From: a virus
Length of the DNA stretch: 64,000 bases
Virus record (IMG/VR): IMGVR_UViG_3300036770_005052
Location: 32,001 to 96,000 of that record
Reading direction: 5' to 3' (one strand)
Positions within the stretch are counted from its first letter, which is position 1, and every line of letters begins with the position of its first letter. Both the position numbers and the translations under genes were made by a program. The notes under the pieces were generated by a model, which saw only the letters and a program-made list of their open reading frames with translations, was not told the origin of the DNA and did not search any database. Positions 1 to 64,000 of this stretch are shown here, piece by piece.

Positions 1-2
1 CA

Positions 3-179
3 AGAAATAAGATTTTGATGAGTCCTGTGATTGATATAGAAATGCCAAAGGCACTTCCAACCAGTTTGATTGATACTACTGGTTATAAGGAGCATCAGGA
101 CAATTGGATTGTGGATAAAATTAATGAACTGCCACAAATTAAACTTCCAGAAGGTCAAGGAGAACCTGTGGTGGTATGA
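3..179 (+). CDS. 3' end of a hypothetical protein, truncated by the window start
   Basis: Open frame RNKILMSPVIDIEMPKALP...GEPVVV*; its TGA overlaps the next ATG (ATGA at 176-179). Confidence 0.6.
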   Translation, partial: RNKILMSPVIDIEMPKALPTSLIDTTGYKEHQDNWIVDKINELPQIKLPEGQGEPVVV

Positions 180-373
180 ACCATCGTAAACATAAACAAG
201 CAGAGAATCTCAAAAAGAAAAAGATGTATACACCTGAGGGTTACGTTGGAGACCCCCCAGATGCTAAATGTCCACACTGCGGGGAATCTAAAAAATCTTG
301 TTCTTATGTAAATAATTTAAGTCGTGCTTGGGCGAGAGATGCTTGTGCTAAAAAAAATTCAAAATCTTCTTGA
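176..373 (+). CDS. small basic Cys-rich hypothetical protein
   Basis: ATGA coupling to the upstream ORF; CPHC...C...C pattern. Confidence 0.6.
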   Translation: MNHRKHKQAENLKKKKMYTPEGYVGDPPDAKCPHCGESKKSCSYVNNLSRAWARDACAKKNSKSS

Positions 374-467
374 AAGAGATAGTGACATAACATATTATGA
401 TGAGTTTCATTATATTTTTATAACATTGTATGAATTAATAAAAGTTATTATTCGTAGAAATAAATAA
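339..467 (+). CDS. possible 42-aa hypothetical protein (MLVLKKIQNLLERDSDITYYDEFHYIF...)
   Basis: Manually translated open frame filling the gap before the HNH gene. Confidence 0.35.
   Translation: MLVLKKIQNLLERDSDITYYDEFHYIFITLYELIKVIIRRNK
460..466 (+). promoter_or_regulatory. T4-type late promoter (ATAAATA)
   Basis: Late-promoter motif about 20 nt upstream of the HNH start. Confidence 0.5.
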
Positions 468-486
468 TTATAAGTCGCAGATACTT

Positions 487-858
487 ATGGTTCCTCTCCA
501 TTCGCCTCAAGACTATTTGTTTAATCTTTATGCGACAAATTCTGGAGAAGCAAAACGAATATGGAGAAAACATATTAAAGAACAATGGAATTATCAATGT
601 GCTTATTGTGGATCTGTAGAAAATTTAACCATTGATCACATAGTTCCACAATCAAAGGGTGGAAAGGACATTACTAAAAATGTAGTCTGTTGTTGTCATT
701 CTTGTAATCAAGATAAATCACATACCCCTTGGGAACAGTGGTACTTATCACAAGAATTTTTTTCTGAAGAAAGATATGAAAAAATAAATGATTGGATGAA
801 ACCAGAACCTCCTACGAACTTGTTTACTTATAAGCAAAGAAAGACTATTTCCGGTTAG
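487..858 (+). CDS. HNH endonuclease
   Basis: CAYC...TIDHIVPQSKGG...NVVCCCHSCNQDK HNH motif with Zn-binding Cys pairs. Confidence 0.9.
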   Translation: MVPLHSPQDYLFNLYATNSGEAKRIWRKHIKEQWNYQCAYCGSVENLTIDHIVPQSKGGKDITKNVVCCCHSCNQDKSHTPWEQWYLSQEFFSEERYEKINDWMKPEPPTNLFTYKQRKTISG

Positions 859-865
859 ATAAATA
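859..865 (+). promoter_or_regulatory. late promoter (ATAAATA) for the tail-fibre cluster
   Basis: Motif directly after the HNH stop and upstream of the 2074-aa fibre gene. Confidence 0.6.
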
Positions 866-907
866 ACTTTAATAAAGCACATACTCATAATCTAAGAGTA
901 TTCTAGA

Positions 908-3900
908 ATGCCTGATATTAGAGTAAATGTAAATCCATCAAATGTTACTAATGTAAGAGTTGGCCCGGAAAATGCTATTAAAGTAGTATCTAGTGCTACT
1001 GGACCTTCTGGTGCTCAAGGAATTCAAGGCACTCAAGGATTTACTGGATCTGGTGATCAGGGTGTTCAGGGAACACCTGGAGGTTTTGCTGGTAAGGGAG
1101 ATCAAGGAGCTCAAGGTCTTCAGGGATATCAGGGGATTCAAGGACTTGGTGCCCAAGGACTTCGGGGTGATCAAGGTACTCAAGGTTTACAAGGTACTCA
1201 AGGTTTACAAGGAACTCAAGGATCACAAGGTACTCAAGGTGTTGGATCACAGGGTACTCAAGGTTTACAAGGAACTCAAGGATCACAAGGTACTCAAGGT
1301 GTTGGATCGCAGGGTACTCAAGGACTTCAGGGTTATCAAGGTACTCAAGGTTTACAAGGAACTCAAGGATCACAAGGTACTCAAGGACTTCAGGGTTATC
1401 AAGGTCTTCAAGGACTCCAAGGTTCTCAAGGATCACAAGGCACTCAAGGACTTCAAGGTGATCAAGGTATTCAGGGAACTCAAGGACTTCAGGGTTATCA
1501 AGGTCTTCAAGGACTCCAAAGTTCTCAAGGTCTTCAAGGACTCCAAGGTTCTCAAGGTTTACAGGGTTCTCAAGGTCTTCAAGGTACTCAAGGACTTCAG
1601 GGTGATCAAGGTATTCAAGGAATTCAAGGTTCACAAGGAATTAAGGGTGATCCTGGAATTGCTGGTGAAACATATTGGGAAAAAAATTCAACAGGAATTA
1701 ATACCTCTTCTAATGTTGGTATTGGAACTACAAATGCTCAATATACACTTTCTGTTACTAATAACACATCATCAACACAAGATCTATCAAATGTTCTTGC
1801 GGATTTTAGTGGAAATGTAAATTCATTTACCCAAGTCAATATTCGTAATGCGTTTTCTGGATCAAATTCATCATCTGATTTAGTTTTTACTGCAGATAAT
1901 GGTAATAATGAATTAAACTTTTTAAATCTTGGAATTAATAATACTGGATTTGGAACTGATACTTGGACTATTAATGGACCAACTGATGGATACTTATATG
2001 CTTCTGATGGTAATCTATCTTTGGGTGTTGGAAAAACTACATCATATCTTTCATTATTTTCTGGTGGAACATTAGCAGAAAATGAGAAAGTTAGATTTAC
2101 TAATAATGGAGTTGGTATTGGTACTACATTAACTCCAGCATTCCTTAATGTTTCTGGTGATGTTATTTTTGAAGGTGTAACAACTACAGAACTTCTTCGT
2201 GTAACACAACTTGGAACTGGTCCTGCTTTTCTTGTTGAACATGGATCACGTAATGATACAAATGCATTTACTATTTTAAACAGTGGTCAAGTTGGTATTG
2301 GTGTTCTGACTCCTGCTGAACAATATGTTCTAGAAGTTGATGGTGGAGATATAAGATTTGTAAAAGGAGGTGAAGGTGATGTTGTAATTACTCATGAAAA
2401 TTTAGTATCTAATGTACGTGCGGAAGGAACTGTCCAACTTGGTCTAGGTGCCAATGGACAAAATGATGCTATAAGAATTGACTTAAATCAAAACGTTGGT
2501 ATAGGTTCTACACTTCCAAAATCAAAATTGGATGTTACTGGAAATGCAAGAATTTCTGGTATTTTAACAGTTGGGTCTTCAAGTATTACTCTTGATGGTA
2601 ATACTAATATAATGAATGTTGGTGCTGGTGTTACACTTTATGGTAATACTGGGATTGTAAGTGCAACTAGTTTTTATGGTGATGGATCAAAATTAACTGG
2701 GGTCGGGTCATCACTTACTGTTAGTACCAGAACTGGATATGCTGGAATTAATAGTACTGATGCTATAACAAATGTAAGTGCTATTAGATTTGATAAAAAT
2801 ACTGGATTTGCAGTTACCGATCTTGGAAACGGTGAAGTTTTTGTTGAATTTGGAAGCACTTTTAAAACTTGGACTGTTGATGGGCAAACTTCACTTGAGG
2901 CAGTTGGTGAAGATACTGTTGAGTTTGTTGCTGGTCCTGGAATCGCAATTACAACTAGAGCTAGTGATCCTAAAAAAATAACTTTTTCAACAACTTCTGG
3001 TATTGGTTCAACAGGATCTCAAGGCACTCAAGGACTTCAAGGATCTATTGGTTCTCAAGGATTCCAAGGACTTCAAGGATCTATTGGTTCTCAAGGATTC
3101 CAAGGACTTCAAGGTGATCAAGGTATTCAAGGTATTCAAGGATTACAAGGTAGCCAAGGTCTTCAAGGTGATCAGGGATCTCAAGGATTACAGGGAACCC
3201 AAGGACTACAGGGTATTCAAGGTATTCAAGGTCTTCAAGGACTCCAAGGTGATCAAGGTATTCAGGGAACTCAAGGTCTTCATGGTGATCAAGGTACTCA
3301 AGGACTCCAAGGTTCTCAAGGATCACAAGGATCACAAGGCACTCAAGGACTTCAGGGTATTCAAGGTTTACAAGGTTTACAAGGTTTACAAGGAACTCAA
3401 GGTCTTCAGGGATCTCAAGGATTTCAAGGTCTCCAAGGTCTCCAAGGAACTGGTTCTCAGGGAAATCAAGGTCTTCAGGGAGTTGGGTCTCAAGGAAATC
3501 AAGGTCTTCAAGGTCTTCAAGGATCTATTGGTTCTCAAGGATTCCAAGGTCTTCAAGGTGATCAGGGTATTCAAGGTTCACAAGGAACTCAAGGTCTTCA
3601 AGGATCTATTGGTTCTCAAGGATTTCAAGGTCTTCAAGGTCCTATTGGACCAAAGGGTACTGATGGTACTTCTGTTACTATTAAAGGATCTTTGGCATTA
3701 ACTCCAGGTAATGAGCAAACACAATTAAATGATTCTGGAAACTCTTGGTATCCACCCCAAAGTGGAGATGGTGTTATTGATAGTAATACTGGAAATTTAT
3801 GGGTTTATAATGGTTCTACATGGAATAATGTTGGAAGTGTAAGAGGTCCTCAAGGAACTCAAGGAACTCAAGGATCACAAGGATCGCAAGGTAACCAAGG

Positions 3901-6900
3901 TCTTCAAGGTGATCGGGGAGTTCAGGGAACTCAAGGATTGCAAGGTCTTCAAGGTACTCAAGGACTTCAAGGTGATCAAGGTACTCAAGGTACTCAAGGT
4001 ACTCAAGGTATTGGATCCCAGGGTACTCAAGGGCTACAAGGTAATCAGGGAACTCAAGGTTTACAAGGTGATCAGGGTACTCAAGGATTACAGGGTACAC
4101 AAGGTTTACAAGGTGATCAGGGTACTCAAGGATTACAGGGTACACAAGGTTTACAAGGTGATCAGGGTACTCAAGGACTTCAGGGTACTCAAGGTGTAGG
4201 TACTCAAGGTACTCAAGGTACTCAAGGATTACAAGGTCTTCAGGGAACACAAGGTACTCAAGGACTGCAGGGTGATCAAGGTACTCAAGGATTACAGGGA
4301 ATTCAAGGTACTCAAGGTCATCAAGGAACCCAAGGATTCCAAGGTACTCAAGGATTACAAGGTCTTCAAGGTCTTCAAGGTCTTCAAGGTCTTCAAGGTC
4401 TTCAAGGTAATCAAGGAATTCAAGGATTACAAGGTACTCAAGGTGTTGGAGCGCAGGGTAATCAAGGTTTACAAGGATTGCAGGGTACTCAAGGATTGCA
4501 GGGTAATCAAGGTACTCAAGGACTACAAGGTAATCAGGGCACTCAAGGATTGCAAGGATTGCAAGGTAATCAGGGTACTCAAGGATTACAAGGCACTCAA
4601 GGTTTACAGGGTGTTCAAGGATTAAGTAATCAAGGTGTTCAAGGTTCTCAGGGATTACAAGGTACTCAAGGTCTTCAAGGTACTCAAGGTGTTGGATCGC
4701 AAGGTACTCAAGGATTGCAAGGTGATCAAGGTACTCAAGGTTTACAGGGATTTGAAGGTTCTCAAGGAACTCAAGGACTGCAAGGTAATCAGGGTACTCA
4801 AGGAGTTCAAGGACTCCAAGGTACTCAGGGTGTTGGATCACAGGGTTCTCAAGGACTTCAAGGACTTCAAGGTGATCAGGGTACTCAAGGCACTCAAGGT
4901 ACTCAAGGAGTTCAAGGTGATCAGGGTATTCAAGGATTAAGTAATCAAGGTGTTCAAGGTTCTCAAGGATTACAAGGTACTCAAGGATTGCAAGGTGACC
5001 AGGGAACTCAAGGTAATCAAGGTGTAGCTGGTCCAGTAGTAGGTTCTGCAAATCAGATTGTTTATAAGGATGCTTCTAATAATCCTACTGGTTCAAATAA
5101 TCTAACTTTTGATGGGAATAATCTCTTTGTTAATGGAAACATTACTATTGGTGGAACCACGGCATTTCTTGCAGTAAATGAACTTAAAGTAAAAGATAAA
5201 GATATTATAATTGGTATTACTACAGATGCTTTTGGAAATGATGTTTCAACTGATACGTCAGCAAATCATGGTGGTATCGCAATTGCTTCTACTGAAGGTT
5301 CTCCATTAGTTAATTTTCCAATATCCGGAATTAATAGTTTACCTACCACATATAAACAAATTATGTGGGTTAAAGGGGGAACTTATGGTGCTGAAACAGC
5401 AGATGCTTGGCTATTTAATTATGGTGTTGGTATTGGTTCTACTCAAGTTCCTAGTGGAGTTGTATTGTCTGTTGGAGGACCAATTAAATTTGATAGTACT
5501 ATTCGTGATATTTACAATAATGTTGGTATTGCAGGATCTATACTTATTTCAACAGGAATTGGAGTAAGTTGGGCAACTCCTTATGATGCTGGATTGCAAG
5601 GGTCACAAGGAACCCAAGGTCTTCAGGGATCACAAGGATCGCAAGGTAACCAAGGTACTCAAGGTGTTGGATCACAAGGTACTCAAGGTACTCAAGGTCT
5701 TCAAGGTGATCAAGGAATACAAGGTCTTCAAGGTTCTCAAGGACTTCAGGGAGATCAAGGTACTCAAGGTGCTCAAGGTTCAATTGGTTCTCAAGGAACT
5801 CAAGGATTCCAGGGAATACAAGGAAATCAAGGTCTCCAAGGTAATTTTGGTAATCAAGGAGTACAAGGAGCACAAGGATCTCAAGGAGTTCAAGGACTTC
5901 AGGGAGATCAAGGTACTCAAGGTGCTCAAGGTATTCAAGGTGGAATCGGTATAGGAACTACATCTTTATGGAAAGGTGTTAGACAAAGTTTTACCGCTGC
6001 TAATTTAACTGCGACTAGTTCTTGGACCAAATTTGTAGGCTATGCTTCCACAGACATAGATACGGATTCTTTTGCAAATGGAAATTATGGATATACTATA
6101 CCTGCTAATGTATCAAAAATAAAATTTACAGTAAGTGTCAGACCATCTTCTTCGGTAAGTAATCAATGGGCATTATATAAGGATGGTAATGTAGTTAGTC
6201 CTAGTGCATTTTTTATTGAAGCAGAATCTGGAGCTGGATATAGTAATGGTAGTGCGACAGGAGTTAGTGCAACATTAGATGTTTCTGAAGGTGAAATATT
6301 TGATCTTAGATATTTTGTATCATCAACTACTCCAACATGGACTGGATTTTTTGAAATGCAAGTTCTTGAAGGAAAACTTCTGGGAACATATTATGGTGGA
6401 ATAGGTCCACAAGGTACTCAAGGTCTCCAAGGTCTTCAAGGTGTTGGATCCCAGGGTACTCAAGGACTCCAAGGTGATCAAGGAATTCAAGGAGTTCAAG
6501 GATTCTTAAGTAACTTCCAAGGAACGCAAGGTATTCAAGGTTCTCAAGGTACTCAAGGACTTCAAGGTGATCAAGGTACTCAAGGAATGCAGGGTACTCA
6601 AGGAATGCAGGGTACTCAAGGAACCTTTATTCAAGGACTTCAAGGACTTCAAGGTGCTTCTATTCAAGGTGCTGCAGGATCTGGTGGTGGGGGTGGAGGA
6701 TCAATTGCTATTCTTGACGACACCTCTACAAATGATACATTTTATGTTGGTATTGCATCAACCACGACTGGAAATCTTGCGACTTTAAATGTATCCTCAT
6801 CTAAACTTACATTTAATCCATCAACAGGAAATCTTGTTGCGGGTGGTACAGTTACTGCAAACTCTGATGAAAGACTCAAGACAAATGTTAAGACGATTTC

Positions 6901-7132
6901 AAATGCTCTTGAAAAAGTATTATCATTACGTGGAGTAGAATATGATCGTATAGATAATGGAGATCATCAGATTGGTGTGATTGCTCAAGAAGTCGAACAG
7001 ATTATTCCCGAAGTTGTATATCCAAAATCACCAAGTCCAGATTATGAAACAAAATCTGTTGCTTATGCAAACTTAGTTGGTCTTTTGATTGAAGCAGTCA
7101 AAGAATTGAATGAAAAGATAGAGAGGAAATAA
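908..7132 (+). CDS. collagen-like tail fibre with C-terminal peptidase S74 intramolecular chaperone
   Basis: Several G-X-Q collagen tracts, VGIGT fibre motifs, C-terminal SDERLKTNV...LRGVEY...IGVIAQEVE...YANLVGLLIEAVKEL. Confidence 0.88.
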   Translation: MPDIRVNVNPSNVTNVRVGPENAIKVVSSATGPSGAQGIQGTQGFTGSGDQGVQGTPGGFAGKGDQGAQGLQGYQGIQGLGAQGLRGDQGTQGLQGTQGLQGTQGSQGTQGVGSQGTQGLQGTQGSQGTQGVGSQGTQGLQGYQGTQGLQGTQGSQGTQGLQGYQGLQGLQGSQGSQGTQGLQGDQGIQGTQGLQGYQGLQGLQSSQGLQGLQGSQGLQGSQGLQGTQGLQGDQGIQGIQGSQGIKGDPGIAGETYWEKNSTGINTSSNVGIGTTNAQYTLSVTNNTSSTQDLSNVLADFSGNVNSFTQVNIRNAFSGSNSSSDLVFTADNGNNELNFLNLGINNTGFGTDTWTINGPTDGYLYASDGNLSLGVGKTTSYLSLFSGGTLAENEKVRFTNNGVGIGTTLTPAFLNVSGDVIFEGVTTTELLRVTQLGTGPAFLVEHGSRNDTNAFTILNSGQVGIGVLTPAEQYVLEVDGGDIRFVKGGEGDVVITHENLVSNVRAEGTVQLGLGANGQNDAIRIDLNQNVGIGSTLPKSKLDVTGNARISGILTVGSSSITLDGNTNIMNVGAGVTLYGNTGIVSATSFYGDGSKLTGVGSSLTVSTRTGYAGINSTDAITNVSAIRFDKNTGFAVTDLGNGEVFVEFGSTFKTWTVDGQTSLEAVGEDTVEFVAGPGIAITTRASDPKKITFSTTSGIGSTGSQGTQGLQGSIGSQGFQGLQGSIGSQGFQGLQGDQGIQGIQGLQGSQGLQGDQGSQGLQGTQGLQGIQGIQGLQGLQGDQGIQGTQGLHGDQGTQGLQGSQGSQGSQGTQGLQGIQGLQGLQGLQGTQGLQGSQGFQGLQGLQGTGSQGNQGLQGVGSQGNQGLQGLQGSIGSQGFQGLQGDQGIQGSQGTQGLQGSIGSQGFQGLQGPIGPKGTDGTSVTIKGSLALTPGNEQTQLNDSGNSWYPPQSGDGVIDSNTGNLWVYNGSTWNNVGSVRGPQGTQGTQGSQGSQGNQGLQGDRGVQGTQGLQGLQGTQGLQGDQGTQGTQGTQGIGSQGTQGLQGNQGTQGLQGDQGTQGLQGTQGLQGDQGTQGLQGTQGLQGDQGTQGLQGTQGVGTQGTQGTQGLQGLQGTQGTQGLQGDQGTQGLQGIQGTQGHQGTQGFQGTQGLQGLQGLQGLQGLQGLQGNQGIQGLQGTQGVGAQGNQGLQGLQGTQGLQGNQGTQGLQGNQGTQGLQGLQGNQGTQGLQGTQGLQGVQGLSNQGVQGSQGLQGTQGLQGTQGVGSQGTQGLQGDQGTQGLQGFEGSQGTQGLQGNQGTQGVQGLQGTQGVGSQGSQGLQGLQGDQGTQGTQGTQGVQGDQGIQGLSNQGVQGSQGLQGTQGLQGDQGTQGNQGVAGPVVGSANQIVYKDASNNPTGSNNLTFDGNNLFVNGNITIGGTTAFLAVNELKVKDKDIIIGITTDAFGNDVSTDTSANHGGIAIASTEGSPLVNFPISGINSLPTTYKQIMWVKGGTYGAETADAWLFNYGVGIGSTQVPSGVVLSVGGPIKFDSTIRDIYNNVGIAGSILISTGIGVSWATPYDAGLQGSQGTQGLQGSQGSQGNQGTQGVGSQGTQGTQGLQGDQGIQGLQGSQGLQGDQGTQGAQGSIGSQGTQGFQGIQGNQGLQGNFGNQGVQGAQGSQGVQGLQGDQGTQGAQGIQGGIGIGTTSLWKGVRQSFTAANLTATSSWTKFVGYASTDIDTDSFANGNYGYTIPANVSKIKFTVSVRPSSSVSNQWALYKDGNVVSPSAFFIEAESGAGYSNGSATGVSATLDVSEGEIFDLRYFVSSTTPTWTGFFEMQVLEGKLLGTYYGGIGPQGTQGLQGLQGVGSQGTQGLQGDQGIQGVQGFLSNFQGTQGIQGSQGTQGLQGDQGTQGMQGTQGMQGTQGTFIQGLQGLQGASIQGAAGSGGGGGGSIAILDDTSTNDTFYVGIASTTTGNLATLNVSSSKLTFNPSTGNLVAGGTVTANSDERLKTNVKTISNALEKVLSLRGVEYDRIDNGDHQIGVIAQEVEQIIPEVVYPKSPSPDYETKSVAYANLVGLLIEAVKELNEKIERK
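5780..5897 (+). repeat. 118-bp tract identical to 55991-56108
   Basis: Base-by-base comparison. Confidence 0.85.
6477..6549 (+). repeat. 73-bp tract identical to 48986-49058 and 56337-56409
   Basis: Base-by-base comparison. Confidence 0.85.
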
Positions 7133-7133
7133 T

Positions 7134-9917
7134 ATGCCAGTAGGAATTGGATCTACTCAGATTACTGGAATCAGCGTAGTTGCTAATCCAGCAGACGCTG
7201 CAAATAAACAATATGTGGATTCTTCTTCCGGTGGATTGCCATCTATTGATGGTAATGAAAATGAGTTTTTATTCACTGATGGTTCTACTGTATCGTGGCA
7301 ACCAATACAAGGTTATCAAGAATATACGACTGCGGGAAATTATGTATTTGATATCCCAACACAAGCAAAAGAACTGTTCATAGAAGCAACAGGTGCCGGA
7401 GGTGGTGGAGCACCAGGTTCGGCAACTACATCAACAACTTATACAAGTCGTGGAGAATTTTGGTTTTTAAGAACTTCTGGAACAACAAGCAATTTTACTG
7501 GAAATGGTAATGTTGGAAATCCACTCGGATCCTATGGACTTGGTTTTTATGTAATGGGAACTGGTAGTGGGACAATATTTGCATCTACAGACTCAATTAC
7601 TTGGGTTGCAAGAACTTCTGGGTTTGGAACTTCCGTAATTTGGACTGTAAATTATGGATCAAATATTTTTATAAGTACGTGTGCCATTACTGGTACTGGT
7701 CCATTAAGAACTTCAACGGATACGATTCACTGGATTTTGAGAACAAGTGGTTCTGTTTCACAAATAATAACGACAATATCAACTGATAATAATTTTCATC
7801 TGTATGCTGATCAAAATGGGCAGATTAGATCTTCCACAGATGGAATAACCTGGAATATCAGAACAACACCAACTAGGGCTACATTTTCTTTGTACGCTCG
7901 TGCATACTCTGCTTCTCCGAGTACTAATTATGTATTTGCGGGGAGTACGGGAATTGTTGCATCAACAGATGGAATAGTATGGCAATTAAGAACTTCTGGA
8001 CTAGGTTCTGTTACATTTTATCGTGGAACATATGGAAATGGCATATATCTTTTTGGAACTAGTGGTGGAACTTTAATTGCTTCTACCGATACAATTGTTT
8101 GGACTTCTAGAAATTATCCTAGTGGATCTTCTAATCAAATATCTGATGTAATTTTTGGAAATAATACTTATATTGTTAATCAGTATAACAATAGGTATTT
8201 AATTACCTCAACAGATTCTATAGTATGGATTGTAAGAACTTCTCCTGCAGTATCAGTTCACTACTGTGCAGGTATTTTTGGAAATTCAATATTTGTTTAT
8301 GGTTCTGAAACTGGTCGTATAATAGCATCTGATATACCATCAGGTAATGCTGGATCTGGGGGTGGTGGAGGGGCATCTATAGGATCTATAATCTCAAGAT
8401 CAAATATTTCAGGATCAACTCTTAATGTAAATGTTGGATCTGGTGGAACTTCAGGAACTGCTGGCGCAGCATCAACAGTATCTTGGACAAGTCCTGGAGG
8501 AAATTTTTCAATTACTGCAAACGGTGGATCTGCAGGAGTGAATACATTCTTAAGTACAAGTAATATTGTTCCTGGTGGTGCTGGCGGAACGGTAACAGTT
8601 TCAAATAATTATGTTTATTCTTCTGCAGGAACTGCTGGTGGTAATGGAGGATATTTTGAATCATCAACGAATAATATGCAAGGTTTAGCAGGATCGGATG
8701 CGACTTCAACAACTCTTGTATATCAAACTACTGGTGGTGGAGGTGGAGCATCTTCTTTATTTGATGGACAATTTGGAACTTTTGGTGGAACAATAAACTA
8801 TTATGGAAATACATATCAAAACTCAAAAACTATATCTGCTTTAATGAATGGTACAAGTTCATTACCAATAAGTGGTCTTTCTTATGGAAATGGTGGAAAT
8901 GGTGGTGGAGCACAACATGGTGCAGTTGCTTGGGTTTTAAGAACTTCTGGATTTGGAGCGACTGCTTATGAAATTGGTTATGGAAATGGAATTTATATAC
9001 TTTGTGGAAATGGAGGAAGATTATCTACTTCTACTGATACCATAACCTGGATCGCAAGAACATCTGGATTTGGAACATCTAATATAAATGCAACACTGTA
9101 TGCCAACAATAATTATCTTATATTTGGAAGTGGTGGAGCAATAAGTATTTCCACAGATTCTATTGGATGGACAGCAAGAACAACTGCCGGTGCTGCCACT
9201 GGTATTCTTGGAAATCCTAATAATGGTGGACCATCGGCAATTTATGCAAATGATTTATATTTTATTTGCGGTTCTTCTATGATATTATTAATATCTACTG
9301 ATTCAATTGTATGGACACAAAGAACAACAAATATGTCAACTTTAGATGTAAGATCTATTGCATATGGAAGTGATAAAACGGAAAAATATGTTATATCTGG
9401 TTCTAGTAGTAACATACGTAGTTCTACGGATACTATTGTTTGGACTTTAAGAACACTTGGTCAATCTGCAACAACTGTAGGATCTCTACAATATTTTAAT
9501 CAAAATTATTATGCATTTACCCAGGGAGGTTTATTTGTTACCTCAACTGATGCAATAGTTTGGACTTTACTTAGAAATAGTGGCGTTCAATATACTTCTG
9601 CAATTTCATCTAATTCATTAATAGTTGGTGGATCTTTAGGGTGGATTACAACATCTACAAATGGCATTTCGTGGGTATTGAGAACGTCTGGAGTTTCTAC
9701 AAATGCTTTTTCTTGTGCTTATGGTAATGGATTATTTTTAGCAACTTATGGTGCAGGTGCTCAAGTAATTGTTGCTGACTCAAATATAAATGGTGGAAAT
9801 GGTGGTGCTGGAACTAAAGGTGGTGGTGGAGGTGGTGGAGGTTATAATTTAGCAACAAATACTGTTGGAACTGGTGGAACTGGTGGTGATGGATATGTTC
9901 GTATTAGTTGGCAATAA
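7134..9917 (+). CDS. virion protein with Gly-rich domain and Asp-box/BNR-like repeats (paralogue 1)
   Basis: DAANKQYVD fibre motif, STDxIxWxxRTSG repeats, C-terminal GGDGYVRISW. Confidence 0.75.
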   Translation: MPVGIGSTQITGISVVANPADAANKQYVDSSSGGLPSIDGNENEFLFTDGSTVSWQPIQGYQEYTTAGNYVFDIPTQAKELFIEATGAGGGGAPGSATTSTTYTSRGEFWFLRTSGTTSNFTGNGNVGNPLGSYGLGFYVMGTGSGTIFASTDSITWVARTSGFGTSVIWTVNYGSNIFISTCAITGTGPLRTSTDTIHWILRTSGSVSQIITTISTDNNFHLYADQNGQIRSSTDGITWNIRTTPTRATFSLYARAYSASPSTNYVFAGSTGIVASTDGIVWQLRTSGLGSVTFYRGTYGNGIYLFGTSGGTLIASTDTIVWTSRNYPSGSSNQISDVIFGNNTYIVNQYNNRYLITSTDSIVWIVRTSPAVSVHYCAGIFGNSIFVYGSETGRIIASDIPSGNAGSGGGGGASIGSIISRSNISGSTLNVNVGSGGTSGTAGAASTVSWTSPGGNFSITANGGSAGVNTFLSTSNIVPGGAGGTVTVSNNYVYSSAGTAGGNGGYFESSTNNMQGLAGSDATSTTLVYQTTGGGGGASSLFDGQFGTFGGTINYYGNTYQNSKTISALMNGTSSLPISGLSYGNGGNGGGAQHGAVAWVLRTSGFGATAYEIGYGNGIYILCGNGGRLSTSTDTITWIARTSGFGTSNINATLYANNNYLIFGSGGAISISTDSIGWTARTTAGAATGILGNPNNGGPSAIYANDLYFICGSSMILLISTDSIVWTQRTTNMSTLDVRSIAYGSDKTEKYVISGSSSNIRSSTDTIVWTLRTLGQSATTVGSLQYFNQNYYAFTQGGLFVTSTDAIVWTLLRNSGVQYTSAISSNSLIVGGSLGWITTSTNGISWVLRTSGVSTNAFSCAYGNGLFLATYGAGAQVIVADSNINGGNGGAGTKGGGGGGGGYNLATNTVGTGGTGGDGYVRISWQ

Positions 9918-9930
9918 GGAGGAACTATAA

Positions 9931-12639
9931 ATGACAACTGCAGGACCTAATTATATTTCTGGTATTACCACATCAACATTTGAGAATACTGACGTAGTGA
10001 ATAAATCTTATGTTGATAATCTTTCTAGTAGTTCTTTGCCATCACAGACAGGAAATAATGGAAAGTTTTTCACTACAACTGATGGTACTAATGTTTCTTG
10101 GGATTATGTTTCTAATTATCAAGAATTTACAACTTCAGGATCACAAACATTTACAGTTCCGTCTCAAGCAAATCTTTTATATATTGAGGCAGTTGGTGGT
10201 GGGGGTGGAGGGAGTACTGGAACGACAGGATTTACATATGCAAAGAATGGACTTACTTGGTCATTAAGAACTTCTGGATTTGGTTCATCTTCAATTACAA
10301 ATGTTTTATTTGGTGGGTCAACTTATGTTGCGAGTGGTGCTTCATATCTTGCAACATCTACAGATAATATTACTTGGATCTCAAGAACTTCTGGATTTGG
10401 AACTTCAAATATTAATGGATTGACTTATTCTAATAATGAATATTTGATTGGTAGTGTTGGTGGTAGTGGACAAATTTGGACTCAAAGAACAGTTGTTGGA
10501 ACTTCAACGGGTCTTGGTGCTCTTGCATATGGTAATGGATTTTACCTTGCTGGAGGTTATGGGACAAATGCTCATGTTCAGGTTTCTACAGATACTATTC
10601 GGTGGGTTTTAAGGACCTCTGCAAACAGGGCTACAGCATCAGTTATGCAAACGATGGTCTTTGGTGGAGGTATCTATGTTGTTGGAGACTCTTGGCCACA
10701 GATAAGAACTTCGACAAATACTATTCAATGGTCTTTAAGAACTGGTGGATTTCTTGGTTCTGGAGTAATTAATAGATTTGCTTACAGTGAAACGCCAACA
10801 GAAAAATATGTTGGGGGCAAAAGTGGAGGAGGAGTAATATCTTCTACAAATGCTATTCAGTGGACTTTAAGAACATCTGGATTTGGTACTTCTCCTATTA
10901 GTAGTCTTATTTACGGAACTGATAGTTATATTGCTGGTGGAGTCGGTGGAATAATAAGAATTTCAACTGATGCAATTTCTTGGACTTTAAGAACATCGGG
11001 ATTTGGAACTTCTACAATTAGTGCTCTTGTTTATGGGAGTGTTTATGTTGTTGCTGGAGTTTCTGGAACTTTATTATCTTCAACAGATACGATTGTTTGG
11101 TCTTTAAGAACATCGGGATTTGGAACTTCTACAATTAATTTCCTTACATATGGCAATAACTTTTATGTTGCTGGTGGTGCATCAGGAACTAATACATTTT
11201 CTACTGATGCGATTGTGTGGACTTTAAGAACTTCAGGATTTGGAACCACCTCCATTAACTCATTATTGTTTGATGGTGCTAGTACTTTTGTTCAGTCATC
11301 TATTGCTTCAAATACTCTTTCAACATTTTCAACTACTACTACTACTAGTGCTACATTAAGTTCATCTACTGATGCAGTATCGTGGTCTTTGAGAACTTTT
11401 AATACAGGTTCTCAAACAATCACATTATTGAATTCATTTGGTTCTTATTCCCTTGCTCATGGAACAGATTATTTTGCTGAATATAATTTATTGAGTGTAT
11501 CTACAGATAATATAAATTGGGAATTAAGAACATCTGGATTTGGAAGCAATCAAATTACTTCATTTGGATATGATGGTACTTCTTATCTTGCTGTAGGACA
11601 ATCTGGAGCATTAACTGTTTCGACTGATACGATTACTTGGATCTTAAGAACTTCTGGATTCGGAACAACTTTAATTGATGCATTAACTTATGGAAATGGA
11701 GTATATGTTGCTGGAGGTTTATCTGGCACTTTGACATCTTCTACAGATACAATAGTTTGGACTTTAAGAACTACTGGTAATGGAACATATACTATAAACT
11801 CTTTATCATATTCAAATACTGCAAGCAACTTTATTTTTGCTGGAGATTTTGGGGATATATTTACTTCTACTGATGCAATTGTATGGAGAATGAATACTTC
11901 TCTTACGACTGCAAATCTTTTAACTTCAGTTCATACAAATAATACTTATTTGGTTGCTGGAGCATCTGGAACTTTATCGCAAGCAGTTACTCAACTCTCT
12001 GGAATTGGCGGTTCTGGTGGATCTTATACTTCTTGGTATATTCCAAAACCTATTGTGACTTCTGATATAACTGTGAATATTGGCGTTGGTGGAACTGGGG
12101 CAACAACTGAAAGTACTTCCGGATCTGCTGGCGCGGGAACAACAATATCATGGACTGGACCTGGAGGAACTTATACACTAGTTGCAAATGGTGGTGGTGC
12201 TGCCGGAGTTGCTGGAATTGCTCAAACTAATATTACGAGTTATTTTTATACAACTGCTGGTGGATCTGGTGGTATTGCAACTAGTGGAATTGGAGTTACT
12301 GCAACTGCACAAATAAATCAATATCAATCAACAGGTGGTGGTAGTGGAGCAGGAACACCATCTTCCGCAGGGGGTTCTGGTGGTTCAATCACTTTTTATG
12401 GAAATACTATTTTCTCTGCTGGCGGTGATAATACGGGAACAAATGGTGCAACTGGTATTGCCATCACTTCATTACCTTATGGTTTTGGTGGAGGAGGTGG
12501 TGGTGCTGGAGCATCAACTGCAGGATCTGGCGGTAATGGAATTCGTGGAGGAGGTGGAGGTGGTGGTGCTGCCATTGGTTCTACCTTTGGAAATGGTGGT
12601 GATGGTGGTGATGGATTCGTGAGAATCACATGGTGGTAA
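9931..12639 (+). CDS. virion protein with Gly-rich domain and Asp-box/BNR-like repeats (paralogue 2)
   Basis: AGGAGG ribosome-binding site; NKSYVD motif; WTLRTSGFG repeats; C-terminal GGDGFVRITWW. Confidence 0.75.
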   Translation: MTTAGPNYISGITTSTFENTDVVNKSYVDNLSSSSLPSQTGNNGKFFTTTDGTNVSWDYVSNYQEFTTSGSQTFTVPSQANLLYIEAVGGGGGGSTGTTGFTYAKNGLTWSLRTSGFGSSSITNVLFGGSTYVASGASYLATSTDNITWISRTSGFGTSNINGLTYSNNEYLIGSVGGSGQIWTQRTVVGTSTGLGALAYGNGFYLAGGYGTNAHVQVSTDTIRWVLRTSANRATASVMQTMVFGGGIYVVGDSWPQIRTSTNTIQWSLRTGGFLGSGVINRFAYSETPTEKYVGGKSGGGVISSTNAIQWTLRTSGFGTSPISSLIYGTDSYIAGGVGGIIRISTDAISWTLRTSGFGTSTISALVYGSVYVVAGVSGTLLSSTDTIVWSLRTSGFGTSTINFLTYGNNFYVAGGASGTNTFSTDAIVWTLRTSGFGTTSINSLLFDGASTFVQSSIASNTLSTFSTTTTTSATLSSSTDAVSWSLRTFNTGSQTITLLNSFGSYSLAHGTDYFAEYNLLSVSTDNINWELRTSGFGSNQITSFGYDGTSYLAVGQSGALTVSTDTITWILRTSGFGTTLIDALTYGNGVYVAGGLSGTLTSSTDTIVWTLRTTGNGTYTINSLSYSNTASNFIFAGDFGDIFTSTDAIVWRMNTSLTTANLLTSVHTNNTYLVAGASGTLSQAVTQLSGIGGSGGSYTSWYIPKPIVTSDITVNIGVGGTGATTESTSGSAGAGTTISWTGPGGTYTLVANGGGAAGVAGIAQTNITSYFYTTAGGSGGIATSGIGVTATAQINQYQSTGGGSGAGTPSSAGGSGGSITFYGNTIFSAGGDNTGTNGATGIAITSLPYGFGGGGGGAGASTAGSGGNGIRGGGGGGGAAIGSTFGNGGDGGDGFVRITWW

Positions 12640-12645
12640 TAAATA
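12639..12645 (+). promoter_or_regulatory. late promoter (ATAAATA)
   Basis: Motif in the short gap before paralogue 3. Confidence 0.55.
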
Positions 12646-12667
12646 CTCTTATATAAAAGTCGAATAA

Positions 12668-15600
12668 ATGGCAATATTAGACAGCAATCGAGTTACTGGT
12701 GTTAGTACTGTAGTAAATGCGACTGATGCTGCAAATAAGTCGTATGCCGATTATGTGTTGAGTGGTGGTGGAGGATCCGCATATCCAAGTACAACAGGTA
12801 ATGATGGTAAATTTTTGAGTGTTAGATCTGGATTGCCTTCTTACACTCAATGGACATCAATAAATTCAACTTCTTCATCTAACACTGAACCAACATATAA
12901 AGGTTATCAAGAATTTACAACTTCTGGAGCACAAACATTTTATATTCCACCAACTGCAACACAGTTTTATATTGAAGCAATTGGTGGAGGTGGTGGAGGA
13001 GCATCTGGAAGAACAACTGGAACTGTTGGATCTGGAGGTGGTGGAGGATCTGGTGCTTATAACTCGTGGTTAATTCGTCGTTCAGAACTTGGAAATGCTT
13101 CATCTATTACCGTAACTCCAGGTGCTGGTGGTGCAGTTGCATCTAGTGGAGGAAATACAACAGTAACTTGGACTGGAAATAGTCCAATAGGAACCGCAAC
13201 TTATACACTCACATCTTCTGGTGGAACTGGAGCATCCCCATCTGCTGTAACTGCAGGTAGTGCGGGTGCGGCGGCTGATGCGACTTTAAATCCACTTTAT
13301 ACAACTGCTGGTCTTGCTGGTGGTACTGGATTGACATCATGGTCAAGTGTAAATAATGTAACGCAAGTAAATCCATTTCAAGTTACTGGTGGTGGTGGGG
13401 GTGCATATAATACAAGAGAAGGTGGAAACTCTCTCACATATTATTATGGAAATGCTTATAATACTGCAGGAAGTGCTTCTGGTGGTGCAGGTTCAGATGG
13501 TATTCCAGGATCTTATACTGGATCTTATGGATCTGGTGGAGGTGGAGGTGGAGCACTTTCGACTGGAATTAATAGTTGGTATTTAAGAACTTCTGGATTT
13601 GGTTCAACCGCGATTGATTCTCTTGCATATGGTAATGGGAATTACGTTGCTGGTGGATTTTCACCAACGATTTCTTGGATTTTGAGAACTGTAGGATTTG
13701 GTAGTTCCTCAATACAAGGATTAATTTATGGAAATGGTCTTTATGTTGCTTCCGTAATCTCTAGTGGTTTCTTAAGAGCATCAACTGATGGTGTGACTTG
13801 GGTCGCAAGAACATCTCCTGCTATAGCACCTTTTAGTGATACTATGGGTGGAATTTATGATGGGTCTAATTACTTTATCTCTGGTGGTGCTGTAACACCT
13901 GGAGGTCTTCTTACTTCAACAGATACAATCTCTTGGACCTTAAGAACTTCTGGGTTTTTTACTTTATGGATGGGATCTATTTCTTATGGATCTGGTGAAA
14001 CGGAAAAATATATTATTGGTGGTCAAAGTGGTCGATTAAGTTCTTCTACTGATTCTATTTCTTGGGTTTCGAGAACTTCTGGATTTGGAACATCTGGTAT
14101 CATGTCCAGTGTGTATGATGGTTCTAATTATTATATTGGAGGTGCTGGACCACTTTTAAGAGTATCCACAAACGGAATTGCTTGGGTGACAAGAACAGCA
14201 CCTATGAGTGGATATTATGTAAATATGATTTATGGTTTAAACACTTATGTTGCTTCTGGTTCTAGTGGTTCGGTAATTTCTTCAACAAATGGTATTGAAT
14301 GGACTTTAAGAACTTCATCTCTGGGAGTTGCTGGAAGTGCAGTATATGCTTTATTATATAATAATAATCTTTATTATGCGGGAGACGGAACAGGTAGGAT
14401 CGTAACTTCTACAGATACGATTACTTGGATTACCAGAACTTCTGGAAAAAGTGTTGTTATACATGAAATAGCATCTGATGGAATTAACTATGTTGTTGTA
14501 GGTAATAGTGGAGTATCTCTTACATCAACGCAAAGCACTTTAAGTAATCTTGGAAATGGTGGATTACTAACTGCTTCAACTGACGGAATAACTTGGACTT
14601 TAAGAACAAACTTTAATATTCAGACAATTCAATTATTATCTGCAAGTAATAGTTATTATGTTGCGGCTGGATCAAACTATATTTCAGAACCAGCACTGAT
14701 TTCTTCTACTGATAATATCAATTGGTTTTCAAGAACTACTGGATTTGGTACTACTAGTATTTCTGCAGTTGGATATGGAAACAATGAGTTTCTGATTGGA
14801 GGATCTGCAAATAATGTCACTTGGACTTTAAGAACTTCTGGATTTGGTACTAGTCAAATTTCCAGCGTGATATATGGTGGAGATTCTTTTTTGATTGGTA
14901 CTCCTTTTGTAACTGGATTCATAAGAGCATCCACAGATGGTGTATCATGGGTAACTAGAACTTCTGGATTTGGATCTACTGGAATCAATTTTTATTCTTA
15001 TTTTAATGGCGAATATTTGATTGGAGGTAACTCAGCATTTATAACCTGGACTTTAAGAACTTCAGGATTTGGAACAACTAATATTTTTAGTGTAAATTTT
15101 GGCGGATCTCATTTTATTGCTCATGGAGTATCTGGAACTCTAACTGCATCAACAGATGGAGTTTCTTGGTCTTTAAGAACATCAGGATTTGGTACATCGC
15201 AAATTATTAATGCTACTTATTTTAATGGTGAACATTTAATTGGTGGTGCTGGAGCACTTATAAGAGCATCAACAGATACAATAGCATGGATATCAAGAAC
15301 TGCTCCTCTCAATACACTTTCTTTTTACAATTTTAATGGTATTAAGACTTTAAATTCTTCTGGATCTTATGTGTTTGGAATGACTCAAGATTCTTTAAAT
15401 AATTATGGAATGATAGCATCTACCGATAATATTAACTGGGAATTTAGAACTTCTGGAAGAGGAAATGTTATACACTATACAACTGCTTTTGGTGTAAGCA
15501 CATATGCTCTGGGTGTTAATGGTGGTGTTTCTACATCAACTGATAGTATTTCTTGGACAATAAGGACTGCCACTGCGTCACCACAGTATATGGTTTATGG

Positions 15601-17248
15601 TGATCAGTTTGTTACAACTACTGGCACATCTTTACTGGCATCAACAAATGGAATAGTATGGAGAATAAGAACTGTTCCAGGAAACTTGATGCAAAAAATA
15701 TCTTATAATAATAACTTATATGTAGTTTCTGTTGATGCTAATGATGCAAACACTGCAATATCCACTGATACAATTGTTTGGCAAATAAGAACTTCGGGAT
15801 TTGGAACTAGTCAAATTGGTGGAGTAACAAATAATGGAACAGTTTGGGTTATTGCTGGTAGAACAGGAACTTTAGCAACTTCTACACAAGATACATTTAG
15901 TTCTACTGGTAGCGGAGCATTCTTAAGAGCATCAACTGATAGTATATCTTGGATCACCAGAACTACACCACAAGGAACTTTAAATATTGGTTCAAATGGA
16001 GGATTTTCTTCTGCTGGTTCTTATACATTGGCATGGGGAACTAACTCAATATTTAATTATTTCTTAATAGCATCTACTGATAATATTGTTTGGCAAATGA
16101 GGACTGCAATATTCCCTACTAATATTTACAGTTTTACTTATGGAAATGGTATTTACTTATATACAACTCAAGGATCTGGTGGTGTTGCAACTTCTACTGA
16201 TACAATTGTTTGGAATTTAAGAACCTCTGGATCAACATCAGCATTATTTTCTTCTGTATATGGATCATTACCAACAGATACATTTATAGTTGCTGGTTCT
16301 TTAGGTTATCTTGCAACTTCTACTGATTCTATTAACTGGAGATTAAGAACAACGGGATTTGGAACAACAAATATTAATTCATTTGGATTAACTTATAATG
16401 ATGGTCTTTATACTGCAACGATACCTCAACAACAAAGAACATCGACTAATGGTATTACTTGGGTCTTAAGAACCTCTGGATTTGGATCTACATCAATTAA
16501 TGCTATTGCTTATGGTAATAATAATTATGTAATTGTTGGTCCTGTTGGTACTTTAGCAACCTCTACTCAAACTCTTTTGAGTTCTTATGGTACTGGTGCA
16601 TTATTACAAGCATCCACAGATACAATAATATGGACAACTAGAACAGTTGCAAATAATACTATATCAATCACTGCTTTAGCCGGTGAAAGTTCTTATTCGT
16701 TGGCATCGGTAACAAATATTATAAATGACAGTAGTGTTATGGTTTCTACGGATAACATTAACTGGGTTTTAAGAACTTCTGGATTTGGTACGACTGCGAT
16801 TAATGCCTTTACTTATGGCAATTTTTATGTTGCTGGCGGTAACAGTGGAACCATCTCTACTTCTACAGATACGATTGTTTGGTCATTAAGAACATCAGGA
16901 TTCGGTACATCTGCGATTAATGCTCTTGCTTTCAATAATAACATTTATGTCGCCGCTGGTGTAAGTGGATCAATCAGAACATCAACTGATGGAATTTTTT
17001 GGATTGTAAGATCTTCTGGATTTGGAACAACTAATATTAATTCATTAATTTATGGAACCGATTTTGTTGCTGGTGGTCTTGCAGGAACTCTTACTTCTGC
17101 ATCATCCACAACACAATCTGTGGCAGGAAATGGTGGCGCTGGAATTCGTGGGGGTGGTGGAGGTGGTGGAGGATACTCTCAGGAAACAAATCTTGCAGGA
17201 ACAGGTGGAACAGGTGGAACTGGATATGTTAAAATTTCATGGTGGTAA
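12668..17248 (+). CDS. virion protein with Gly-rich domain and Asp-box/BNR-like repeats (paralogue 3)
   Basis: DAANKSYAD motif, many WTLRTSGFG repeats, C-terminal GGTGYVKISWW. Confidence 0.75.
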   Translation: MAILDSNRVTGVSTVVNATDAANKSYADYVLSGGGGSAYPSTTGNDGKFLSVRSGLPSYTQWTSINSTSSSNTEPTYKGYQEFTTSGAQTFYIPPTATQFYIEAIGGGGGGASGRTTGTVGSGGGGGSGAYNSWLIRRSELGNASSITVTPGAGGAVASSGGNTTVTWTGNSPIGTATYTLTSSGGTGASPSAVTAGSAGAAADATLNPLYTTAGLAGGTGLTSWSSVNNVTQVNPFQVTGGGGGAYNTREGGNSLTYYYGNAYNTAGSASGGAGSDGIPGSYTGSYGSGGGGGGALSTGINSWYLRTSGFGSTAIDSLAYGNGNYVAGGFSPTISWILRTVGFGSSSIQGLIYGNGLYVASVISSGFLRASTDGVTWVARTSPAIAPFSDTMGGIYDGSNYFISGGAVTPGGLLTSTDTISWTLRTSGFFTLWMGSISYGSGETEKYIIGGQSGRLSSSTDSISWVSRTSGFGTSGIMSSVYDGSNYYIGGAGPLLRVSTNGIAWVTRTAPMSGYYVNMIYGLNTYVASGSSGSVISSTNGIEWTLRTSSLGVAGSAVYALLYNNNLYYAGDGTGRIVTSTDTITWITRTSGKSVVIHEIASDGINYVVVGNSGVSLTSTQSTLSNLGNGGLLTASTDGITWTLRTNFNIQTIQLLSASNSYYVAAGSNYISEPALISSTDNINWFSRTTGFGTTSISAVGYGNNEFLIGGSANNVTWTLRTSGFGTSQISSVIYGGDSFLIGTPFVTGFIRASTDGVSWVTRTSGFGSTGINFYSYFNGEYLIGGNSAFITWTLRTSGFGTTNIFSVNFGGSHFIAHGVSGTLTASTDGVSWSLRTSGFGTSQIINATYFNGEHLIGGAGALIRASTDTIAWISRTAPLNTLSFYNFNGIKTLNSSGSYVFGMTQDSLNNYGMIASTDNINWEFRTSGRGNVIHYTTAFGVSTYALGVNGGVSTSTDSISWTIRTATASPQYMVYGDQFVTTTGTSLLASTNGIVWRIRTVPGNLMQKISYNNNLYVVSVDANDANTAISTDTIVWQIRTSGFGTSQIGGVTNNGTVWVIAGRTGTLATSTQDTFSSTGSGAFLRASTDSISWITRTTPQGTLNIGSNGGFSSAGSYTLAWGTNSIFNYFLIASTDNIVWQMRTAIFPTNIYSFTYGNGIYLYTTQGSGGVATSTDTIVWNLRTSGSTSALFSSVYGSLPTDTFIVAGSLGYLATSTDSINWRLRTTGFGTTNINSFGLTYNDGLYTATIPQQQRTSTNGITWVLRTSGFGSTSINAIAYGNNNYVIVGPVGTLATSTQTLLSSYGTGALLQASTDTIIWTTRTVANNTISITALAGESSYSLASVTNIINDSSVMVSTDNINWVLRTSGFGTTAINAFTYGNFYVAGGNSGTISTSTDTIVWSLRTSGFGTSAINALAFNNNIYVAAGVSGSIRTSTDGIFWIVRSSGFGTTNINSLIYGTDFVAGGLAGTLTSASSTTQSVAGNGGAGIRGGGGGGGGYSQETNLAGTGGTGGTGYVKISWW

Positions 17249-17262
17249 AACGTGCCTAGATA

Positions 17263-17271
17263 TGTTATAAT
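17263..17271 (+). promoter_or_regulatory. extended -10 sigma70-type promoter (TGtTATAAT) for the glyco island
   Basis: TG-N-TATAAT ending 22 nt before the ATG at 17294. Confidence 0.55.
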
Positions 17272-17293
17272 CATTCGTATCTGACTTTAGTTT

Positions 17294-18010
17294 ATGCTAA
17301 ATTATTCGAATCAACCGAAGACTGATTTCAAAGGAAAAACAATCGCATTTTGTCTTCCTGGATTTTCATATTCAGGAACCTTTATGACTCAGATGATCCG
17401 CCTTTTGTTTGATCTGAATCAAATGGGGATCAACTTTTATATTTCACAAAAATACAGTTCGATGGTTAACTTTGCCAGAACTGATTGTTTGCAGGCAGAT
17501 AACTTTGCAGGGACCATGCTGACTCCTTGGAGGGGTCAAGTTCCTTATGATTACATCATGTGGATTGATAGTGATATTATCTTTAAAACAGAAGATCTTC
17601 TAGAACTTCTAAAGATGGATAAGGATATTTCGACTGGATGGTATGTTCAGTCGAATGGAACTCCAGTATCCAATCAATCAACAGTAGTTGTGGATATGGA
17701 TAAAAAACTTCTTTTGGAGAAGGGTTCTTATTATTTTGAAACTATTGAAGATATGCAACGCCGTTCAGAACCATTTAAAATCGAATACTGTGGATTTGGT
17801 TGGGTTCTGATGAAAAAAGGTATTTTTGAAAAAATTCCTTATCCTTGGTTTGCACCAAAGAAAGTTCAACTCATTCGTGAGGATGGAATCGTTCTTGAAG
17901 ATATGTGTTCTGAAGATGTAGCAATGTGTGAAGATATTCGTGAGCATGGATTTGACATCTGGTGCAATCCAAAAGTTCGTGTCGGTCATCAAAAAATGGT
18001 AATTCTATGA
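17294..18010 (+). CDS. GT-A fold (GT2-like) glycosyltransferase
   Basis: WIDSD DxD motif, GFGWVL, SED, VGHQK. Confidence 0.75.
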   Translation: MLNYSNQPKTDFKGKTIAFCLPGFSYSGTFMTQMIRLLFDLNQMGINFYISQKYSSMVNFARTDCLQADNFAGTMLTPWRGQVPYDYIMWIDSDIIFKTEDLLELLKMDKDISTGWYVQSNGTPVSNQSTVVVDMDKKLLLEKGSYYFETIEDMQRRSEPFKIEYCGFGWVLMKKGIFEKIPYPWFAPKKVQLIREDGIVLEDMCSEDVAMCEDIREHGFDIWCNPKVRVGHQKMVIL

Positions 18011-18666
18011 TGCATTTTAATGTTGTTATTGCAACTCCAGGCAATAAACTTACAGCAGAATATGTAAAATCATTACTTGGAACAATTCAAGTAATGCAGG
18101 CAAATAATATTTCTTGGCACTTTCAAAATGAATATGCTTCTTTAGTTACAAATGCAAGAGAAGCAACAATTACTGGAAGTCGTCAATTAGAAGTTTTTAA
18201 TAAATCACCTGGTAAAGGTCAATATACATACGATAAAATCTTTTGTATTGATAGTGATATTGTTTGGAATCCCGATCATTTTCTTAAGTTGTATTCATCA
18301 GATAAAGATGTTATTTCTGGCGTTTACTTTGAGGCACAAGGTGCCGATGCGATGATTCACCAAACAAAAGAAAGTCATCGTCCTATGACTAGAGATGAAG
18401 TTTTTTCTCTTGCTCAAGTAGGAAATCCTTTTAAAGTATGGGGAGTTGGACTTGGATTTGTTTGTATAAAGCAAGGAGTTTTTGAAAGTATTCAACGTCC
18501 TTGGTATCGCCTTGGAAAAATTATTCAAGAAGTTGATGGTGTAGTTTATGAACTTCCTCTTGGTGAAGATCTAGATTGGTGTGAACGAGTTGCAGAAAAG
18601 GGACATGATGTTTATGTTGATCCAACTGTAGTAGTTGGACATATGAAAACTAATATGGTATTATGA
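18007..18666 (+). CDS. GT-A fold glycosyltransferase, tandem paralogue of the previous gene
   Basis: CIDSD, GLGFVC, GED, VGHMK; start placed at the ATGA overlap. Confidence 0.75.
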   Translation: MMHFNVVIATPGNKLTAEYVKSLLGTIQVMQANNISWHFQNEYASLVTNAREATITGSRQLEVFNKSPGKGQYTYDKIFCIDSDIVWNPDHFLKLYSSDKDVISGVYFEAQGADAMIHQTKESHRPMTRDEVFSLAQVGNPFKVWGVGLGFVCIKQGVFESIQRPWYRLGKIIQEVDGVVYELPLGEDLDWCERVAEKGHDVYVDPTVVVGHMKTNMVL

Positions 18667-19376
18667 AAAAACTTGCAGTCTTTTATCATCTAGGGGCAAT
18701 CAATAGTCTCTGGGATAAATTTTTGGATGAACAACTTGGTTTGATTAAATCATCTGGTCTTGCAGATGTGGCAACCATAAACATGTGCTATGCTTGCCCA
18801 GATCATGCTGTAAATGAAATCAAGATCTATGTTCGTCAGAAGTATCCTTTTGTAAATATTCTTTCTTCCAGAATCCTTGAAGGTAAAGGAGAACAGGAGA
18901 ACTTATTTGAAGGGCAAACATTAAAAGAACTTCAAACATATTCAAAAACAAACGATGGATATGTTCTTTATATTCATTCTAAAGGAATGCTTCATGCAGT
19001 AAATTCATATCAAACCATCCCAACAAGAGATTGGCGTCATTATATGAATTATTGGTGCATCGAAAGATGGAAGGACTGTATTCAAAAATTAGAAGATGAT
19101 CAGGTGGATGCAGTTTCGACAAATTGGACTCGTGATCCTTATCCACATTTTGCGGGAAACTTCTGGTGGGCAACGACTGATTATATTAAAACTCTTCCAA
19201 ATGTTCTGGACAGAAGTTTATATTATGATGAGAAGTTTACGGAAAAGTTTGATGGTCATCGATTCTGTTATGAAGTATGGATGGCAACCAATAGTCCAAA
19301 GGTAAGATCGATTCATTATAGTGCGATTGATCATTACTATGCACCCTATCCGAGAGAGCGTTATGTTACAGTATAG
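18663..19376 (+). CDS. putative glycosyltransferase-like protein (YxHxKG / HFxGNFWW type)
   Basis: YIHSKG...WRHYM...HFAGNFWWA; position in the glyco island. Confidence 0.5.
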   Translation: MKKLAVFYHLGAINSLWDKFLDEQLGLIKSSGLADVATINMCYACPDHAVNEIKIYVRQKYPFVNILSSRILEGKGEQENLFEGQTLKELQTYSKTNDGYVLYIHSKGMLHAVNSYQTIPTRDWRHYMNYWCIERWKDCIQKLEDDQVDAVSTNWTRDPYPHFAGNFWWATTDYIKTLPNVLDRSLYYDEKFTEKFDGHRFCYEVWMATNSPKVRSIHYSAIDHYYAPYPRERYVTV

Positions 19377-20796
19377 AAATCAAATCGAAAAACCAAAATC
19401 AATCACAGTTTTTTATCATCTATTCATTCCTGATACTAATAACATGTGGGTATGGTGGATTGATGAGCAGATGGGTTTGCTGAAATCTTCAGGACTTGCT
19501 GATAAGGCAAAGATTAATATGTGTATGACTCTTCCTCTTGGATTGTATAACTCCAAGACTGGGCATTCTTATGATGAAATGGTTATTGGTTATATTAAAG
19601 ACCGTTATCCTTTTGTGAATATTGTTGATATATGTCCAACAGGAGAACAACCAAATCTTTATGAGGGTCAAACTCTTGCGAAGATTTATGAGCACTGTCA
19701 AGAATATGATGGATTTGTTTTCTACTTCCATAACAAAGGAATGAGTTCTTATTCAACTCATATTCCTGGTGCCATTAAAGATTGGCGACACTACATGCAG
19801 TATTATAATATTGAAAAGTGGGAAGATTGCGTTGCCAAACTTGAAGAAGGATATCAGTGTTGTGGTGTTGATTGGGTTGAACGCCATGATATTAAACTTG
19901 ACTTTGTGGTTCAGCACTATGCTGGAAACTTTTGGTGGGCACGAAATGATTATATCCGTACTCTAAAGCATCCAATCAAGATCGAAGAGTACATGGATGT
20001 AGAAGCGATGATGCGAGAACTGCAAAACTATCGTTATTGTTTTGAACTTTGGATGGCAACTGGTAATCCAAAGCAACACTGCTTCCATTATCGCCGTCAT
20101 CATCAGTATGATAATCAGGGACTGGAAAGATACTTTACATACTTCCCACCCGAAATGTATCGTGAAGATGTTGAAACTGATGAAACGAAATATACAAGAA
20201 ATAAACTTGATGTATTGTTAGAAATTGGAAGACAAAATATGTTTAATTGGAGAGATCATCGTCGGTTTGCTGATTGGATTGTTCGTCGTAAGCAACCAGA
20301 AACGATTGTGGATCTTGGAGTTGATTATGGTTATTCGACATTCTGTTTCGCAATTCCCGAGATTGGACATGTTTATGGTATTGATAGTTTTGAAGGAGAT
20401 GTTTGTGCAGGAGAACGAGATACTTATGAATATGTGATTAATAAGCAAAAAGAACTTGACTTAAACAACATTACAATCATTAAAGGATTCTTTGATGATA
20501 TTGTGAAAACTTGGGATAAGCAGATTGATATTCTCCATATTGATGGTCTTCATACCTATGAGGCAGTCAAGAATGATTTTGAGAAGTGGTCGCCATTTGT
20601 AAAAGAAAATGGTATAATACTAATGCATGATACTATGGTTGAAGATCCAAAGTTTGGTGTGAGCAGATTCTTTAAAGAAATTAATCTTCCTAAAACTAAC
20701 TTTGGACATTGTAATGGACTGGGTGTTGTGAGTAAAGACATAAATCTTATTAACGAAATCAAAAATAATTTTGGAGAGTTTATTCGTGAAATTTAA
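19363..20796 (+). CDS. fusion of a YxHxKG/GNFWW domain and a class I SAM methyltransferase (Methyltransf_24-like)
   Basis: N-half paralogous to the previous ORF; C-half has DLGVDYGYS, GIDSF, IDILHIDGLHTYE, MHDT. Confidence 0.75.
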   Translation: MLQYRNQIEKPKSITVFYHLFIPDTNNMWVWWIDEQMGLLKSSGLADKAKINMCMTLPLGLYNSKTGHSYDEMVIGYIKDRYPFVNIVDICPTGEQPNLYEGQTLAKIYEHCQEYDGFVFYFHNKGMSSYSTHIPGAIKDWRHYMQYYNIEKWEDCVAKLEEGYQCCGVDWVERHDIKLDFVVQHYAGNFWWARNDYIRTLKHPIKIEEYMDVEAMMRELQNYRYCFELWMATGNPKQHCFHYRRHHQYDNQGLERYFTYFPPEMYREDVETDETKYTRNKLDVLLEIGRQNMFNWRDHRRFADWIVRRKQPETIVDLGVDYGYSTFCFAIPEIGHVYGIDSFEGDVCAGERDTYEYVINKQKELDLNNITIIKGFFDDIVKTWDKQIDILHIDGLHTYEAVKNDFEKWSPFVKENGIILMHDTMVEDPKFGVSRFFKEINLPKTNFGHCNGLGVVSKDINLINEIKNNFGEFIREI

Positions 20797-21628
20797 TCTG
20801 TGTCGTATTGTACCTGATAATGGTTTTTATATTCATTCTCAAGTTTTCCATGAGATTGAAGCGGCGATGTTTTTTACCCTTCAAAGGATGGGGTATGAAG
20901 TTACGAATAGTGTAAATGACTTCAAAAGAGATGCTAGAAATATTGTGTTTGGAATGCACCACTGCCCCGTAGATGTTGTTCGGCATGATGTTCCTAAAGA
21001 TACAATTGTATATTCTTTAGAACAAATGAGAGATTCTCCAGAGTGTATTCGATGGTGTAGAAAATATCGTGGATTAGAAGTATGGGATTATTCTATGAGG
21101 AACGTAGATGTTCTTCGTAAGGCAGGTGTAGAAAATATCAAGCACTGTAAAGTTGGATATGTCCCAGAAATTTCTTACTTTGAAAGGAACAAACCAGAAG
21201 AAAGAGATATTGACATTCTTTTTTATGGTTCTCCATCTCCTAGAAGAGTTGCTGTAATGGATGTTTTTGATAAAGATCCAAACATCAACTTTGTTCATGT
21301 TCAATCAACTTATGGTGATGATCGTGATAAGTATATTCAAAGAGCAAAGTTGGTAATTAATTTGCACAATCACGATAATCAAATCTTTGAAATCATTCGC
21401 GTATCGCATTTGATTCAAAATAAAGTTCCTGTTCTTTGTGAGAGAAATTCTTATACAGATTTTCCAGATTATATGGAAGGAACAGTGTTTACTGCGCCAT
21501 ATGAACAGTTTGTTGCGAAGGCATATGAACTTCTGAAAAATACAAAAGAACTAGATGAGCAAGCAGAAAGGGGATTGGAAATTTTTAAAAAATCTCCCAT
21601 GGAAAATTTTCTTAAGGAGGTTTTATGA
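20786..21628 (+). CDS. GT-B-like glycosyltransferase
   Basis: DIDILFYGS..RR, KLVINLH, FEIIRVSHL; GTG start assumed. Confidence 0.6.
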   Translation: MKFNLCRIVPDNGFYIHSQVFHEIEAAMFFTLQRMGYEVTNSVNDFKRDARNIVFGMHHCPVDVVRHDVPKDTIVYSLEQMRDSPECIRWCRKYRGLEVWDYSMRNVDVLRKAGVENIKHCKVGYVPEISYFERNKPEERDIDILFYGSPSPRRVAVMDVFDKDPNINFVHVQSTYGDDRDKYIQRAKLVINLHNHDNQIFEIIRVSHLIQNKVPVLCERNSYTDFPDYMEGTVFTAPYEQFVAKAYELLKNTKELDEQAERGLEIFKKSPMENFLKEVL

Positions 21629-23478
21629 AAGTAATTGATGGTTTTTCATTCTTTAATGAATTTGATATTCTTAAGTTGAGATTGGAATATCTCCGCGATG
21701 TTGTAGATTATTTTGTTATTTCTGAATGTAACTATACACATTCTGGAAAACCAAAACCATATTATTTGGATCAAATAATTGATCAATTTGATGATGAATT
21801 AAAGTCTAAAATTATTCGTCTTAAATATGAACCCAATATTGATGGGTATGATTTTAGTAATAGGGATGAATGTAATTTTGAATCTGGTTTTTGGAAATTA
21901 GAACAGGGGCAACGAGATCATATCAGTAAAGGATTATTTCAATTTGGATTTGATGATCTTTTCATGTTAAGTGATGCTGATGAGATTCCGAAGAAAGAAT
22001 TGATTCTTTATATGAAAGATAATATTTCTAAAGAATCATTTGCCACTGCTATGTGTGAAAACTTTTATTATAATTTTAATACATATGAAAATGATACGTG
22101 GGCAGGAACAGTATTTACTACAGTTAAGAATGCACTAGAAAATGGATGCAATTACTTAAGAGCAAACTGTTTTACTTTTCCTTTTGCAGAAAAGTCTGGG
22201 TGGCACCTTACATTCTTTGGTGGAATTGAACAAATTAAAACAAAGTTGGAATCCTATGCTCATCAAGAATTTAATCGTGATGATATTAAAAATGAAGAGC
22301 ATATTAAAACCGCGATTAAAACTGGGACTGATCTTCTAGATCGTAAGCATGAACATAAACAGTTCATCAAGTATAATTTTTCAAACTTTCCAGAAGACTT
22401 TAAAAGTGCTATAATTAAAACATTCGCAGAAGAATACTATAAGATGCCAGAACCCGAAGTTGTAACACGACCAGAGTTTCTTCATAATAATATGCCACCA
22501 CTTCTTGAGGCATCGTTGAATCCTGATGGAACTGGTGGTACGGAGATTATGGGTCGTGCTTGGCAAGATCTTGTTCTTCCTGCGGCACCAGATCTTGCCG
22601 ATTGGCACTGGTGTGTGATTCCTGGTGATAATATTATTGCGCCAGATAATTCTAATATTGTTTGGTTGCATCCCCATCATAATGAGGTTGGTCTTGAACA
22701 GTTGATGGACAAGCAGTTCCAGAAACATTTTAAAGCATATGTTTTTGTTTCTGATTGGCAATATGGGAGATTTGGTGAAAAGTTTAATCTTCCCATGGAG
22801 AAATGTTTTGTTCTTAAGAATGCAATTCATCCTTTTGAACCTCATAAGAAACCTGAAGGAAAACTTCAACTGATGTTCCATCCTAATCCAATCCGTGGAT
22901 TGGATCTTCTTTTGGAAGGTATTAAATTGATTCCGGAAGAGGACTTTGAACTTCATATTTTCCATGAACTTGATCCTGATGAGCGTAAAAAACAATATGC
23001 TCAAGGGTTACAAACATATGAATATTCTCATGTTTGTGAACAAGAAGAAAAGTTTCTTCGTTACTGTTTAGCACTCGCAAATGATGATAAGCGAGTTGTT
23101 CGTCATACACGAACAAATAACTCTAAAATTCGTGAGCAATTGATGAAGACTCATATCTTTGCTTATCCATCATACTTTCAGGAGACATCTTGTATTTGTT
23201 TGATTGAAGCACTTTCTGCTGGATGTTCTGTAGTTGCAAGTAATCTTGCGGCACTTTCTGAAACTTCTCTGGGATTTGCTCGTCTTTATGGGTATATTCC
23301 TGATCGCCAAAAACATATTGAGCGTTTTGCGGAAGAACTTAAACAAACTATTACAGAATACCGAAATGGGCAGTTTGATAGCACCGCTCAAGTACAGGTA
23401 ATAAATAACTACTACAGTTGGGATACTAGAATCCAAGACTGGGTTAAATTTTCAAAAGAACTTTGGAGGAAATTTTAA
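21625..23478 (+). CDS. GT17 (GnT-III-like) domain fused to a GT4/GT-B glycosyltransferase
   Basis: DGFSFFNEFDILKLRL, THSGKPK, SDADEIP, GWHLTFFG, SYAHQE; C-half has GGTE and YPSYFQETSCICLIEALSAG. Confidence 0.85.
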   Translation: MKVIDGFSFFNEFDILKLRLEYLRDVVDYFVISECNYTHSGKPKPYYLDQIIDQFDDELKSKIIRLKYEPNIDGYDFSNRDECNFESGFWKLEQGQRDHISKGLFQFGFDDLFMLSDADEIPKKELILYMKDNISKESFATAMCENFYYNFNTYENDTWAGTVFTTVKNALENGCNYLRANCFTFPFAEKSGWHLTFFGGIEQIKTKLESYAHQEFNRDDIKNEEHIKTAIKTGTDLLDRKHEHKQFIKYNFSNFPEDFKSAIIKTFAEEYYKMPEPEVVTRPEFLHNNMPPLLEASLNPDGTGGTEIMGRAWQDLVLPAAPDLADWHWCVIPGDNIIAPDNSNIVWLHPHHNEVGLEQLMDKQFQKHFKAYVFVSDWQYGRFGEKFNLPMEKCFVLKNAIHPFEPHKKPEGKLQLMFHPNPIRGLDLLLEGIKLIPEEDFELHIFHELDPDERKKQYAQGLQTYEYSHVCEQEEKFLRYCLALANDDKRVVRHTRTNNSKIREQLMKTHIFAYPSYFQETSCICLIEALSAGCSVVASNLAALSETSLGFARLYGYIPDRQKHIERFAEELKQTITEYRNGQFDSTAQVQVINNYYSWDTRIQDWVKFSKELWRKF

Positions 23479-23724
23479 ATGGCTACAAAAACTGAAACCC
23501 TTACAATGCCTTTAATGCATGTATATCACTTAACTGCGGATCCTGCAAATGATACTGGTTATACGATTGAAGAGGTAACAAAGTTAATGGAAGAGCATGG
23601 ATCCGATTATAAGATTGAAGTAACTGTGACTCATCCAATTCCAGATCCACAACCAGAAGAAATAGAAGTATCTTCGGAAGTAGTAGAAGAAAATTCGGCA
23701 ACATCTCAAGAAGTAACAGAATAA
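23479..23724 (+). CDS. small acidic hypothetical protein
   Basis: GGAGG ribosome-binding site; abuts the previous stop. Confidence 0.6.
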   Translation: MATKTETLTMPLMHVYHLTADPANDTGYTIEEVTKLMEEHGSDYKIEVTVTHPIPDPQPEEIEVSSEVVEENSATSQEVTE

Positions 23725-23741
23725 TTTTTATTTAAATCATT

Positions 23742-24728
23742 ATGAATTTTGTAAAATTTGCTTTGGAAAATGGTGGAAGTATTCATCCTCTTTTAATACC
23801 ATCTTCAGAATTAAAGGGACCTGCTCTCACTAATCCTTCAATATACAATGATAATGGTAGGATTTTATTAAACTTAAGGAATATTAATTATACCCTATAC
23901 CATTCAGAAAAGAAAAAGTTTGAGCACCATTGGGGACCATTAGTTTATATTCATCCAGAAAATGATCTTCGTCTTCGCACAAAAAATATTATGTGTGAAG
24001 TTGATGATAATATGAATATTAAATGGTATAATCATATCGATACTTCAAGTTTTCCTGATAAAGAATTGTGGGAATTCGTTGGTCTTGAAGATGCTCGAAT
24101 TGTTCGATGGGATGGAAAACTCTATATTTGTGGTGTAAGAAGGGACTTAGAAACTACTGGTATAGGTAGAATGGAACTTTCTGAAATTGAAATCACAGGA
24201 AGTGGAGTTAAAGAACTTGCTCAATATAGGATTCCTACACCAGGTCATACTGGTAATGAAGGTTCTTATTGTGAAAAAAATTGGATGCCAATTCTTGACA
24301 TGCCATATCATTTTGTAAAATGGACAAATGGTACAGAAGTAGTTAAATATGATATTGAATCTAATAAAACAGAACAAGTTTTAGTTAAAAACTGGAGAGA
24401 TTTAGGTTGTATAGATTTACGGGGAGGATCTCAAGTAATTCCTATTGGTGTTTATCGTTTTTGTCTTAATCATGAAACTTATCTTTTCCGTAGTCCTGCA
24501 GACAGAAAAGATGGAACATATCGTCATAGATTTATAGTCTGGGATGAAAATTGGGATATTGTAAAAGTTTCCAAACAATTTGCATTCTTAAATGCTGAAG
24601 TAGAATTTGCAGTCGGGATGTGTGAATATAATGATGACTATTTGATTACTTTTGGTTTTCAAGATAATGCAGCTTATTTGTTAAAAGTTCCACAAAAATT
24701 TGTTTATGATTTCATTTTTGAAGACTAA
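23742..24728 (+). CDS. five-bladed beta-propeller glycoside hydrolase/phosphorylase-like protein (GH130/GH43-like)
   Basis: NPSI, GLEDARIV, EKNWMP, LRGGSQ, EFAVG, FGFQD motifs. Confidence 0.65.
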   Translation: MNFVKFALENGGSIHPLLIPSSELKGPALTNPSIYNDNGRILLNLRNINYTLYHSEKKKFEHHWGPLVYIHPENDLRLRTKNIMCEVDDNMNIKWYNHIDTSSFPDKELWEFVGLEDARIVRWDGKLYICGVRRDLETTGIGRMELSEIEITGSGVKELAQYRIPTPGHTGNEGSYCEKNWMPILDMPYHFVKWTNGTEVVKYDIESNKTEQVLVKNWRDLGCIDLRGGSQVIPIGVYRFCLNHETYLFRSPADRKDGTYRHRFIVWDENWDIVKVSKQFAFLNAEVEFAVGMCEYNDDYLITFGFQDNAAYLLKVPQKFVYDFIFED

Positions 24729-24752
24729 TAAAATAATTTTTTATATTTCTAT

Positions 24753-26456
24753 ATGAATATTTCTGTACTTTTTTTAAATTTATCTTCTAGAGATGTAATC
24801 TTAACTCATGATTTCATATTGAATGACTTGTTAAATGATTATGAAAAATCAATTTCATATTTAAATTCTGATCAAATAACGGATCAAAAATTTGATGTGC
24901 TTGTTTATAGTTGTAGAAATCCAACAATTGAAGTTCACTTTGGGTATGCTCCACCATTTGAAGTTGTTTTAGATGTGGTTAAAAAAGTAAAACCAAAAAT
25001 TATTATTCAATTGTCTGATGAATTTTGGCAAGAAAATAATAATATTCATAATTCTCTTGCTGATCATTGCAAGTTGTTTATAAAAGAACATTTCCATTGG
25101 AATCATTCTTATACTTCAAATACAATTCAAAAACCATTAGGTTACTTAAATGATTTTCCTGTTGACTTAGAAAATATTAAACCAATTAATGATAGGAAAT
25201 ATTTTTGGTCATGGGTTGGTTATTTAAAAGGTGATCGACAAGACATGATTAATAAATTCATGAGAATCTGGTATCATGTTTGTGCGTCTAATGGTGGATT
25301 AAGTAGACCTGAAATTCATGAACTTTATAGTAATTCTAAATTTGTTCCTATTGGTAGAGGAAATTCATCTGTAGATTGTTGGAGAATTTATGAAGCAATA
25401 GTTTGTGGTGCTATTCCTGTAATAGTATCTTATGAAGATGAAATAAACTGGTCTTTTCAATATAAAGAAAAACTTCCAGCAATATATGCTTCAAATTGGG
25501 ATGAAGCATCTGATATCTGTATACGATTATCAGATGATCCTGAAGCAATGTCTGCTAAGCAGGAAGAACTTTTAAATTGGTGGAAAAATACAATAGCATA
25601 TACTAAAGAAGAAATTAAAAAAGTATTTTATGAAACATCAATAACTGTCATATGTGCATGTAAAAATAGAGATCCTGCTTTAAAAGTTTCTCTTAGATCT
25701 TGGTTAAATTTTGATCAAATATCTGAGATTATTATCGTTGATTGGAGTTCTGATAATTCATTAGAATATTTAACGTCTTGGGATAAAAGAATTAAAGTAG
25801 TATCAGTACCTAATCAAAATTATTTTAACCAACCACAACCATTAAATTTGGCAACAAAATTAGCCGAAAGTAAATATATTCTCAAGCTTGATTGTGATTA
25901 TATCTTAAATCCCTATTTTAAATTTTTTGAAAATAAAGAATATTTAATTGATGATCAATCTTTTGTTTGTGGACAAAATACAGTTGATCGGGGATTTGAT
26001 CCTTATTACAAGTATCTTTTCGGATTCCTTTATGTTTCTAAATCGAACTTTATGAAAATAAACGGATTTTCTGAACGTTTTTGTAAATGGTATGCATCTG
26101 AAGATCAGGATATTATGATGAGATTAGAAAATCTGGGTCTGAAGAAAAGGGGAATGGATTATGATCATAACGTAATTCATATACCTCATTCAGATAAAAA
26201 ACGGACAGAAAATTTTGAAGCGACAGTAATTGAAAAAGAATATGAAGACGACATAAGAGAAAGAATGAAGCATAGGGGATTTGATGGTGAAGAATTGCAA
26301 TGGCAAACTGAATTTTCTCTAGCTCAAATGCATGTGAATGCAAATCAAGGATGGCTTTCTCAAATGGGAAATGATTATGTTTGTACGGATCCAATGACCG
26401 AATGGGATATTGAAAGGATAAATTCACAATATTATATTGCAAAGAAACATGAATAA
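24753..26456 (+). CDS. exostosin/GT47-like domain fused to a GT2/GT7-like domain
   Basis: PIGRGNSSVDCWRIYEAIVCGAIPV; ACKNR, VDWSS, LDCD, NGFSE...YASEDQD. Confidence 0.75.
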   Translation: MNISVLFLNLSSRDVILTHDFILNDLLNDYEKSISYLNSDQITDQKFDVLVYSCRNPTIEVHFGYAPPFEVVLDVVKKVKPKIIIQLSDEFWQENNNIHNSLADHCKLFIKEHFHWNHSYTSNTIQKPLGYLNDFPVDLENIKPINDRKYFWSWVGYLKGDRQDMINKFMRIWYHVCASNGGLSRPEIHELYSNSKFVPIGRGNSSVDCWRIYEAIVCGAIPVIVSYEDEINWSFQYKEKLPAIYASNWDEASDICIRLSDDPEAMSAKQEELLNWWKNTIAYTKEEIKKVFYETSITVICACKNRDPALKVSLRSWLNFDQISEIIIVDWSSDNSLEYLTSWDKRIKVVSVPNQNYFNQPQPLNLATKLAESKYILKLDCDYILNPYFKFFENKEYLIDDQSFVCGQNTVDRGFDPYYKYLFGFLYVSKSNFMKINGFSERFCKWYASEDQDIMMRLENLGLKKRGMDYDHNVIHIPHSDKKRTENFEATVIEKEYEDDIRERMKHRGFDGEELQWQTEFSLAQMHVNANQGWLSQMGNDYVCTDPMTEWDIERINSQYYIAKKHE

Positions 26457-28317
26457 ATTTAAAAATTTTCCTACTGCATATTACTTATCTTTAGAGGAAT
26501 CAATTGAACGTCAAAAAAATATTGAGAACGAATTTCTTAAATATAATATAAAATTAAATCCTATAATTTCAAAAAGATTTTCAGAATCTAATGATAAAAT
26601 TTTTGGAAAACATCTGAATCAATTAAATTCTGGAACAGCAGGATGTTGTGTTTCTCATCTCAAAGCAATTAAAGATTGGTATGATAATTATAATGACGAC
26701 TATGCCTTTTTTTGTGAGGATGATCTGTCATTAGAAACTGTAAAGTATTGGAATTTTTCTTGGGATCAATTTATTGAAAATGTTCCTAAAGATTATGATT
26801 GTATTCAGCTATTGACAATTCGTAAAAATTTTGATACATTTACAATACGTGAAAGATATTGGGATGATTGGGCTGCAACCGCATACATCATTAGAAGAGA
26901 GTATGCAAAAAAAATTATAGATACTTACATAAAGGAAGACACTTTTAATTTAGAAATACCAAATGTAGAAGTGATGCCCTTAATTGAAAATATTTTATTT
27001 ACTATAGGTAAAACATATACTATTCCTTTATTTGTGGAAAATACAGAATTTGATTCTACATTTTCCAAAGCACAAGATGATGATGTAAATGAAGGGCAAA
27101 AAAATAATCATAAGATAGCACATGATATTGTTTTAAATTATTGGAAATCTAAAATGAATACTAATTTATCAACATTATTAACTGAATTTTCATTAGATAC
27201 TGAAAATGCAATTAATAATTTTAATCTTGGAGTTTGGTATGAAAATAGTGGACATACTGCTCCTGCTTTATCTTATTTTTTAAGATGTGCAGAAAGATCT
27301 GATGATGATCATCTTGCATATGAAGCTTTGATTCGAGCTTCATATTGTTATGATAAACAAGGAACTAGAGATGGAAGTGCAAAGTCTTTGCTTGAACAAG
27401 CATTGTGTTTGTTACCTACTAGACCCGAAGCATACTTTCTTTTAAGTAGATTTGCAGAGAGGCGTCAATGGTGGCAAGACTGTTATATTCATGCCAATAA
27501 TGGATTAATGTTTGCTGAGCATGATTCTCATCCAGATTTAATTACTGATGTTGAATATCCCGGATATTATGGATTGCTTTTTGAAAAGGCAATTTCTGGA
27601 TGGTGGTGGGGTAAAAATGAAGAATGTAAAAATATTTTGTTAGATATCAAAGATAACTATACATTAAATGAAGTATATCAAAAAAGTGTTTATGATAATT
27701 TAAAAAAAATTGGAGTAGAAATTTTAGAAGAATCTTCTAATTATTTTCACAATGAGTATTTGAATGCATGTAATACACCTAGTGATATAAATGAAAATCT
27801 TCACATTCTTTTTGATCTTGCTAATGAATGTGAACATGTTACTGAATTTGGAGTAAGATCTGGTGTTAGTACTAGGGCATTTTTAAATACAAATGTATCT
27901 TTAAGATCATACGATTTGGAAAAAAATTCGGTCGTAACTGATCTGTTTGAGATGGCAAATAGTATTGGAAAAGATGCCAAGTACTATGAAGAAGATGTAT
28001 TAAATGTCGAAATTGAAGAAACTGATCTTCTGTTTTTTGATACTTGGCATCATTATGAACAGCTAAAGCAAGAGTTGAATAAACACTCCAGCAAAGTAAG
28101 GAAATATTTGGTTTTTCATGATACACATACTTATGCGATGTCTGGTGAGAAATGTTCTAATGCAAGTAGTGGAAATATATTAACAGATACTATTGAAAAT
28201 CCTGAAGGTTTATTGCCAGCAATTATAGAATTTATGGTGTCTAATTCAAATTGGATTTTTAAAGTTTATAAAAAAAATAATAATGGATTAATTGTTCTTG
28301 AAAAAAAAACTTTATGA
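26449..28317 (+). CDS. GT25-like + TPR + SAM methyltransferase-like multidomain protein
   Basis: LSLEESIER, GCCVSHLKAI, CEDD (GT25); ALSYFLRCAE and PTRPEAYFLL (TPR); EFGVRSGVST, DLLFFDTWH, FHDT (MTase). Confidence 0.75.
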   Translation: MNKFKNFPTAYYLSLEESIERQKNIENEFLKYNIKLNPIISKRFSESNDKIFGKHLNQLNSGTAGCCVSHLKAIKDWYDNYNDDYAFFCEDDLSLETVKYWNFSWDQFIENVPKDYDCIQLLTIRKNFDTFTIRERYWDDWAATAYIIRREYAKKIIDTYIKEDTFNLEIPNVEVMPLIENILFTIGKTYTIPLFVENTEFDSTFSKAQDDDVNEGQKNNHKIAHDIVLNYWKSKMNTNLSTLLTEFSLDTENAINNFNLGVWYENSGHTAPALSYFLRCAERSDDDHLAYEALIRASYCYDKQGTRDGSAKSLLEQALCLLPTRPEAYFLLSRFAERRQWWQDCYIHANNGLMFAEHDSHPDLITDVEYPGYYGLLFEKAISGWWWGKNEECKNILLDIKDNYTLNEVYQKSVYDNLKKIGVEILEESSNYFHNEYLNACNTPSDINENLHILFDLANECEHVTEFGVRSGVSTRAFLNTNVSLRSYDLEKNSVVTDLFEMANSIGKDAKYYEEDVLNVEIEETDLLFFDTWHHYEQLKQELNKHSSKVRKYLVFHDTHTYAMSGEKCSNASSGNILTDTIENPEGLLPAIIEFMVSNSNWIFKVYKKNNNGLIVLEKKTL

Positions 28318-29087
28318 ATAAAAAATCAATTCCTGTTATTGGAGTTCCGATTGTAAATGGAGTTCATTGGTTAAAAAGATTAATCGATAGTATTGATTAT
28401 CCAACAGATAATCTTTTTATTATCAATAATAATGGGAGAGATCAAATAACCAAAGAGTTAGATGATCTAACAAAGATCGATCACAAGTTTATAAAACAAA
28501 TAAAAGTTTGTCATCTTCCATCAAATATTGGTTGTAGCGGGGCTTGGAATTTAATCATTAAGTGTTATATGATGTGCCCATATTGGATTATTGCAAATCA
28601 TGATATTTGTTTTTCTCCTGGGCTTCTTGAAAACATGGTTAATAGTTCTGAAAATGAAGATATTGGAATTGTAAAGGGTAAAAAATTTCAATGGGATTTA
28701 TTCTTGATAAAGGATTTTGTAATTCAAGAGTGTGGTTTATTTGATGAAAATTTTTATCCAGCATATGTTGAAGATTGTGATTATCATATCAGATTAATGT
28801 TAAAAAATATTGAAACTTCGGTAGTAGATATTCCTTATTTACATGGAGATGTTGATTATGAAACTACTGGATCTCAAACTTGGAGAACCGATTATTCATT
28901 AAAGGAAAAATTAGATTATTCTCACGATTGTAATATGTATTATATTGCTGAAAAATGGGGTAGTAATTGGAGAGATTCTAATTGGGAATATCATCCATAT
29001 GATTATCCATATAATAATTCAAGTATACCAATTTCATATACTACTTACGATTTAAAATTTGTTCGTAGAAAAAATATTGGTTTTTAA
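28314..29087 (+). CDS. GT2-like glycosyltransferase
   Basis: SIDYP, NIGCSGAWN, ANHDI, GLFDENFYPAYVEDCDY. Confidence 0.8.
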   Translation: MNKKSIPVIGVPIVNGVHWLKRLIDSIDYPTDNLFIINNNGRDQITKELDDLTKIDHKFIKQIKVCHLPSNIGCSGAWNLIIKCYMMCPYWIIANHDICFSPGLLENMVNSSENEDIGIVKGKKFQWDLFLIKDFVIQECGLFDENFYPAYVEDCDYHIRLMLKNIETSVVDIPYLHGDVDYETTGSQTWRTDYSLKEKLDYSHDCNMYYIAEKWGSNWRDSNWEYHPYDYPYNNSSIPISYTTYDLKFVRRKNIGF

Positions 29088-29109
29088 ATATATAATAAAA
29101 AATACAATT

Positions 29110-29346
29110 ATGAACTTTACTGTCTATTCAAAACCAGGTTGCCCATATTGTGATAAAGTAAAAGAAGTATTAAACTTGACAAAACAAACGTATGTGGTTT
29201 ATACTTTAAATGATAACTTTACCAAAGAAGAATTTTATGCAGAATTTGGTGAAGGATCAACATTCCCACAAGTTTTGTGTGATGATAAAAAAATAGGAGG
29301 TTGCGTTGACACGATCAAATTCCTCAAAGAAAATAAAATTGTCTAG
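29110..29346 (+). CDS. nrdC: glutaredoxin (NrdC-like)
   Basis: CPYC active site, TFPQV, IGG. Confidence 0.9.
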   Translation: MNFTVYSKPGCPYCDKVKEVLNLTKQTYVVYTLNDNFTKEEFYAEFGEGSTFPQVLCDDKKIGGCVDTIKFLKENKIV

Positions 29347-29524
29347 TAAAGATATAAATAACTCAGAGTCCCATGATATTAATCGTGGGTTTGATATTAT
29401 ACTTAATGGAGGAAAGAAAAAGCAAACCAAACCGTTTCATATCATTTTCGAGAAAATGGTTTGCTTTCTCAATCGGGAGACGACCATTCATTTCGAGTTT
29501 TTCTTTAATACTAGAAAGAAATAA
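29306..29524 (+). CDS. hypothetical cyanophage protein (start uncertain)
   Basis: ORF fills the gap between glutaredoxin and the next gene. Confidence 0.5.
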   Translation: MTRSNSSKKIKLSSKDINNSESHDINRGFDIILNGGKKKQTKPFHIIFEKMVCFLNRETTIHFEFFFNTRKK

Positions 29525-29545
29525 AGTAGTTTTCCGGAGAAACAC

Positions 29546-29770
29546 ATGTTAGCACCCAGCTTAGTATTTGGTTCATTTTTAACCATATTATTTTTTATAG
29601 TTGGACTATTAGCGGGATGGGTTGCCAGAGAGTATATGTTAAATTATCAGGAAGTTCCGAAAATGCATCCTGAATTTTATGATAATCATGGGAATGTTAT
29701 TCCCGACGAAGTAATTGCATTTAGATTTGATAATAACTATGACTACGATGACACAGAAGACGAAGAATAA
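29546..29770 (+). CDS. small membrane protein
   Basis: GGAG ribosome-binding site; N-terminal hydrophobic helix; HPEFYD..GN motif. Confidence 0.75.
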   Translation: MLAPSLVFGSFLTILFFIVGLLAGWVAREYMLNYQEVPKMHPEFYDNHGNVIPDEVIAFRFDNNYDYDDTEDEE

Positions 29771-30359
29771 CGTCTCAGCACAAAAAGAAAAAATTAATTC
29801 AAAAAAGGTAGTTGTTGAAAAACCAATTACCGAACTTCCTGCAAATCCATTTGCATTTGAAGTTTTAAATTTAATTTCCAAACAAAGAAGTAATTCTAAA
29901 AAAATTGAACTTTTAACGAAGTATTCTGACGATTCTTTAAAAACTATTTTTATTTGGAATTTTGATGAGAGTATTATTTCGCTTCTTCCTCCAGGAGAAG
30001 TTCCATATTCTAGCGTAAGTGAACAAAATTCTTTCAGTGGAACAATCAGTGATAAAATTAGTGATGCTGTTGGAAAAATGAATGAAATGGGATCTGCATC
30101 ATTGGGATCTCAAGATCAAGGATACTCTTCTATTCGTAAAGAATATTCTAAATTTTACAATTTTGTAAAAGGTGGTAATGATAGCTTGAGTTCTCTTCGT
30201 AGAGAAACAATGTTTATCAACATTTTGCAAGGATTGCATCCTCTTGAAGCTGAAATACTTTGTTTGGTTAAAGATAAGAAATTAGAAACAAAATATAAAA
30301 TTACAAAAGAAATTGTTTCACAAGCTTACCCAGATATTATTTGGGGTGGAAGATCTTGA
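29739..30359 (+). CDS. conserved T4-like cyanophage hypothetical protein
   Basis: LPPGEVPY and RRETMFINILQGLHPLEAE motifs. Confidence 0.75.
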   Translation: MTTMTQKTKNNVSAQKEKINSKKVVVEKPITELPANPFAFEVLNLISKQRSNSKKIELLTKYSDDSLKTIFIWNFDESIISLLPPGEVPYSSVSEQNSFSGTISDKISDAVGKMNEMGSASLGSQDQGYSSIRKEYSKFYNFVKGGNDSLSSLRRETMFINILQGLHPLEAEILCLVKDKKLETKYKITKEIVSQAYPDIIWGGRS

Positions 30360-30700
30360 GGAAAGAATTAGTAAAAACTAAGGAGGAACTTGATGTTGTG
30401 GAATGGACAACTGAAGAAAAAACAAATTTACCTCCTAAGTATGGATGTCAGATTTTAGTTGAAAATGCCTCATATGAAGAACAAAGAGATACTTCTTTTC
30501 CTACTGATGCACATTTAGTATATTACATTGTAAATGAAAAATCCTATGTTGATGTGTGCAGGGGAACTAGAGTAAAAATTTTTGATTTGTATTATGATAA
30601 ATTTGGTTCTGGTGCAATCAAAAAAATATATTGGGGATATGGGAGAGTTAATCCTAAAATTTGGGGATATAAAGCACCCGAAAAGAAAAAAAGAAAGTAA
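30341..30700 (+). CDS. conserved hypothetical cyanophage protein (start uncertain)
   Basis: IFDLYYDKFG and GRVNPKIWGY motifs. Confidence 0.7.
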   Translation: MGWKILRKELVKTKEELDVVEWTTEEKTNLPPKYGCQILVENASYEEQRDTSFPTDAHLVYYIVNEKSYVDVCRGTRVKIFDLYYDKFGSGAIKKIYWGYGRVNPKIWGYKAPEKKKRK

Positions 30701-30760
30701 TTTTCCAAAAGCTGGAAAAAAAATTCGCCAAAATTTTTTCGCACGAAGGTTTTTTAAAAT

Positions 30761-30776
30761 TGTAACATCTTATACA
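30761..30776. promoter_or_regulatory. NtcA binding site (tGTA-N8-TACa)
   Basis: TGTAACATCTTATACA matches GTA-N8-TAC with consensus flanks and lies just upstream of a sigma70 -35 box. Confidence 0.75.
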
Positions 30777-30784
30777 TAAAAAGC

Positions 30785-30813
30785 TTGCTATATAGATTGA
30801 ATAGGGTTATAAT
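30785..30813 (+). promoter_or_regulatory. sigma70 promoter TTGCTA-17-TATAAT
   Basis: 17-nt spacer; predicted start site (~30820) falls just before the riboswitch 5' end. Confidence 0.75.
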
Positions 30814-30823
30814 AATCCTCTAA

Positions 30824-31035
30824 CGTTCATCCCTTTGGGACGGAAGTAAGCCGACTCGGAACGGATCGTTCATCTATGGAAACACTCATTCTGACATGCT
30901 TACAAGCACACTTAATTGCTGGGAGAGTTCATCAACAGAACATTTCCAAACAGGTAAAGAATGATTTAATTTGGGAAATAAAACAGATCTCTCCAAAGGA
31001 GTGTAAAATAGACGCAAAAGCCGACTGAAGGAACG
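30824..31035 (+). ncRNA. double glnA-type glutamine riboswitch
   Basis: Two CGUUC/GAACG P1 sets, P2 stems UCCC/GGGA and UCUAU/AUAGA, E-loop strands GGAAGUAAG and CUGAAG; upstream of a YRGV peptide gene. Confidence 0.78.
30876..31028 (+). CDS. 50-aa peptide encoded inside the riboswitch (METLILTCLQAHLIAGRVHQQNISKQVKNDLIWEIKQISPKECKIDAKAD)
   Basis: Uninterrupted ATG..TGA frame spanning the P2 loop of aptamer 2. Confidence 0.55.
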   Translation: METLILTCLQAHLIAGRVHQQNISKQVKNDLIWEIKQISPKECKIDAKAD

Positions 31036-31067
31036 CTCTTTAACCTAAACCATTAAGGAGAAACCTA

Positions 31068-31202
31068 ATGTCTAAAGTCGTATATCGCGGTGTCGAATAT
31101 GATACCGAAGTTCGTCGCCAGCAACAGCAGGCACAACAGCAACCCCAACAATACAACGAAACCTATCGTGGTGTTAAGTTTGTGAAGGAGGGGCAAAAAT
31201 GA
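31068..31202 (+). CDS. DUF4278-like peptide, 44 aa
   Basis: AAGGAG ribosome-binding site; MSKVVYRGVEY...Q-rich...TYRGVKF with two YRGV motifs. Confidence 0.8.
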   Translation: MSKVVYRGVEYDTEVRRQQQQAQQQPQQYNETYRGVKFVKEGQK

Positions 31203-31300
31203 ATACTTACTTCGTTCGATATTTAAAAAGAAAAGCAAAGAAGGAACAACTCCTTCATAATGCACAACTGAATATGGCAAAGCAACCACAAATTGCTTGA
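31199..31300 (+). CDS. 33-aa basic peptide (MNTYFVRYLKRKAKKEQLLHNAQLNMAKQPQIA)
   Basis: ATGA overlap with the DUF4278 stop; AGGAGG ribosome-binding site. Confidence 0.65.
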   Translation: MNTYFVRYLKRKAKKEQLLHNAQLNMAKQPQIA

Positions 31301-31305
31301 TTTGG

Positions 31306-31332
31306 GAGGGGACTTGATCCCCTCTTTTTTTT
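31306..31332 (+). terminator. intrinsic terminator overlapping the next sigma70 promoter (TTGATC 31314 -17- TAAAAT 31337)
   Basis: GAGGGGA-cttga-TCCCCTC stem followed by a T8 run. Confidence 0.85.
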
Positions 31333-31363
31333 ATGCTAAAATGAATTGAAGTAACTATAAAGT

Positions 31364-31516
31364 ATGGACAAAGAAAAACTAAAACTTATTGTTCGTAATC
31401 TTGAATTACTGATTGATTCTTTGAAAGTAGAAATTTACTCTGATACTTCTGCATCTAAAGCACCAAAAAGAGTTATTGATGATTATGACGAAATTTTCGA
31501 GGAATATGACAACTAG
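31364..31516 (+). CDS. 50-aa hypothetical protein (MDKEKLKLIVRNLELL...)
   Basis: Manually translated; follows the predicted promoter. Confidence 0.65.
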   Translation: MDKEKLKLIVRNLELLIDSLKVEIYSDTSASKAPKRVIDDYDEIFEEYDN

Positions 31517-31676
31517 TAGAGCAAAAAAACTGGTTAAACTTCTGGAAAGAATGTTGAAACAAGATCATCTATTTTCAGAAGAGCAACTGGTAGAAATCAA
31601 ACAACAAATGCGAGTAGTAAAACAAGAACTTGCAGAATTTGAGACACAAACATCAAAAGGATTTGGAAAGAAATGA
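31506..31676 (+). CDS. small coiled-coil hypothetical protein ending SKGFGKK
   Basis: GAGG ribosome-binding site; ATGA overlap with thyX. Confidence 0.65.
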   Translation: MTTSRAKKLVKLLERMLKQDHLFSEEQLVEIKQQMRVVKQELAEFETQTSKGFGKK

Positions 31677-32425
31677 AACCCATTAAAGCAAAAGACCTTC
31701 TTGAACTGGATAAAAGACTTGAAGTTGTAAAACTTCAGGGATACCCAATCCCAGAACAAGTTATTTGGCAGGCAGGAAAGGGCGATTATTCTGAAGTTCC
31801 GATTCATAATGTTCCAGTTCCCAACCATCATGAATGTGGTCAGTGGATTGTTGAACAATTGTTAGCTAATGAGAGGGGGCATTGGGGTCCAATTGAGCAC
31901 CCTGGCATTACTTTTTCTTGTGCTGGATTTGTTCATAATGTTATCGTTCAGGCAAGAACTCATCGTATCGGAACCAGTTGGGATGTTCAGTCTCAGCGTT
32001 ACACTGGAAAACGTGTTCTTAAAGTTGCCAAGCGTGAACTCCATGTTGAGGAAGTCTTCTACGTGCGCCCTCAGGGGTACTACACTAACCGTAAGGGTAA
32101 GAAGTATGAATGGGCCGAAGAGCACCGACAACGCAAGTTAGAGCGCATTTTGAGTGAGTGTGAGGAGTATGCTGATTACTATGAGCAGGGTATGTGTGAA
32201 GAGCATATTCGGGATTATCTTCCTCAGGCAATTCGTCAGAACTTTGTAGTCTCATTTAATCTTCGTTCAGTTCTTCACTTTATGGATCTTCGTTCTAAAC
32301 TTGATGCTCAAATTGAAATTCAAGCACTTTGTGATGCAATTGCTCCCGAACTTCAAAAATGGTCTCCTAATGTTTGGAGGTATTATGAAGAGAAGCGTCT
32401 TCACAAGGCACGTTTGAGTCCATAA
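31673..32425 (+). CDS. thyX: FAD-dependent thymidylate synthase
   Basis: GHWGPIEH, QARTHRIGTSWDVQSQRY (ThyX motif variant), NLRSVLHFMDLR, AQIEI. Confidence 0.92.
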   Translation: MKPIKAKDLLELDKRLEVVKLQGYPIPEQVIWQAGKGDYSEVPIHNVPVPNHHECGQWIVEQLLANERGHWGPIEHPGITFSCAGFVHNVIVQARTHRIGTSWDVQSQRYTGKRVLKVAKRELHVEEVFYVRPQGYYTNRKGKKYEWAEEHRQRKLERILSECEEYADYYEQGMCEEHIRDYLPQAIRQNFVVSFNLRSVLHFMDLRSKLDAQIEIQALCDAIAPELQKWSPNVWRYYEEKRLHKARLSP

Positions 32426-32452
32426 ATATTTTTGTGTTGATTTTGTAACTTT

Positions 32453-32695
32453 ATGGCAATATATCCAATTATTAACAAAGAGACTGGTGAGAAAAAAGTC
32501 ATTGAGATGAGTGTTAATGATATTATGCAGTGGTATAAAGACAATCCTGAATGGAAAAGGGATTGGTCTGAAGGATGTGCTACTCCAGGAGAAGTTGGTG
32601 ATTGGAGGAATAAACTAACCTCCAAGCATCCTTCGTGGAATACCGTCCTAGAAAAAGCATCAAAAGCACCAGGTTCAACTGTTAAGAAACTCTAA
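32453..32695 (+). CDS. conserved cyanophage hypothetical protein upstream of phoH
   Basis: MAIYPIINKETGEK N-terminus; late promoter ATAAATA at 32422-32428. Confidence 0.7.
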   Translation: MAIYPIINKETGEKKVIEMSVNDIMQWYKDNPEWKRDWSEGCATPGEVGDWRNKLTSKHPSWNTVLEKASKAPGSTVKKL

Positions 32696-32696
32696 T

Positions 32697-33449
32697 ATGG
32701 CAAGAAGAAAAAGAACAGAGCAACCAATCGGAGTTGGTCTTACTACTCGTCAAACAAAGCGTAAAAAAACATTGAGTTCTGAATATCTAATTGATATAGA
32801 ACCACTTACAGAAAATCAAAGAAAACTTTTTGAATCTTATTCGGAACAAAAGCATATAGTTGCTTATGGTTGCGCAGGAACAGGTAAAACTTTTATCACA
32901 CTTTACAATGCTTTATGTGAAGTTTTGGATGAAAGATCTCCATATGAAAAAATTTATTTGGTTCGTTCATTAGTTGCTACACGGGAAATTGGCTTTCTTC
33001 CTGGTTCATATGATGATAAGTCAGATATTTATCAAATTCCCTATAAGAATATGGTAAAATATATGTTCCAACTTTCAAGCGATGCGGAGTTTGAGATGCT
33101 CTATGGAAATCTCAAATCGCAGGAAACGATTAAGTTCTGGTCAACTTCTTTTCTTCGTGGAACAACATTAGATAATGCAATTATCATCGTGGATGAGTTT
33201 CAAAATTGCACAATGCATGAATTGGATTCTATTATTACTCGTGTCGGTGAAAGTTCAAAAATTATGTTTTGTGGAGATGCAACCCAATCCGATTTGCAAA
33301 AAACAAACGAGCGAAATGGTATCATAGATTTTATGACAGTATTGCGAAAAATGCCATCTTTTGATATAATTGAGTTTGGTGTAGACGATATTGTTCGTTC
33401 TGGACTTGTTAAAGAATACATTGTTGCAAAAATGGATGCTGGTTTTTGA
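32697..33449 (+). CDS. phoH: PhoH-family ATPase
   Basis: GCAGTGKT, IGFLPG, FLRGTT, IVDEFQN, GDATQSD, IVRSGLV. Confidence 0.95.
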   Translation: MARRKRTEQPIGVGLTTRQTKRKKTLSSEYLIDIEPLTENQRKLFESYSEQKHIVAYGCAGTGKTFITLYNALCEVLDERSPYEKIYLVRSLVATREIGFLPGSYDDKSDIYQIPYKNMVKYMFQLSSDAEFEMLYGNLKSQETIKFWSTSFLRGTTLDNAIIIVDEFQNCTMHELDSIITRVGESSKIMFCGDATQSDLQKTNERNGIIDFMTVLRKMPSFDIIEFGVDDIVRSGLVKEYIVAKMDAGF

Positions 33450-34129
33450 TGTTTAATCATATTGATATTGAACTCCCACAGTTGGAGCGTGAAACAATCG
33501 ATGGCGTAAGATATTACAAAGTCCCTGACGCAGAAGAACTTCTCCGACTGGTCTCCATCACTTCGGTGACCAGTCATTTTAATAAAGAAATTTTTGTTAA
33601 ATGGCGTAAAAAAGTCGGTGAAGAAGAAGCAGATAAGATTACTCGGCAGGCAACTAGTCGGGGAACTGATATGCATACTTTAGTTGAGCATCTTTTAAAA
33701 AACGAAGACCTTCCATCAGTTCAACCTCTTTCTGAGTTTTTATTTAAAATTGCAAAACCAGAACTCAATCGTATAAATAATATTTACGCCCTTGAGGGGT
33801 CCCTATATAGTAAGCAACTGGGAATCGCGGGAACAGTTGATTGTATTGCCGAATATAATGGTGAGTTAGCGATAATCGACTTTAAGACTTCTAAAAAACC
33901 AAAACCACGTGAGTGGATTGAGCATTATTTTGTTCAGTGTATGGCATATGGATGTATGCTTTACGAATTGACTGGAATTTCAGTCAAAAAACTTGTAATC
34001 ATTATGGCTTGCGAAAATGGAGAATGTATCGTTTATGAAGAATATGACAAATCAAAATACATCAAACTACTCACCCAATATATTAGAAAGTTTGTTAGAG
34101 ATAAATTGGAACTCTATGGAAACGAATAA
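33446..34129 (+). CDS. PD-(D/E)XK exonuclease
   Basis: SITSV, RGTDMH, AGTVDCIAEY...IIDFKTS, QCMAY. Confidence 0.85.
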   Translation: MMFNHIDIELPQLERETIDGVRYYKVPDAEELLRLVSITSVTSHFNKEIFVKWRKKVGEEEADKITRQATSRGTDMHTLVEHLLKNEDLPSVQPLSEFLFKIAKPELNRINNIYALEGSLYSKQLGIAGTVDCIAEYNGELAIIDFKTSKKPKPREWIEHYFVQCMAYGCMLYELTGISVKKLVIIMACENGECIVYEEYDKSKYIKLLTQYIRKFVRDKLELYGNE

Positions 34130-34376
34130 AGAATTAGAAAAAGCAATAGAAAATAAATTTTTAACACCTTCTAAGTTTGCTCTTGAAATTGAAAAAATTG
34201 TTGCTGAAGAAAATTTTAACTATATTGATGCAATTGTTCATTATTGCGAAATCAATAATCTTGAAGTAGAATCAGTTACGAAACTCATTTCAAAACCTTT
34301 GAAAGAAAGATTAAAGTGGGACGCAACTCGTCTTAACTTTATGAAAAAAACTTCGAGAGCACGACTTCCACTATGA
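34116..34376 (+). CDS. g33: late transcription coactivator gp33
   Basis: FALEIEKIV...YIDAIVHYC...KLISKPLKERLK; synteny with g59. Confidence 0.85.
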   Translation: METNKELEKAIENKFLTPSKFALEIEKIVAEENFNYIDAIVHYCEINNLEVESVTKLISKPLKERLKWDATRLNFMKKTSRARLPL

Positions 34377-34963
34377 GTCCTTTTGAGACATATCAAACTT
34401 ATCTTTCTATGAAAAGTCATTTTACTAATAGTAAATATGACTTTTTTAAATATGGGGGTAAATCTAGAGCAACCGTTACTTCTTTTAACAAACGGCGCGA
34501 TAAATATTTTTTTGAGAAGACAAGTCGCAAGTATTCTGATAAAGAAGTCGTAGATTTTTTAGTATCAAACTTTGTAGCATCGGATTCCCCTAGCAACTTA
34601 TGGATTGGAGAAATTATCAATTCTGGAGAAAGGACCTACGCAGATTGGATGCGGAGACAGCAGAGTTTGACTTACTTGTTCAAAGAACAATCAACGGAAT
34701 TGTTCTCCGAAAGCGAATTGGAAACTGTGTTCAACTGCTCCAAAGGACATCCTATAGTCCTCAAAAGATTTCTAAGCGGGAAATTATCACCAGAAACATT
34801 CGTAATTTACGACAAAATATTTTCAATCGTAAAAGATTTTGACAAGAAACTGTTGGATCCCGTATGGGAAACTGTTAGTTTAAAGATTAAAAAGTATTCT
34901 TCGTTTCTAAATATTGATGTATTTCAGTACAAAAAAATTTTAAGGGAAATCATAGATGAGTAA
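34373..34963 (+). CDS. g59: gp59 helicase loader
   Basis: YLSMKSHF...YDFFKY...FNKRRDKYFFEK. Confidence 0.9.
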   Translation: MSPFETYQTYLSMKSHFTNSKYDFFKYGGKSRATVTSFNKRRDKYFFEKTSRKYSDKEVVDFLVSNFVASDSPSNLWIGEIINSGERTYADWMRRQQSLTYLFKEQSTELFSESELETVFNCSKGHPIVLKRFLSGKLSPETFVIYDKIFSIVKDFDKKLLDPVWETVSLKIKKYSSFLNIDVFQYKKILREIIDE

Positions 34964-35288
34964 CTTTTTTGACTCCGATATTATTCAAGACGAATTGAAA
35001 GAAATCAATAAGTTGCAAGAAGAGATTTACGGTAGTATTCTCACTTTTGGTGGAATGACCCGCGAAACAAAACTGGAACATATTGAAAAACTTGAAATCT
35101 TGTTAGAAAAACAAAGAGTGATGTACACTAGATTATCCCTTTCAGATGATCCAAAGGCGGTCGAAATGAAAGAGAACCTACGCAAATCAGTTGCACTGAT
35201 GGGTTTCCCACCAGAAACTGATATGAATATATTATTCTGTAGTATGAATAAAACAATCGAATCTCTCAAGCAATATATTGACCTCTGA
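34956..35288 (+). CDS. conserved cyanophage protein (DUF1825-like)
   Basis: FFDSDIIQDEL...KQRVMYTRLSLSDDP. Confidence 0.75.
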   Translation: MSNFFDSDIIQDELKEINKLQEEIYGSILTFGGMTRETKLEHIEKLEILLEKQRVMYTRLSLSDDPKAVEMKENLRKSVALMGFPPETDMNILFCSMNKTIESLKQYIDL

Positions 35289-35306
35289 GAGCATCTTTGC
35301 TATAAT
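35278..35306 (+). promoter_or_regulatory. sigma70 promoter for g32 (TTGACC-17-TATAAT with extended TG)
   Basis: Near-consensus boxes with a 17-nt spacer. Confidence 0.8.
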
Positions 35307-35349
35307 ATCTAAGTAAATCACTCGAATCCAATTTATCCGAGGTAATCTA

Positions 35350-36279
35350 ATGGGCTTTGCCGATCTTAAAAAACAATCTAAACTGGGCTCTCTGACCGCC
35401 AAACTGGTCAAAGAAGTCGAAAAAATGAATACCACCAATAGTTCTTCTGACGAACGTGTATGGAAGTTAGACGTAGATAAAAGTGGTAATGGTTTCGCAG
35501 TAATTCGTTTTCTTCCTGCTCCTGATGGGGAAGATCTTCCGTTTGTAAAGCTTTATAGCCACGCATTCCAAGGCACTGGTGGTTGGTATATTGAAAACTC
35601 CTTAACCACTATCGGCCAAAAAGATCCAGTTTCTGAATATAACACTCAACTCTGGAACAATGGAACTGATGCTGGTAAAGAATTAGCGCGTAAGCAAAAG
35701 CGCAAATTAACTTATATTAGCAACATTTATGTTGTGAAGGATCCTGCTAATCCCGAAAACGAAGGTAAAGTCTTTCTCTTTAAGTACGGTAAAAAAATCT
35801 TTGACAAACTGACTGCAGCTATGCAACCCGAGTTTGAAGATGAAGAAGCAATTGATCCTTTTGACTTCTGGCAAGGTGCCAACTTCAAGTTGAAGGCAAA
35901 AAATGTTGCTGGTTATCGTAACTATGATTCCAGCGAGTTTGCAAATCCCGCTCCTATGCTGGACGATGATGATGCAATGGAAGCGGTATGGAAGAAGCAA
36001 TATTCACTTGCCGAACTAGTTGCTGCCGATCAGTTCAAGACTTATGATGAACTGAAAAAGCGTCTTGATTCTGTTCTTGGTTCTAAGTCTTCTGTTCGTT
36101 TAGATGAAGAAGTTGAGAATGAGGAAGAGTATTCTCGTGGTTCTGTGAAGGAACTTGATGATGATCTTCGTTCAGAACTTAACAATCTGAAACCTACTCG
36201 ACGTGCTTCTGCACCTGTGGAGGAAGATGAGGATGATGATGCCCTCAGTTATTTTGCAAAACTTGCATCAGACGATTGA
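35350..36279 (+). CDS. g32: gp32 single-stranded DNA-binding protein
   Basis: GNGFAVIRFLPA, WYIENSLTT, YGKKIFDK, acidic tail. Confidence 0.95.
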   Translation: MGFADLKKQSKLGSLTAKLVKEVEKMNTTNSSSDERVWKLDVDKSGNGFAVIRFLPAPDGEDLPFVKLYSHAFQGTGGWYIENSLTTIGQKDPVSEYNTQLWNNGTDAGKELARKQKRKLTYISNIYVVKDPANPENEGKVFLFKYGKKIFDKLTAAMQPEFEDEEAIDPFDFWQGANFKLKAKNVAGYRNYDSSEFANPAPMLDDDDAMEAVWKKQYSLAELVAADQFKTYDELKKRLDSVLGSKSSVRLDEEVENEEEYSRGSVKELDDDLRSELNNLKPTRRASAPVEEDEDDDALSYFAKLASDD

Positions 36280-36287
36280 TTTTGTGC

Positions 36288-36310
36288 GGGGGGGGAAACC
36301 CCCCTTTCTT
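36288..36310. terminator. terminator between convergent g32 and g53, probably bidirectional
   Basis: G-run/AAA/C-run stem followed by TTTCTT. Confidence 0.8.
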
Positions 36311-36962
36311 ATATTAAAGTATTTCTAGTATTTTCGGTGCGAATTAATTTTTCATCAATGTATTGTGACGATTGATCATACAATAATGAAGTTCTCATAT
36401 CTTTAACTACTTGTTTTAAATAACCAGGTTTAAGAACATATATTGTCCTTTTTTTATTATTTTTTTCCACCTCATATTCATAATTTGATATTCCAATAAC
36501 TGGTGGTGGACTAATAACTGCTAATCTATTAGATGGATCTGGTATAGTAAAATTTGAATCTACAGTTTTACCTTTTGGTAAAATTAATCTATTGTTTGAA
36601 TCTAACACTTCTATAGTTTCGTAATGATGAATTGAATTTAATTCATTTCCATATTTTTCTAGACAATATTCATATAGATCTTTATCAGATAGTGGCCATT
36701 GATCTCTTATATTTGTTATTCCAGCACTAATTAAGATAACCCAATCATATTGAGTGCTATTATATAATTCCTTAGCTACTAAATCTGGTCTAGAACCATC
36801 TGGAATTTGGTATTTGTAAAATATTGTAAATACATTTTGAAGGTCATCTCTAAGTTTAGCCCTACGAAATAAATTTTTAACAGTTACATACTCGTCAGAT
36901 GAAACTCTGGAAGATAATGGTGATTGATATTCTAAATTTGGAAGTTCTCTAAAGTAAGACAT
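36309..36962 (-). CDS. g53: gp53 baseplate wedge subunit
   Basis: MSYFRELP, RPDLVAKELY, WPLS, IHHYET, YEYEVEKN. Confidence 0.88.
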   Translation of the reverse strand: MSYFRELPNLEYQSPLSSRVSSDEYVTVKNLFRRAKLRDDLQNVFTIFYKYQIPDGSRPDLVAKELYNSTQYDWVILISAGITNIRDQWPLSDKDLYEYCLEKYGNELNSIHHYETIEVLDSNNRLILPKGKTVDSNFTIPDPSNRLAVISPPPVIGISNYEYEVEKNNKKRTIYVLKPGYLKQVVKDMRTSLLYDQSSQYIDEKLIRTENTRNTLI

Positions 36963-37876
36963 TAGTAACCTACCCCTTCTTTTCCTTCTTCTTCATTATA
37001 ATCTTCAGCATATACAACAGATAGTTCTTGAAAAGCTAATGATAGTTGTAAATGTACTGGAGTTGCATCTGGATATGTTGCATACATTCCAGAAGCTGTA
37101 TAATTAACTCCCATATTAATAAGAGCACAAGGTTTAAATCTATTTAAAAATGGATGATTTCTTCCACCACTCATGTATGAAAGTAAAAAAACGTTTGGAG
37201 ATTTAACAAAAAATCCTCCGCCAGAAGATTCTGCAGAACCTTTACTTGCACTCATATTTTGTTTAAAAATTCTAATAATATTTTTTACTATTTCAGATTC
37301 TTCTTTTGATCTTGGAATCAAATCATATGTAAATTGGAATGGTGTTCTAATTGTTACTCCACCAAATAACAGTTCAACATTTTGGTTTACAACAGCACCA
37401 GTTGCTCTTGATACCAATTGATTAATATCAGCACTTCCATTTAAAAGAGTTTGTACAGCTAATCCTGCAAAAGTTGTTGATGCAGCTTTTTGACCCGTTG
37501 CATCAGTTACTGCTCCAGATATTTTATCTAAAGCTCCTTGAACTGCTTTTAGTCCTGTATTAAAAGGATTTGAGGATGTTATTACCTTCTCAGTACCACT
37601 CAACAATCCTCCAGCAAGAGAATTTAAACTATTTTCTCCCCAACTAGCAGAATTTGAATCGCTAATATTTTGTGGTATTGGTAAAATAATTGTTTGCAAT
37701 AATACTTTATTATTTTTTATAGATTGGTCTGCGCTACCCAAAGCAAATCCAGAACCCTGTTGTCCCAATCCAGGAGGAACATACTGTACAATTTCGATTT
37801 TAAGATAATCATCCCTTTCCCCTATATTTTTAAGAGGATACCTCAATTGTTGTGGTGGCGAGGAATTTGGTGCCAT
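36962..37876 (-). CDS. g48: gp48 baseplate tail-tube cap
   Basis: ILPIPQNISD, NQNVELLF, PRSKEES, LAFQEL; minus-strand late promoter at 37890-37896. Confidence 0.85.
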   Translation of the reverse strand: MAPNSSPPQQLRYPLKNIGERDDYLKIEIVQYVPPGLGQQGSGFALGSADQSIKNNKVLLQTIILPIPQNISDSNSASWGENSLNSLAGGLLSGTEKVITSSNPFNTGLKAVQGALDKISGAVTDATGQKAASTTFAGLAVQTLLNGSADINQLVSRATGAVVNQNVELLFGGVTIRTPFQFTYDLIPRSKEESEIVKNIIRIFKQNMSASKGSAESSGGGFFVKSPNVFLLSYMSGGRNHPFLNRFKPCALINMGVNYTASGMYATYPDATPVHLQLSLAFQELSVVYAEDYNEEEGKEGVGY

Positions 37877-37895
37877 TCTTTTTTGTAATTATTTA

Positions 37896-38453
37896 TTACC
37901 TATTTGTAATAAATCTTGCATATGGTAATTCTCTTAAAGAAGAAAATTCATATAAAGAAACTGGAAATAAAGGACTTGCAACTTCTGGATAGGTATACTG
38001 TCTTATTTTACCCCAATGATAATTAAATCCAAAAAACCCGTTTTCGGTTTTGTTTCCAGCCAATATTAGAGGATGGCGATCATAAACTATCTTTGGTGTT
38101 TTTGCATAATAAACAAAAGTATAATACTTACCAGAAGAAATGGTATTAGATTCTTTTTCCGATAAAGCTTCTATAATTGCATCCATAAGTTCTTCTGGAC
38201 TTTCAGTTCCATATAAACTGTTAACCAATCTTTGAATTCTATTTTCTGGTTTATTTTGGATTTTTGGATTTGCATTTTTATAATCCGTATCATTTTTAAT
38301 AATTTCAATTAATTTTTCTTTTGATAACTTAGAATATCCAGTAGTTTTTCCTTGACCAGATTCTCCAATATAGTAAATTGTATGGTTCTTTGCAATTTCA
38401 ACTAACTCATTTTTTGTGTATTGCTCTAAAGGCTTTTCGTATCCTGATATCAT
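37896..38453 (-). CDS. g2: gp2-like DNA end protector with N-terminal Rho-N/HeH-like extension
   Basis: GKYYTFVYYAKT...YDRHPLI...GFNYHW; synteny between g48 and g4. Confidence 0.65.
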   Translation of the reverse strand: MISGYEKPLEQYTKNELVEIAKNHTIYYIGESGQGKTTGYSKLSKEKLIEIIKNDTDYKNANPKIQNKPENRIQRLVNSLYGTESPEELMDAIIEALSEKESNTISSGKYYTFVYYAKTPKIVYDRHPLILAGNKTENGFFGFNYHWGKIRQYTYPEVASPLFPVSLYEFSSLRELPYARFITNR

Positions 38454-38890
38454 TTAATGATTCCTAATTCGTCTTCTGTAAAAATTTTAAATTCCCAATT
38501 TCTATCCTCACAAAATTCTTTAGCAGCTTTCCATTTTTCTTGGTTCTTAGCCCATTCAGTGACTTCAAAAATATATCCTTTTGTTTTTCTTTTTTGCGGA
38601 ATTGGTTCTATTGTTTGCTTTTTAGGTTTTATCTCAATAATATATTTTTTAATTTTTCCATTTGATTCTTTTACTTTAACATAAAAGTCTGGGAAGTATC
38701 TATGAATTTTTCCATCTAAAGGTGAGCGATATGGTAATGCAATTTCTTCACTTCCCCATTCAAGAACATTTTGATTCAAATCGCAATACTTCATAAATTT
38801 TCTTTCCCACAATGATCTATAACAAATATTTGTTGGATCACCCTTGTATTTTTGTGGATAAGTAGGTTTATATTTTCCCTTATATGACAT
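38450..38890 (-). CDS. g4: gp4 head completion nuclease
   Basis: KYKGDPTNICYRSLWERKFM, WGSEE, YFPDF, EIKP. Confidence 0.92.
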   Translation of the reverse strand: MSYKGKYKPTYPQKYKGDPTNICYRSLWERKFMKYCDLNQNVLEWGSEEIALPYRSPLDGKIHRYFPDFYVKVKESNGKIKKYIIEIKPKKQTIEPIPQKRKTKGYIFEVTEWAKNQEKWKAAKEFCEDRNWEFKIFTEDELGIIK

Positions 38891-38939
38891 CTAAATAGTT
38901 AATAACTAAAACTACCTTAAGGTATTTAGAGTGTCATAT
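38882..38939. promoter_or_regulatory. divergent late promoter pair (CTAAATA on each strand) within an inverted repeat
   Basis: CTAAATA at 38891-38897 (+) and 38923-38929 (-). Confidence 0.6.
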
Positions 38940-39752
38940 CCTCGTAGAATATCCGATATTAAACCTCTTTTTACAAATCTTGCCCAAACATCTCACTATG
39001 AAGTTCAATTCGGGGGTCTTAGTAGAGAATTATTGGCTTATCTTGCGGTAAGAGGAGTTGATGCTGGATTTATATATCGCGATGCGGGGCTTTTGTGTTC
39101 TTCCACAAGTATTCCAACATTTCAACTTGGATCTGGTGAAATTTATAATCACATTGGAGTTCAAGAAAAATTTGCATATTCAAAAAATTATTCACAAGTG
39201 AGTATGGAATTTTATGTTGACAACGATTATAAAATAATAAAATTTATGGAACATTGGATGGAATTCATTAGTAGTGGATCTCATAATCCAATAGATGGGG
39301 TTTCTCCTCCAGTTGGTCAAGAGTCATCAGCTTATTTTGTTAGGATGCAATATCCATCATATTATAAATCTGATTCAACAAAACTTATAAAATTTGAACG
39401 TGATTATTTTAGCGAAATAGAATATAACTTTATTGGACTTTTTCCACTGAGCATATCTTCAATGCCTGTTTCTTATACTGCTTCAAATATATTGACAATG
39501 GGTGTCACTTTTCAATTTGATCGATATATTGCTGGAAGAAAAACAAGTGACTCTATATATCAGAGCACTGATAATAATAAACAAGCTACTCAAATACAAA
39601 CACAACAAGATCCAGGAAAAGAACCTCTTGTTCCAATTTCTCCTGGTGCTGCTGGAGCAGGTGGTGTTAGATTTGTAAGAAGAGGATCTACTCCTTATGA
39701 AACTGCATCTGAACAATATTTTGATATTCAAGGAACACGCAGAGCTCCATAA
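38931..39752 (+). CDS. tail tube-like protein (gp19/gp54 family, probable tube initiator)
   Basis: LAQTSHYEV, FYVDNDY..IKFMEHWM, FPLSISSMPVSY; GTG start; synteny before g26. Confidence 0.75.
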   Translation: MSYPRRISDIKPLFTNLAQTSHYEVQFGGLSRELLAYLAVRGVDAGFIYRDAGLLCSSTSIPTFQLGSGEIYNHIGVQEKFAYSKNYSQVSMEFYVDNDYKIIKFMEHWMEFISSGSHNPIDGVSPPVGQESSAYFVRMQYPSYYKSDSTKLIKFERDYFSEIEYNFIGLFPLSISSMPVSYTASNILTMGVTFQFDRYIAGRKTSDSIYQSTDNNKQATQIQTQQDPGKEPLVPISPGAAGAGGVRFVRRGSTPYETASEQYFDIQGTRRAP

Positions 39753-39780
39753 ATAATCATACTGAACTTTGCAGGTTATT

Positions 39781-40500
39781 ATGCCTTTACCAAAAATTTC
39801 TACACCAACATATGAGTTGGAAATACCATCATTAAAAAAAACGATTAAATATAGACCTTTTCTTGTTAAAGAAGAAAAAATCTTAATCATTGCAATGGAA
39901 AGTGAAGATACAAAACAAATTGCCGAAGCGGTAAAAACAGTAATTGGAAATTGTATTCTTACACGAGGAATTAAAATTGAAAATCTGGCAACATTTGATA
40001 TTGAATACCTCTTCTTAAATATTCGTGGAAAATCAGTAGGAGAAAATGTTGATATTTTGATTACTTGTCCGGATGATGGAAAAACACAAGTTCCAGTGAG
40101 TATTAATTTGGATGAAATAAAAGTACAAATTGGAAAAGATCATTCTAGAGATATAAAGCTTGATGATAAATTAATTCTTCGAATGAAATATCCATCCATG
40201 GAAGAATTCATTAAAAGTAATTTTTTAAATGAAAATAGTATTAGTGTAGATGATACTTTTGATTTAATATGTTCATGTATTGAGCAAGTTTATGATGAAG
40301 AAGAATCATGGGCAGCATCTGATTTTACAAAAAAAGAACTTGTTGAATTTTTGGAGCAATTAACTTCAAATCAGTTTAAATTAATTGAGAAATTTTTTGA
40401 AACAATGCCAAAACTTTCTCACACTTTAACAATTAAAAATCCAAATACAGAAAATGAAAATACAATCGTATTGGAGGGTTTATCAAGTTTTTTCGCCTAG
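39781..40500 (+). CDS. g26: gp26 baseplate hub/tail assembly chaperone
   Basis: MPLPKI, YRPFLVKEEKIL, FDIEYLFLNIRGKSVGE, FFETMPKL; late promoter at 39749-39755. Confidence 0.92.
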   Translation: MPLPKISTPTYELEIPSLKKTIKYRPFLVKEEKILIIAMESEDTKQIAEAVKTVIGNCILTRGIKIENLATFDIEYLFLNIRGKSVGENVDILITCPDDGKTQVPVSINLDEIKVQIGKDHSRDIKLDDKLILRMKYPSMEEFIKSNFLNENSISVDDTFDLICSCIEQVYDEEESWAASDFTKKELVEFLEQLTSNQFKLIEKFFETMPKLSHTLTIKNPNTENENTIVLEGLSSFFA

Positions 40501-40527
40501 CGATGGCGCATGAAAATCTTGCGTCAT
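40473..40527 (+). other. predicted -1 programmed ribosomal frameshift signal joining g26 to g51
   Basis: Internal SD GGAGGG, slippery heptamer T TTT TTC (40488-40494), 8-nt spacer, 8-bp hairpin; -1 frame is open into g51. Confidence 0.65.
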
Positions 40528-40676
40528 ACTATAAAACAAATTTTGCTTTAATTCAGCATCATAAATATTCTTTGACAGAATTAGAAAATATGATACCTTG
40601 GGAAAGGGAAGTTTATATTTCTCTTCTCCAGCAGTATATTGAAGAAGAAAACCTAAAGAATCAAACGAATGGCTGA
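40503..40676 (+). CDS. g51: gp51 baseplate hub assembly protein, 57 aa
   Basis: YYKTNFALIQHHKYSLTELENMIPWEREVY; below the ORF-track length cutoff. Confidence 0.88.
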   Translation: MAHENLASYYKTNFALIQHHKYSLTELENMIPWEREVYISLLQQYIEEENLKNQTNG

Positions 40677-42417
40677 GGTTGATTTAAATTCGGTTGCTAC
40701 TGCTGGGGTTGATCCAATTACAGGATCTCCTTTATCTAAAGAAGTGCGTCAAGCAATATTTAATAAAACAAGAATTTCTAGCTCAGCCTTCACATCAGAT
40801 AGTAGATTTGTATCACAATATACTCAAGATAATAATAAAAATTTAGAACTTATTGAAAATAATAGGCAATCATTAATAACTCTTGATTCACAGATTCAAA
40901 ATTTAAATCAACAAATTGTAAATTTAAATTCTGGATTAGATAAAATTTCTACATTATTGCAGGAAGATAGTTTTGCCGACCAAAAGAGAATTAATGATCA
41001 ACTTGAAAAAGAAAGAAGATATGCCGAACAAAAAATAAGAATTGGAAAAGAGAATGAAGTTGAAAATAAAATACAATCTGCTGTTTTACTTCCAGTACAA
41101 AGGATAGCACCAAAGGTTGAAAATATTTTTGATAATACTAAACGAGCATTATTAATTCTTTTTAGTGGATGGTTAACAAACGAAATAGTTAAATTATTTG
41201 ATGCAAAGCAAAGAGGAGATACTGATAGTCTAAGAGATATTAAAAATAATATCTTAAAACATTTAGGTATAGCTGGAGGAATTTTATTAGCTATTAATGG
41301 TGGATTTAGTGTTATTATTAAAACAATGGGAACCGTTATTACAAAGGTATCATCATTAATTGGGAAAACAATTACCGCACCATTTAAAGCAACTGCAGAT
41401 GCTGCAAAAAGTATTTTTAAAAAATCTCCAAAAACAAGCAATATTAAAGGAGAGGCTTCTGCTACGGAAAGAAGTATTGCATCATCTGCGGAAAAGGGAA
41501 TTGGAAGTAAAGTCTTATCAGGAACTGGAAAGGCATTAACATCAGTTGGTGGTGCAGCTCTTACTACATTTTTTGGAGTTTCTGAGTTTAAAGAAAGAAA
41601 GTCTGAAGGACAAACAAATATTGAAGCTGGCGCCGGAACTGCTGGAAGTTTATATGGTTCTAGTCTTGCAACTGGATTTGCATCTAAATTACCGTTACCT
41701 CCTATCATTAAATTTCCATTGATGATTGGTGCTGGAATTGGTGGATGGATGGGAGGTGGAAAACTAGTAGATACTTTTACTGGTGCAAATCAACCAAAAT
41801 TATCTGAAGATGTAAAAAGCACATCTCCACCACCTTTACCTCAACCAAAATCATCTAAAGAAGCTTCCGTTACTTCTATTATTCCACCGTTATCATCAAA
41901 AGAAAATAATGCACCTCAGGTTATTCAACCTTCAACAAATCAATTGAGTGCAACTAAAATTCAACCACAAACTCCATTGGCATCAGAAGTTGCTAATTTT
42001 TCTTTTGGAATTGATAAATCTAATCAAATTAACACAAATTTTGAAGGACTTGAAAGTTCTTTCACTTCAAAAAATCAACCTCAAGAAATTGAAAATGTAA
42101 GCAATAATAATAAGTTATCTCAATCATTCTTTGAAACTCAATCTCAAACTTCTAAAAAAGATGATAATAAATTTAGTGCAAATATAGAACCTTTGCAAAT
42201 TAATAATATACCAAAACAAGCTCCTAATATTGGAACTTTACCGGAGCCAAAGCCAAACGTTATTGTTGCACAAAGTTCTCAACCAAAAAATCAAATGCCA
42301 ATTCAATCATCCTCACAAAGTGATGAAAGTGTAACTGATATTCCATTGATAAAATCATCAAATCCAGATAATTTTTATATATTATATTCACAATTAAATT
42401 ATAACGTGGTAACGTAA
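40669..42417 (+). CDS. tape-measure/baseplate hub-like virion protein
   Basis: Coiled coil, Gly/Ala-rich hydrophobic segments, P/S/Q-rich tail; follows g26-g51. Confidence 0.55.
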   Translation: MAEVDLNSVATAGVDPITGSPLSKEVRQAIFNKTRISSSAFTSDSRFVSQYTQDNNKNLELIENNRQSLITLDSQIQNLNQQIVNLNSGLDKISTLLQEDSFADQKRINDQLEKERRYAEQKIRIGKENEVENKIQSAVLLPVQRIAPKVENIFDNTKRALLILFSGWLTNEIVKLFDAKQRGDTDSLRDIKNNILKHLGIAGGILLAINGGFSVIIKTMGTVITKVSSLIGKTITAPFKATADAAKSIFKKSPKTSNIKGEASATERSIASSAEKGIGSKVLSGTGKALTSVGGAALTTFFGVSEFKERKSEGQTNIEAGAGTAGSLYGSSLATGFASKLPLPPIIKFPLMIGAGIGGWMGGGKLVDTFTGANQPKLSEDVKSTSPPPLPQPKSSKEASVTSIIPPLSSKENNAPQVIQPSTNQLSATKIQPQTPLASEVANFSFGIDKSNQINTNFEGLESSFTSKNQPQEIENVSNNNKLSQSFFETQSQTSKKDDNKFSANIEPLQINNIPKQAPNIGTLPEPKPNVIVAQSSQPKNQMPIQSSSQSDESVTDIPLIKSSNPDNFYILYSQLNYNVVT

Positions 42418-42418
42418 T

Positions 42419-44410
42419 ATGGCTATATCTGATTCCCTTAGAATTTCTATACTATCCTCACAAAATGTAGGTAGATCTGTTAGTCAATCAAAATCACAAT
42501 TATTAAGATCAAATATTTCTTTAAATAAAATATCTCAAGTTATATCAAATAATACCAAACAAAAAGAAAGTATTGCGTATAAATCAAATATTTTAGATTT
42601 AAAAAGGAGAGAAGCATCTAAAAGAAAAGAAATAGAAGATAGAATTGAAGCTTCTAATGTTACTACAAATGCATTTTCTTATTCTGCTCGTTCTATAGTT
42701 AATTCTACTTCTGGTGGTCCACTAAAACGTTTAATTTCATTTCTTGGTTTTATAACTGCTGGTTGGCTAGTTGAAAATCTACCAACAATTATTTTTACCG
42801 GAAAAGAATTTATTTCCAGAGTATTAAAACTTTCTAATTTAATAACATCTTTTGTAAGTAATACATTTTCAATTATTACTAATTTTGGTTATTTACTTCA
42901 AAGCGTATCTTCAAATATTTTATCTCTTGATTTTACTGATAAATCAGAAAAAATTAAAAATTCATTTAATGAATTGAATTTATCAATAGAATCTGTAAAT
43001 AATGATATAATAAACGCTTATAAGTTATTAACCGCTCCACTTACACAATCTTCTGATGTTGAAGAAGAGGCTCCCGATTCTTTATACCCACAACCATATC
43101 AACCACCAGGACAACAATCTTCTTCTGGATCTGGTGGTTTTGGTGGATCCGGTCTTTCAAAAGGCACTCAAATCGCAAAGAGATTGCAAAAAGATCTAGG
43201 ACTTAAAGATTATCAAGCCTCTGCGGTTGTTGGAAATTTATTACAAGAAAATACCAATCTAGTTCCAGATTTACTTGAAGGTAGTAAAAAAGGTCTTTTA
43301 ACTGATGCGATGAGAAAGGGTATTGGGTATGGATGGGCACAATGGACAGATCCTGGTAGACAAAAAGAATTATATCAACTTGCTCAAAGTATGGGAGTCG
43401 ATCCTTCTAAACAACCTTTAACTGATGAAATTAATTATGCGATGTTAGTTAGAGAACTTCCAAGATATGATAGTGGTGGTAGATTTCGCAATTCAAAGAG
43501 CATAGAAGAAGCATCGAATTGGATTTTATTTCAATATGAAAATCCTGCAGATAAAAGTGCTAGGGAACAAAGTGAAAGAATTAATGATAGTAAAAAAGTT
43601 TTTCAAACATTAAAATCTGCCCCATCATCAACTATATCACAAACACCAACAGCACCACCAAGACCAATATCTACTGGAACAATGAATTTGATTCCACAAA
43701 CTGGAGCGGGTGGTTTTATTCAAGGTGGTTCTGGATCAAATGAAATGAGCTATGCTACACATTTTCATTTAGATTATAAATCTAAAACAAATGATCCATC
43801 AATTCTTTCTAGAATACGTGAAGTAGCATTCCATGCAGTAAAATCAATGTTTGCTAGAGGATCTACTGTTTATTTTGGAAACTTAGGACAGTTTGCATCT
43901 AAAAATGATATTGCTCTCAAAAATCAAATTATGGCAGAGCAAAAAGCTCATGGAGCTAGAAGCACTATGTCTGTTGATATACAAGAGCAAAATCGATCAA
44001 TTCAAAGAACTTTTCCATCTCAACCAGGCTCTGCATCAAAGTTCCCTTTTCAGGTTGGAGCTGTTTATTGGAGAGGTGGATATGGAAGAGAAGCAGAAAT
44101 TATAGGAAGTGGTGGAATAACAGTATCTCATGGTGCTGCTGGTTCTAAAGGTGTAGAAAGTTTTCCTACATCTAGAACAACAAAACCAGATTTATATCCC
44201 ACAGTAAAAACAGAAATACCTAAAACTATAACTCCAGAAAGACAGGGACAACAAGTTTTAATTGTAGATGTTCCTTCTTCAGATCAACAAGTAAAACCAC
44301 AAACACAAATGGTGAGTAAAAAAGAACAATATTCTCAAGAAATTGATGAGATTTATTTGTTAAATAAATTTATAAAACAGAAATTTTTGCTAGAATTAGC
44401 TTATCTATAA
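42419..44410 (+). CDS. tape-measure-like protein with phage tail lysozyme domain
   Basis: ASAVVGNLLQEN...GYGWAQWT..R...YENP; N-terminal layout resembles the preceding ORF. Confidence 0.7.
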   Translation: MAISDSLRISILSSQNVGRSVSQSKSQLLRSNISLNKISQVISNNTKQKESIAYKSNILDLKRREASKRKEIEDRIEASNVTTNAFSYSARSIVNSTSGGPLKRLISFLGFITAGWLVENLPTIIFTGKEFISRVLKLSNLITSFVSNTFSIITNFGYLLQSVSSNILSLDFTDKSEKIKNSFNELNLSIESVNNDIINAYKLLTAPLTQSSDVEEEAPDSLYPQPYQPPGQQSSSGSGGFGGSGLSKGTQIAKRLQKDLGLKDYQASAVVGNLLQENTNLVPDLLEGSKKGLLTDAMRKGIGYGWAQWTDPGRQKELYQLAQSMGVDPSKQPLTDEINYAMLVRELPRYDSGGRFRNSKSIEEASNWILFQYENPADKSAREQSERINDSKKVFQTLKSAPSSTISQTPTAPPRPISTGTMNLIPQTGAGGFIQGGSGSNEMSYATHFHLDYKSKTNDPSILSRIREVAFHAVKSMFARGSTVYFGNLGQFASKNDIALKNQIMAEQKAHGARSTMSVDIQEQNRSIQRTFPSQPGSASKFPFQVGAVYWRGGYGREAEIIGSGGITVSHGAAGSKGVESFPTSRTTKPDLYPTVKTEIPKTITPERQGQQVLIVDVPSSDQQVKPQTQMVSKKEQYSQEIDEIYLLNKFIKQKFLLELAYL

Positions 44411-45741
44411 TGTCAATAAAAAGATCAGTATTTGAAGGGTTTATTTTAGAATCAAACGATCAGAAAAGAACAGTTGATATTACTTCTGGTGCAATTGTTT
44501 TTGAATATTTTGAAGATATTTTTTCACCAACAATTACTGCAAAAGTAAAAGTAGTTAATACTGGAAACGTAATACCTTCTGAAAAAAATTCTGATGGTGT
44601 TAAACAATCAATTTACAATGGCCTTCCTCTTCGTGGTGGTGAAAGGTTGTCTATAAAAATATCTGGTAACAGTGAAAAAAATCCAGGATTAGATTTTTCA
44701 AAAAAAGTTGAAGATTATTTTTATGTATCAAGTATTACAGATGTAATTTCAGAAACGCAAAAAGAAAGTTTTACGTTACATTTAGTTTCTAGAGAAGCAA
44801 TTACCAACGAAACATCTAGAATTCCAAAAAAATATCCTACATCATCAAGTATTGATACTTCAGTTAGAAAAATATTAACAGAATATTTAAAAACTAATAA
44901 ATTTGGAATAATTGATAAAACATCCAATAAGTATGGATTTATTGGCAATATGCGAAAACCATTTACGATTTTAATATGGCTAGCATCAAAATCTGTACCA
45001 GTATCATCTGGGGATGGTACTGCAGGATTTTTATTCTACCAAACAGTAGATGGATTTCAATTCAGATCAATTGATGGATTGATTGACCAAGAACCAAAGG
45101 CAATTTACACATATAGTGAAGCTACAGTTACATATGATTCCGAAAATACAAAAAATGATAATGATTTTAAAATATTAAATTATATTGTTGATAGGAATCA
45201 AAATTTAATTGAAAAATTAAGAACCGGGACGTATTCGAGTCAAAGATTATTTTTTAATCCATTGGACTTTAATTTTTCAAACAGTGTATTTAAATTAAGT
45301 GATTATATCAAAAAAACAAATAATCTTGGATCAGAAATAAAATTGCCGAAAATTTCAAATAGTTCCAACATTGGTCTAGGTGATATTCCAACAAGAATTA
45401 TGAGCCAAATTATTGATATTGGTATTATGGATCCTGATGTTTCTACCAAACCAAATGCAGATCCAGGAAAATATCAATCTCAAGCCTTAATGAGATACAA
45501 TATTTTATTTACTCAATCTTTAAGTATCATAGTACCATCAAATACTAATTTGAGAGCAGGTGATATTATTGAATGCAATTTCCCAAAAATTTCTGAAAGT
45601 GATTCAAAAGAATATGATCCAGAAACAAGCGGTCTATATATGATAAAAGAATTATGCCATCATTTTGATGTTGAAAGATCATATACATCAATGAAACTTG
45701 TTAGAGATACTTTTGGACCAAAATCGAACACAAAAAAATGA
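44410..45741 (+). CDS. baseplate hub protein (gp27-like)
   Basis: YFEDIFSPTITA, LPLRGGE, FYQTVDGFQFRSID, SGLYMIKELCH; directly before g5. Confidence 0.65.
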   Translation: MSIKRSVFEGFILESNDQKRTVDITSGAIVFEYFEDIFSPTITAKVKVVNTGNVIPSEKNSDGVKQSIYNGLPLRGGERLSIKISGNSEKNPGLDFSKKVEDYFYVSSITDVISETQKESFTLHLVSREAITNETSRIPKKYPTSSSIDTSVRKILTEYLKTNKFGIIDKTSNKYGFIGNMRKPFTILIWLASKSVPVSSGDGTAGFLFYQTVDGFQFRSIDGLIDQEPKAIYTYSEATVTYDSENTKNDNDFKILNYIVDRNQNLIEKLRTGTYSSQRLFFNPLDFNFSNSVFKLSDYIKKTNNLGSEIKLPKISNSSNIGLGDIPTRIMSQIIDIGIMDPDVSTKPNADPGKYQSQALMRYNILFTQSLSIIVPSNTNLRAGDIIECNFPKISESDSKEYDPETSGLYMIKELCHHFDVERSYTSMKLVRDTFGPKSNTKK

Positions 45742-47891
45742 TAGATCAATCATTACTTCAAAGTAATTTTATAGGAAGAGATGGATTTAAATGGTGGGTT
45801 GGACAAATTCCACCAATTGATTCTAATGGAAAGCAGTCAAATGGTGGCGGTTGGGGAAATAGAACAAAGGTTCGTATTTTTGGTTATCACCCTTACAATA
45901 CCACTGACCTTTCAAATGATGATCTTCCATGGGCTCAGATTCTTTTACCAACGACCTCTGGATCTGGTGGAGCAAATTATGCAGTAAATCCAAAACTTAG
46001 ACCTGGGGATGTTGTTTTTGGCTTTTTTCTTGATGGAGATAATGCACAAACTCCAGTAATTATTGGTTGTTTTGGTAGAACTGATCAAGTACCAAGTAAC
46101 GAATTTATAGCCCCATTTGTACCCTTTACTGGTTATACTAATAAAGTTTCTAGACCTAATGGATCTTTATATCCAAGTGAAGCAAGTGAAGATAATACTA
46201 AAGCTCAAAAATCCCCAAGAGATGTTCCCCCTTCGGTTATTGAAAAAATAAATTCCACAAAAGAAACTAAGGATGAGATTCCTTATTTTACTGGAGTTGG
46301 AAAAAAGATTGTATTTGCAAATACTTGCGATGATACTGCAATTAAAGGAATAATATCAGAAGTTACAAATTTATTAGATAAAGTACAAAATGGGTTAAGT
46401 AAAGTATTAAATGTTGCAAATGAAATAAGTCGTTCTGTTGAAAAAATAGTTTCAATTGCAAATAATATTGTTGGACAAATGTTCAATTCTCTTTATAATG
46501 CTTTAATACCAGTTCTTCAGAAAGGTCTAGATTTATTATATAAACAAGTTTATGCAAAAGTTCTTGCATTAACTTCAAATCCAATCGCAGCTCATTTAGC
46601 TGGAGTAGCAGCTCAAACTGCAATGGTTCCACCTGTTAAAACTCTAGAGCAAGCAATTCCTTGCGTAGCATCAAATGTTGTTAATGCTCTTGGTGGAGTT
46701 GTAAAAGATCTTTTAAATTCTGTTTTAAAAAATGTTGAAAATTTTGTTACATGTGTGGGTACTCAATTTGCAGGGACACTTATTAATCAAATTATAGAAA
46801 GCATTATGAGTGGTCTTTCGGGAGCTTTAAATGGTGTATCCAAAATATTATCTCCAGCATTTAATATTGTAAGTTTTTTACGTAGTGGAATTGATATTAT
46901 TAAATCAATTGGAGGATTATTTGATTGTAATCAATCCAAAACCAAATGTTCTGGTTTAGTCAAAGAATGGACAATTGGAAAAGGTGCAAAAAGTAGTGAA
47001 AATGAAAATGATTTGTTCAATAAAATAGTAAATGATATGAATGTTTCGGGATCTATTGGTCAAATTGATTTTGACCCATTTAATAAAGTAAGGAATGCAT
47101 CATTATATGATCCATTGGGATCATGTTATGTTGGAGAACCCATTTCTTGTGGTCCCCCTAAAGTTAAAATATTTGGTGGTGGTGGTTCAGGTGCAGTAGC
47201 CACTGCAATTTTAGGATCTTTTGCCAATAATATTTTGGGTGACGGTACAATTACTAGTCAAAGAACCGCCAGTATTATAGGAGTTAGACTTGACAATCCA
47301 GGTTCTGGTTATAGATACCCTCCTTTTGTAGAATTTGTTGATAATTGTAATCAAGGTTATGGTGCTGTTGCCAGATCATTAATAAATGAAAATGGGGAAA
47401 TAACTCAAATTTATATGGTTTCTGAAGGTGAGAACTATCCAGTTGGTGAAATTAATATAGACTCTTCTTCTCCTATTGCAGAAACAGATCCACAATATAA
47501 TACTTATGGCGTTATTAAAGTTTCTGTTGTGGATGGTGGTAGAGAATATTCGGCTATAGATTTTGGCACAGATGATTATGGAAATGTTTATAATTTAACA
47601 ATAGATGAAGAGACAGGTTCTATAATTAGTGCTGAGCCAGAATTACGACCATTAGTTAATCCTGAAGATTCTGGAGTTCCTTTACCAAATTCCCAATCCC
47701 CAGAACAAACTGTTATTAGAACTTTAATACCTTCGGAAGGTAGAGAAATAAATACTAATATAATATCAGATTTACCAGTTATAACAGTTAAATCTAAAAC
47801 TGGGGTTGGGGCAGTATTAAAGCCAATTATTGGTCAGATTTCAAATTCTCCTCAAGGAGAACTCAAAATAGTTGTTGATTGTGTAACATAA
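45738..47891 (+). CDS. g5: gp5 N-terminal (OB-fold) baseplate hub protein
   Basis: FKWWVGQI, KVRIFGYH, LPWAQ, VFGFFLDGDNAQTPVIIG. Confidence 0.85.
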   Translation: MIDQSLLQSNFIGRDGFKWWVGQIPPIDSNGKQSNGGGWGNRTKVRIFGYHPYNTTDLSNDDLPWAQILLPTTSGSGGANYAVNPKLRPGDVVFGFFLDGDNAQTPVIIGCFGRTDQVPSNEFIAPFVPFTGYTNKVSRPNGSLYPSEASEDNTKAQKSPRDVPPSVIEKINSTKETKDEIPYFTGVGKKIVFANTCDDTAIKGIISEVTNLLDKVQNGLSKVLNVANEISRSVEKIVSIANNIVGQMFNSLYNALIPVLQKGLDLLYKQVYAKVLALTSNPIAAHLAGVAAQTAMVPPVKTLEQAIPCVASNVVNALGGVVKDLLNSVLKNVENFVTCVGTQFAGTLINQIIESIMSGLSGALNGVSKILSPAFNIVSFLRSGIDIIKSIGGLFDCNQSKTKCSGLVKEWTIGKGAKSSENENDLFNKIVNDMNVSGSIGQIDFDPFNKVRNASLYDPLGSCYVGEPISCGPPKVKIFGGGGSGAVATAILGSFANNILGDGTITSQRTASIIGVRLDNPGSGYRYPPFVEFVDNCNQGYGAVARSLINENGEITQIYMVSEGENYPVGEINIDSSSPIAETDPQYNTYGVIKVSVVDGGREYSAIDFGTDDYGNVYNLTIDEETGSIISAEPELRPLVNPEDSGVPLPNSQSPEQTVIRTLIPSEGREINTNIISDLPVITVKSKTGVGAVLKPIIGQISNSPQGELKIVVDCVT

Positions 47892-48446
47892 ATGGCAGAA
47901 AGACCTAAGCAAAATTGGGAAGCTAGAGACATTTCTAGTTTTGGACCAAAATTTAGAGTAGATATTAATAACCCCCAAATGGGTTATAATAGTACAAATG
48001 TTTATGCTTTTTATGGTGTAACAGATGGAAATGATATAAATTTTTCTGGAGTTACGGAAGCAGGAAATTATAGAATTTATAATGATAGGTACATTGAAAT
48101 TATTGCAGGAAATAAAGAAAGTAGCGATGGAGTAGATATTGTAATTGCAGGGATGAATGGAGATGTTACTATTACTGCAATGAGAAATGGTGCGGTTAGA
48201 ATTAAAGGAAAAACTATAATGATAGACGCAGATGAAGATGTAGATATTAAAGCAGGTAGAAATATTACAGCTTCATCTGGATCAGGAAGAATATTAATGA
48301 AAGGTAATAAAATTGACACAAGTGCATTAACTGGAAATGCTATAAAAGAAACTTTTGGAATGCAAGTATTTTCAAAGAGTTTTGTTGGTGGCGATATTGT
48401 TGACAAAGCATTCAATGTTGCAACTACTTTTTTGAAGGGAAATTAA
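47892..48446 (+). CDS. gp5 C-terminal beta-helix/spike-like protein
   Basis: Beta-strand repeats GDVTITA.NGAVRIKG..I.I.A..D.DIKAGRNI; abuts g5. Confidence 0.6.
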   Translation: MAERPKQNWEARDISSFGPKFRVDINNPQMGYNSTNVYAFYGVTDGNDINFSGVTEAGNYRIYNDRYIEIIAGNKESSDGVDIVIAGMNGDVTITAMRNGAVRIKGKTIMIDADEDVDIKAGRNITASSGSGRILMKGNKIDTSALTGNAIKETFGMQVFSKSFVGGDIVDKAFNVATTFLKGN

Positions 48447-48447
48447 T

Positions 48448-51400
48448 ATGGAAAGGGATATTGAAGTATTTGGTAATGAAGTTTATTTCAATGAAAGAGT
48501 AACTTTTTATAAAAATAATTTTCAATCTTCAAAATATCAACTTTCTGAAATATGGGAATCTGAAAATGAAATTCTTCCTGAAGGATCTTTAGGTGTAGAA
48601 TCTGACACAAACTTTTTTAAGTTTGGAGATGGGGCTACTAGATGGAATGATTTGCCATATGCCTCAACAAACAGTATTCAAGGAACTCAAGGACTTCAGG
48701 GAGTAGGATATCAAGGATCACAAGGTCTTCAAGGAAATCAAGGTATTTCTGGAGCTTTTGCCGGAAAAGGAGACCAAGGTACTCAAGGTCTACAAGGATC
48801 TCAAGGTCTACAAGGATCTCAAGGTCTACAAGGATCTCAAGGATCTCAAGGATTACAAGGATTACAAGGAAACCAAGGAAACCAAGGAAATCAGGGATTA
48901 CAAGGAAACCAAGGATTCCAGGGTGGTCAAGGTTTACAAGGTTTTGCAAATCAAGGATCACAAGGTAATCAAGGTCTTCAAGGGAATCAAGGAATTCAAG
49001 GAGTTCAAGGATTCTTAAGTAACTTCCAAGGAACGCAAGGTATTCAAGGTTCTCAAGGATTTCAGGGGTTACAAGGTAATCAAGGAACACAAGGTAATCA
49101 AGGAATTCAAGGTAGGCAAGGAACTCAGGGTAATCAAGGTCTTCAAGGGAATCAAGGAATTCAAGGACTTCAAGGACCTTTAAGTAACTTTCAAGGAACC
49201 CAAGGTAATCAAGGGACACAAGGACTACAAGGACTACAAGGACGCCAAGGTCTACAAGGGTCAATTGGTTCTCAAGGAACTCAAGGATTCCAGGGAATAC
49301 AGGGTAATCAAGGTCTTCAAGGACTTGATGGTGCTTTTGCCGGTCAAGGTGTCCAAGGTCTTCAAGGAATACAAGGTCGTCAAGGTGCTCAAGGATTAGC
49401 AAATCAAGGAGTGCAAGGAAGAATCGGTTCTCAAGGATTCCAAGGAATTCAGGGTCGTCAAGGTGCTCAGGGTCGTCAAGGAACACAGGGACCTTTAAGT
49501 AACTTCCAAGGAACTCAAGGAGCTCAAAGTTCTCAAGGAACCCAAGGACTTCAGGGTAATCAAGGAACTCAAGGATTCCAGGGAATACAGGGCAATCAAG
49601 CTTCACAGGGACGCCAGGGATCTCAGGGTTTAAGTACTCAAGGTTCTCAAGGTATTCAGGGTCGCCAAAGTGCTCAAGGTTTACAAGGATTACAAGGACG
49701 CCAAGGATCTCAAGGATCTCAAGGATTACAGGGTGATCAAGGTACTCAAGGTAATCAAGGACTGCAAGGTAATCAAGGACTTCAGGGTAATCAAGGTAAT
49801 CAAGGATTGCAAGGCAATCAAGGACTTCAGGGTAATCAAGGAAACCAAGGACTCCAGGGTAATCAAGGTGTTCAAGGTAATCAAGGTCTTCAAGGTAGCC
49901 AAGGTACTCAAGGTAATCAAGGACTCCAAGGTAATCAAGGACTCCAAGGACTGCAAGGCAATCAAGGACTTCAGGGTAATCAAGGAAACCAAGGGCTCCA
50001 GGGTAATCAAGGTTTACAAGGTAACCAAGGTTTACAAGGACTCCAAGGTTTACAAGGACTTCAAGGTCGCCAAGGTGGTCAAGGAGTTCAAGGAAATCAG
50101 GGACTGCAAGGAAATCAGGGATTGCAAGGAAATCAGGGACTTCAAGCTAATCAGGGTCTTCAAGGTCTTCAGGGACTTCAAGCTAATCAGGGTCTTCAAG
50201 GTCTTCAGGGTCTTCAAGGTCTTCAGGGTCTTCAAGGTCTTCAGGGTCTTCAAGGTTCTCTAAGTAATTTCCAAGGAACTCAAGGACTTCAAGGTAATCA
50301 AGGTCTTCAAGGACCTCAAGGACTTTCTGGAGAATTTGCTGGACAAGGAACGCAAGGAACGCAAGGACTCCAAGGTTCTCAAGGTTTACAAGGTCTTCAA
50401 GGTTTACAAGGTCTTCAAGGACCTTTAAGTAATTTCCAAGGAACTCAAGGACTTCAAGGACCTTTAAGTAATTTCCAAGGAACTCAAGGTAATCAAGGTC
50501 TTCAGGGGCTTCAGGGGCTTCAAGGGCTTCAGGGGCTTCAAGGACTTCAGGGTAATCAAGGATTGCAAGGAACTCAAGGTAATCAAGGTCTTCAGGGTCT
50601 TCAGGGTCTTCAAGGATCCTTAAGTAACTTCCAAGGAACACAAGGTAACCAAGGTGCTCAAGCAACTCAGGGTGCTCAAGGAACTCAAGCAAATCAAGGA
50701 ATGCAAGGTCTTCAAGGACCTTTAAGTAACTTCCAAGGAACTCAGGGAAATCAAGGTGTTCAAGGTAATCAAGGTCTTCAAGGTAACCAAGGTACTCAAG
50801 GTAATCAAGGCTTACAAGGTCTTCAAGGATCACAAGGTCTTCAGGGAATGCAAGGTAGTCAAGGACTTCAAGGACCTTTAAGTAACTTTCAAGGAACCCA
50901 AGGTAATCAAGGGACACAAGGACTACAAGGACTACAAGGACGCCAAGGATCTCAAGGATCTCAAGGATTGCAAGGTAATCAAGGAAATCAAGGGCTTCAA
51001 GGGCGCCAAGGTTCTCAGGGAACACAAGGACTTCAAGGTTCTCAGGGAACACAAGGACTTCAAGGTTCTCAGGGAACACAAGGTTTACAAGGTATTGGAA
51101 TTCAAGGTCCACAGGGAACTCAAGGAACTCAAGGACTTCAAGGTCTTCAAGGTATACAAGGATTACAGGGATTGCAAGGAATTCCAGGCTCAGGAATTAT
51201 TTTTATTCAAGATGAAAACGATCTAGATAAAACTTTTTATCCTTCATTTTTAGAACAAACAAGTGGAACAACAAGCACAGAATATGTTTCTTCTGAAAAA
51301 TTAGTTTTCAATCCTTCTTCTGGAAGTATTGGTATAGGCACAAGTATTATTACAAATACACTTACTGTTGCAGGAACAGCTACTGCAACCTCATATTTTG

Positions 51401-54400
51401 GAGAGGGAGTTAATCTTGTCGGTATTGTAACCCAGTTAGTTCCTGGAATTGGTATTGACATTACTAGCACACAAAATCCAGGAAAGGGTGTAGTCAAGGT
51501 AGATGCATACAGACCTGTTGGTAAAACAATATACGTATCTCAAAATGGTGATGATAATAATACTGGATTAGCAGAAAATTATCCAAAGAGAACTATAAAA
51601 GCTGCAGCTTCTGTTGCCTTATTTGGTGATACAATTAAAGTTTTCCCCGGATCATATGTAGAAGATAACCCAATTGTATTATCAAAAACAGTATCAGTTG
51701 AAGGCACTGAACTTAGAAACTGTGTAGTTACTCCAAGAAATTTAAATCAAGATTTATTCCATGTTAATAATGGTTGCCATATTACTGATGCGAGTTTTAT
51801 TGGCGCTCCCATGACAAATGGAGCTGCTGCTGTTGCTCTTCAACCATTGTCAGGAGTTGCGACTGATAGATTTTTTGATGCGGCAAGAATGATTCGTTTT
51901 AATTTGGATTATATTGCTCAAGAATCTGTTGGATTCTTGACAAGTGGATTTAGTGGATTTGCAGGTAGTCATAGGGAGCAAGATGCAGCTAAACTTATTG
52001 ATTCTAACTTAAATTATATTTCAAGCGAAGCAGTCGGATTCTTAACATCTCCTTCTGGATATAACTTTACTTTAAACAATAGTGATTATACCAACTGTAG
52101 AGAGGATATTGTCAGCATTATGCAGGCAGTTTCTTATGATTTGAAAGCAAATAGTAATCGCAAATCAATCGGAGCAGGTTATTCTTACTTTAATAACTCG
52201 GGTGGATTAATTCATATTACTGGAGTTGGTGTTTCTGAGGCAACTATTGCCACACTCGATTATGCAGCTGGAATTGCAACTTATATTATCAATAATCAAA
52301 CACCTCCAATTTCTTATCAGGGAGTGGGTAATAGTATACCACAAGTTAAAAATCTTTCAGTAATTCAAGTAGAAGGTGGGTGTGTAGGTGTAGGTACGAC
52401 TATTGGACAATTAGTTGGAATTGTAACTAATATGATTGGTGCAGGAACGACATTAAATGCACCTTCAGTGAGATATGGAGTTACATTAGAAAGTCAAGAT
52501 TGTGCTGACGATATTAAGAGTATATGGAAGTGTATAATTTTTGATATTACTAGAGGAGGAAATTCAAAATCTGTTTCGGCTGGAAGTGCATATTATGATG
52601 AGGAATGGAATTTGAAATCTGGAATCTTAAAAAATCCAGATGAAGTTAAACAAACTATAGCTACTATAGATTATTCTTTTAACGTCGCAAGAGCAATAAT
52701 TAACAATTGCTCTTGGGGAGGATATCCCGTAGGTCTAGGGACAATAGTTGTAAATGCATCATATAATGAAAATACAGGCATTACTACAATAACTGCAATA
52801 AATCATGGATTATCAAATAATGACCCAGTTAAAATTGTTGGTTTAGGGTTTACTTGTCCATCAGGTCCAGGTACAATAATATATCCTAGCGGAACTTATG
52901 GTTATGTCTTCCCTGTAAAAAATGTTTTAAATTCTGATACTTTTGAAGTAGTTGTTGGACAATCTACATTACCACACACGTATGTTTCTGGTGGAACTGC
53001 TCAAAAGTATACTAGTTTCCAAACAAAATTTACGCAAGTTAAAGATCTTGCAATGCAAGTTGATTCTGAAACTGGATTTAATAATGTAATTACTTCTTGT
53101 TCGGATGTTGCATCTGCACTTAAAACATGTATAGGTATAGTAACTTCTATTGTTGGATTTGGTTCAACTGCATTTTCATATGTTGGATTTAATACAACAT
53201 ATCCTGGAAATAGAGGTAAGGGATTTGATACTATTGTTGGTGTTACAAGCGCATTGTATGAAGAAACATCTGGAAAGACTACAATTAAAGCTCCTGGACT
53301 ACCAGTCAAGGTTGGCGATTTAATTGAAGTTAGAAATCTCACATTCTCTTGTTCATCTGGGGGACCAACATTAACACAAAAATTCCCATCAGGTTATTAT
53401 GGATATGAATTTTATATTACTAAAATTAATCAAGATGAGTCATTTGAAATTTACACTGGAGTAAGTACTATTCCTCATACATATGTTTCTGGTGGTTATG
53501 TCATAAATCGTACAATAGGCGTCACAACTGCTCAATATGATAATATCACAGGAATTACTACAATTACTGCACCTGGTTTAATTGTTAAGACAGGGGATAT
53601 AATTACGTTAAGAGATTTAGAATTCTCATGTTCAAGTGGTGCGGGAACAACTACTTTGTATCCTACAGGAAATAGAGGATATGCTTTTGAAGTTTTATCT
53701 ACAGTCAATGAAAAAGATACTTTTACTGTAAATGTAGGATCATCAACTATTCCGCACAATTATGTTTCTGGAGGAGTTGTTATTCCACCTTACTCTAAGG
53801 GTGTTGGTCCAATCACACAAGGTCCATATGTAAGAAATTGCACCAACTTTATAGCAGATAGTATTGGAATGAAAGTTGATGGTTTCTCTGCTGAGCCAGG
53901 AGATCAAGATGATATCGGTGTTACTGGAACAATGAGTGTTGACTCATACACCCAATATAATCAAGGTGGTATTGGAGTTTCTATCACAAATGGTGCATAT
54001 ACCCAATTAGTTTCTATCTTTACAATCTGCGATGACATTGGAATCTTTACAAAGTCTGGTGGACAGTGTGATATTACAAACTCAAATTGTTCTTTTGGTA
54101 ATTATGGTCTAGTATCAGATGGTGTTGGCGATTACACTACTAAGTCAATATATAGATTTACTGGAGAAGTTGTTGAGGACACTGAAGAAGAAACAGCAAC
54201 GGTTGTTATTTCAGGAGTCGGTACTTATAGACCTTATGATGGTCAAGCAATATATTTTGGAGAACTATACTATCAGGTAAATACAATTAATGTTACCAAT
54301 GGTGGAAATGGTTACAATCCAGATAATCCACCAGTGGTTACAATTAGTTCTCCTGAAGGACCTAATGGAATTACTGCAGAAGCATCCGCAAATGTTAATG

Positions 54401-54912
54401 AATTTGGTCGCATATCATCAATTGATATCATCAGTAATGGTAGCCAATATTTAAATCCACCGTCAATTACTATAGATGGTAATGGAGGAGCCACTGCAGA
54501 AGCTGTTATGTATCCACTATACTACAGCATTGAATCCGCTTCACTCCCTTCAGCAGGAATTTCAACGGTGGTTCTGACACAAAATCTAAATAGTATTATT
54601 GGAGCAGGAACTACTGTTTATTTTTCCAGATTAAGTCTCCAAATTGCCACCTCAATATCACTTGAATGGGTTGGTTCTGGTACAAATATCAACACAGCAA
54701 AACCAGCATTAGGTGGAGTTACGATTCAAGCAAATGAAGTCGATAAGAGAAATGGTGGTCAAGTTGTTTATACAAGCACAAACCAAGCAGGTAACTTCCA
54801 AATTGGTGAAGGTATTGTTATCAACCAGCTTACTGGAACTATTAGTGGAAGATCCTTTAGTCAAAGTTTGTTAAATACAGTAACACCATTGATTATTGCT
54901 TTAGGTAGATAA
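48448..54912 (+). CDS. collagen-like fibre with Mtd-N-like N-terminal domain and large C-terminal structural region
   Basis: WESENEILPEGSLGVESDTNFFKFGDG..WNDLPY; ~850-aa G-X-Q tract; YVSQNGDD..G; three Y..TG.TTI...YVSGG repeats. Confidence 0.8.
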   Translation: MERDIEVFGNEVYFNERVTFYKNNFQSSKYQLSEIWESENEILPEGSLGVESDTNFFKFGDGATRWNDLPYASTNSIQGTQGLQGVGYQGSQGLQGNQGISGAFAGKGDQGTQGLQGSQGLQGSQGLQGSQGSQGLQGLQGNQGNQGNQGLQGNQGFQGGQGLQGFANQGSQGNQGLQGNQGIQGVQGFLSNFQGTQGIQGSQGFQGLQGNQGTQGNQGIQGRQGTQGNQGLQGNQGIQGLQGPLSNFQGTQGNQGTQGLQGLQGRQGLQGSIGSQGTQGFQGIQGNQGLQGLDGAFAGQGVQGLQGIQGRQGAQGLANQGVQGRIGSQGFQGIQGRQGAQGRQGTQGPLSNFQGTQGAQSSQGTQGLQGNQGTQGFQGIQGNQASQGRQGSQGLSTQGSQGIQGRQSAQGLQGLQGRQGSQGSQGLQGDQGTQGNQGLQGNQGLQGNQGNQGLQGNQGLQGNQGNQGLQGNQGVQGNQGLQGSQGTQGNQGLQGNQGLQGLQGNQGLQGNQGNQGLQGNQGLQGNQGLQGLQGLQGLQGRQGGQGVQGNQGLQGNQGLQGNQGLQANQGLQGLQGLQANQGLQGLQGLQGLQGLQGLQGLQGSLSNFQGTQGLQGNQGLQGPQGLSGEFAGQGTQGTQGLQGSQGLQGLQGLQGLQGPLSNFQGTQGLQGPLSNFQGTQGNQGLQGLQGLQGLQGLQGLQGNQGLQGTQGNQGLQGLQGLQGSLSNFQGTQGNQGAQATQGAQGTQANQGMQGLQGPLSNFQGTQGNQGVQGNQGLQGNQGTQGNQGLQGLQGSQGLQGMQGSQGLQGPLSNFQGTQGNQGTQGLQGLQGRQGSQGSQGLQGNQGNQGLQGRQGSQGTQGLQGSQGTQGLQGSQGTQGLQGIGIQGPQGTQGTQGLQGLQGIQGLQGLQGIPGSGIIFIQDENDLDKTFYPSFLEQTSGTTSTEYVSSEKLVFNPSSGSIGIGTSIITNTLTVAGTATATSYFGEGVNLVGIVTQLVPGIGIDITSTQNPGKGVVKVDAYRPVGKTIYVSQNGDDNNTGLAENYPKRTIKAAASVALFGDTIKVFPGSYVEDNPIVLSKTVSVEGTELRNCVVTPRNLNQDLFHVNNGCHITDASFIGAPMTNGAAAVALQPLSGVATDRFFDAARMIRFNLDYIAQESVGFLTSGFSGFAGSHREQDAAKLIDSNLNYISSEAVGFLTSPSGYNFTLNNSDYTNCREDIVSIMQAVSYDLKANSNRKSIGAGYSYFNNSGGLIHITGVGVSEATIATLDYAAGIATYIINNQTPPISYQGVGNSIPQVKNLSVIQVEGGCVGVGTTIGQLVGIVTNMIGAGTTLNAPSVRYGVTLESQDCADDIKSIWKCIIFDITRGGNSKSVSAGSAYYDEEWNLKSGILKNPDEVKQTIATIDYSFNVARAIINNCSWGGYPVGLGTIVVNASYNENTGITTITAINHGLSNNDPVKIVGLGFTCPSGPGTIIYPSGTYGYVFPVKNVLNSDTFEVVVGQSTLPHTYVSGGTAQKYTSFQTKFTQVKDLAMQVDSETGFNNVITSCSDVASALKTCIGIVTSIVGFGSTAFSYVGFNTTYPGNRGKGFDTIVGVTSALYEETSGKTTIKAPGLPVKVGDLIEVRNLTFSCSSGGPTLTQKFPSGYYGYEFYITKINQDESFEIYTGVSTIPHTYVSGGYVINRTIGVTTAQYDNITGITTITAPGLIVKTGDIITLRDLEFSCSSGAGTTTLYPTGNRGYAFEVLSTVNEKDTFTVNVGSSTIPHNYVSGGVVIPPYSKGVGPITQGPYVRNCTNFIADSIGMKVDGFSAEPGDQDDIGVTGTMSVDSYTQYNQGGIGVSITNGAYTQLVSIFTICDDIGIFTKSGGQCDITNSNCSFGNYGLVSDGVGDYTTKSIYRFTGEVVEDTEEETATVVISGVGTYRPYDGQAIYFGELYYQVNTINVTNGGNGYNPDNPPVVTISSPEGPNGITAEASANVNEFGRISSIDIISNGSQYLNPPSITIDGNGGATAEAVMYPLYYSIESASLPSAGISTVVLTQNLNSIIGAGTTVYFSRLSLQIATSISLEWVGSGTNINTAKPALGGVTIQANEVDKRNGGQVVYTSTNQAGNFQIGEGIVINQLTGTISGRSFSQSLLNTVTPLIIALGR

Positions 54913-54913
54913 A

Positions 54914-55276
54914 ATGGCAGCAGTAGCACTTAATAAATTCAGAACAATTAGAGTTGGTATAACCACCAATAATGTAGGAATATACACTTGTCCAATTGGT
55001 GTTGCTTCCATTGTTATTTTGTCTCAAGTTACAAATATTTCAACTGGAGCCGCAACAAGTACATACACTGTTACTGCTTATCATTCTCGCTCAAAGGAAG
55101 CTCCAAATACAGATTATAAATTTGCAAATGCGGTCCCAATTCCACCAAATGATAGTTATACTTTAGTTTCTGATGGAAGATTGGCATTAGAAACTAATGA
55201 TGTAATTAAAGTTCAGAGCAATGCAAATGGAGCATTAACTTTGCTTTTAAGTGTTTTAGAAACTGCAAAACAATAA
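54914..55276 (+). CDS. small virion structural protein
   Basis: IYTCPIG...SQVTN...LALETNDVI; tightly packed in the fibre cluster. Confidence 0.65.
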   Translation: MAAVALNKFRTIRVGITTNNVGIYTCPIGVASIVILSQVTNISTGAATSTYTVTAYHSRSKEAPNTDYKFANAVPIPPNDSYTLVSDGRLALETNDVIKVQSNANGALTLLLSVLETAKQ

Positions 55277-55285
55277 TTAAGATTT

Positions 55286-58200
55286 ATGGTAAGATATAAT
55301 TCTGGAAGAGTAAGAAAATTTGATCAAACAGGTATAACCTCAGATCGATATCAATTTTTGGGTTTAGAGCAAGCAGAACCAGATTTAGGTGATCCTATAG
55401 TTGGAGTATCTTCTGTCATCGCAAATCCAGCTCCTCCAGGAGATCAATATGTATTAGCGGCAGTTGATGGGCAAGTTGGAAAAAGATATTGGTTAAAAAG
55501 TACCAATCTTGTAGGAATTGGATCCACAGGAACTCAAGGAACTGCTGGTCCTCCTGGATCACAAGGAGTTCAAGGCTCACTCAGTAATTTTCAAGGAACT
55601 CAAGGTAGGCAAGGAACTCAAGGTAATCAAGGTCTTCAAGGGAATCAAGGAATTCAAGGAGTTCAAGGATTCTTAAGTAACTTCCAAGGAACGCAAGGCA
55701 ATCAAGGTTCTCAAGGAACTCAAGGTAATCAAGGTCTTCAAGGAACACAAGGTAATCAAGGTCTTCAAGGAACTTCTGGAAATCAAGGTTCTCAAGGTCT
55801 ACAAGGAAATCAAGGAGTTCAAGGTGTTCAGGGATTTTTAAGTAATTTCCAAGGAACACAAGGAAATCAAGGTTCTCAAGGTCTACAAGGAAATCAAGGT
55901 ACTCAAGGTCTACAAGGGTCAATTGGTTCTCAAGGAACTCAAGGATTCCAGGGAATACAGGGTAATCAAGGTACTCAAGGTCTACAAGGGTCAATTGGTT
56001 CTCAAGGAACTCAAGGATTCCAGGGAATACAAGGAAATCAAGGTCTCCAAGGTAATTTTGGTAATCAAGGAGTACAAGGAGCACAAGGATCTCAAGGAGT
56101 TCAAGGACCTAATGGATCTTTTGGTGCGAAAGGTGATCAAGGAGTGCAAGGTCTCCAAGGGTTACAAGGAACATCAGTTCAAGGGTCTCAGGGTGCTCAG
56201 GGAGTTTTAAGCAATTTCCAAGGAACTCAGGGTAATCAAGGTATTCAAGGTTCTCAAGGAATGCAAGGAGCTCAGGGAGTTCAAGGATTCTTGAGCAATT
56301 TCCAAGGAACTCAGGGTAATCAAGGTCTTCAAGGGAATCAAGGAATTCAAGGAGTTCAAGGATTCTTAAGTAACTTCCAAGGAACGCAAGGTATTCAAGG
56401 TTCTCAAGGTTCTCAAGCAACTCAAGGTGTTCAAGGAGCACAAGGTTCAATTGGTCCTCAAGGATTTCAAGGACTTCAAAGTTCTCAAGGAATGCAAGGT
56501 AATATTGGTAATCAAGGTGGACAAGGACTTCAAGGTTTACAGGGAACCCAAGGATTTAGTGGATCCACAGGTTCTAAAGGAGATCAAGGTGCTCAAGGTC
56601 TTCAAGGATTACAGGGATCACAGGGTAATCAAGGATTATCAAATCAAGGACCTCAAGGTCCTCAAGGTTCTCAAGGTTCTCAAGGATTACAAGGTTCTCA
56701 AGGAACACAAGGGTTTACTGGAGGTGAAGGAAGACAAGGAGCTCAAGGACCCCAAGGTGTTCAAGGATTAAGTGGAGGTGAAGGAAGACAAGGAGCTCAG
56801 GGACCCCAAGGTGTTCAAGGTGTTCAAGGTCTTCAAGGTTTTAGTGGTAATGTCGGATCAAAGGGTGATCAGGGCGCTCAAGGTGTTGGAGCACAGGGTA
56901 CTCAAGGTCTTCAAGGTTTCAGTGGTAGTATTGGTGGAAAAGGTGACCAAGGAGCACAAGGGATTCAAGGTGTTCAAGGTCTTACTGGAATTTCACCATT
57001 AACATCAGCAAGTCTTGCTGTCATTGATGCCGCAGTTTCTTCTACAATCAATTTGGGATCTGGAGCAAGACTATCAACGGTTGCTAGTGTCAGTGCAATG
57101 GCAACCAGAACTGAAGTTCCTGGTTCAACTTCAATTGTAGTGTTTGATGGAAATGGAAATAGATCTGCAACAACTGCAGGAAAATATTATTTGTCTGCTG
57201 TTTCCAAATTGTTCTATTGGGTAAATCGTGGTGGTGGTGGATGGGGAGATGACCCAGCTGGTACTACAGTTGAATTGCAGTTTTCTTATGATGGTTCTAC
57301 AGGATGGACAGCTTTAGATCAAGTTACAACTTCAATAGTATCTTCCAATAATACTTGGATTCAAAGAGAAATTATATTGTCTAATTTTTCAGGATCTCAA
57401 TATTATAATGGTGTTTATCTAAGATTTGTTCAATCTCCATTATCAAGATCTAGTAATGTTGATACTTGGGCATTTACTTCCGTAATTTATCAAGCAGGAT
57501 CTGCAGGTGGTGGTGGTTCTACATCCACAGGATCTAATTCTTTGGCAGTCATGGATGTTTCATCAACATCTACAATTTCTCTTCCATCATACCCAAGCAC
57601 ATCAGGTGTAAGACTAACCACAGTTAGTGGCGTTACTGGAATGACATCCAGAACTGAAGTTCCTGGTTCAACTCCAATTGTAGTATTTGATGGAAATGGA
57701 ATTGCAAATTCCACAAGAACAGTAACATTACCAAATAGGGTTTATTTGTCAACTGTTAATAAACTTTATTATTGGGTTATTAAAGGTGGTGGTGGATGGG
57801 GTGATGAACCTTTTGATACTTTGTCATTACAATATTCTTATGATGGTACTAATTGGTTAGGTACTATTGATTCTACAGCTTATCAAGATATTTTATCTAC
57901 AAATACATGGACTCAAAAGTCTGTAACAGTTCCTGCAGCCGCCAAATATTATAATGGTGTTTACTTAAGATTTTCGCAACCTGGTTATAATACATCTAGT
58001 ACTTATAGAAGTTGGGCTATAACTTCTATTATACCTGATTTTGGTGCTGCTGGTGGGGGAAGTTCTGGTGGATCAACTTCTCTTGCTTTAGTTGATTTAT
58101 CATCTTCAAATAATTTTGATTTTCCAACCCCTCAGCCTGGAGCTAGATTAACAACAGTTTCCGCTGTTACTGGAATGGCAACCAGAACTGAAGTTCCTGG

Positions 58201-60160
58201 TTCAACTCCAATTGTAGTATTTGATGGCAATGGTTTTTATGGTTCAACTAGAACAGCTACAATTAAAAATAAAGTATTTCTTGCTAACGTTGATAAAGTT
58301 TATTATTGGGTTATTAAAGGCGGTGGTGGATGGGGCGATGAACCTTTTGATACTTTATCATTACAATATTCGATTGATGGAACTGCTTGGTCAGCTACTA
58401 TTGACTCTACAAATTATTCAGATATTTTATCTACAAATAGTTGGACTCTAAAGTCTGTAACAGTTCCTGCAGGTGCCAAATATTATAATGGTGTTTACTT
58501 AAGATTTTCACAACCTGGTTATAATACATCTAGTGTTTATAGAAGTTGGGCATTTACTTCAGTTTTATTTGATTTAAACAGTATATCTTCATCAGGATCT
58601 GGAAAATCTACATCATTTGCTTTGATGGATTTATCATCTTCATCTAATATTATTTTCCCAACTCCTCAACCTGGAACTAGATTAACGACAGTTGGTAGTG
58701 TTACTGGAATGGCAACCAGAACTGAAGTGCCATCTTCAACACCAATTGTGGTATTTGACGGTAATGGTTTTTATGGTTCAACTAGATGGGTTTCAATACC
58801 AAATAAAGTCTTTTTAGGTGGTATGTCCAGACTATATTATTGGGTAAATCGTGGTGGTGGTGGATGGGGAGATACCCCCTATGACACTTTATCATTACAG
58901 TATTCAATTGATGGAACTACTTGGTCAGCCACTATTGATTCAATTTCACAAACAACTAGTTATGATGGTACAAGTGAAATTTCAAGTAATCAATGGACTT
59001 TAAGAGAAGTTGATATTCCACAAGGAGCCAAATATTATAATGGTGTTTACTTAAGATTTTCACAATCTACTTATAATACATCAAATGTATATTATACTTG
59101 GGCAGTAACTTCAATAGTTGCAACTATTAACGAATATGATCAATCTTATACACCAAGTACACTTAGTTTAATTGATCTCTTAAATCAAGATACTTTTAAT
59201 CTGACAAAACCACGTACAGCTGCAAGAATAACTACAGTTAGTGGTGTTGCTGGAATGGCAACCAGAACTGAAGTGCCATCTTCAACACCAATTGTGGTAT
59301 TTGGTGAGGCTGACTTATATCCTGGATTTTATGGTTCATCAAGAACATTAACAAATAGATCGAAAATTTTCCTCTCTAATGTTAATCAAGTTCAATTTTA
59401 TGTTAATAAAGGTGGATCTAATGGGGCTCAAACATGGGGTGATGAACCATTTTCATCATTATTTTTACAATATTCCGCCGATGGAATTACTTGGTCTACA
59501 CTTTATGAAGTAGTAAGGACTACAGTATCACCAAATACATGGACTCTTCAAACTGTCACAGTTCCAGCGGGAGCAAAATACTACAATGGAGTTTTCTTAA
59601 GATTCTCCCAACAATCTTATAATGCATCTTCTTCATATTACACATGGGCAGCTACATCAGTAGTGGCACTTCCATCATCTGGAACTTCTGGAACTATTAG
59701 TTATTCTGACGATACAACAACAAACAGTACATATTATCCATCCGTAATTTCCGCAACTAGTGGTGGTTCTTTAAGAATTTCTTCCACAAAACTAACATAC
59801 AACCCTTCAACTGGAAGACTTTCTTCAAGTAGTGTTTCTGACTCTAAAGGAGACTTAAGAACAATTCCAGTTAATGTGAAAAGTACTGGATATACACTAG
59901 TGCTTTCTGATGCTGGTAAGATTATATCAACATCTTCTGGAATAACAATTCCTACTAATGTCTTTAGTAGTGGAGATGCTATTAGTGTATTTAATAATTC
60001 AGCATCAACACAAACAATAACTGCAAGTTCCGTTACGATGTATTTTCCTGGTTATTCTTCAGCTTTTGGATCTATAACATTGGATGCGAGAGGTGTATGC
60101 ACAATTCTTTGTGTATCATCTAATGTTTTTGTAATTTCTGGTGCAGGATTGATACCATGA
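55286..60160 (+). CDS. collagen-like fibre with five Reelin-like modules
   Basis: LEQAEPDLGDP N-terminus; G-X-Q tract; five MATRTEVP...LQYSxDG..W...YYNGVYLRFSQ...WA repeats; YTLVLSDAGK C-terminal domain. Confidence 0.8.
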   Translation: MVRYNSGRVRKFDQTGITSDRYQFLGLEQAEPDLGDPIVGVSSVIANPAPPGDQYVLAAVDGQVGKRYWLKSTNLVGIGSTGTQGTAGPPGSQGVQGSLSNFQGTQGRQGTQGNQGLQGNQGIQGVQGFLSNFQGTQGNQGSQGTQGNQGLQGTQGNQGLQGTSGNQGSQGLQGNQGVQGVQGFLSNFQGTQGNQGSQGLQGNQGTQGLQGSIGSQGTQGFQGIQGNQGTQGLQGSIGSQGTQGFQGIQGNQGLQGNFGNQGVQGAQGSQGVQGPNGSFGAKGDQGVQGLQGLQGTSVQGSQGAQGVLSNFQGTQGNQGIQGSQGMQGAQGVQGFLSNFQGTQGNQGLQGNQGIQGVQGFLSNFQGTQGIQGSQGSQATQGVQGAQGSIGPQGFQGLQSSQGMQGNIGNQGGQGLQGLQGTQGFSGSTGSKGDQGAQGLQGLQGSQGNQGLSNQGPQGPQGSQGSQGLQGSQGTQGFTGGEGRQGAQGPQGVQGLSGGEGRQGAQGPQGVQGVQGLQGFSGNVGSKGDQGAQGVGAQGTQGLQGFSGSIGGKGDQGAQGIQGVQGLTGISPLTSASLAVIDAAVSSTINLGSGARLSTVASVSAMATRTEVPGSTSIVVFDGNGNRSATTAGKYYLSAVSKLFYWVNRGGGGWGDDPAGTTVELQFSYDGSTGWTALDQVTTSIVSSNNTWIQREIILSNFSGSQYYNGVYLRFVQSPLSRSSNVDTWAFTSVIYQAGSAGGGGSTSTGSNSLAVMDVSSTSTISLPSYPSTSGVRLTTVSGVTGMTSRTEVPGSTPIVVFDGNGIANSTRTVTLPNRVYLSTVNKLYYWVIKGGGGWGDEPFDTLSLQYSYDGTNWLGTIDSTAYQDILSTNTWTQKSVTVPAAAKYYNGVYLRFSQPGYNTSSTYRSWAITSIIPDFGAAGGGSSGGSTSLALVDLSSSNNFDFPTPQPGARLTTVSAVTGMATRTEVPGSTPIVVFDGNGFYGSTRTATIKNKVFLANVDKVYYWVIKGGGGWGDEPFDTLSLQYSIDGTAWSATIDSTNYSDILSTNSWTLKSVTVPAGAKYYNGVYLRFSQPGYNTSSVYRSWAFTSVLFDLNSISSSGSGKSTSFALMDLSSSSNIIFPTPQPGTRLTTVGSVTGMATRTEVPSSTPIVVFDGNGFYGSTRWVSIPNKVFLGGMSRLYYWVNRGGGGWGDTPYDTLSLQYSIDGTTWSATIDSISQTTSYDGTSEISSNQWTLREVDIPQGAKYYNGVYLRFSQSTYNTSNVYYTWAVTSIVATINEYDQSYTPSTLSLIDLLNQDTFNLTKPRTAARITTVSGVAGMATRTEVPSSTPIVVFGEADLYPGFYGSSRTLTNRSKIFLSNVNQVQFYVNKGGSNGAQTWGDEPFSSLFLQYSADGITWSTLYEVVRTTVSPNTWTLQTVTVPAGAKYYNGVFLRFSQQSYNASSSYYTWAATSVVALPSSGTSGTISYSDDTTTNSTYYPSVISATSGGSLRISSTKLTYNPSTGRLSSSSVSDSKGDLRTIPVNVKSTGYTLVLSDAGKIISTSSGITIPTNVFSSGDAISVFNNSASTQTITASSVTMYFPGYSSAFGSITLDARGVCTILCVSSNVFVISGAGLIP

Positions 60161-60816
60161 GTATTCAGCAACTATTTTTTTCAGGTGGATTTAGTTTACA
60201 ATTACCTGATTTTATTTCTTCTGGATCAAAATTACCTGTTTATGGAACAAGTGGTGGTTCCTACCCTCCTCCTGGATGGGTTGGTGTTCAAAATGCTTCT
60301 GTTGATGATGGTTGGTTATCTATTTTTCTTCCATTTACATTTTATATTGCTGGAAATGGATACACTACAACCTATATAAGTTCAAATACCTATCTTACAT
60401 TTGGTTCTGGATCTGCCAGTTTTAGCGGATTATCTGCCTCAAATCCAGCTCTTCCAAAATTTATGTTTGGTGCTTTCGATAACTCTTTTCAAAGAGTTTC
60501 TAGATTCACTAGTGGAACCGATTATCAAAGAATTCGTTATGAAGGAACTGCCTCTACTATTGGTACTGTAGGTTCTCCAAATATTGTTCTTGAAATTACG
60601 TTATTTAATCCAGAAAATTATGGTGGATTAAATGTTCTCGAATTATTAACAGGGGATCATAACAGAACAGGAGGAGTAAGTCTTGTGGCAAATTCATCTA
60701 CAGCATACGCTACATATACTCAATCTCCTTTTAGAAGTTATGTATTTGTAGGAAATAGCAATGGAACATCATGGAAAATTTATACAGATTATTATGTAAA
60801 TAACACTGATTATTAA
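60157..60816 (+). CDS. hypothetical virion protein with a NIDO-like beta motif
   Basis: ATGA overlap; DDG...LPFTFY..G..Y...YISSN.YLTFG. Confidence 0.55.
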   Translation: MSIQQLFFSGGFSLQLPDFISSGSKLPVYGTSGGSYPPPGWVGVQNASVDDGWLSIFLPFTFYIAGNGYTTTYISSNTYLTFGSGSASFSGLSASNPALPKFMFGAFDNSFQRVSRFTSGTDYQRIRYEGTASTIGTVGSPNIVLEITLFNPENYGGLNVLELLTGDHNRTGGVSLVANSSTAYATYTQSPFRSYVFVGNSNGTSWKIYTDYYVNNTDY

Positions 60817-60831
60817 GCTAACTAGCACCTC

Positions 60832-60860
60832 TTGACAACCCTTCACAGATGCTATATAAT
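60832..60860 (+). promoter_or_regulatory. consensus sigma70 early promoter TTGACA-17-TATAAT
   Basis: Perfect consensus. Confidence 0.9.
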
Positions 60861-60885
60861 ACTCAGGTAATCAATCAAAGACCAA

Positions 60886-61071
60886 ATGAAAACCGAAGAG
60901 TTCTTGAGTCGTTGCGTTGTCGATACTCTTGCACGTAAATTTTACCTATATTCTAGTGAAGGTTCAGAACGAATCGTAGAATGCGAGAATGTTGACCAGT
61001 TTATGAACGTACTGGAAGTTGTGCGCACTCAGGTAAGTGAAGATTGTCTTGCATACACCGATCCTCTTTAA
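60886..61071 (+). CDS. small hypothetical early protein
   Basis: ORF directly downstream of the consensus promoter. Confidence 0.7.
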   Translation: MKTEEFLSRCVVDTLARKFYLYSSEGSERIVECENVDQFMNVLEVVRTQVSEDCLAYTDPL

Positions 61072-61074
61072 GAA

Positions 61075-61248
61075 ATGGAAGTTTTCACTGTAGATGAATT
61101 TCAAGAACATTTTGATAAACTCATGGAAAGAGTCGAAAATGGTGAACATCTAGGTATAATCAACGAAAACGGCCAGGCGACAGTGATGATGCCATACGAT
61201 GATGACCTTATACGAATACACACTGAATTAAACAACGAAGCATCTTGA
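61075..61248 (+). CDS. Phd/YefM antitoxin-like protein, 57 aa
   Basis: MEVFTVDEFQEHFDKLMERVENGEHLGIINENGQATVMMP fits the Phd pattern. Confidence 0.55.
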   Translation: MEVFTVDEFQEHFDKLMERVENGEHLGIINENGQATVMMPYDDDLIRIHTELNNEAS

Positions 61249-61273
61249 CAAAGAGTTCCAGATCCTCTATAAT
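61245..61273 (+). promoter_or_regulatory. consensus sigma70 promoter for the tRNA genes
   Basis: TTGACA-17-TATAAT ending 12 nt before the tRNA. Confidence 0.9.
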
Positions 61274-61285
61274 TGATCTGTTCAA

Positions 61286-61373
61286 GCGAGTGAGACTTGG
61301 TAGTCAGAGGAGTCTTATAAACTCTTTCCGCCAGATTAGCGGCTTTGACCTGGTTCGAATCCAGGCACTCGTA
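61286..61373 (+). tRNA. non-canonical tRNA, anticodon TAT (Ile, reads AUA)
   Basis: Acceptor GCGAGTG/CACTCGT, T arm CCTGG-TTCGAAT-CCAGG, anticodon loop CTTATAA, long variable arm. Confidence 0.7.
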
Positions 61374-61430
61374 TCTGCTTACCCATTTTGTAGTGGGTTT
61401 TAGAGGGTAAGCAACAGTAAACCTACTTGA

Positions 61431-61514
61431 AAAGCGGTGACGTAACTGGTAGCCGTATCAGACTTAAAATCTGCTGGGAGTATTCCCGTGGGGGTTCGAT
61501 TCCCCCCTCGCCCT
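61431..61514 (+). tRNA. tRNA-Leu(TAA) with defective acceptor stem, possible pseudogene
   Basis: D, anticodon (CTTAAAA), variable and T arms intact; 5' AAAGCGG does not pair with 3' CTCGCCC. Confidence 0.65.
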
Positions 61515-61545
61515 ATAAAATAAATATAAGATATGGGAAATCCCA

Positions 61546-61851
61546 ATGTCTTATCGTATTGATCACGCATACTGCTGGTACAACAATGGCAGTATGATTG
61601 TGAAGATGTATTTTATCAATCATATACCTTTTACATTTGATGAACTTCCAGATGGTCATTTGTACGATCAAGATCTTTGTAGATTAGCAGATCAACAATG
61701 CACATTTGAACCGGAAGATTTGTATAAAAATTCATTCTATTTAATAGATGAAGAAGTACATCCATGTTTTTTTCCAGTTGAGTTAGAAAATCCTGAAGAT
61801 CTTCCAGATAACCTTGAATATGATTATGGTGAAGAAGACTTGACTAACTAA
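61546..61851 (+). CDS. conserved cyanophage hypothetical protein
   Basis: IVKMYFINHIPFTFDEL...YLIDEEVHP; late promoter ATAAATA at 61520-61526. Confidence 0.75.
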   Translation: MSYRIDHAYCWYNNGSMIVKMYFINHIPFTFDELPDGHLYDQDLCRLADQQCTFEPEDLYKNSFYLIDEEVHPCFFPVELENPEDLPDNLEYDYGEEDLTN

Positions 61852-61886
61852 ATAAAACATAGAATTACTACAGCTAATATAATACA

Positions 61887-64000
61887 ATGCCTCTTAATAA
61901 GTTAGAGAATTTTATTAAGAATACAGAAGGTCGTATTCTTTATGTAAATCCAAATGATCTTGATTCAACTGATTCGATTACTAATCAAGGAAATTCACTT
62001 GCTCAACCGTTTAAGACTGTACAAAGAGCTCTTTTAGAATCAGCAAGATTTTCTTATTTGAGAGGTTATAATAATGATCTTACTGAAAAAACTACAATTT
62101 TACTTTTTCCAGGTGAACATTTAATTGACAATAGACCTGGTTATGCAATTTATGATAATGATCCCCTTGGTGCATATGCGGTTCCCCCAACTGGTGGTGT
62201 TGGAGTTCCTGCACCACAAACTTTATCATTAGAACTAGATTCAGTATTTGATCTGACTGATCCAGACAATATTCTTTACAAATTTAATAGTGTATATGGT
62301 GGTGTTATTGTTCCTCGTGGCACTTCAATTGTCGGTCTTGATTTAAGAAAGACTAAGATTCGTCCAAAATATGTCCCAAATCCAACCGACCCAAGTGCAA
62401 CTAATTCTGCAATTTTTAGAATTACTGGTGCTTGCTATTTTTGGCAATTATCAATCTTTGATGGTGATGAAAGTGGATTAGTTTATACAAATCCAACATA
62501 TTCTACCAGTATATATCAATCTACTCCTACGTTTTCTCACCACAAACTAACTTGTTTTGAATATGCGGATGGTGTAAATCCTGTTGGTTCTTATGAATTA
62601 ACAGATCTTGATATGTATTATAGTAAGCTCTCGAATGCTTACAATACTTATAGAAATATTGATGCAAAATATCCTTCTGAACCATTAGGATTTTCGAAAA
62701 AAGCCCCAGAATGGGAAATTGTTGGTGCATTCGCATCTGATCCTATTGATATTACTGGATTATTTTCGGGCAATGGTACAACTGCCGGAGCTAGAGTTAC
62801 TGTAACTACCGCGTTTGAACATAATTTAAATTCCGGAACTCCAATTAAAATTCGTGATGTTTCGGAAGGAACTTATAATGTTTCAACAAAAGTACAAGAA
62901 GTTTTAAGTCCAACTCAATTTACATATCTCTTAACCTCATTTCCAATCAATTTAGATGCAAATCCAAGTGTATCTGGTGCAACAGTTACTGTCGAAACGG
63001 ATACTGTCTCTGGTGCTTCTCCATACATTTTTAACTGCTCTTTAAGATCAGTATGGGGTATGAACGGAATGCACGCTGATGGGTCAAAGGCATCAGGCTT
63101 CCGTTCCATGGTTGTTGCACAGTTCACCGCAGTATCACTACAAAAAGATGACCGTGCATTTGTAAAATATAATAATGTAGCAAGAGCATATGAAGGTGTT
63201 ACCATTTCTCCAGTATCAGGAGCAGCTTTATCATCTGGCTCTTCTCAAACTGATGCAGAATTGGTTTATCACTTAGATCAAAACGCAATATATCGAAATG
63301 GATGGGAAACTAGCCATATTAAAATTTCCAATGATTCCTTTATTCAAATCGTATCTGTTTTTGCAATTGGTTTTAATAAGCATTTTGATGTTCAAAGTGG
63401 TAGTGATGCATCTATTACAAACTCCAACTCTAATTTTGGTCAAATTTCATTAAATGCTGAAGGTTTTAAAAATGCTGCCTTTGGCAAAGATAATAAAGCA
63501 TTTATTACATCAATTATACCTCCCAGAAATATTGATGAATTTGATGAAGACATTATTGAATGGCTTTCTTTAGATGTTGGCATTACAACTGCATATGGTA
63601 ATGATACTACTGATACCTCTAGACTTTACCTTTATGGTTTTACTGCCAAAGATAGTCTTCCAGTTAGCTTAACACAAGGATATCGTGTCGGTGCTCGTAA
63701 AAATGATATCTTATATCTTTCATATAATGGGGTAGAATATAATGCTAAAATATACATGGAGGATCCTAGTGGTGTTGGATTAATTAGTGCTGAAAAATCA
63801 TATTCAGTAATAGGATCTCCATCAAATAATATTTTTACTTTAAATACTCCTTTAAATTTATTAACAACTGGAGAAAAAGTTGTTATTAATAGTGAAGATG
63901 GAGATCTGCCCGAAAATATAACAGAGCATATTCCATATTATGTCATTAAAATTAATTCAACTCAAATCAAATTAGCAACATCATATACTAATGCAATTTT
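61887..64000 (+). CDS. 5' part of a large cyanophage virion/tail-fibre protein, runs off the window
   Basis: MPLNKLENFIKNTEGRILYVNPNDLD...PFKTVQRAL; apparently open to the window end; CTAAATA at 61848-61854. Confidence 0.8.
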   Translation, partial: MPLNKLENFIKNTEGRILYVNPNDLDSTDSITNQGNSLAQPFKTVQRALLESARFSYLRGYNNDLTEKTTILLFPGEHLIDNRPGYAIYDNDPLGAYAVPPTGGVGVPAPQTLSLELDSVFDLTDPDNILYKFNSVYGGVIVPRGTSIVGLDLRKTKIRPKYVPNPTDPSATNSAIFRITGACYFWQLSIFDGDESGLVYTNPTYSTSIYQSTPTFSHHKLTCFEYADGVNPVGSYELTDLDMYYSKLSNAYNTYRNIDAKYPSEPLGFSKKAPEWEIVGAFASDPIDITGLFSGNGTTAGARVTVTTAFEHNLNSGTPIKIRDVSEGTYNVSTKVQEVLSPTQFTYLLTSFPINLDANPSVSGATVTVETDTVSGASPYIFNCSLRSVWGMNGMHADGSKASGFRSMVVAQFTAVSLQKDDRAFVKYNNVARAYEGVTISPVSGAALSSGSSQTDAELVYHLDQNAIYRNGWETSHIKISNDSFIQIVSVFAIGFNKHFDVQSGSDASITNSNSNFGQISLNAEGFKNAAFGKDNKAFITSIIPPRNIDEFDEDIIEWLSLDVGITTAYGNDTTDTSRLYLYGFTAKDSLPVSLTQGYRVGARKNDILYLSYNGVEYNAKIYMEDPSGVGLISAEKSYSVIGSPSNNIFTLNTPLNLLTTGEKVVINSEDGDLPENITEHIPYYVIKINSTQIKLATSYTNAI

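What the first reader, a model, noticed from the sequence alone, without database searches (positions are those of the whole stretch)
30867..31035. A 50-codon ORF is encoded inside a riboswitch aptamer loop
Seen: P2 of aptamer 1 has a 3-nt loop, but P2 of aptamer 2 (UCUAU 30873-30877 / AUAGA 31008-31012) encloses ~130 nt. An ORF starts in the 5' arm (ATG 30876), crosses the loop and the 3' arm, and stops within the conserved CUGAAG strand (TGA 31026-31028). It has two Cys and a Trp. Inference: folding with Gln would sequester its start, while its translation would melt the aptamer. That would give mutually exclusive outputs (inner peptide at low Gln, DUF4278 at high Gln) or an attenuation-like switch. 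No clear SD precedes the ATG.
Basis: partly seen in the sequence, partly recalled or inferred. Interest (0 to 1): 0.85.

Follow-up and report, generated by a model that had tools for sequence, protein, structure and literature searches.

The report
Gene nested inside interlocked glutamine riboswitch
In this cyanophage, a glutamine-sensing RNA switch closes one of its stems around a complete, conserved 50-codon protein gene, so the ribosome and the folded sensor must compete for the same RNA; many related phages share the layout and I found no published description of it.

Summary
The ORF at 30876-31028 starts in the 5' arm (30873-30877) of a helix whose 3' arm lies 130 nt away (31008-31012), and it stops at the UGA inside CUGAAGG.

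The ORF is a real gene.
- All 86 unique insert-bearing units from phage contigs have an ATG 3-5 nt after CGTTCA and an open frame of 49-66 codons.
- dN/dS is about 0.24, length differences are whole codons, and two Cys are invariant.
- The family is phrog_504 (function unknown).

The helix that spans the gene covaries: 96.7% of cells are paired, and four of five pairs show compensatory changes.

The "two aptamers in tandem" reading needs correcting. Covariation shows two interlocked cores that share one helix (30849-56 with 31019-26). It also shows a long-range pair, G30843-C31036, that is Watson-Crick in 129 of 129 units. C31036 is the first base of the anti-SD that hides the ribosome-binding site of the DUF4278 gene.

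Translation of the nested gene must therefore unfold both cores, and the folded sensor buries its start codon. Which way the regulation runs (reciprocal outputs or coupling) is untested.

No paper I could search describes this. Earlier agents of this scan noted the same layout on other DNA.

The parts
30762..30775 (+). NtcA-type box GTA-N8-TAC upstream of the promoter
   Evidence: Read. GTAN8TAC lies within 100 nt upstream in 86 of 121 related units, against 4 of 121 in a control region, mostly 59-63 nt before GTTCA. Binding was not tested.
30785..30813 (+). Sigma-70-type promoter: TTGCTA, 17 nt, TATAAT. The predicted start is about 30820, just before the RNA element.
   Evidence: 10 of 12 matches. 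This is a consensus match only.
30824..30848 (+). 5' half of the outer sensor core: P1 5' strand CGUUC (30824-28), hairpin UCCC-UUU-GGGA (30830-40), junction CGGAAGUA (30841-48). G30843 is the equivalent of G23 in the solved structure.
   Evidence: Rfam match. G30843 pairs with C31036: this pair is Watson-Crick in 129 of 129 units, as C-G in 90 and G-C in 39.
30849..30856 (+). Strand d (AGCCGACU), the 5' strand of the helix shared by both cores. It pairs with 31019-31026.
   Evidence: 24 distinct d/k combinations with compensatory changes at both ends. The 5-6 nt versions cannot form local hairpins. The local-hairpin reading has 16 broken cells and no compensation.
30859..30871 (+). Inner-core P1 as a hairpin: GAACG-GAU-CGUUC. 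G30864 in the loop pairs with C31015.
   Evidence: The strands are invariant, so this helix is inferred from topology. The G30864-C31015 pair is standard in 122 of 129 units.
30873..30877 (+). 5' arm (UCUAU) of the helix that encloses the gene. It contains the A and U of the start codon.
30876..31028 (+). Nested gene: 50 codons, phrog_504 family, predicted helical hairpin with invariant C8 and C43.
31008..31012 (+). 3' arm (AUAGA) of the gene-enclosing helix. It encodes the residue before the terminal DAKAD.
31013..31026 (+). Inner-core junction CGCAAA (C31015) and strand k (AGCCGACU, 31019-26), the partner of strand d.
31027..31036 (+). Junction GAAG, outer P1 3' strand GAACG (31031-35) and C31036, the partner of G30843. 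The ORF's stop UGA (31026-28) overlaps the start of this block.
31036..31060 (+). Expression platform: anti-SD CUCUUUAA (31036-43) pairs with UUAAGGAG (31053-60).
   Evidence: It is in the predicted MFE fold (z = -2.5). The same helix, starting at the base after GAACG, appears in the related units that have C at that position.
31068..31202 (+). Downstream gene, 44 aa, DUF4278-like with YRGV motifs (phrog_5049).
   Evidence: Pfam 19.8 bits, below the 25.3 cut-off; phrog_5049, 3e-13.
31199..31300 (+). Third small ORF, 33 aa and basic, overlapping the DUF4278 stop (ATGA).
   Evidence: It is conserved in S-SRM01, DSL-LC02 and DSL-LC03.
31304..31333 (+). Intrinsic terminator-like hairpin with a T tract, closing the roughly 510-nt unit.

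Best explanation
The region is the leader of a small, self-contained cyanophage operon: promoter, glutamine sensor, three tiny genes, terminator.

The sensor has two glutamine-riboswitch cores that are interlocked rather than side by side.
- The outer core uses the first CGUUC with the last GAACG.
- It has the canonical junctions CGGAAGUA and GAAG.
- It has the long-range pair G30843-C31036.
- The inner core lies within the outer core's third helix. That helix (30849-56 with 31019-26) is shared by both cores.

One stem of the inner core (30873-77 with 31008-12) closes around a complete 50-codon gene. The gene encodes a conserved two-cysteine helical-hairpin protein (phrog_504).

Shown:
- The gene is under protein-level selection.
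- The helices that span it covary.

Inferred:
- A ribosome initiating at AUG 30876 must cover or melt the inner P1 hairpin and the 5' arm.
- A ribosome finishing the ORF runs through the 3' arm, the inner junction, strand k and the outer junction. Translation and sensor folding therefore exclude each other on one molecule.
- With glutamine bound, C31036 is held in its long-range pair. The anti-SD helix (31036-43 with 31053-60) opens and DUF4278 is translated, as proposed for the gifB leader. The same fold buries the nested gene's start.
- Without glutamine, or on nascent RNA before the 3' strands are made, the start is free. The nested protein is then made and its ribosomes reset the sensor.
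- The predicted result is a nitrogen-dependent choice between the nested protein and DUF4278.
For: Real gene:
- 86 of 86 unique insert-bearing units have an ATG 3-5 nt after CGTTCA and an ORF of 49-66 codons.
- Median dN/dS is 0.24. Entropy by codon position is 0.88, 0.46 and 1.19.
- Length differences are whole codons, and C8 and C43 are invariant.
- 35 of 39 members hit phrog_504, best E 5e-25.
- 284 clusters at 50% identity were found among 1.8 billion proteins.
- AlphaFold2 gives a two-helix hairpin at pLDDT 84.6.
- A free-standing homologue lies outside any aptamer at L130:590-799, upstream of a single compact aptamer and a DUF4278 gene.

Helix around the gene:
- 96.7% of cells are paired, with compensatory changes in four of five pairs.
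- At least 12 arm combinations occur.

Interlocked topology:
- The G30843-C31036 equivalent pairs in 129 of 129 units (C-G in 90, G-C in 39). The tandem pairings hold in about 70%.
- The d:k helix has 24 combinations with compensation. Its short versions cannot form hairpins.

Expression platform:
- The anti-SD begins at C31036. This matches the G23-C60 and RBS model quoted in PMC6212724.

Functional coupling rather than mere tolerance:
- There is no untranslated spacer or SD on either side. The AUG always touches the helix.
Against: - There is no expression, ribosome or ligand-binding evidence.
- Single-sequence folding does not recover the sensor fold (z = -0.8).
- The P1 strands are invariant, so the outer and inner P1 assignment rests on topology, not covariation.
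- The inner core lacks the canonical junctions (CGCAAA, and one C in place of GAAG). It may not bind glutamine.
- The stop codon lies 8 nt before the anti-SD, so a terminating ribosome may open the DUF4278 RBS. That would couple the two genes instead of opposing them.
- In published structures the ligand-free state keeps its helices, so the AUG may be partly buried at all glutamine levels.
- The G-C to C-G switch of the long-range pair may reflect few evolutionary events.
Confidence: 0.5

Rival explanations
1. Translational coupling rather than reciprocity. Ribosomes terminating at UGA 31026-28 unwind the anti-SD at 31036-43 and hand the DUF4278 ribosome-binding site to new ribosomes. The nested protein and DUF4278 are then made together. 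The sensor mainly gates initiation at the nested gene, or adds a second, glutamine-dependent route to DUF4278.
For: - The stop is 8 nt upstream of the anti-SD.
- In 79 of 86 units the stop falls at this same place in the core: +13 or +10 from the CGxAA core, depending on the length of strand k.
- UAA replaces UGA where the RNA reads CUAAAGG, so a stop is kept.
- One cluster representative is an in-frame fusion of the nested protein with DUF4278 (P0081).
Against: - The stop may be kept by descent and by RNA constraint alone.
- Seven of 86 units stop 5 nt before the core or run past it, in other frames.
- Coupling would make DUF4278 nearly constitutive and leave the conserved glutamine platform little to do.
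Confidence: 0.22
2. Regulation-neutral nesting. The variable hairpin loop is a permissive site into which a small gene was inserted, in the way homing-endonuclease ORFs sit in group I intron loops. The gene and the sensor work on different molecules or at different times, with no designed interplay.
For: - The loop of this hairpin has no conserved bases, and its length varies in compact units.
- Compact, ORF-free versions are common: 43 of 129 units, including S-PM2, Bellamy, P-TIM68 and S-CREM1.
- A free-standing homologue exists.
Against: - In 86 of 86 units the AUG is 3-5 nt after CGUUCA, with no SD or spacer. The frame runs up to or through the 3' arm. A merely tolerated insert would be expected to carry its own initiation region inside the loop.
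- The sensor parts and the long-range pairs stay under selection in ORF-bearing units. Folding must therefore still happen despite the ORF.
Confidence: 0.2
3. The open frame is not translated, and the insert is a structured RNA expansion of the hairpin.
For: - There is no SD.
- In the window's subgroup a second short helix (ACACUC with GAGUGU) extends the stem.
Against: - The coding signature is strong.
- The insert folds no better than shuffled sequence (z = -0.9).
- Extra end-to-end pairing is only slightly better than with mismatched partners (-6.7 against -5.3 kcal/mol).
- A free-standing homologue exists.
Confidence: 0.03

Closest known systems
Type-1 glutamine riboswitch (glnA RNA, Rfam RF01739), for example the gifB (IF17) leader of Synechocystis (PMC6212724). 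The structure with the G23-C60 pair is known here as quoted in that paper.
   Same: - P1 is CGUUC with GAACG.
- The junctions are CGGAAGUA and GAAG.
- There is a long-range G-C pair whose C begins an anti-SD.
- The downstream gene is of DUF4278 type.
- Translational ON control by glutamine is expected.
   Different: - The canonical parts lie 170 nt apart and enclose a second core and a whole gene.
- Rfam sees only the 5' unit, at the threshold (36 against 35 bits), and misses the rest.
Tandem ('pseudo-cooperative') glutamine riboswitch doublets, 157 of which are counted in the review PMC9481103
   Same: Two sequence-similar units lie in a row before one gene. The compact phage versions are probably among those doublets.
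   Different: The review treats them as independent riboswitches. Here the discriminating pairs cross between the units, and one stem holds a gene. The review mentions neither feature.
Leader ORFs inside sensing leaders, such as mgtL in the Salmonella mgtA Mg2+ leader (recalled from my own knowledge, not checked here)
   Same: An ORF lies inside a ligand-sensing leader, and its translation decides which RNA structure forms.
   Different: In those cases the act of translation matters and the peptide is short and poorly conserved. Here the product is a conserved 49-66 aa protein family with two invariant Cys and dN/dS of 0.24.
ORFs in peripheral loops of group I introns of T4-like phages, such as I-TevI in the td intron, where early translation disturbs ribozyme folding (recalled from my own knowledge, not checked here)
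   Same: A protein gene sits in a loop of a functional RNA fold, so ribosome traffic and RNA folding compete.
   Different: The host RNA there is a self-splicing ribozyme and the ORF a mobile endonuclease. Here the host RNA is a metabolite sensor and the ORF a small non-mobile protein linked to nitrogen-control genes.
phrog_504, called T4-like gene cluster 430 in the P-SSM7 record (PSSM7_205)
   Same: The nested protein belongs to this catalogued family of cyanophage hypothetical proteins.
   Different: The catalogue gives no function and no note that the gene lies inside a riboswitch stem.

Membership tests
Glutamine riboswitch type 1 (RF01739) | Score at or above Rfam's gathering threshold | tested here: met
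   30822-30867 scores 36.0 bits against 35. The second unit is not reported, because of the 130-nt insert. Its compact equivalents in S-CREM1 and P-TIM68 score 33.5 and 35.4.
Glutamine riboswitch type 1 (RF01739) | P1 helix CGUUC with GAACG | tested here: met
   Both copies of each strand are invariant in 129 units. Which 5' strand pairs with which 3' strand cannot be read from covariation.
Glutamine riboswitch type 1 (RF01739) | Long-range Watson-Crick pair equivalent to G23-C60 | tested here: met
   The pair is met only across the units. G30843-C31036 is paired in 129 of 129 units, with both C-G and G-C forms. Within-unit pairings hold in 70.5% and 69.8%.
Glutamine riboswitch type 1 (RF01739) | Conserved junctions CGGAAGUA and GAAG | tested here: met
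   The outer core has both (30841-48 and 31027-30). The inner core has CGCAAA and a single C, so it does not meet this feature.
Glutamine riboswitch type 1 (RF01739) | Selective binding of L-glutamine | not testable with these tools
   This needs in-line probing, ITC or a reporter assay.
Independent tandem riboswitch doublet | Each aptamer folds on its own, with its own local helices | tested here: not met
   Local third-helix hairpins are broken in 16 of 97 cells with no compensation, and are impossible in the 5-6 nt versions. The cross helix is compensated.
phrog_504 | Match to the family HMM | tested here: met
   The window's protein matches at E = 9.7e-4 and 19.8 bits over profile positions 10-52 of 53. 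35 of 39 aligned relatives match, best E 5.2e-25.
Attenuation-type leader peptide | Only the act of translation matters and the peptide sequence is free apart from key codons | tested here: not met
   dN/dS is 0.24, two Cys are invariant, the helix pattern is conserved, and a free-standing homologue exists.
DUF4278 (PF14105), for the downstream gene | Pfam gathering score | tested here: inconclusive
   19.8 bits against 25.3. It matches phrog_5049 at 3.2e-13. The YRGV motifs are present.

The most novel reading that the evidence does not exclude
This is a two-input, two-output RNA device. Glutamine and ribosome traffic on a gene built into the sensor jointly decide between two small proteins. 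The nested two-cysteine protein and the DUF4278 peptide would act on the same host target, for example glutamine synthetase or its regulators, in opposite or sequential ways during infection. It would be the first riboswitch whose aptamer contains a functional protein gene as a working part of the switch.
Probability: 0.3. Interest if true: 0.9.

Novelty: new variant of a known kind. Interest (0 to 1): 0.8.

Why it matters
- Riboswitch aptamers are regarded as compact non-coding domains upstream of the genes they control. Here a known aptamer class is split by a conserved protein gene and interlocked with a second core.
- Standard family scans see only a fragment of it, and a recent census counts such units as simple tandems.
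- If translation and ligand sensing really compete, this is a natural design for coupling a metabolite signal to a choice between two proteins on one short mRNA.
- It gives a direct experimental handle on how cyanophages read host nitrogen status, and on the unknown roles of DUF4278 peptides and of a widespread phage microprotein family.
- It also shows that covariance-model searches miss aptamers with gene-sized inserts.

Tried and rejected
- Cellular genomes: the one scan used a 14-base pattern that was too short for 596 Gb. None of the 120 returned loci holds the unit, so it says nothing about presence in cellular genomes.
- tblastn with a 54-aa relative found only one phage record. It is too insensitive for such short, divergent proteins. 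DNA searches and pattern scans worked instead.
- Protein function: Pfam gave no hit. Foldseek against PDB gave no match with E of 0.001 or better. The ESM Atlas feature search gave no usable hit.
- Single-sequence RNA folding does not recover the sensor. The whole element and the insert fold no better than shuffles.
- A longer helix between the two ends of the ORF is present in the window's subgroup. Over all units it is only marginally better than with mismatched partners, so I do not count it as part of the structure.
- A lipoprotein or signal-peptide reading of the hydrophobic N-terminus followed by Cys was rejected on the alignment. The residue before the Cys is mostly T, S, D or N, and there is no charged n-region.
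- The paper that first showed glutamine binding (Ames and Breaker 2011) is not held. I could not check whether it mentions large inserts.
- I did not run a complex prediction, because I do not claim that the proteins bind.

Full report
**What is in the sequence.**
- Rfam finds one glutamine riboswitch aptamer at 30822-30867 (36.0 bits, cut-off 35). A permissive scan adds nothing downstream.
- Right after that aptamer the sequence restarts with CGUUCAUCUAUGG (30867-30879).
- 130 nt further on lies AUAGACGCAAAAGCCGACUGAAGGAACGC (31008-31036).
- The ORF at 30876-31028 is 50 aa with C8, W33 and C43.

**Is the second unit an aptamer?**
- In S-CREM1 and P-TIM68 the same unit has a short hairpin in place of the insert. 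Rfam scores those units 33.5 and 35.4 bits.
- In the window the unit has the same ends with a 130-nt loop.

**Is the ORF a gene?**
- Four isolates carry it at the same place: S-SRM01, DSL-LC02, DSL-LC03 and P-RSM6. In three of them it is annotated as a hypothetical protein.
- I ran two pattern scans of viral contigs, one anchored on the 3' core and one on the junction between the units. Together with the phage records they gave 129 unique units. Of these, 86 carry an insert of 100 nt or more and 43 are compact.
- All 86 insert-bearing units have an ATG 3-5 nt after the second CGTTCA and an open frame of 49-66 codons.
- The proteins align with whole-codon length differences. They share two invariant cysteines and a conserved pattern of two helices.
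- In the window's subgroup the median dN/dS is 0.24. Variability by codon position is 0.88, 0.46 and 1.19.
- 35 of 39 diverse members hit phrog_504 (best E 5e-25; the window's own protein E 1e-3).
- A profile search of 1.8 billion cluster representatives finds 284 clusters. Nearly all are 44-116 aa.
- AlphaFold2 with the family alignment gives a two-helix hairpin (residues 8-20 and 25-37) at pLDDT 84.6.
- The model has no significant PDB match and the protein no Pfam family.
- A DNA search with the S-CAM8 version found 271 GenBank phage records that cover at least 80% of the unit.
- In P-SSM7 the gene is PSSM7_205, in 'T4-like GC 430'.
- One contig (L130) has a homologue that is not inside any aptamer. 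It overlaps the stop of the preceding gene. About 110 nt downstream of it lie a single compact aptamer and a DUF4278 gene. The protein is therefore a unit of its own, and it stays linked to this module.

**The terminal overlap.**
- The last residues (DAKAD) are simply the translation of the conserved core GACGCAAAAGCCGAC.
- Variants end earlier, at a stop inside the 3' arm, or read the core in another frame. The conserved protein proper ends near the second Cys.

**The helix around the gene.**
- The arms 30873-77 and 31008-12 pair fully in 83 of 88 insert-type loci, with at least 12 arm combinations.
- On the 129-unit alignment the helix is 96.7% paired. Four of five pairs carry compensatory changes, in 20, 41, 66 and 68 cells.
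- The insert itself folds no better than shuffled sequence.

**Tandem or interlocked?**
- Notes from earlier agents of this scan suggested that the two cores are nested and share a helix. I tested this.
- The long-range pair that PMC6212724 quotes as critical (G23-C60) maps to the third base of CGG/CGC and to the base after GAACG.
- In the window the first unit has G and G, and the second has C and C. Neither unit can form the pair on its own, but both cross pairs are Watson-Crick.
- Over 129 units, the first unit's base with the last base pairs in 129 of 129 (C-G in 90, G-C in 39). The within-unit pairs hold in 70.5% and 69.8%.
- The short 'third hairpins' behave the same way. Strand d (30849-56) and strand k (31019-26) form a helix with compensatory changes at both ends and in the middle.
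- 24 d/k combinations occur, among them AGUCG/CGACU, AGUCA/UGACU, GGACGG/CCGCCC and CGCCGACU/AGCCGACG. The 5-6 nt versions cannot form local hairpins at all.
- The local-hairpin reading has 16 broken cells and no compensation.
- The P1 strands never vary, so their partners follow from topology only.
- The resulting picture has two cores.
  - The outer core is canonical: 30824-48 together with 31027-36.
  - The inner core lies inside the outer core's third helix.
  - It has a hairpin P1 (30859-71), the gene-bearing stem, and the reduced junctions CGCAAA and C.
  - Its long-range pair C31015-G30864 is standard in 122 of 129 units.
- Whether the inner core still binds glutamine is open.

**Expression platform and transcription unit.**
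- C31036 is the first base of CUCUUUAA (31036-43), which pairs with UUAAGGAG (31053-60) just before the DUF4278 start at 31068 (z = -2.5).
- The same helix is present in the related units that have C at that position.
- This matches the model in PMC6212724, in which glutamine binding engages that C and frees the ribosome-binding site.
- Upstream lie a sigma-70-type promoter (30785-30813) and a GTA-N8-TAC box (30762-75). The box recurs in 86 of 121 units against 4 of 121 controls.
- Downstream lie the DUF4278-like gene, a 33-codon ORF and a terminator-like hairpin (31304-26).

**How it most likely works.**
- Shown: a gene under protein-level selection lies inside helices under RNA-level selection.
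- Inferred from geometry:
  - An initiating ribosome would cover about 30858-30893. That is the inner P1 hairpin and the 5' arm.
  - An elongating ribosome passes the 3' arm, the inner junction, strand k and the outer junction.
  - It stops 8 nt before C31036.
  - Translation therefore unfolds both cores, and the folded sensor buries the start codon.
- The AUG always touches the helix, and no SD or spacer is present in any of the 86 units. This argues for selected coupling rather than mere tolerance.
- I favour a glutamine-dependent choice. With the sensor folded and glutamine bound, DUF4278 is on and the nested gene off. With the RNA unfolded or still nascent, the nested gene is translated and the sensor is reset.
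- The main rival is coupling through the terminating ribosome, which could open the anti-SD.
- A neutral nesting cannot be excluded.
- A non-coding reading is very unlikely.

**Comparison and novelty.**
- The aptamer class, its tandem occurrence, the DUF4278 link and the protein family are each known (PMC2864571, PMC6212724, PMC9481103, PHROGs).
- I found no paper describing a gene inside the aptamer or the interlocked topology. The 2022 review counts 157 glutamine doublets as independent tandems.
- I could not read Ames and Breaker 2011.
- Earlier agents of this scan reported the same layout on other DNA. That is not independent evidence.
- I class this as a new variant of a known kind.

**Limits.**
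- There are no expression or binding data.
- The units are related, so cell counts overstate the number of independent events.
- The single scan of cellular genomes was wasted on a pattern that was too short.

Noticed in passing
window 31068-31300; L005:1625-1771; L127:1462-1629: The DUF4278-like gene and the 33-codon ORF after it look like one protein that is split or permuted. In S-CREM1 a single 48-aa product joins the YRG motif to the 'NWL..I....KE..L.EAQL' part. In S-CAM8 the order is reversed. Both window ORFs hit different halves of phrog_545.
   Followed up: partly
L130:590-799 and 905-1000: A homologue of the nested protein stands free, overlapping the stop of the preceding gene. A single compact glutamine aptamer and a DUF4278 gene follow. 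This may be a form from before or after the nesting.
   Followed up: partly
P0081 (116 aa): One cluster representative is an in-frame fusion of the nested protein with the DUF4278 peptide. W stands where the UGA stop normally lies.
   Followed up: no
window 30762-30775: An NtcA-type GTA-N8-TAC box lies about 52 nt upstream of the predicted transcript start. That is further out than the classical -41.5 position. It is conserved in 86 of 121 related units.
   Followed up: partly
L122: One contig has the nested ORF interrupted by an in-frame TAA after 20 codons. The riboswitch parts are intact. This is either decay or a sequencing error.
   Followed up: no
L081: In one unit the gene-bearing stem instead holds a roughly 40-nt duplicated A/U-rich segment with no ORF. 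It is intermediate in size between the compact and gene-bearing forms.
   Followed up: no
L006:1957-2142: In P-RSM6 a manA RNA (RF01745, 188 bits) follows the glutamine-switch cassette directly, before the transaldolase gene.
   Followed up: no
window 29715-30700: The two genes upstream of the cassette belong to DUF6433/phrog_461 and to phrog_485. Both are of unknown function.
   Followed up: no

Follow-up and report, generated by a model that had tools for sequence, protein, structure and literature searches.

A compact cyanophage tRNA(UAU) with a second, GAU-bearing hairpin as a probable TilS-independent reader of AUA

The cyanophage gene described here encodes a tRNA(UAU) with two hairpins of anticodon type, a canonical UAU anticodon arm and, in the variable-arm position, a second arm displaying GAU. 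We consider it rather probable that this is a functional TilS-independent tRNA reading AUA as isoleucine, in a compact-core variant; that it is expressed, processed, charged with isoleucine and used by ribosomes is our inference. Most bacteria can read AUA, alone among the sense codons, only after the essential enzyme TilS has rewritten a CAU anticodon, and AT-rich phages of GC-richer hosts are heavy users of it. The gene lies in the window, by which we mean the whole 64,000-nt stretch of DNA analysed, part of a 100-kb IMG/VR virus record with a relation to T4-like cyanophages; genes nearby match the Synechococcus phages S-SRM01, S-SKS1 and S-SM2.

ARAGORN reports a tRNA-Ile(tat) of 88 nt at 61286-61373 on the plus strand of the window, with the anticodon at position 31 of the gene. 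Its parts are:

61286..61373, plus strand: tRNA(UAU), the compact-D form of the UAU-plus-GAU two-hairpin family (ARAGORN, covariation, minimum-free-energy fold, RNAalifold)
61286..61292, plus strand: 5' strand of the acceptor stem, partner 61366-61372, with pair 1-72 as G.U (covariation at 7/7 pairs)
61293..61306, plus strand: single linker base A8, D arm GACU-UGGU-AGUC and A21 (D stem 100% paired)
61307..61327, plus strand: anticodon arm with 7-bp stem and loop CUUAUAA, UAU at 61316-61318 (ARAGORN, covariation, RNAalifold)
61328..61342, plus strand: extra (variable) arm with 4-bp stem CCGC/GCGG and 7-nt loop CAGAUUA (covariation at 4/4 stem pairs)
61343..61348, plus strand: unpaired 6-nt linker CUUUGA from the extra arm to the T stem (alignment)
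61349..61365, plus strand: T arm with 5-bp stem and loop UUCGAAU (covariation at 4/5 pairs)
61366..61373, plus strand: 3' strand of the acceptor stem and discriminator A73, CCA not encoded (sequence, alignment)

Since the acceptor-D linker is a single A, there is no U8, and the outer three pairs of the anticodon stem are G.U, A-U and G.U. The anticodon loop is canonical, with Y32, U33, UAU and A37; GAU is confined to the extra arm, where it occupies an anticodon-like position in the loop at 61334-61336. An earlier note on this DNA had proposed much of this anatomy (no U8, a 1-nt linker, a small D loop, an anticodon stem of up to 7 bp and a long arm), in agreement with ARAGORN and with our own reading of the sequence. 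Its claim that all stems pair is borne out by the five stems: the minimum-free-energy fold of the single sequence is the cloverleaf (-31.1 kcal/mol, z -2.6), and RNAalifold recovers its 27 pairs from an alignment of 62 relatives. In the window, no Rfam gathering threshold is reached; the best clan match is tRNA-Sec, with 29.7 bits against a threshold of 47. The converse assignment, with the GAU hairpin as the true anticodon arm and UAU as an insert, was rejected: the GAU loop always has A33 on a stem of only 3-4 bp, and the loop with the canonical features is that of UAU.

The identical 88-mer occurs in 50 contigs, among the matches listed, and in Synechococcus phage S-SRM01; S-SKS1 and S-CRM01 have copies that have diverged. 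In all three isolate genomes the gene is unannotated; the S-SRM01 paper gives 11 tRNAs found by tRNAscan-SE and omits tRNA(UAU) (PMC8557907). A first viral scan, which fixed the D arm and part of the anticodon stem and left the anticodon loop unconstrained, matched more than 118 viral contigs, and among the matches listed the loop is always YUUAUAA. Two further scans brought the set to 62 distinct compact-type sequences, in all of which the UAU anticodon is invariant. The compact cyanophage pattern has no match in prokaryote genomes.

Across the 62 relatives, the 27-pair cloverleaf has standard pairs in 99.8% of cells, compared with 79% in shuffles and 42-47% with slid partners, the first percentage being inflated because rows entered the set only if their acceptor, D, inner anticodon and T stems paired. 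The parts that the filter did not touch, namely the stem of the extra arm and the two outer anticodon-stem pairs, are paired in 99.5-99.6% of cells. In an unfiltered set, the acceptor, T and extra-arm stems are perfectly paired in 20 of the 22 distinct 88-mers, and the other two are truncated remnants. Homologue covariation was the check that the earlier note had proposed, with an absence of compensatory changes as the refuting outcome; changes on both sides of a pair are found at 24 of the 27 pairs among the 62 distinct relatives. Covariation, the invariant loops and the pairing of the unfiltered stems together indicate that the gene specifies a real RNA under purifying selection.

Individual elements follow the same trend. 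The D stem covaries at three of its four pairs (GACU/AGUC, GUGU/ACAC, GAAC/GUUC, GCAU/AUGC) and the GG of its loop is invariant in the compact subfamily, while the outer anticodon-stem pairs 22-42 and 23-41 are formed in 60/62 and 62/62 rows, respectively. In the extra arm, the loop bases G-A-U-U-A are invariant and the stem covaries. A88, equivalent to the discriminator A73, is at least 90% conserved, and acceptor pair 1-72 is G.U in 57 of the 62 sequences and A-U in three. The combination of G1.U72 and A73 is also the identity set of alpha-proteobacterial tRNA-His (PMC7590224). The split of the acceptor branch into 7 acceptor and 5 T-stem pairs holds in 62/62 relatives; an 8/4 reading was rejected because the eighth pair, which would be A.G, A.C or A.A, never forms. 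Also rejected for the compact subfamily was a helix between the AGAG after the D stem and the CUUU before the T stem (21-24/59-62), which would create a five-way junction: it is paired in 89.9% of cells as against 99.5% for the 7-bp anticodon stem, with a mismatch at one pair in 20 of the 62 rows.

The earlier note had treated the gene as a one-off, yet the compact tRNA(UAU) proves to be a sub-type of a very large family. Because the extra-arm loop is constant and its stem covaries, a viral search was built on the order UAU, spacing, CCMGAUUAG, spacing and T loop, with the compact type left out. Nearly every match listed is a tRNA(UAU) by ARAGORN. The UAU-plus-GAU design occurs in hundreds of viral contigs, mostly with a normal D arm, and most matches listed have U8, A9, a 4-bp D stem, a 7-8-nt D loop and A73, often with an encoded CCA. 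A related pattern was run on 185,579 prokaryote genomes; there, the matches listed are mostly from Acidobacteriota, with others in roseobacters and further groups. The acidobacterial gene stands within tRNA arrays (Asn-Met-[UAU]-Val-Ile-Lys-Lys-Arg...), and in other phages and bacteria members likewise lie inside tRNA clusters or arrays among ordinary tRNAs; those of Levilactobacillus phage ENFP1 and Vibrio phage henriette 12B8 are annotated as tRNA-Ile. A blastn search of family members against isolate phages gave mostly T-arm matches to unrelated tRNAs.

Operationally, we define the family by a canonical UAU anticodon loop, a second hairpin of 3-5 bp with A-G-A-U in its loop and GAU at the centre, 5-6 unpaired bases after it and, in addition, a weak 1-72 pair (G.U or A-U) together with A73. 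The tRNA of the window has the UAU loop, CCGC-CAGAUUA-GCGG followed by CUUUGA, G.U at 1-72 and A73. We found no published description of the UAU-plus-GAU family in the literature searched.

The extra arm was characterised in a scan that was anchored on the D arm of one normal-D subfamily and on UAU, the arm itself not being selected, and that gave 113 distinct sequences; the family frequencies given here come from such narrow, anchored subfamilies. The variable region measures 20-26 nt in 112 of the 113 and contains A-G-A-U, likewise in 112. The hairpin loops are CAGAUAA (54 sequences) and CAGAUUA (38), the rest being shorter or longer with the same core, and after the hairpin come 5-6 unpaired bases in 110/112 family members, as many as in an ordinary short variable loop. 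In the same loci, the anticodon loops of tRNA-Ile(GAU) genes are CUGAUAA or UUGAUAA, so the commonest extra-arm loop differs from the tRNA-Ile1 loop CUGAUAA only at the equivalent of U33, which is always A. Among 3,734 distinct tRNAs of the fetched loci, A-G-A-U occurs in the variable region of 271 of 274 long UAU tRNAs and of about 5% of Ser/Leu/Tyr tRNAs, a comparison that is informative only for the control tRNAs, as the UAU tRNAs served as bait. The premise of the earlier note, that a long arm is a Ser/Leu/Tyr identity element, does not fit an invariant A-G-A-U hairpin with a linker of 5-6 nt. The conserved motif, so scarce in the Ser/Leu/Tyr controls, argues that the arm is not of the Ser/Leu/Tyr type, and its constancy points clearly to maintenance by selection.

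What the arm would be maintained for is a more tentative matter. It could be a natural pseudo-anticodon, its GAU helping the IleRS of any host to accept, or to bind more tightly, a tRNA whose true anticodon, with U34, would be a weak identity signal, although we regard this as unlikely. In favour of such a role, the LeuRS of archaea, closely related to IleRS, recognises bases at the end of the tRNA-Leu long arm; the approach of IleRS from the D-arm side speaks against it. The A at the U33-equivalent would, on a pseudo-anticodon reading, bar the second loop from ribosomal use. Engineered pseudo-anticodon arms show that, in principle, an arm of this kind is readable by a synthetase: a GUG loop supported histidylation in E. 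coli and its change to GAG abolished it (PMC7590224). We found no description of a natural tRNA with a GAU-type extra arm in the literature searched. Were the GAU arm a synthetase handle, this would be the first natural tRNA with an identity element presented as a second anticodon-like hairpin, a principle so far only engineered; it would give sense to the unexplained allo-tRNA(UAU) class, and it would provide a portable AUA decoder for phages and arrays without TilS or a co-evolved IleRS.

Around the gene lie the following elements:

61075..61248, plus strand: Phd/YefM-like ORF of 57 aa directly 5' of tRNA(UAU) (PF02604, 28.9 bits, cut-off 29.8)
61245..61273, plus strand: sigma-70-type consensus promoter TTGACA-17 nt-TATAAT (12/12 matches)
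61431..61515, plus strand: tRNA-Leu(UAA), neighbour of tRNA(UAU) (ARAGORN)

The -35 box TTGACA (61245-61250), overlapped by the stop codon of the Phd-like ORF, and the -10 box TATAAT (61268-61273) give tRNA(UAU) the consensus promoter of its own that the earlier note had seen; the promoter ends 12 nt upstream of the gene, with a predicted transcription start about 6 nt 5' of the tRNA(UAU) end. Further upstream, a DUF7294 ORF and the Phd/YefM-like ORF have another perfect promoter to themselves. In many cyanophage contigs the compact tRNA(UAU) has the Phd-like ORF as its conserved left neighbour, and in S-SKS1-like contigs this is the usual arrangement. On the other side, tRNA-Leu(UAA), the sole other tRNA of the 100-kb record, is probably co-transcribed with tRNA(UAU), as judged from a spacer in which no terminator-like site was found. 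The spacer also shows no significant structure (z -0.9). The fetched loci contain no relatives of this odd tRNA-Leu(UAA).

In 78 of the 93 contigs with enough sequence, the next downstream gene is a 74-nt tRNA(CAU), at most 10 nt away in 45 of them; the window has no tRNA(CAU) downstream of tRNA(UAU). A class I tRNA(UAU) stands beside the long-armed one in a few phages. The gaps between these tRNAs frequently hold inserted HNH endonuclease genes, which adjoin tRNA(UAU) in S-SRM01, S-CRM01 and several contigs. Partial copies of the compact gene also exist as remnants. Five contigs seemed to have an intron behind the anticodon arm. What they carry is a deletion by which the 5' half is joined to the tRNA(CAU) that follows, and in one contig the 3' part is cut by an HNH gene; these are remnants rather than introns.

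Codon usage agrees with a decoding role. The 100-kb record has 34.7% GC and uses ATA at 16.8 and TTA at 29.0 per 1000 codons, and its only tRNAs are those with UAU, for AUA, and UAA, for UUA. They belong to the A/U-ending codons on which an AT-rich phage relies and which a GC-richer host translates poorly. The earlier note had proposed a comparison of AUA usage in phage and host; for S-CREM1 and its host, ATA stands at 16.6 per 1000 in the phage and 2.5 in the host (PMC9964418).

The meaning of ATA in the phage genes was examined by aligning the ORFs of the record with homologues in the fetched loci at 30-85% identity. ATA codons align with I in 46%, V in 18% and L in 10% of cases, and ATT codons with I in 49%, V in 14% and L in 10%; TTA codons align with L (42%), TCA codons with S (42%) and ATG codons with M (51%). 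When subject positions that are themselves ATA are removed, I falls from 46% to 41%, so that the overall ranges for ATA are I 41-46%, V 18-19% and L 10-11%. The ATA profile resembles those of ATT and ATC and is unlike those of TTA, TCA or ATG; ATA is therefore an isoleucine codon in the phage genes. The result argues against recoding and would make a leucine- or serine-charged tRNA costly, as a statement about the meaning of the codon in the genes rather than about the amino acid of this tRNA.

Of the three possibilities raised in the earlier note (an AUA decoder independent of TilS, a tRNA carrying some other amino acid, and a decoy), the first fits best: the anticodon loop is canonical, ATA is frequent and it aligns as isoleucine. 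We propose that the gene would be transcribed early from its own host-type promoter, jointly with tRNA-Leu(UAA), matured by RNase P and 3' trimming, and completed with CCA by the host. The product would act as an elongator tRNA reading AUA for an AT-rich cyanophage without the host lysidine enzyme TilS. Its first hairpin would be the true anticodon arm with UAU, and its second, in the variable-arm position, displays the GAU of tRNA-Ile with A in place of U33. In the cyanophage lineage, the D region is reduced to a linker of one nucleotide and, as in tRNA-Sec, a UGGU tetraloop, with the anticodon stem enlarged to 7 bp.

Several points weigh against an AUA decoder. Without U8 and without reaching an Rfam threshold, the core is unusual, and host enzymes may not all suit it. 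The class I tRNA(UAU) adjoining it in a few phages, or the tRNA(CAU) in most, could make it redundant, and the remnants indicate that the gene can be lost. In addition, as the text of Mukai et al. describes it, six allo-tRNA(UAU) were inactive in E. coli after their anticodon had been changed to CUA, and a non-translational role was suggested (PMC5389517). That assay would, however, have detected the insertion of serine or alanine only, and the change to CUA destroyed the anticodon that IleRS would need.

A non-translational role is the strongest of the alternatives, though we hold it to be unlikely. The RNA would be a tRNA-like regulator, or a decoy or sponge for a host factor acting on tRNA-Ile, with the GAU hairpin as bait; an anticodon nuclease, the toxin of a toxin-antitoxin pair or a tRNA-modifying enzyme would be candidate targets. 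The GAU loop, as CAGAUAA or CAGAUUA, copies the CUGAUAA loop of tRNA-Ile(GAU), the A at its U33-equivalent makes it unfit to decode, which is what one would expect of a mimic that serves purely for protein binding, and the core without U8 is irregular. An orphan Phd/YefM-like antitoxin ORF precedes the gene here and in many cyanophage contigs, and allo-tRNA(UAU), inactive in the assay above, lies near toxin-antitoxin genes in the account of Mukai et al. (PMC5389517). Bait for a GAU-specific factor would, however, have no need of an invariant UAU loop with every decoding feature. The acceptor stem, A73 and T loop are those of chargeable tRNAs, many members encode CCA, and in other settings the family occurs in ordinary tRNA clusters without an antitoxin in the neighbourhood. 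We also know of no nuclease specific for tRNA-Ile(GAU).

Less probable again, and in our view improbable, is a missense tRNA whose class II body and A73 would be charged by LeuRS, or by SerRS, regardless of the anticodon, so that AUA would be read in part as leucine or serine. The long extra arm and A73 would suit this, and there are precedents: the nematode nev-tRNA-Ile(UAU) is leucylated in vitro, according to the abstract (PMC3333845), and allo-tRNAs with leucine anticodons insert serine in E. coli, according to Mukai et al. (PMC5389517). Yet ATA makes up 1.7% of the codons and aligns as an isoleucine codon, and the molecule itself is ill suited to either enzyme: the D region has neither U8 nor a large D loop, both features of tRNA-Leu, A stands at the discriminator where SerRS favours G73, and the conserved extra-arm loop with its 5-6-nt 3' linker is unlike the Ser/Leu/Tyr arms of the same loci. 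In the E. coli work as described, the six allo-tRNA(UAU) gave no serine insertion (PMC5389517). Finally, a decaying or selfish tRNA-gene relic, functionless for the phage and spread with homing endonucleases, is very improbable, since the HNH genes beside the gene in S-SRM01, S-CRM01 and several contigs and the truncated copies have to be set against compensatory changes in every stem of 62 distinct sequences, two invariant loops and a perfect promoter, and the covariation comes close to refuting it.

If the preferred reading, an AUA decoder, is correct, a self-contained tRNA that serves in many hosts would be a general solution to the codon mismatch between phage and host, and would account for the recurrence of the design in cyanobacterial, vibrio and lactobacillus phages and in the tRNA arrays of soil bacteria. 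Covariance-model tRNA finders overlook the compact-D form, and the annotations of S-SRM01, S-SKS1 and S-CRM01 lack it, so that AUA decoders are undercounted in censuses of phage tRNAs and in work on codon usage. What is new here is the compact-D cyanophage subfamily with its covariation statistics and its omission from the annotations of three isolates, the test of aligned residues in this phage, the coupling to tRNA(CAU) and the link to acidobacterial arrays.

Measured against the canonical elongator tRNA (RF00005), whose gathering score it does not reach, the window tRNA has the 7-bp acceptor stem, the 5-bp T stem, the GG of the D loop, a UUCRANY T loop and, in an anticodon loop of 7 nt, U33 and a purine at position 37; it departs in the D region, with a single A8 and the 4-nt UGGU where the canonical form has U8 followed by another linker base and 7-11 nt in the D loop. 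Of the features of tRNA-Leu (A73, U8-A14 and a large D loop with a 3-bp stem), it has A73 and differs in lacking U8 and in its D tetraloop. From tRNA-Ser it differs in having neither G73 nor the 1-2-nt 3' linker that goes with the long arm there, but a linker of 6 nt.

The function proposed for the window tRNA is that of the TilS-independent tRNA-Ile(UAU), with which it shares UAU, A73 and, by proposal, the reading of AUA as isoleucine without lysidine. Lactic acid bacteria reportedly have such a tRNA (Tomikawa 2018, Uesugi 2022). So far as is known, TilS-independent tRNA-Ile(UAU) molecules are of the ordinary class I type, in which the variable loop is short and the D arm normal. The identity set of E. 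coli tRNA-Ile is said to comprise A73, G34 or lysidine-34, A35, U36, A37, A38 and C4-G69 (Nureki et al. 1994). The window tRNA has A73, A35, U36, A37 and A38, the last not conserved across the wider UAU-plus-GAU family; it has U34 instead of G34 or lysidine-34, and A4-U69 instead of C4-G69, a pair that is C-G in 14 of the 62 relatives. In bacteria, a TilS-independent tRNA-Ile(UAU) is established for Mycoplasma mobile (PMC3575796). Bacteria with such tRNAs have an IleRS that co-evolved to accept U34, whereas a phage tRNA must suit whatever IleRS its host provides.

The compact core has its own counterparts in tRNA-Sec, tRNA-Pyl and mammalian mitochondrial tRNA-Ser(UCN), which share the 1-base acceptor-D linker, the tiny D loop and the lengthened anticodon stem; as known from those compact tRNAs, the 1-nt linker, tetraloop and longer anticodon stem form a pattern of compensation (PMC7609411). 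The D loop UGGU is common to the window tRNA and the Rfam consensus of tRNA-Sec (RF01852), from which the window tRNA otherwise differs in its score, its 12-bp rather than 13-bp acceptor branch and its anticodon, UAU rather than UCA. Its long extra arm sets it apart from tRNA-Pyl and mitochondrial tRNA-Ser, its anticodon stem has 7 bp as against 6 bp in the compact-core tRNAs, its anticodon differs from theirs, and its amino acid is presumably a different one. The nematode nev-tRNA-Ile(UAU) joins a class II body to UAU in the same way but is eukaryotic, derived from tRNA-Leu and charged with leucine, and its abstract speaks of no GAU loop (PMC3333845). The engineered pseudo-anticodon arm shares an extra-arm tip that copies an anticodon loop; it is not natural, however, and it addresses not IleRS but HisRS, a class II dimer to which a binding domain had in part been added (PMC7590224).

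Among described tRNAs, allo-tRNA(UAU), reported from Acidobacteria, was compared by its description in the text of Mukai et al. 2017 (PMC5389517) and in a review (PMC7609411). On that basis, the two share UAU on a long-armed, tRNA-Sec-like body, the D-arm tetraloop, the lengthened anticodon stem and an occurrence on mobile DNA with toxin-antitoxin genes nearby in some cases. They differ in the acceptor/T split (8/4 or 9/3 in allo-tRNA, 7/5 here), in the discriminator (G73 or U73, of Ser type, as against A73) and in the D stem, which is long in allo-tRNA and has 4 bp here; the text of the 2017 paper makes no mention of a conserved GAU loop or of such phage members. Our acidobacterial matches, which have the same phylum, anticodon and irregular acceptor as that text describes, are probably the allo-tRNA(UAU) group of Mukai et al.

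The compact tRNA(UAU) is typically followed by a 74-nt tRNA(CAU): this order is found in 78 of the 93 contigs with enough sequence (loci L001–L121, among the matches listed), and in 45, again among the matches listed, the tRNA(CAU) lies no more than 10 nt away. This tRNA(CAU) may be either an elongator tRNA-Met or tRNA-Ile2. If it is an extra tRNA-Met, tRNA(CAU) might offset misreading of AUG by an unmodified U34 of tRNA(UAU). The window itself has no such tRNA(CAU).

L002:1777-1851 (S-SKS1), tRNA(CAU) downstream of compact tRNA(UAU)
L001:2046-2119 (S-SRM01), tRNA(CAU) downstream of compact tRNA(UAU)
L248–L367 (genome_contigs), e.g. L249 and L268, acidobacterial tRNA arrays

In the acidobacterial arrays the tRNA(CAU) lies immediately upstream of the long-armed tRNA(UAU), within the conserved order (among the matches listed) Asn(GUU)-Met(CAU)-long-armed UAU-Val(UAC)-Ile(GAU)-Lys-Lys-Arg-Arg-Arg-Arg, where spacers may shrink to 1–2 nt and most of the tRNAs decode codons starting with A. 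Roseobacters (Roseovarius, Shimia, Sulfitobacter) also have family members in their genomes, and several viral contigs (L145, L159, L171, L195, L221, L242) encode tmRNA within at most a few hundred bases of one.

In several contigs, as well as in S-SRM01 and S-CRM01, the tRNA(UAU) cluster has HNH homing-endonuclease genes inserted between its tRNAs. Truncated remnants of tRNA(UAU) are of two types: 5′ halves joined to tRNA(CAU) and, in S-CRM01, a 3′ half (L126:1505-1555).

L001:1636-2055; L126:865-1413; L084; L119; L018, L025, L060, L062, L110; L126:1505-1555, HNH insertions or tRNA(UAU) remnants

The window neighbourhood holds further features.

60832-60860 (+), second perfect promoter, TTGACA-17-TATAAT (consensus match)
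60886-61071 (+), DUF7294 ORF, 61 aa
61075-61248 (+), Phd/YefM-like orphan ORF, 57 aa (PF02604, 28.9 bits, slightly below cut-off)
61431-61515 (+), tRNA-Leu(UAA) (ARAGORN), irregular like the adjoining tRNA(UAU)
30822-30867 (+), aptamer domain of a glutamine riboswitch (Rfam RF01739; 36 bits, gathering threshold 35)

The promoter is predicted to drive both small ORFs, a pair flanked by tail-fibre genes, with no toxin gene adjoining it in the window. Within ARAGORN's bounds, the tRNA-Leu(UAA) has two A·C mismatches (2-71 and 3-70) in its acceptor stem; MFE folding does not give a cloverleaf, and a search of the fetched loci turned up no close relatives; in Rfam it reaches just 33.9 bits, as tRNA-Sec. 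The riboswitch was the only Rfam match at threshold in the 64-kb scan.

A long variable arm is normal for bacterial tRNA-Leu, whereas the UAA-anticodon "tRNA-Leu" of S-SRM01 and S-SKS1 (73–77 nt) lacks it, having merely a short variable loop.

L001:2161-2233 (S-SRM01), short-loop tRNA with UAA anticodon
L002:1991-2067 (S-SKS1), short-loop tRNA with UAA anticodon

Finally, A73 and G1·U72 (or A1-U72) are conserved family-wide, both in alignment A1 and in the wider family scans; for alpha-proteobacterial tRNA-His, the published identity set is G1:U72 plus A73 (PMC7590224).
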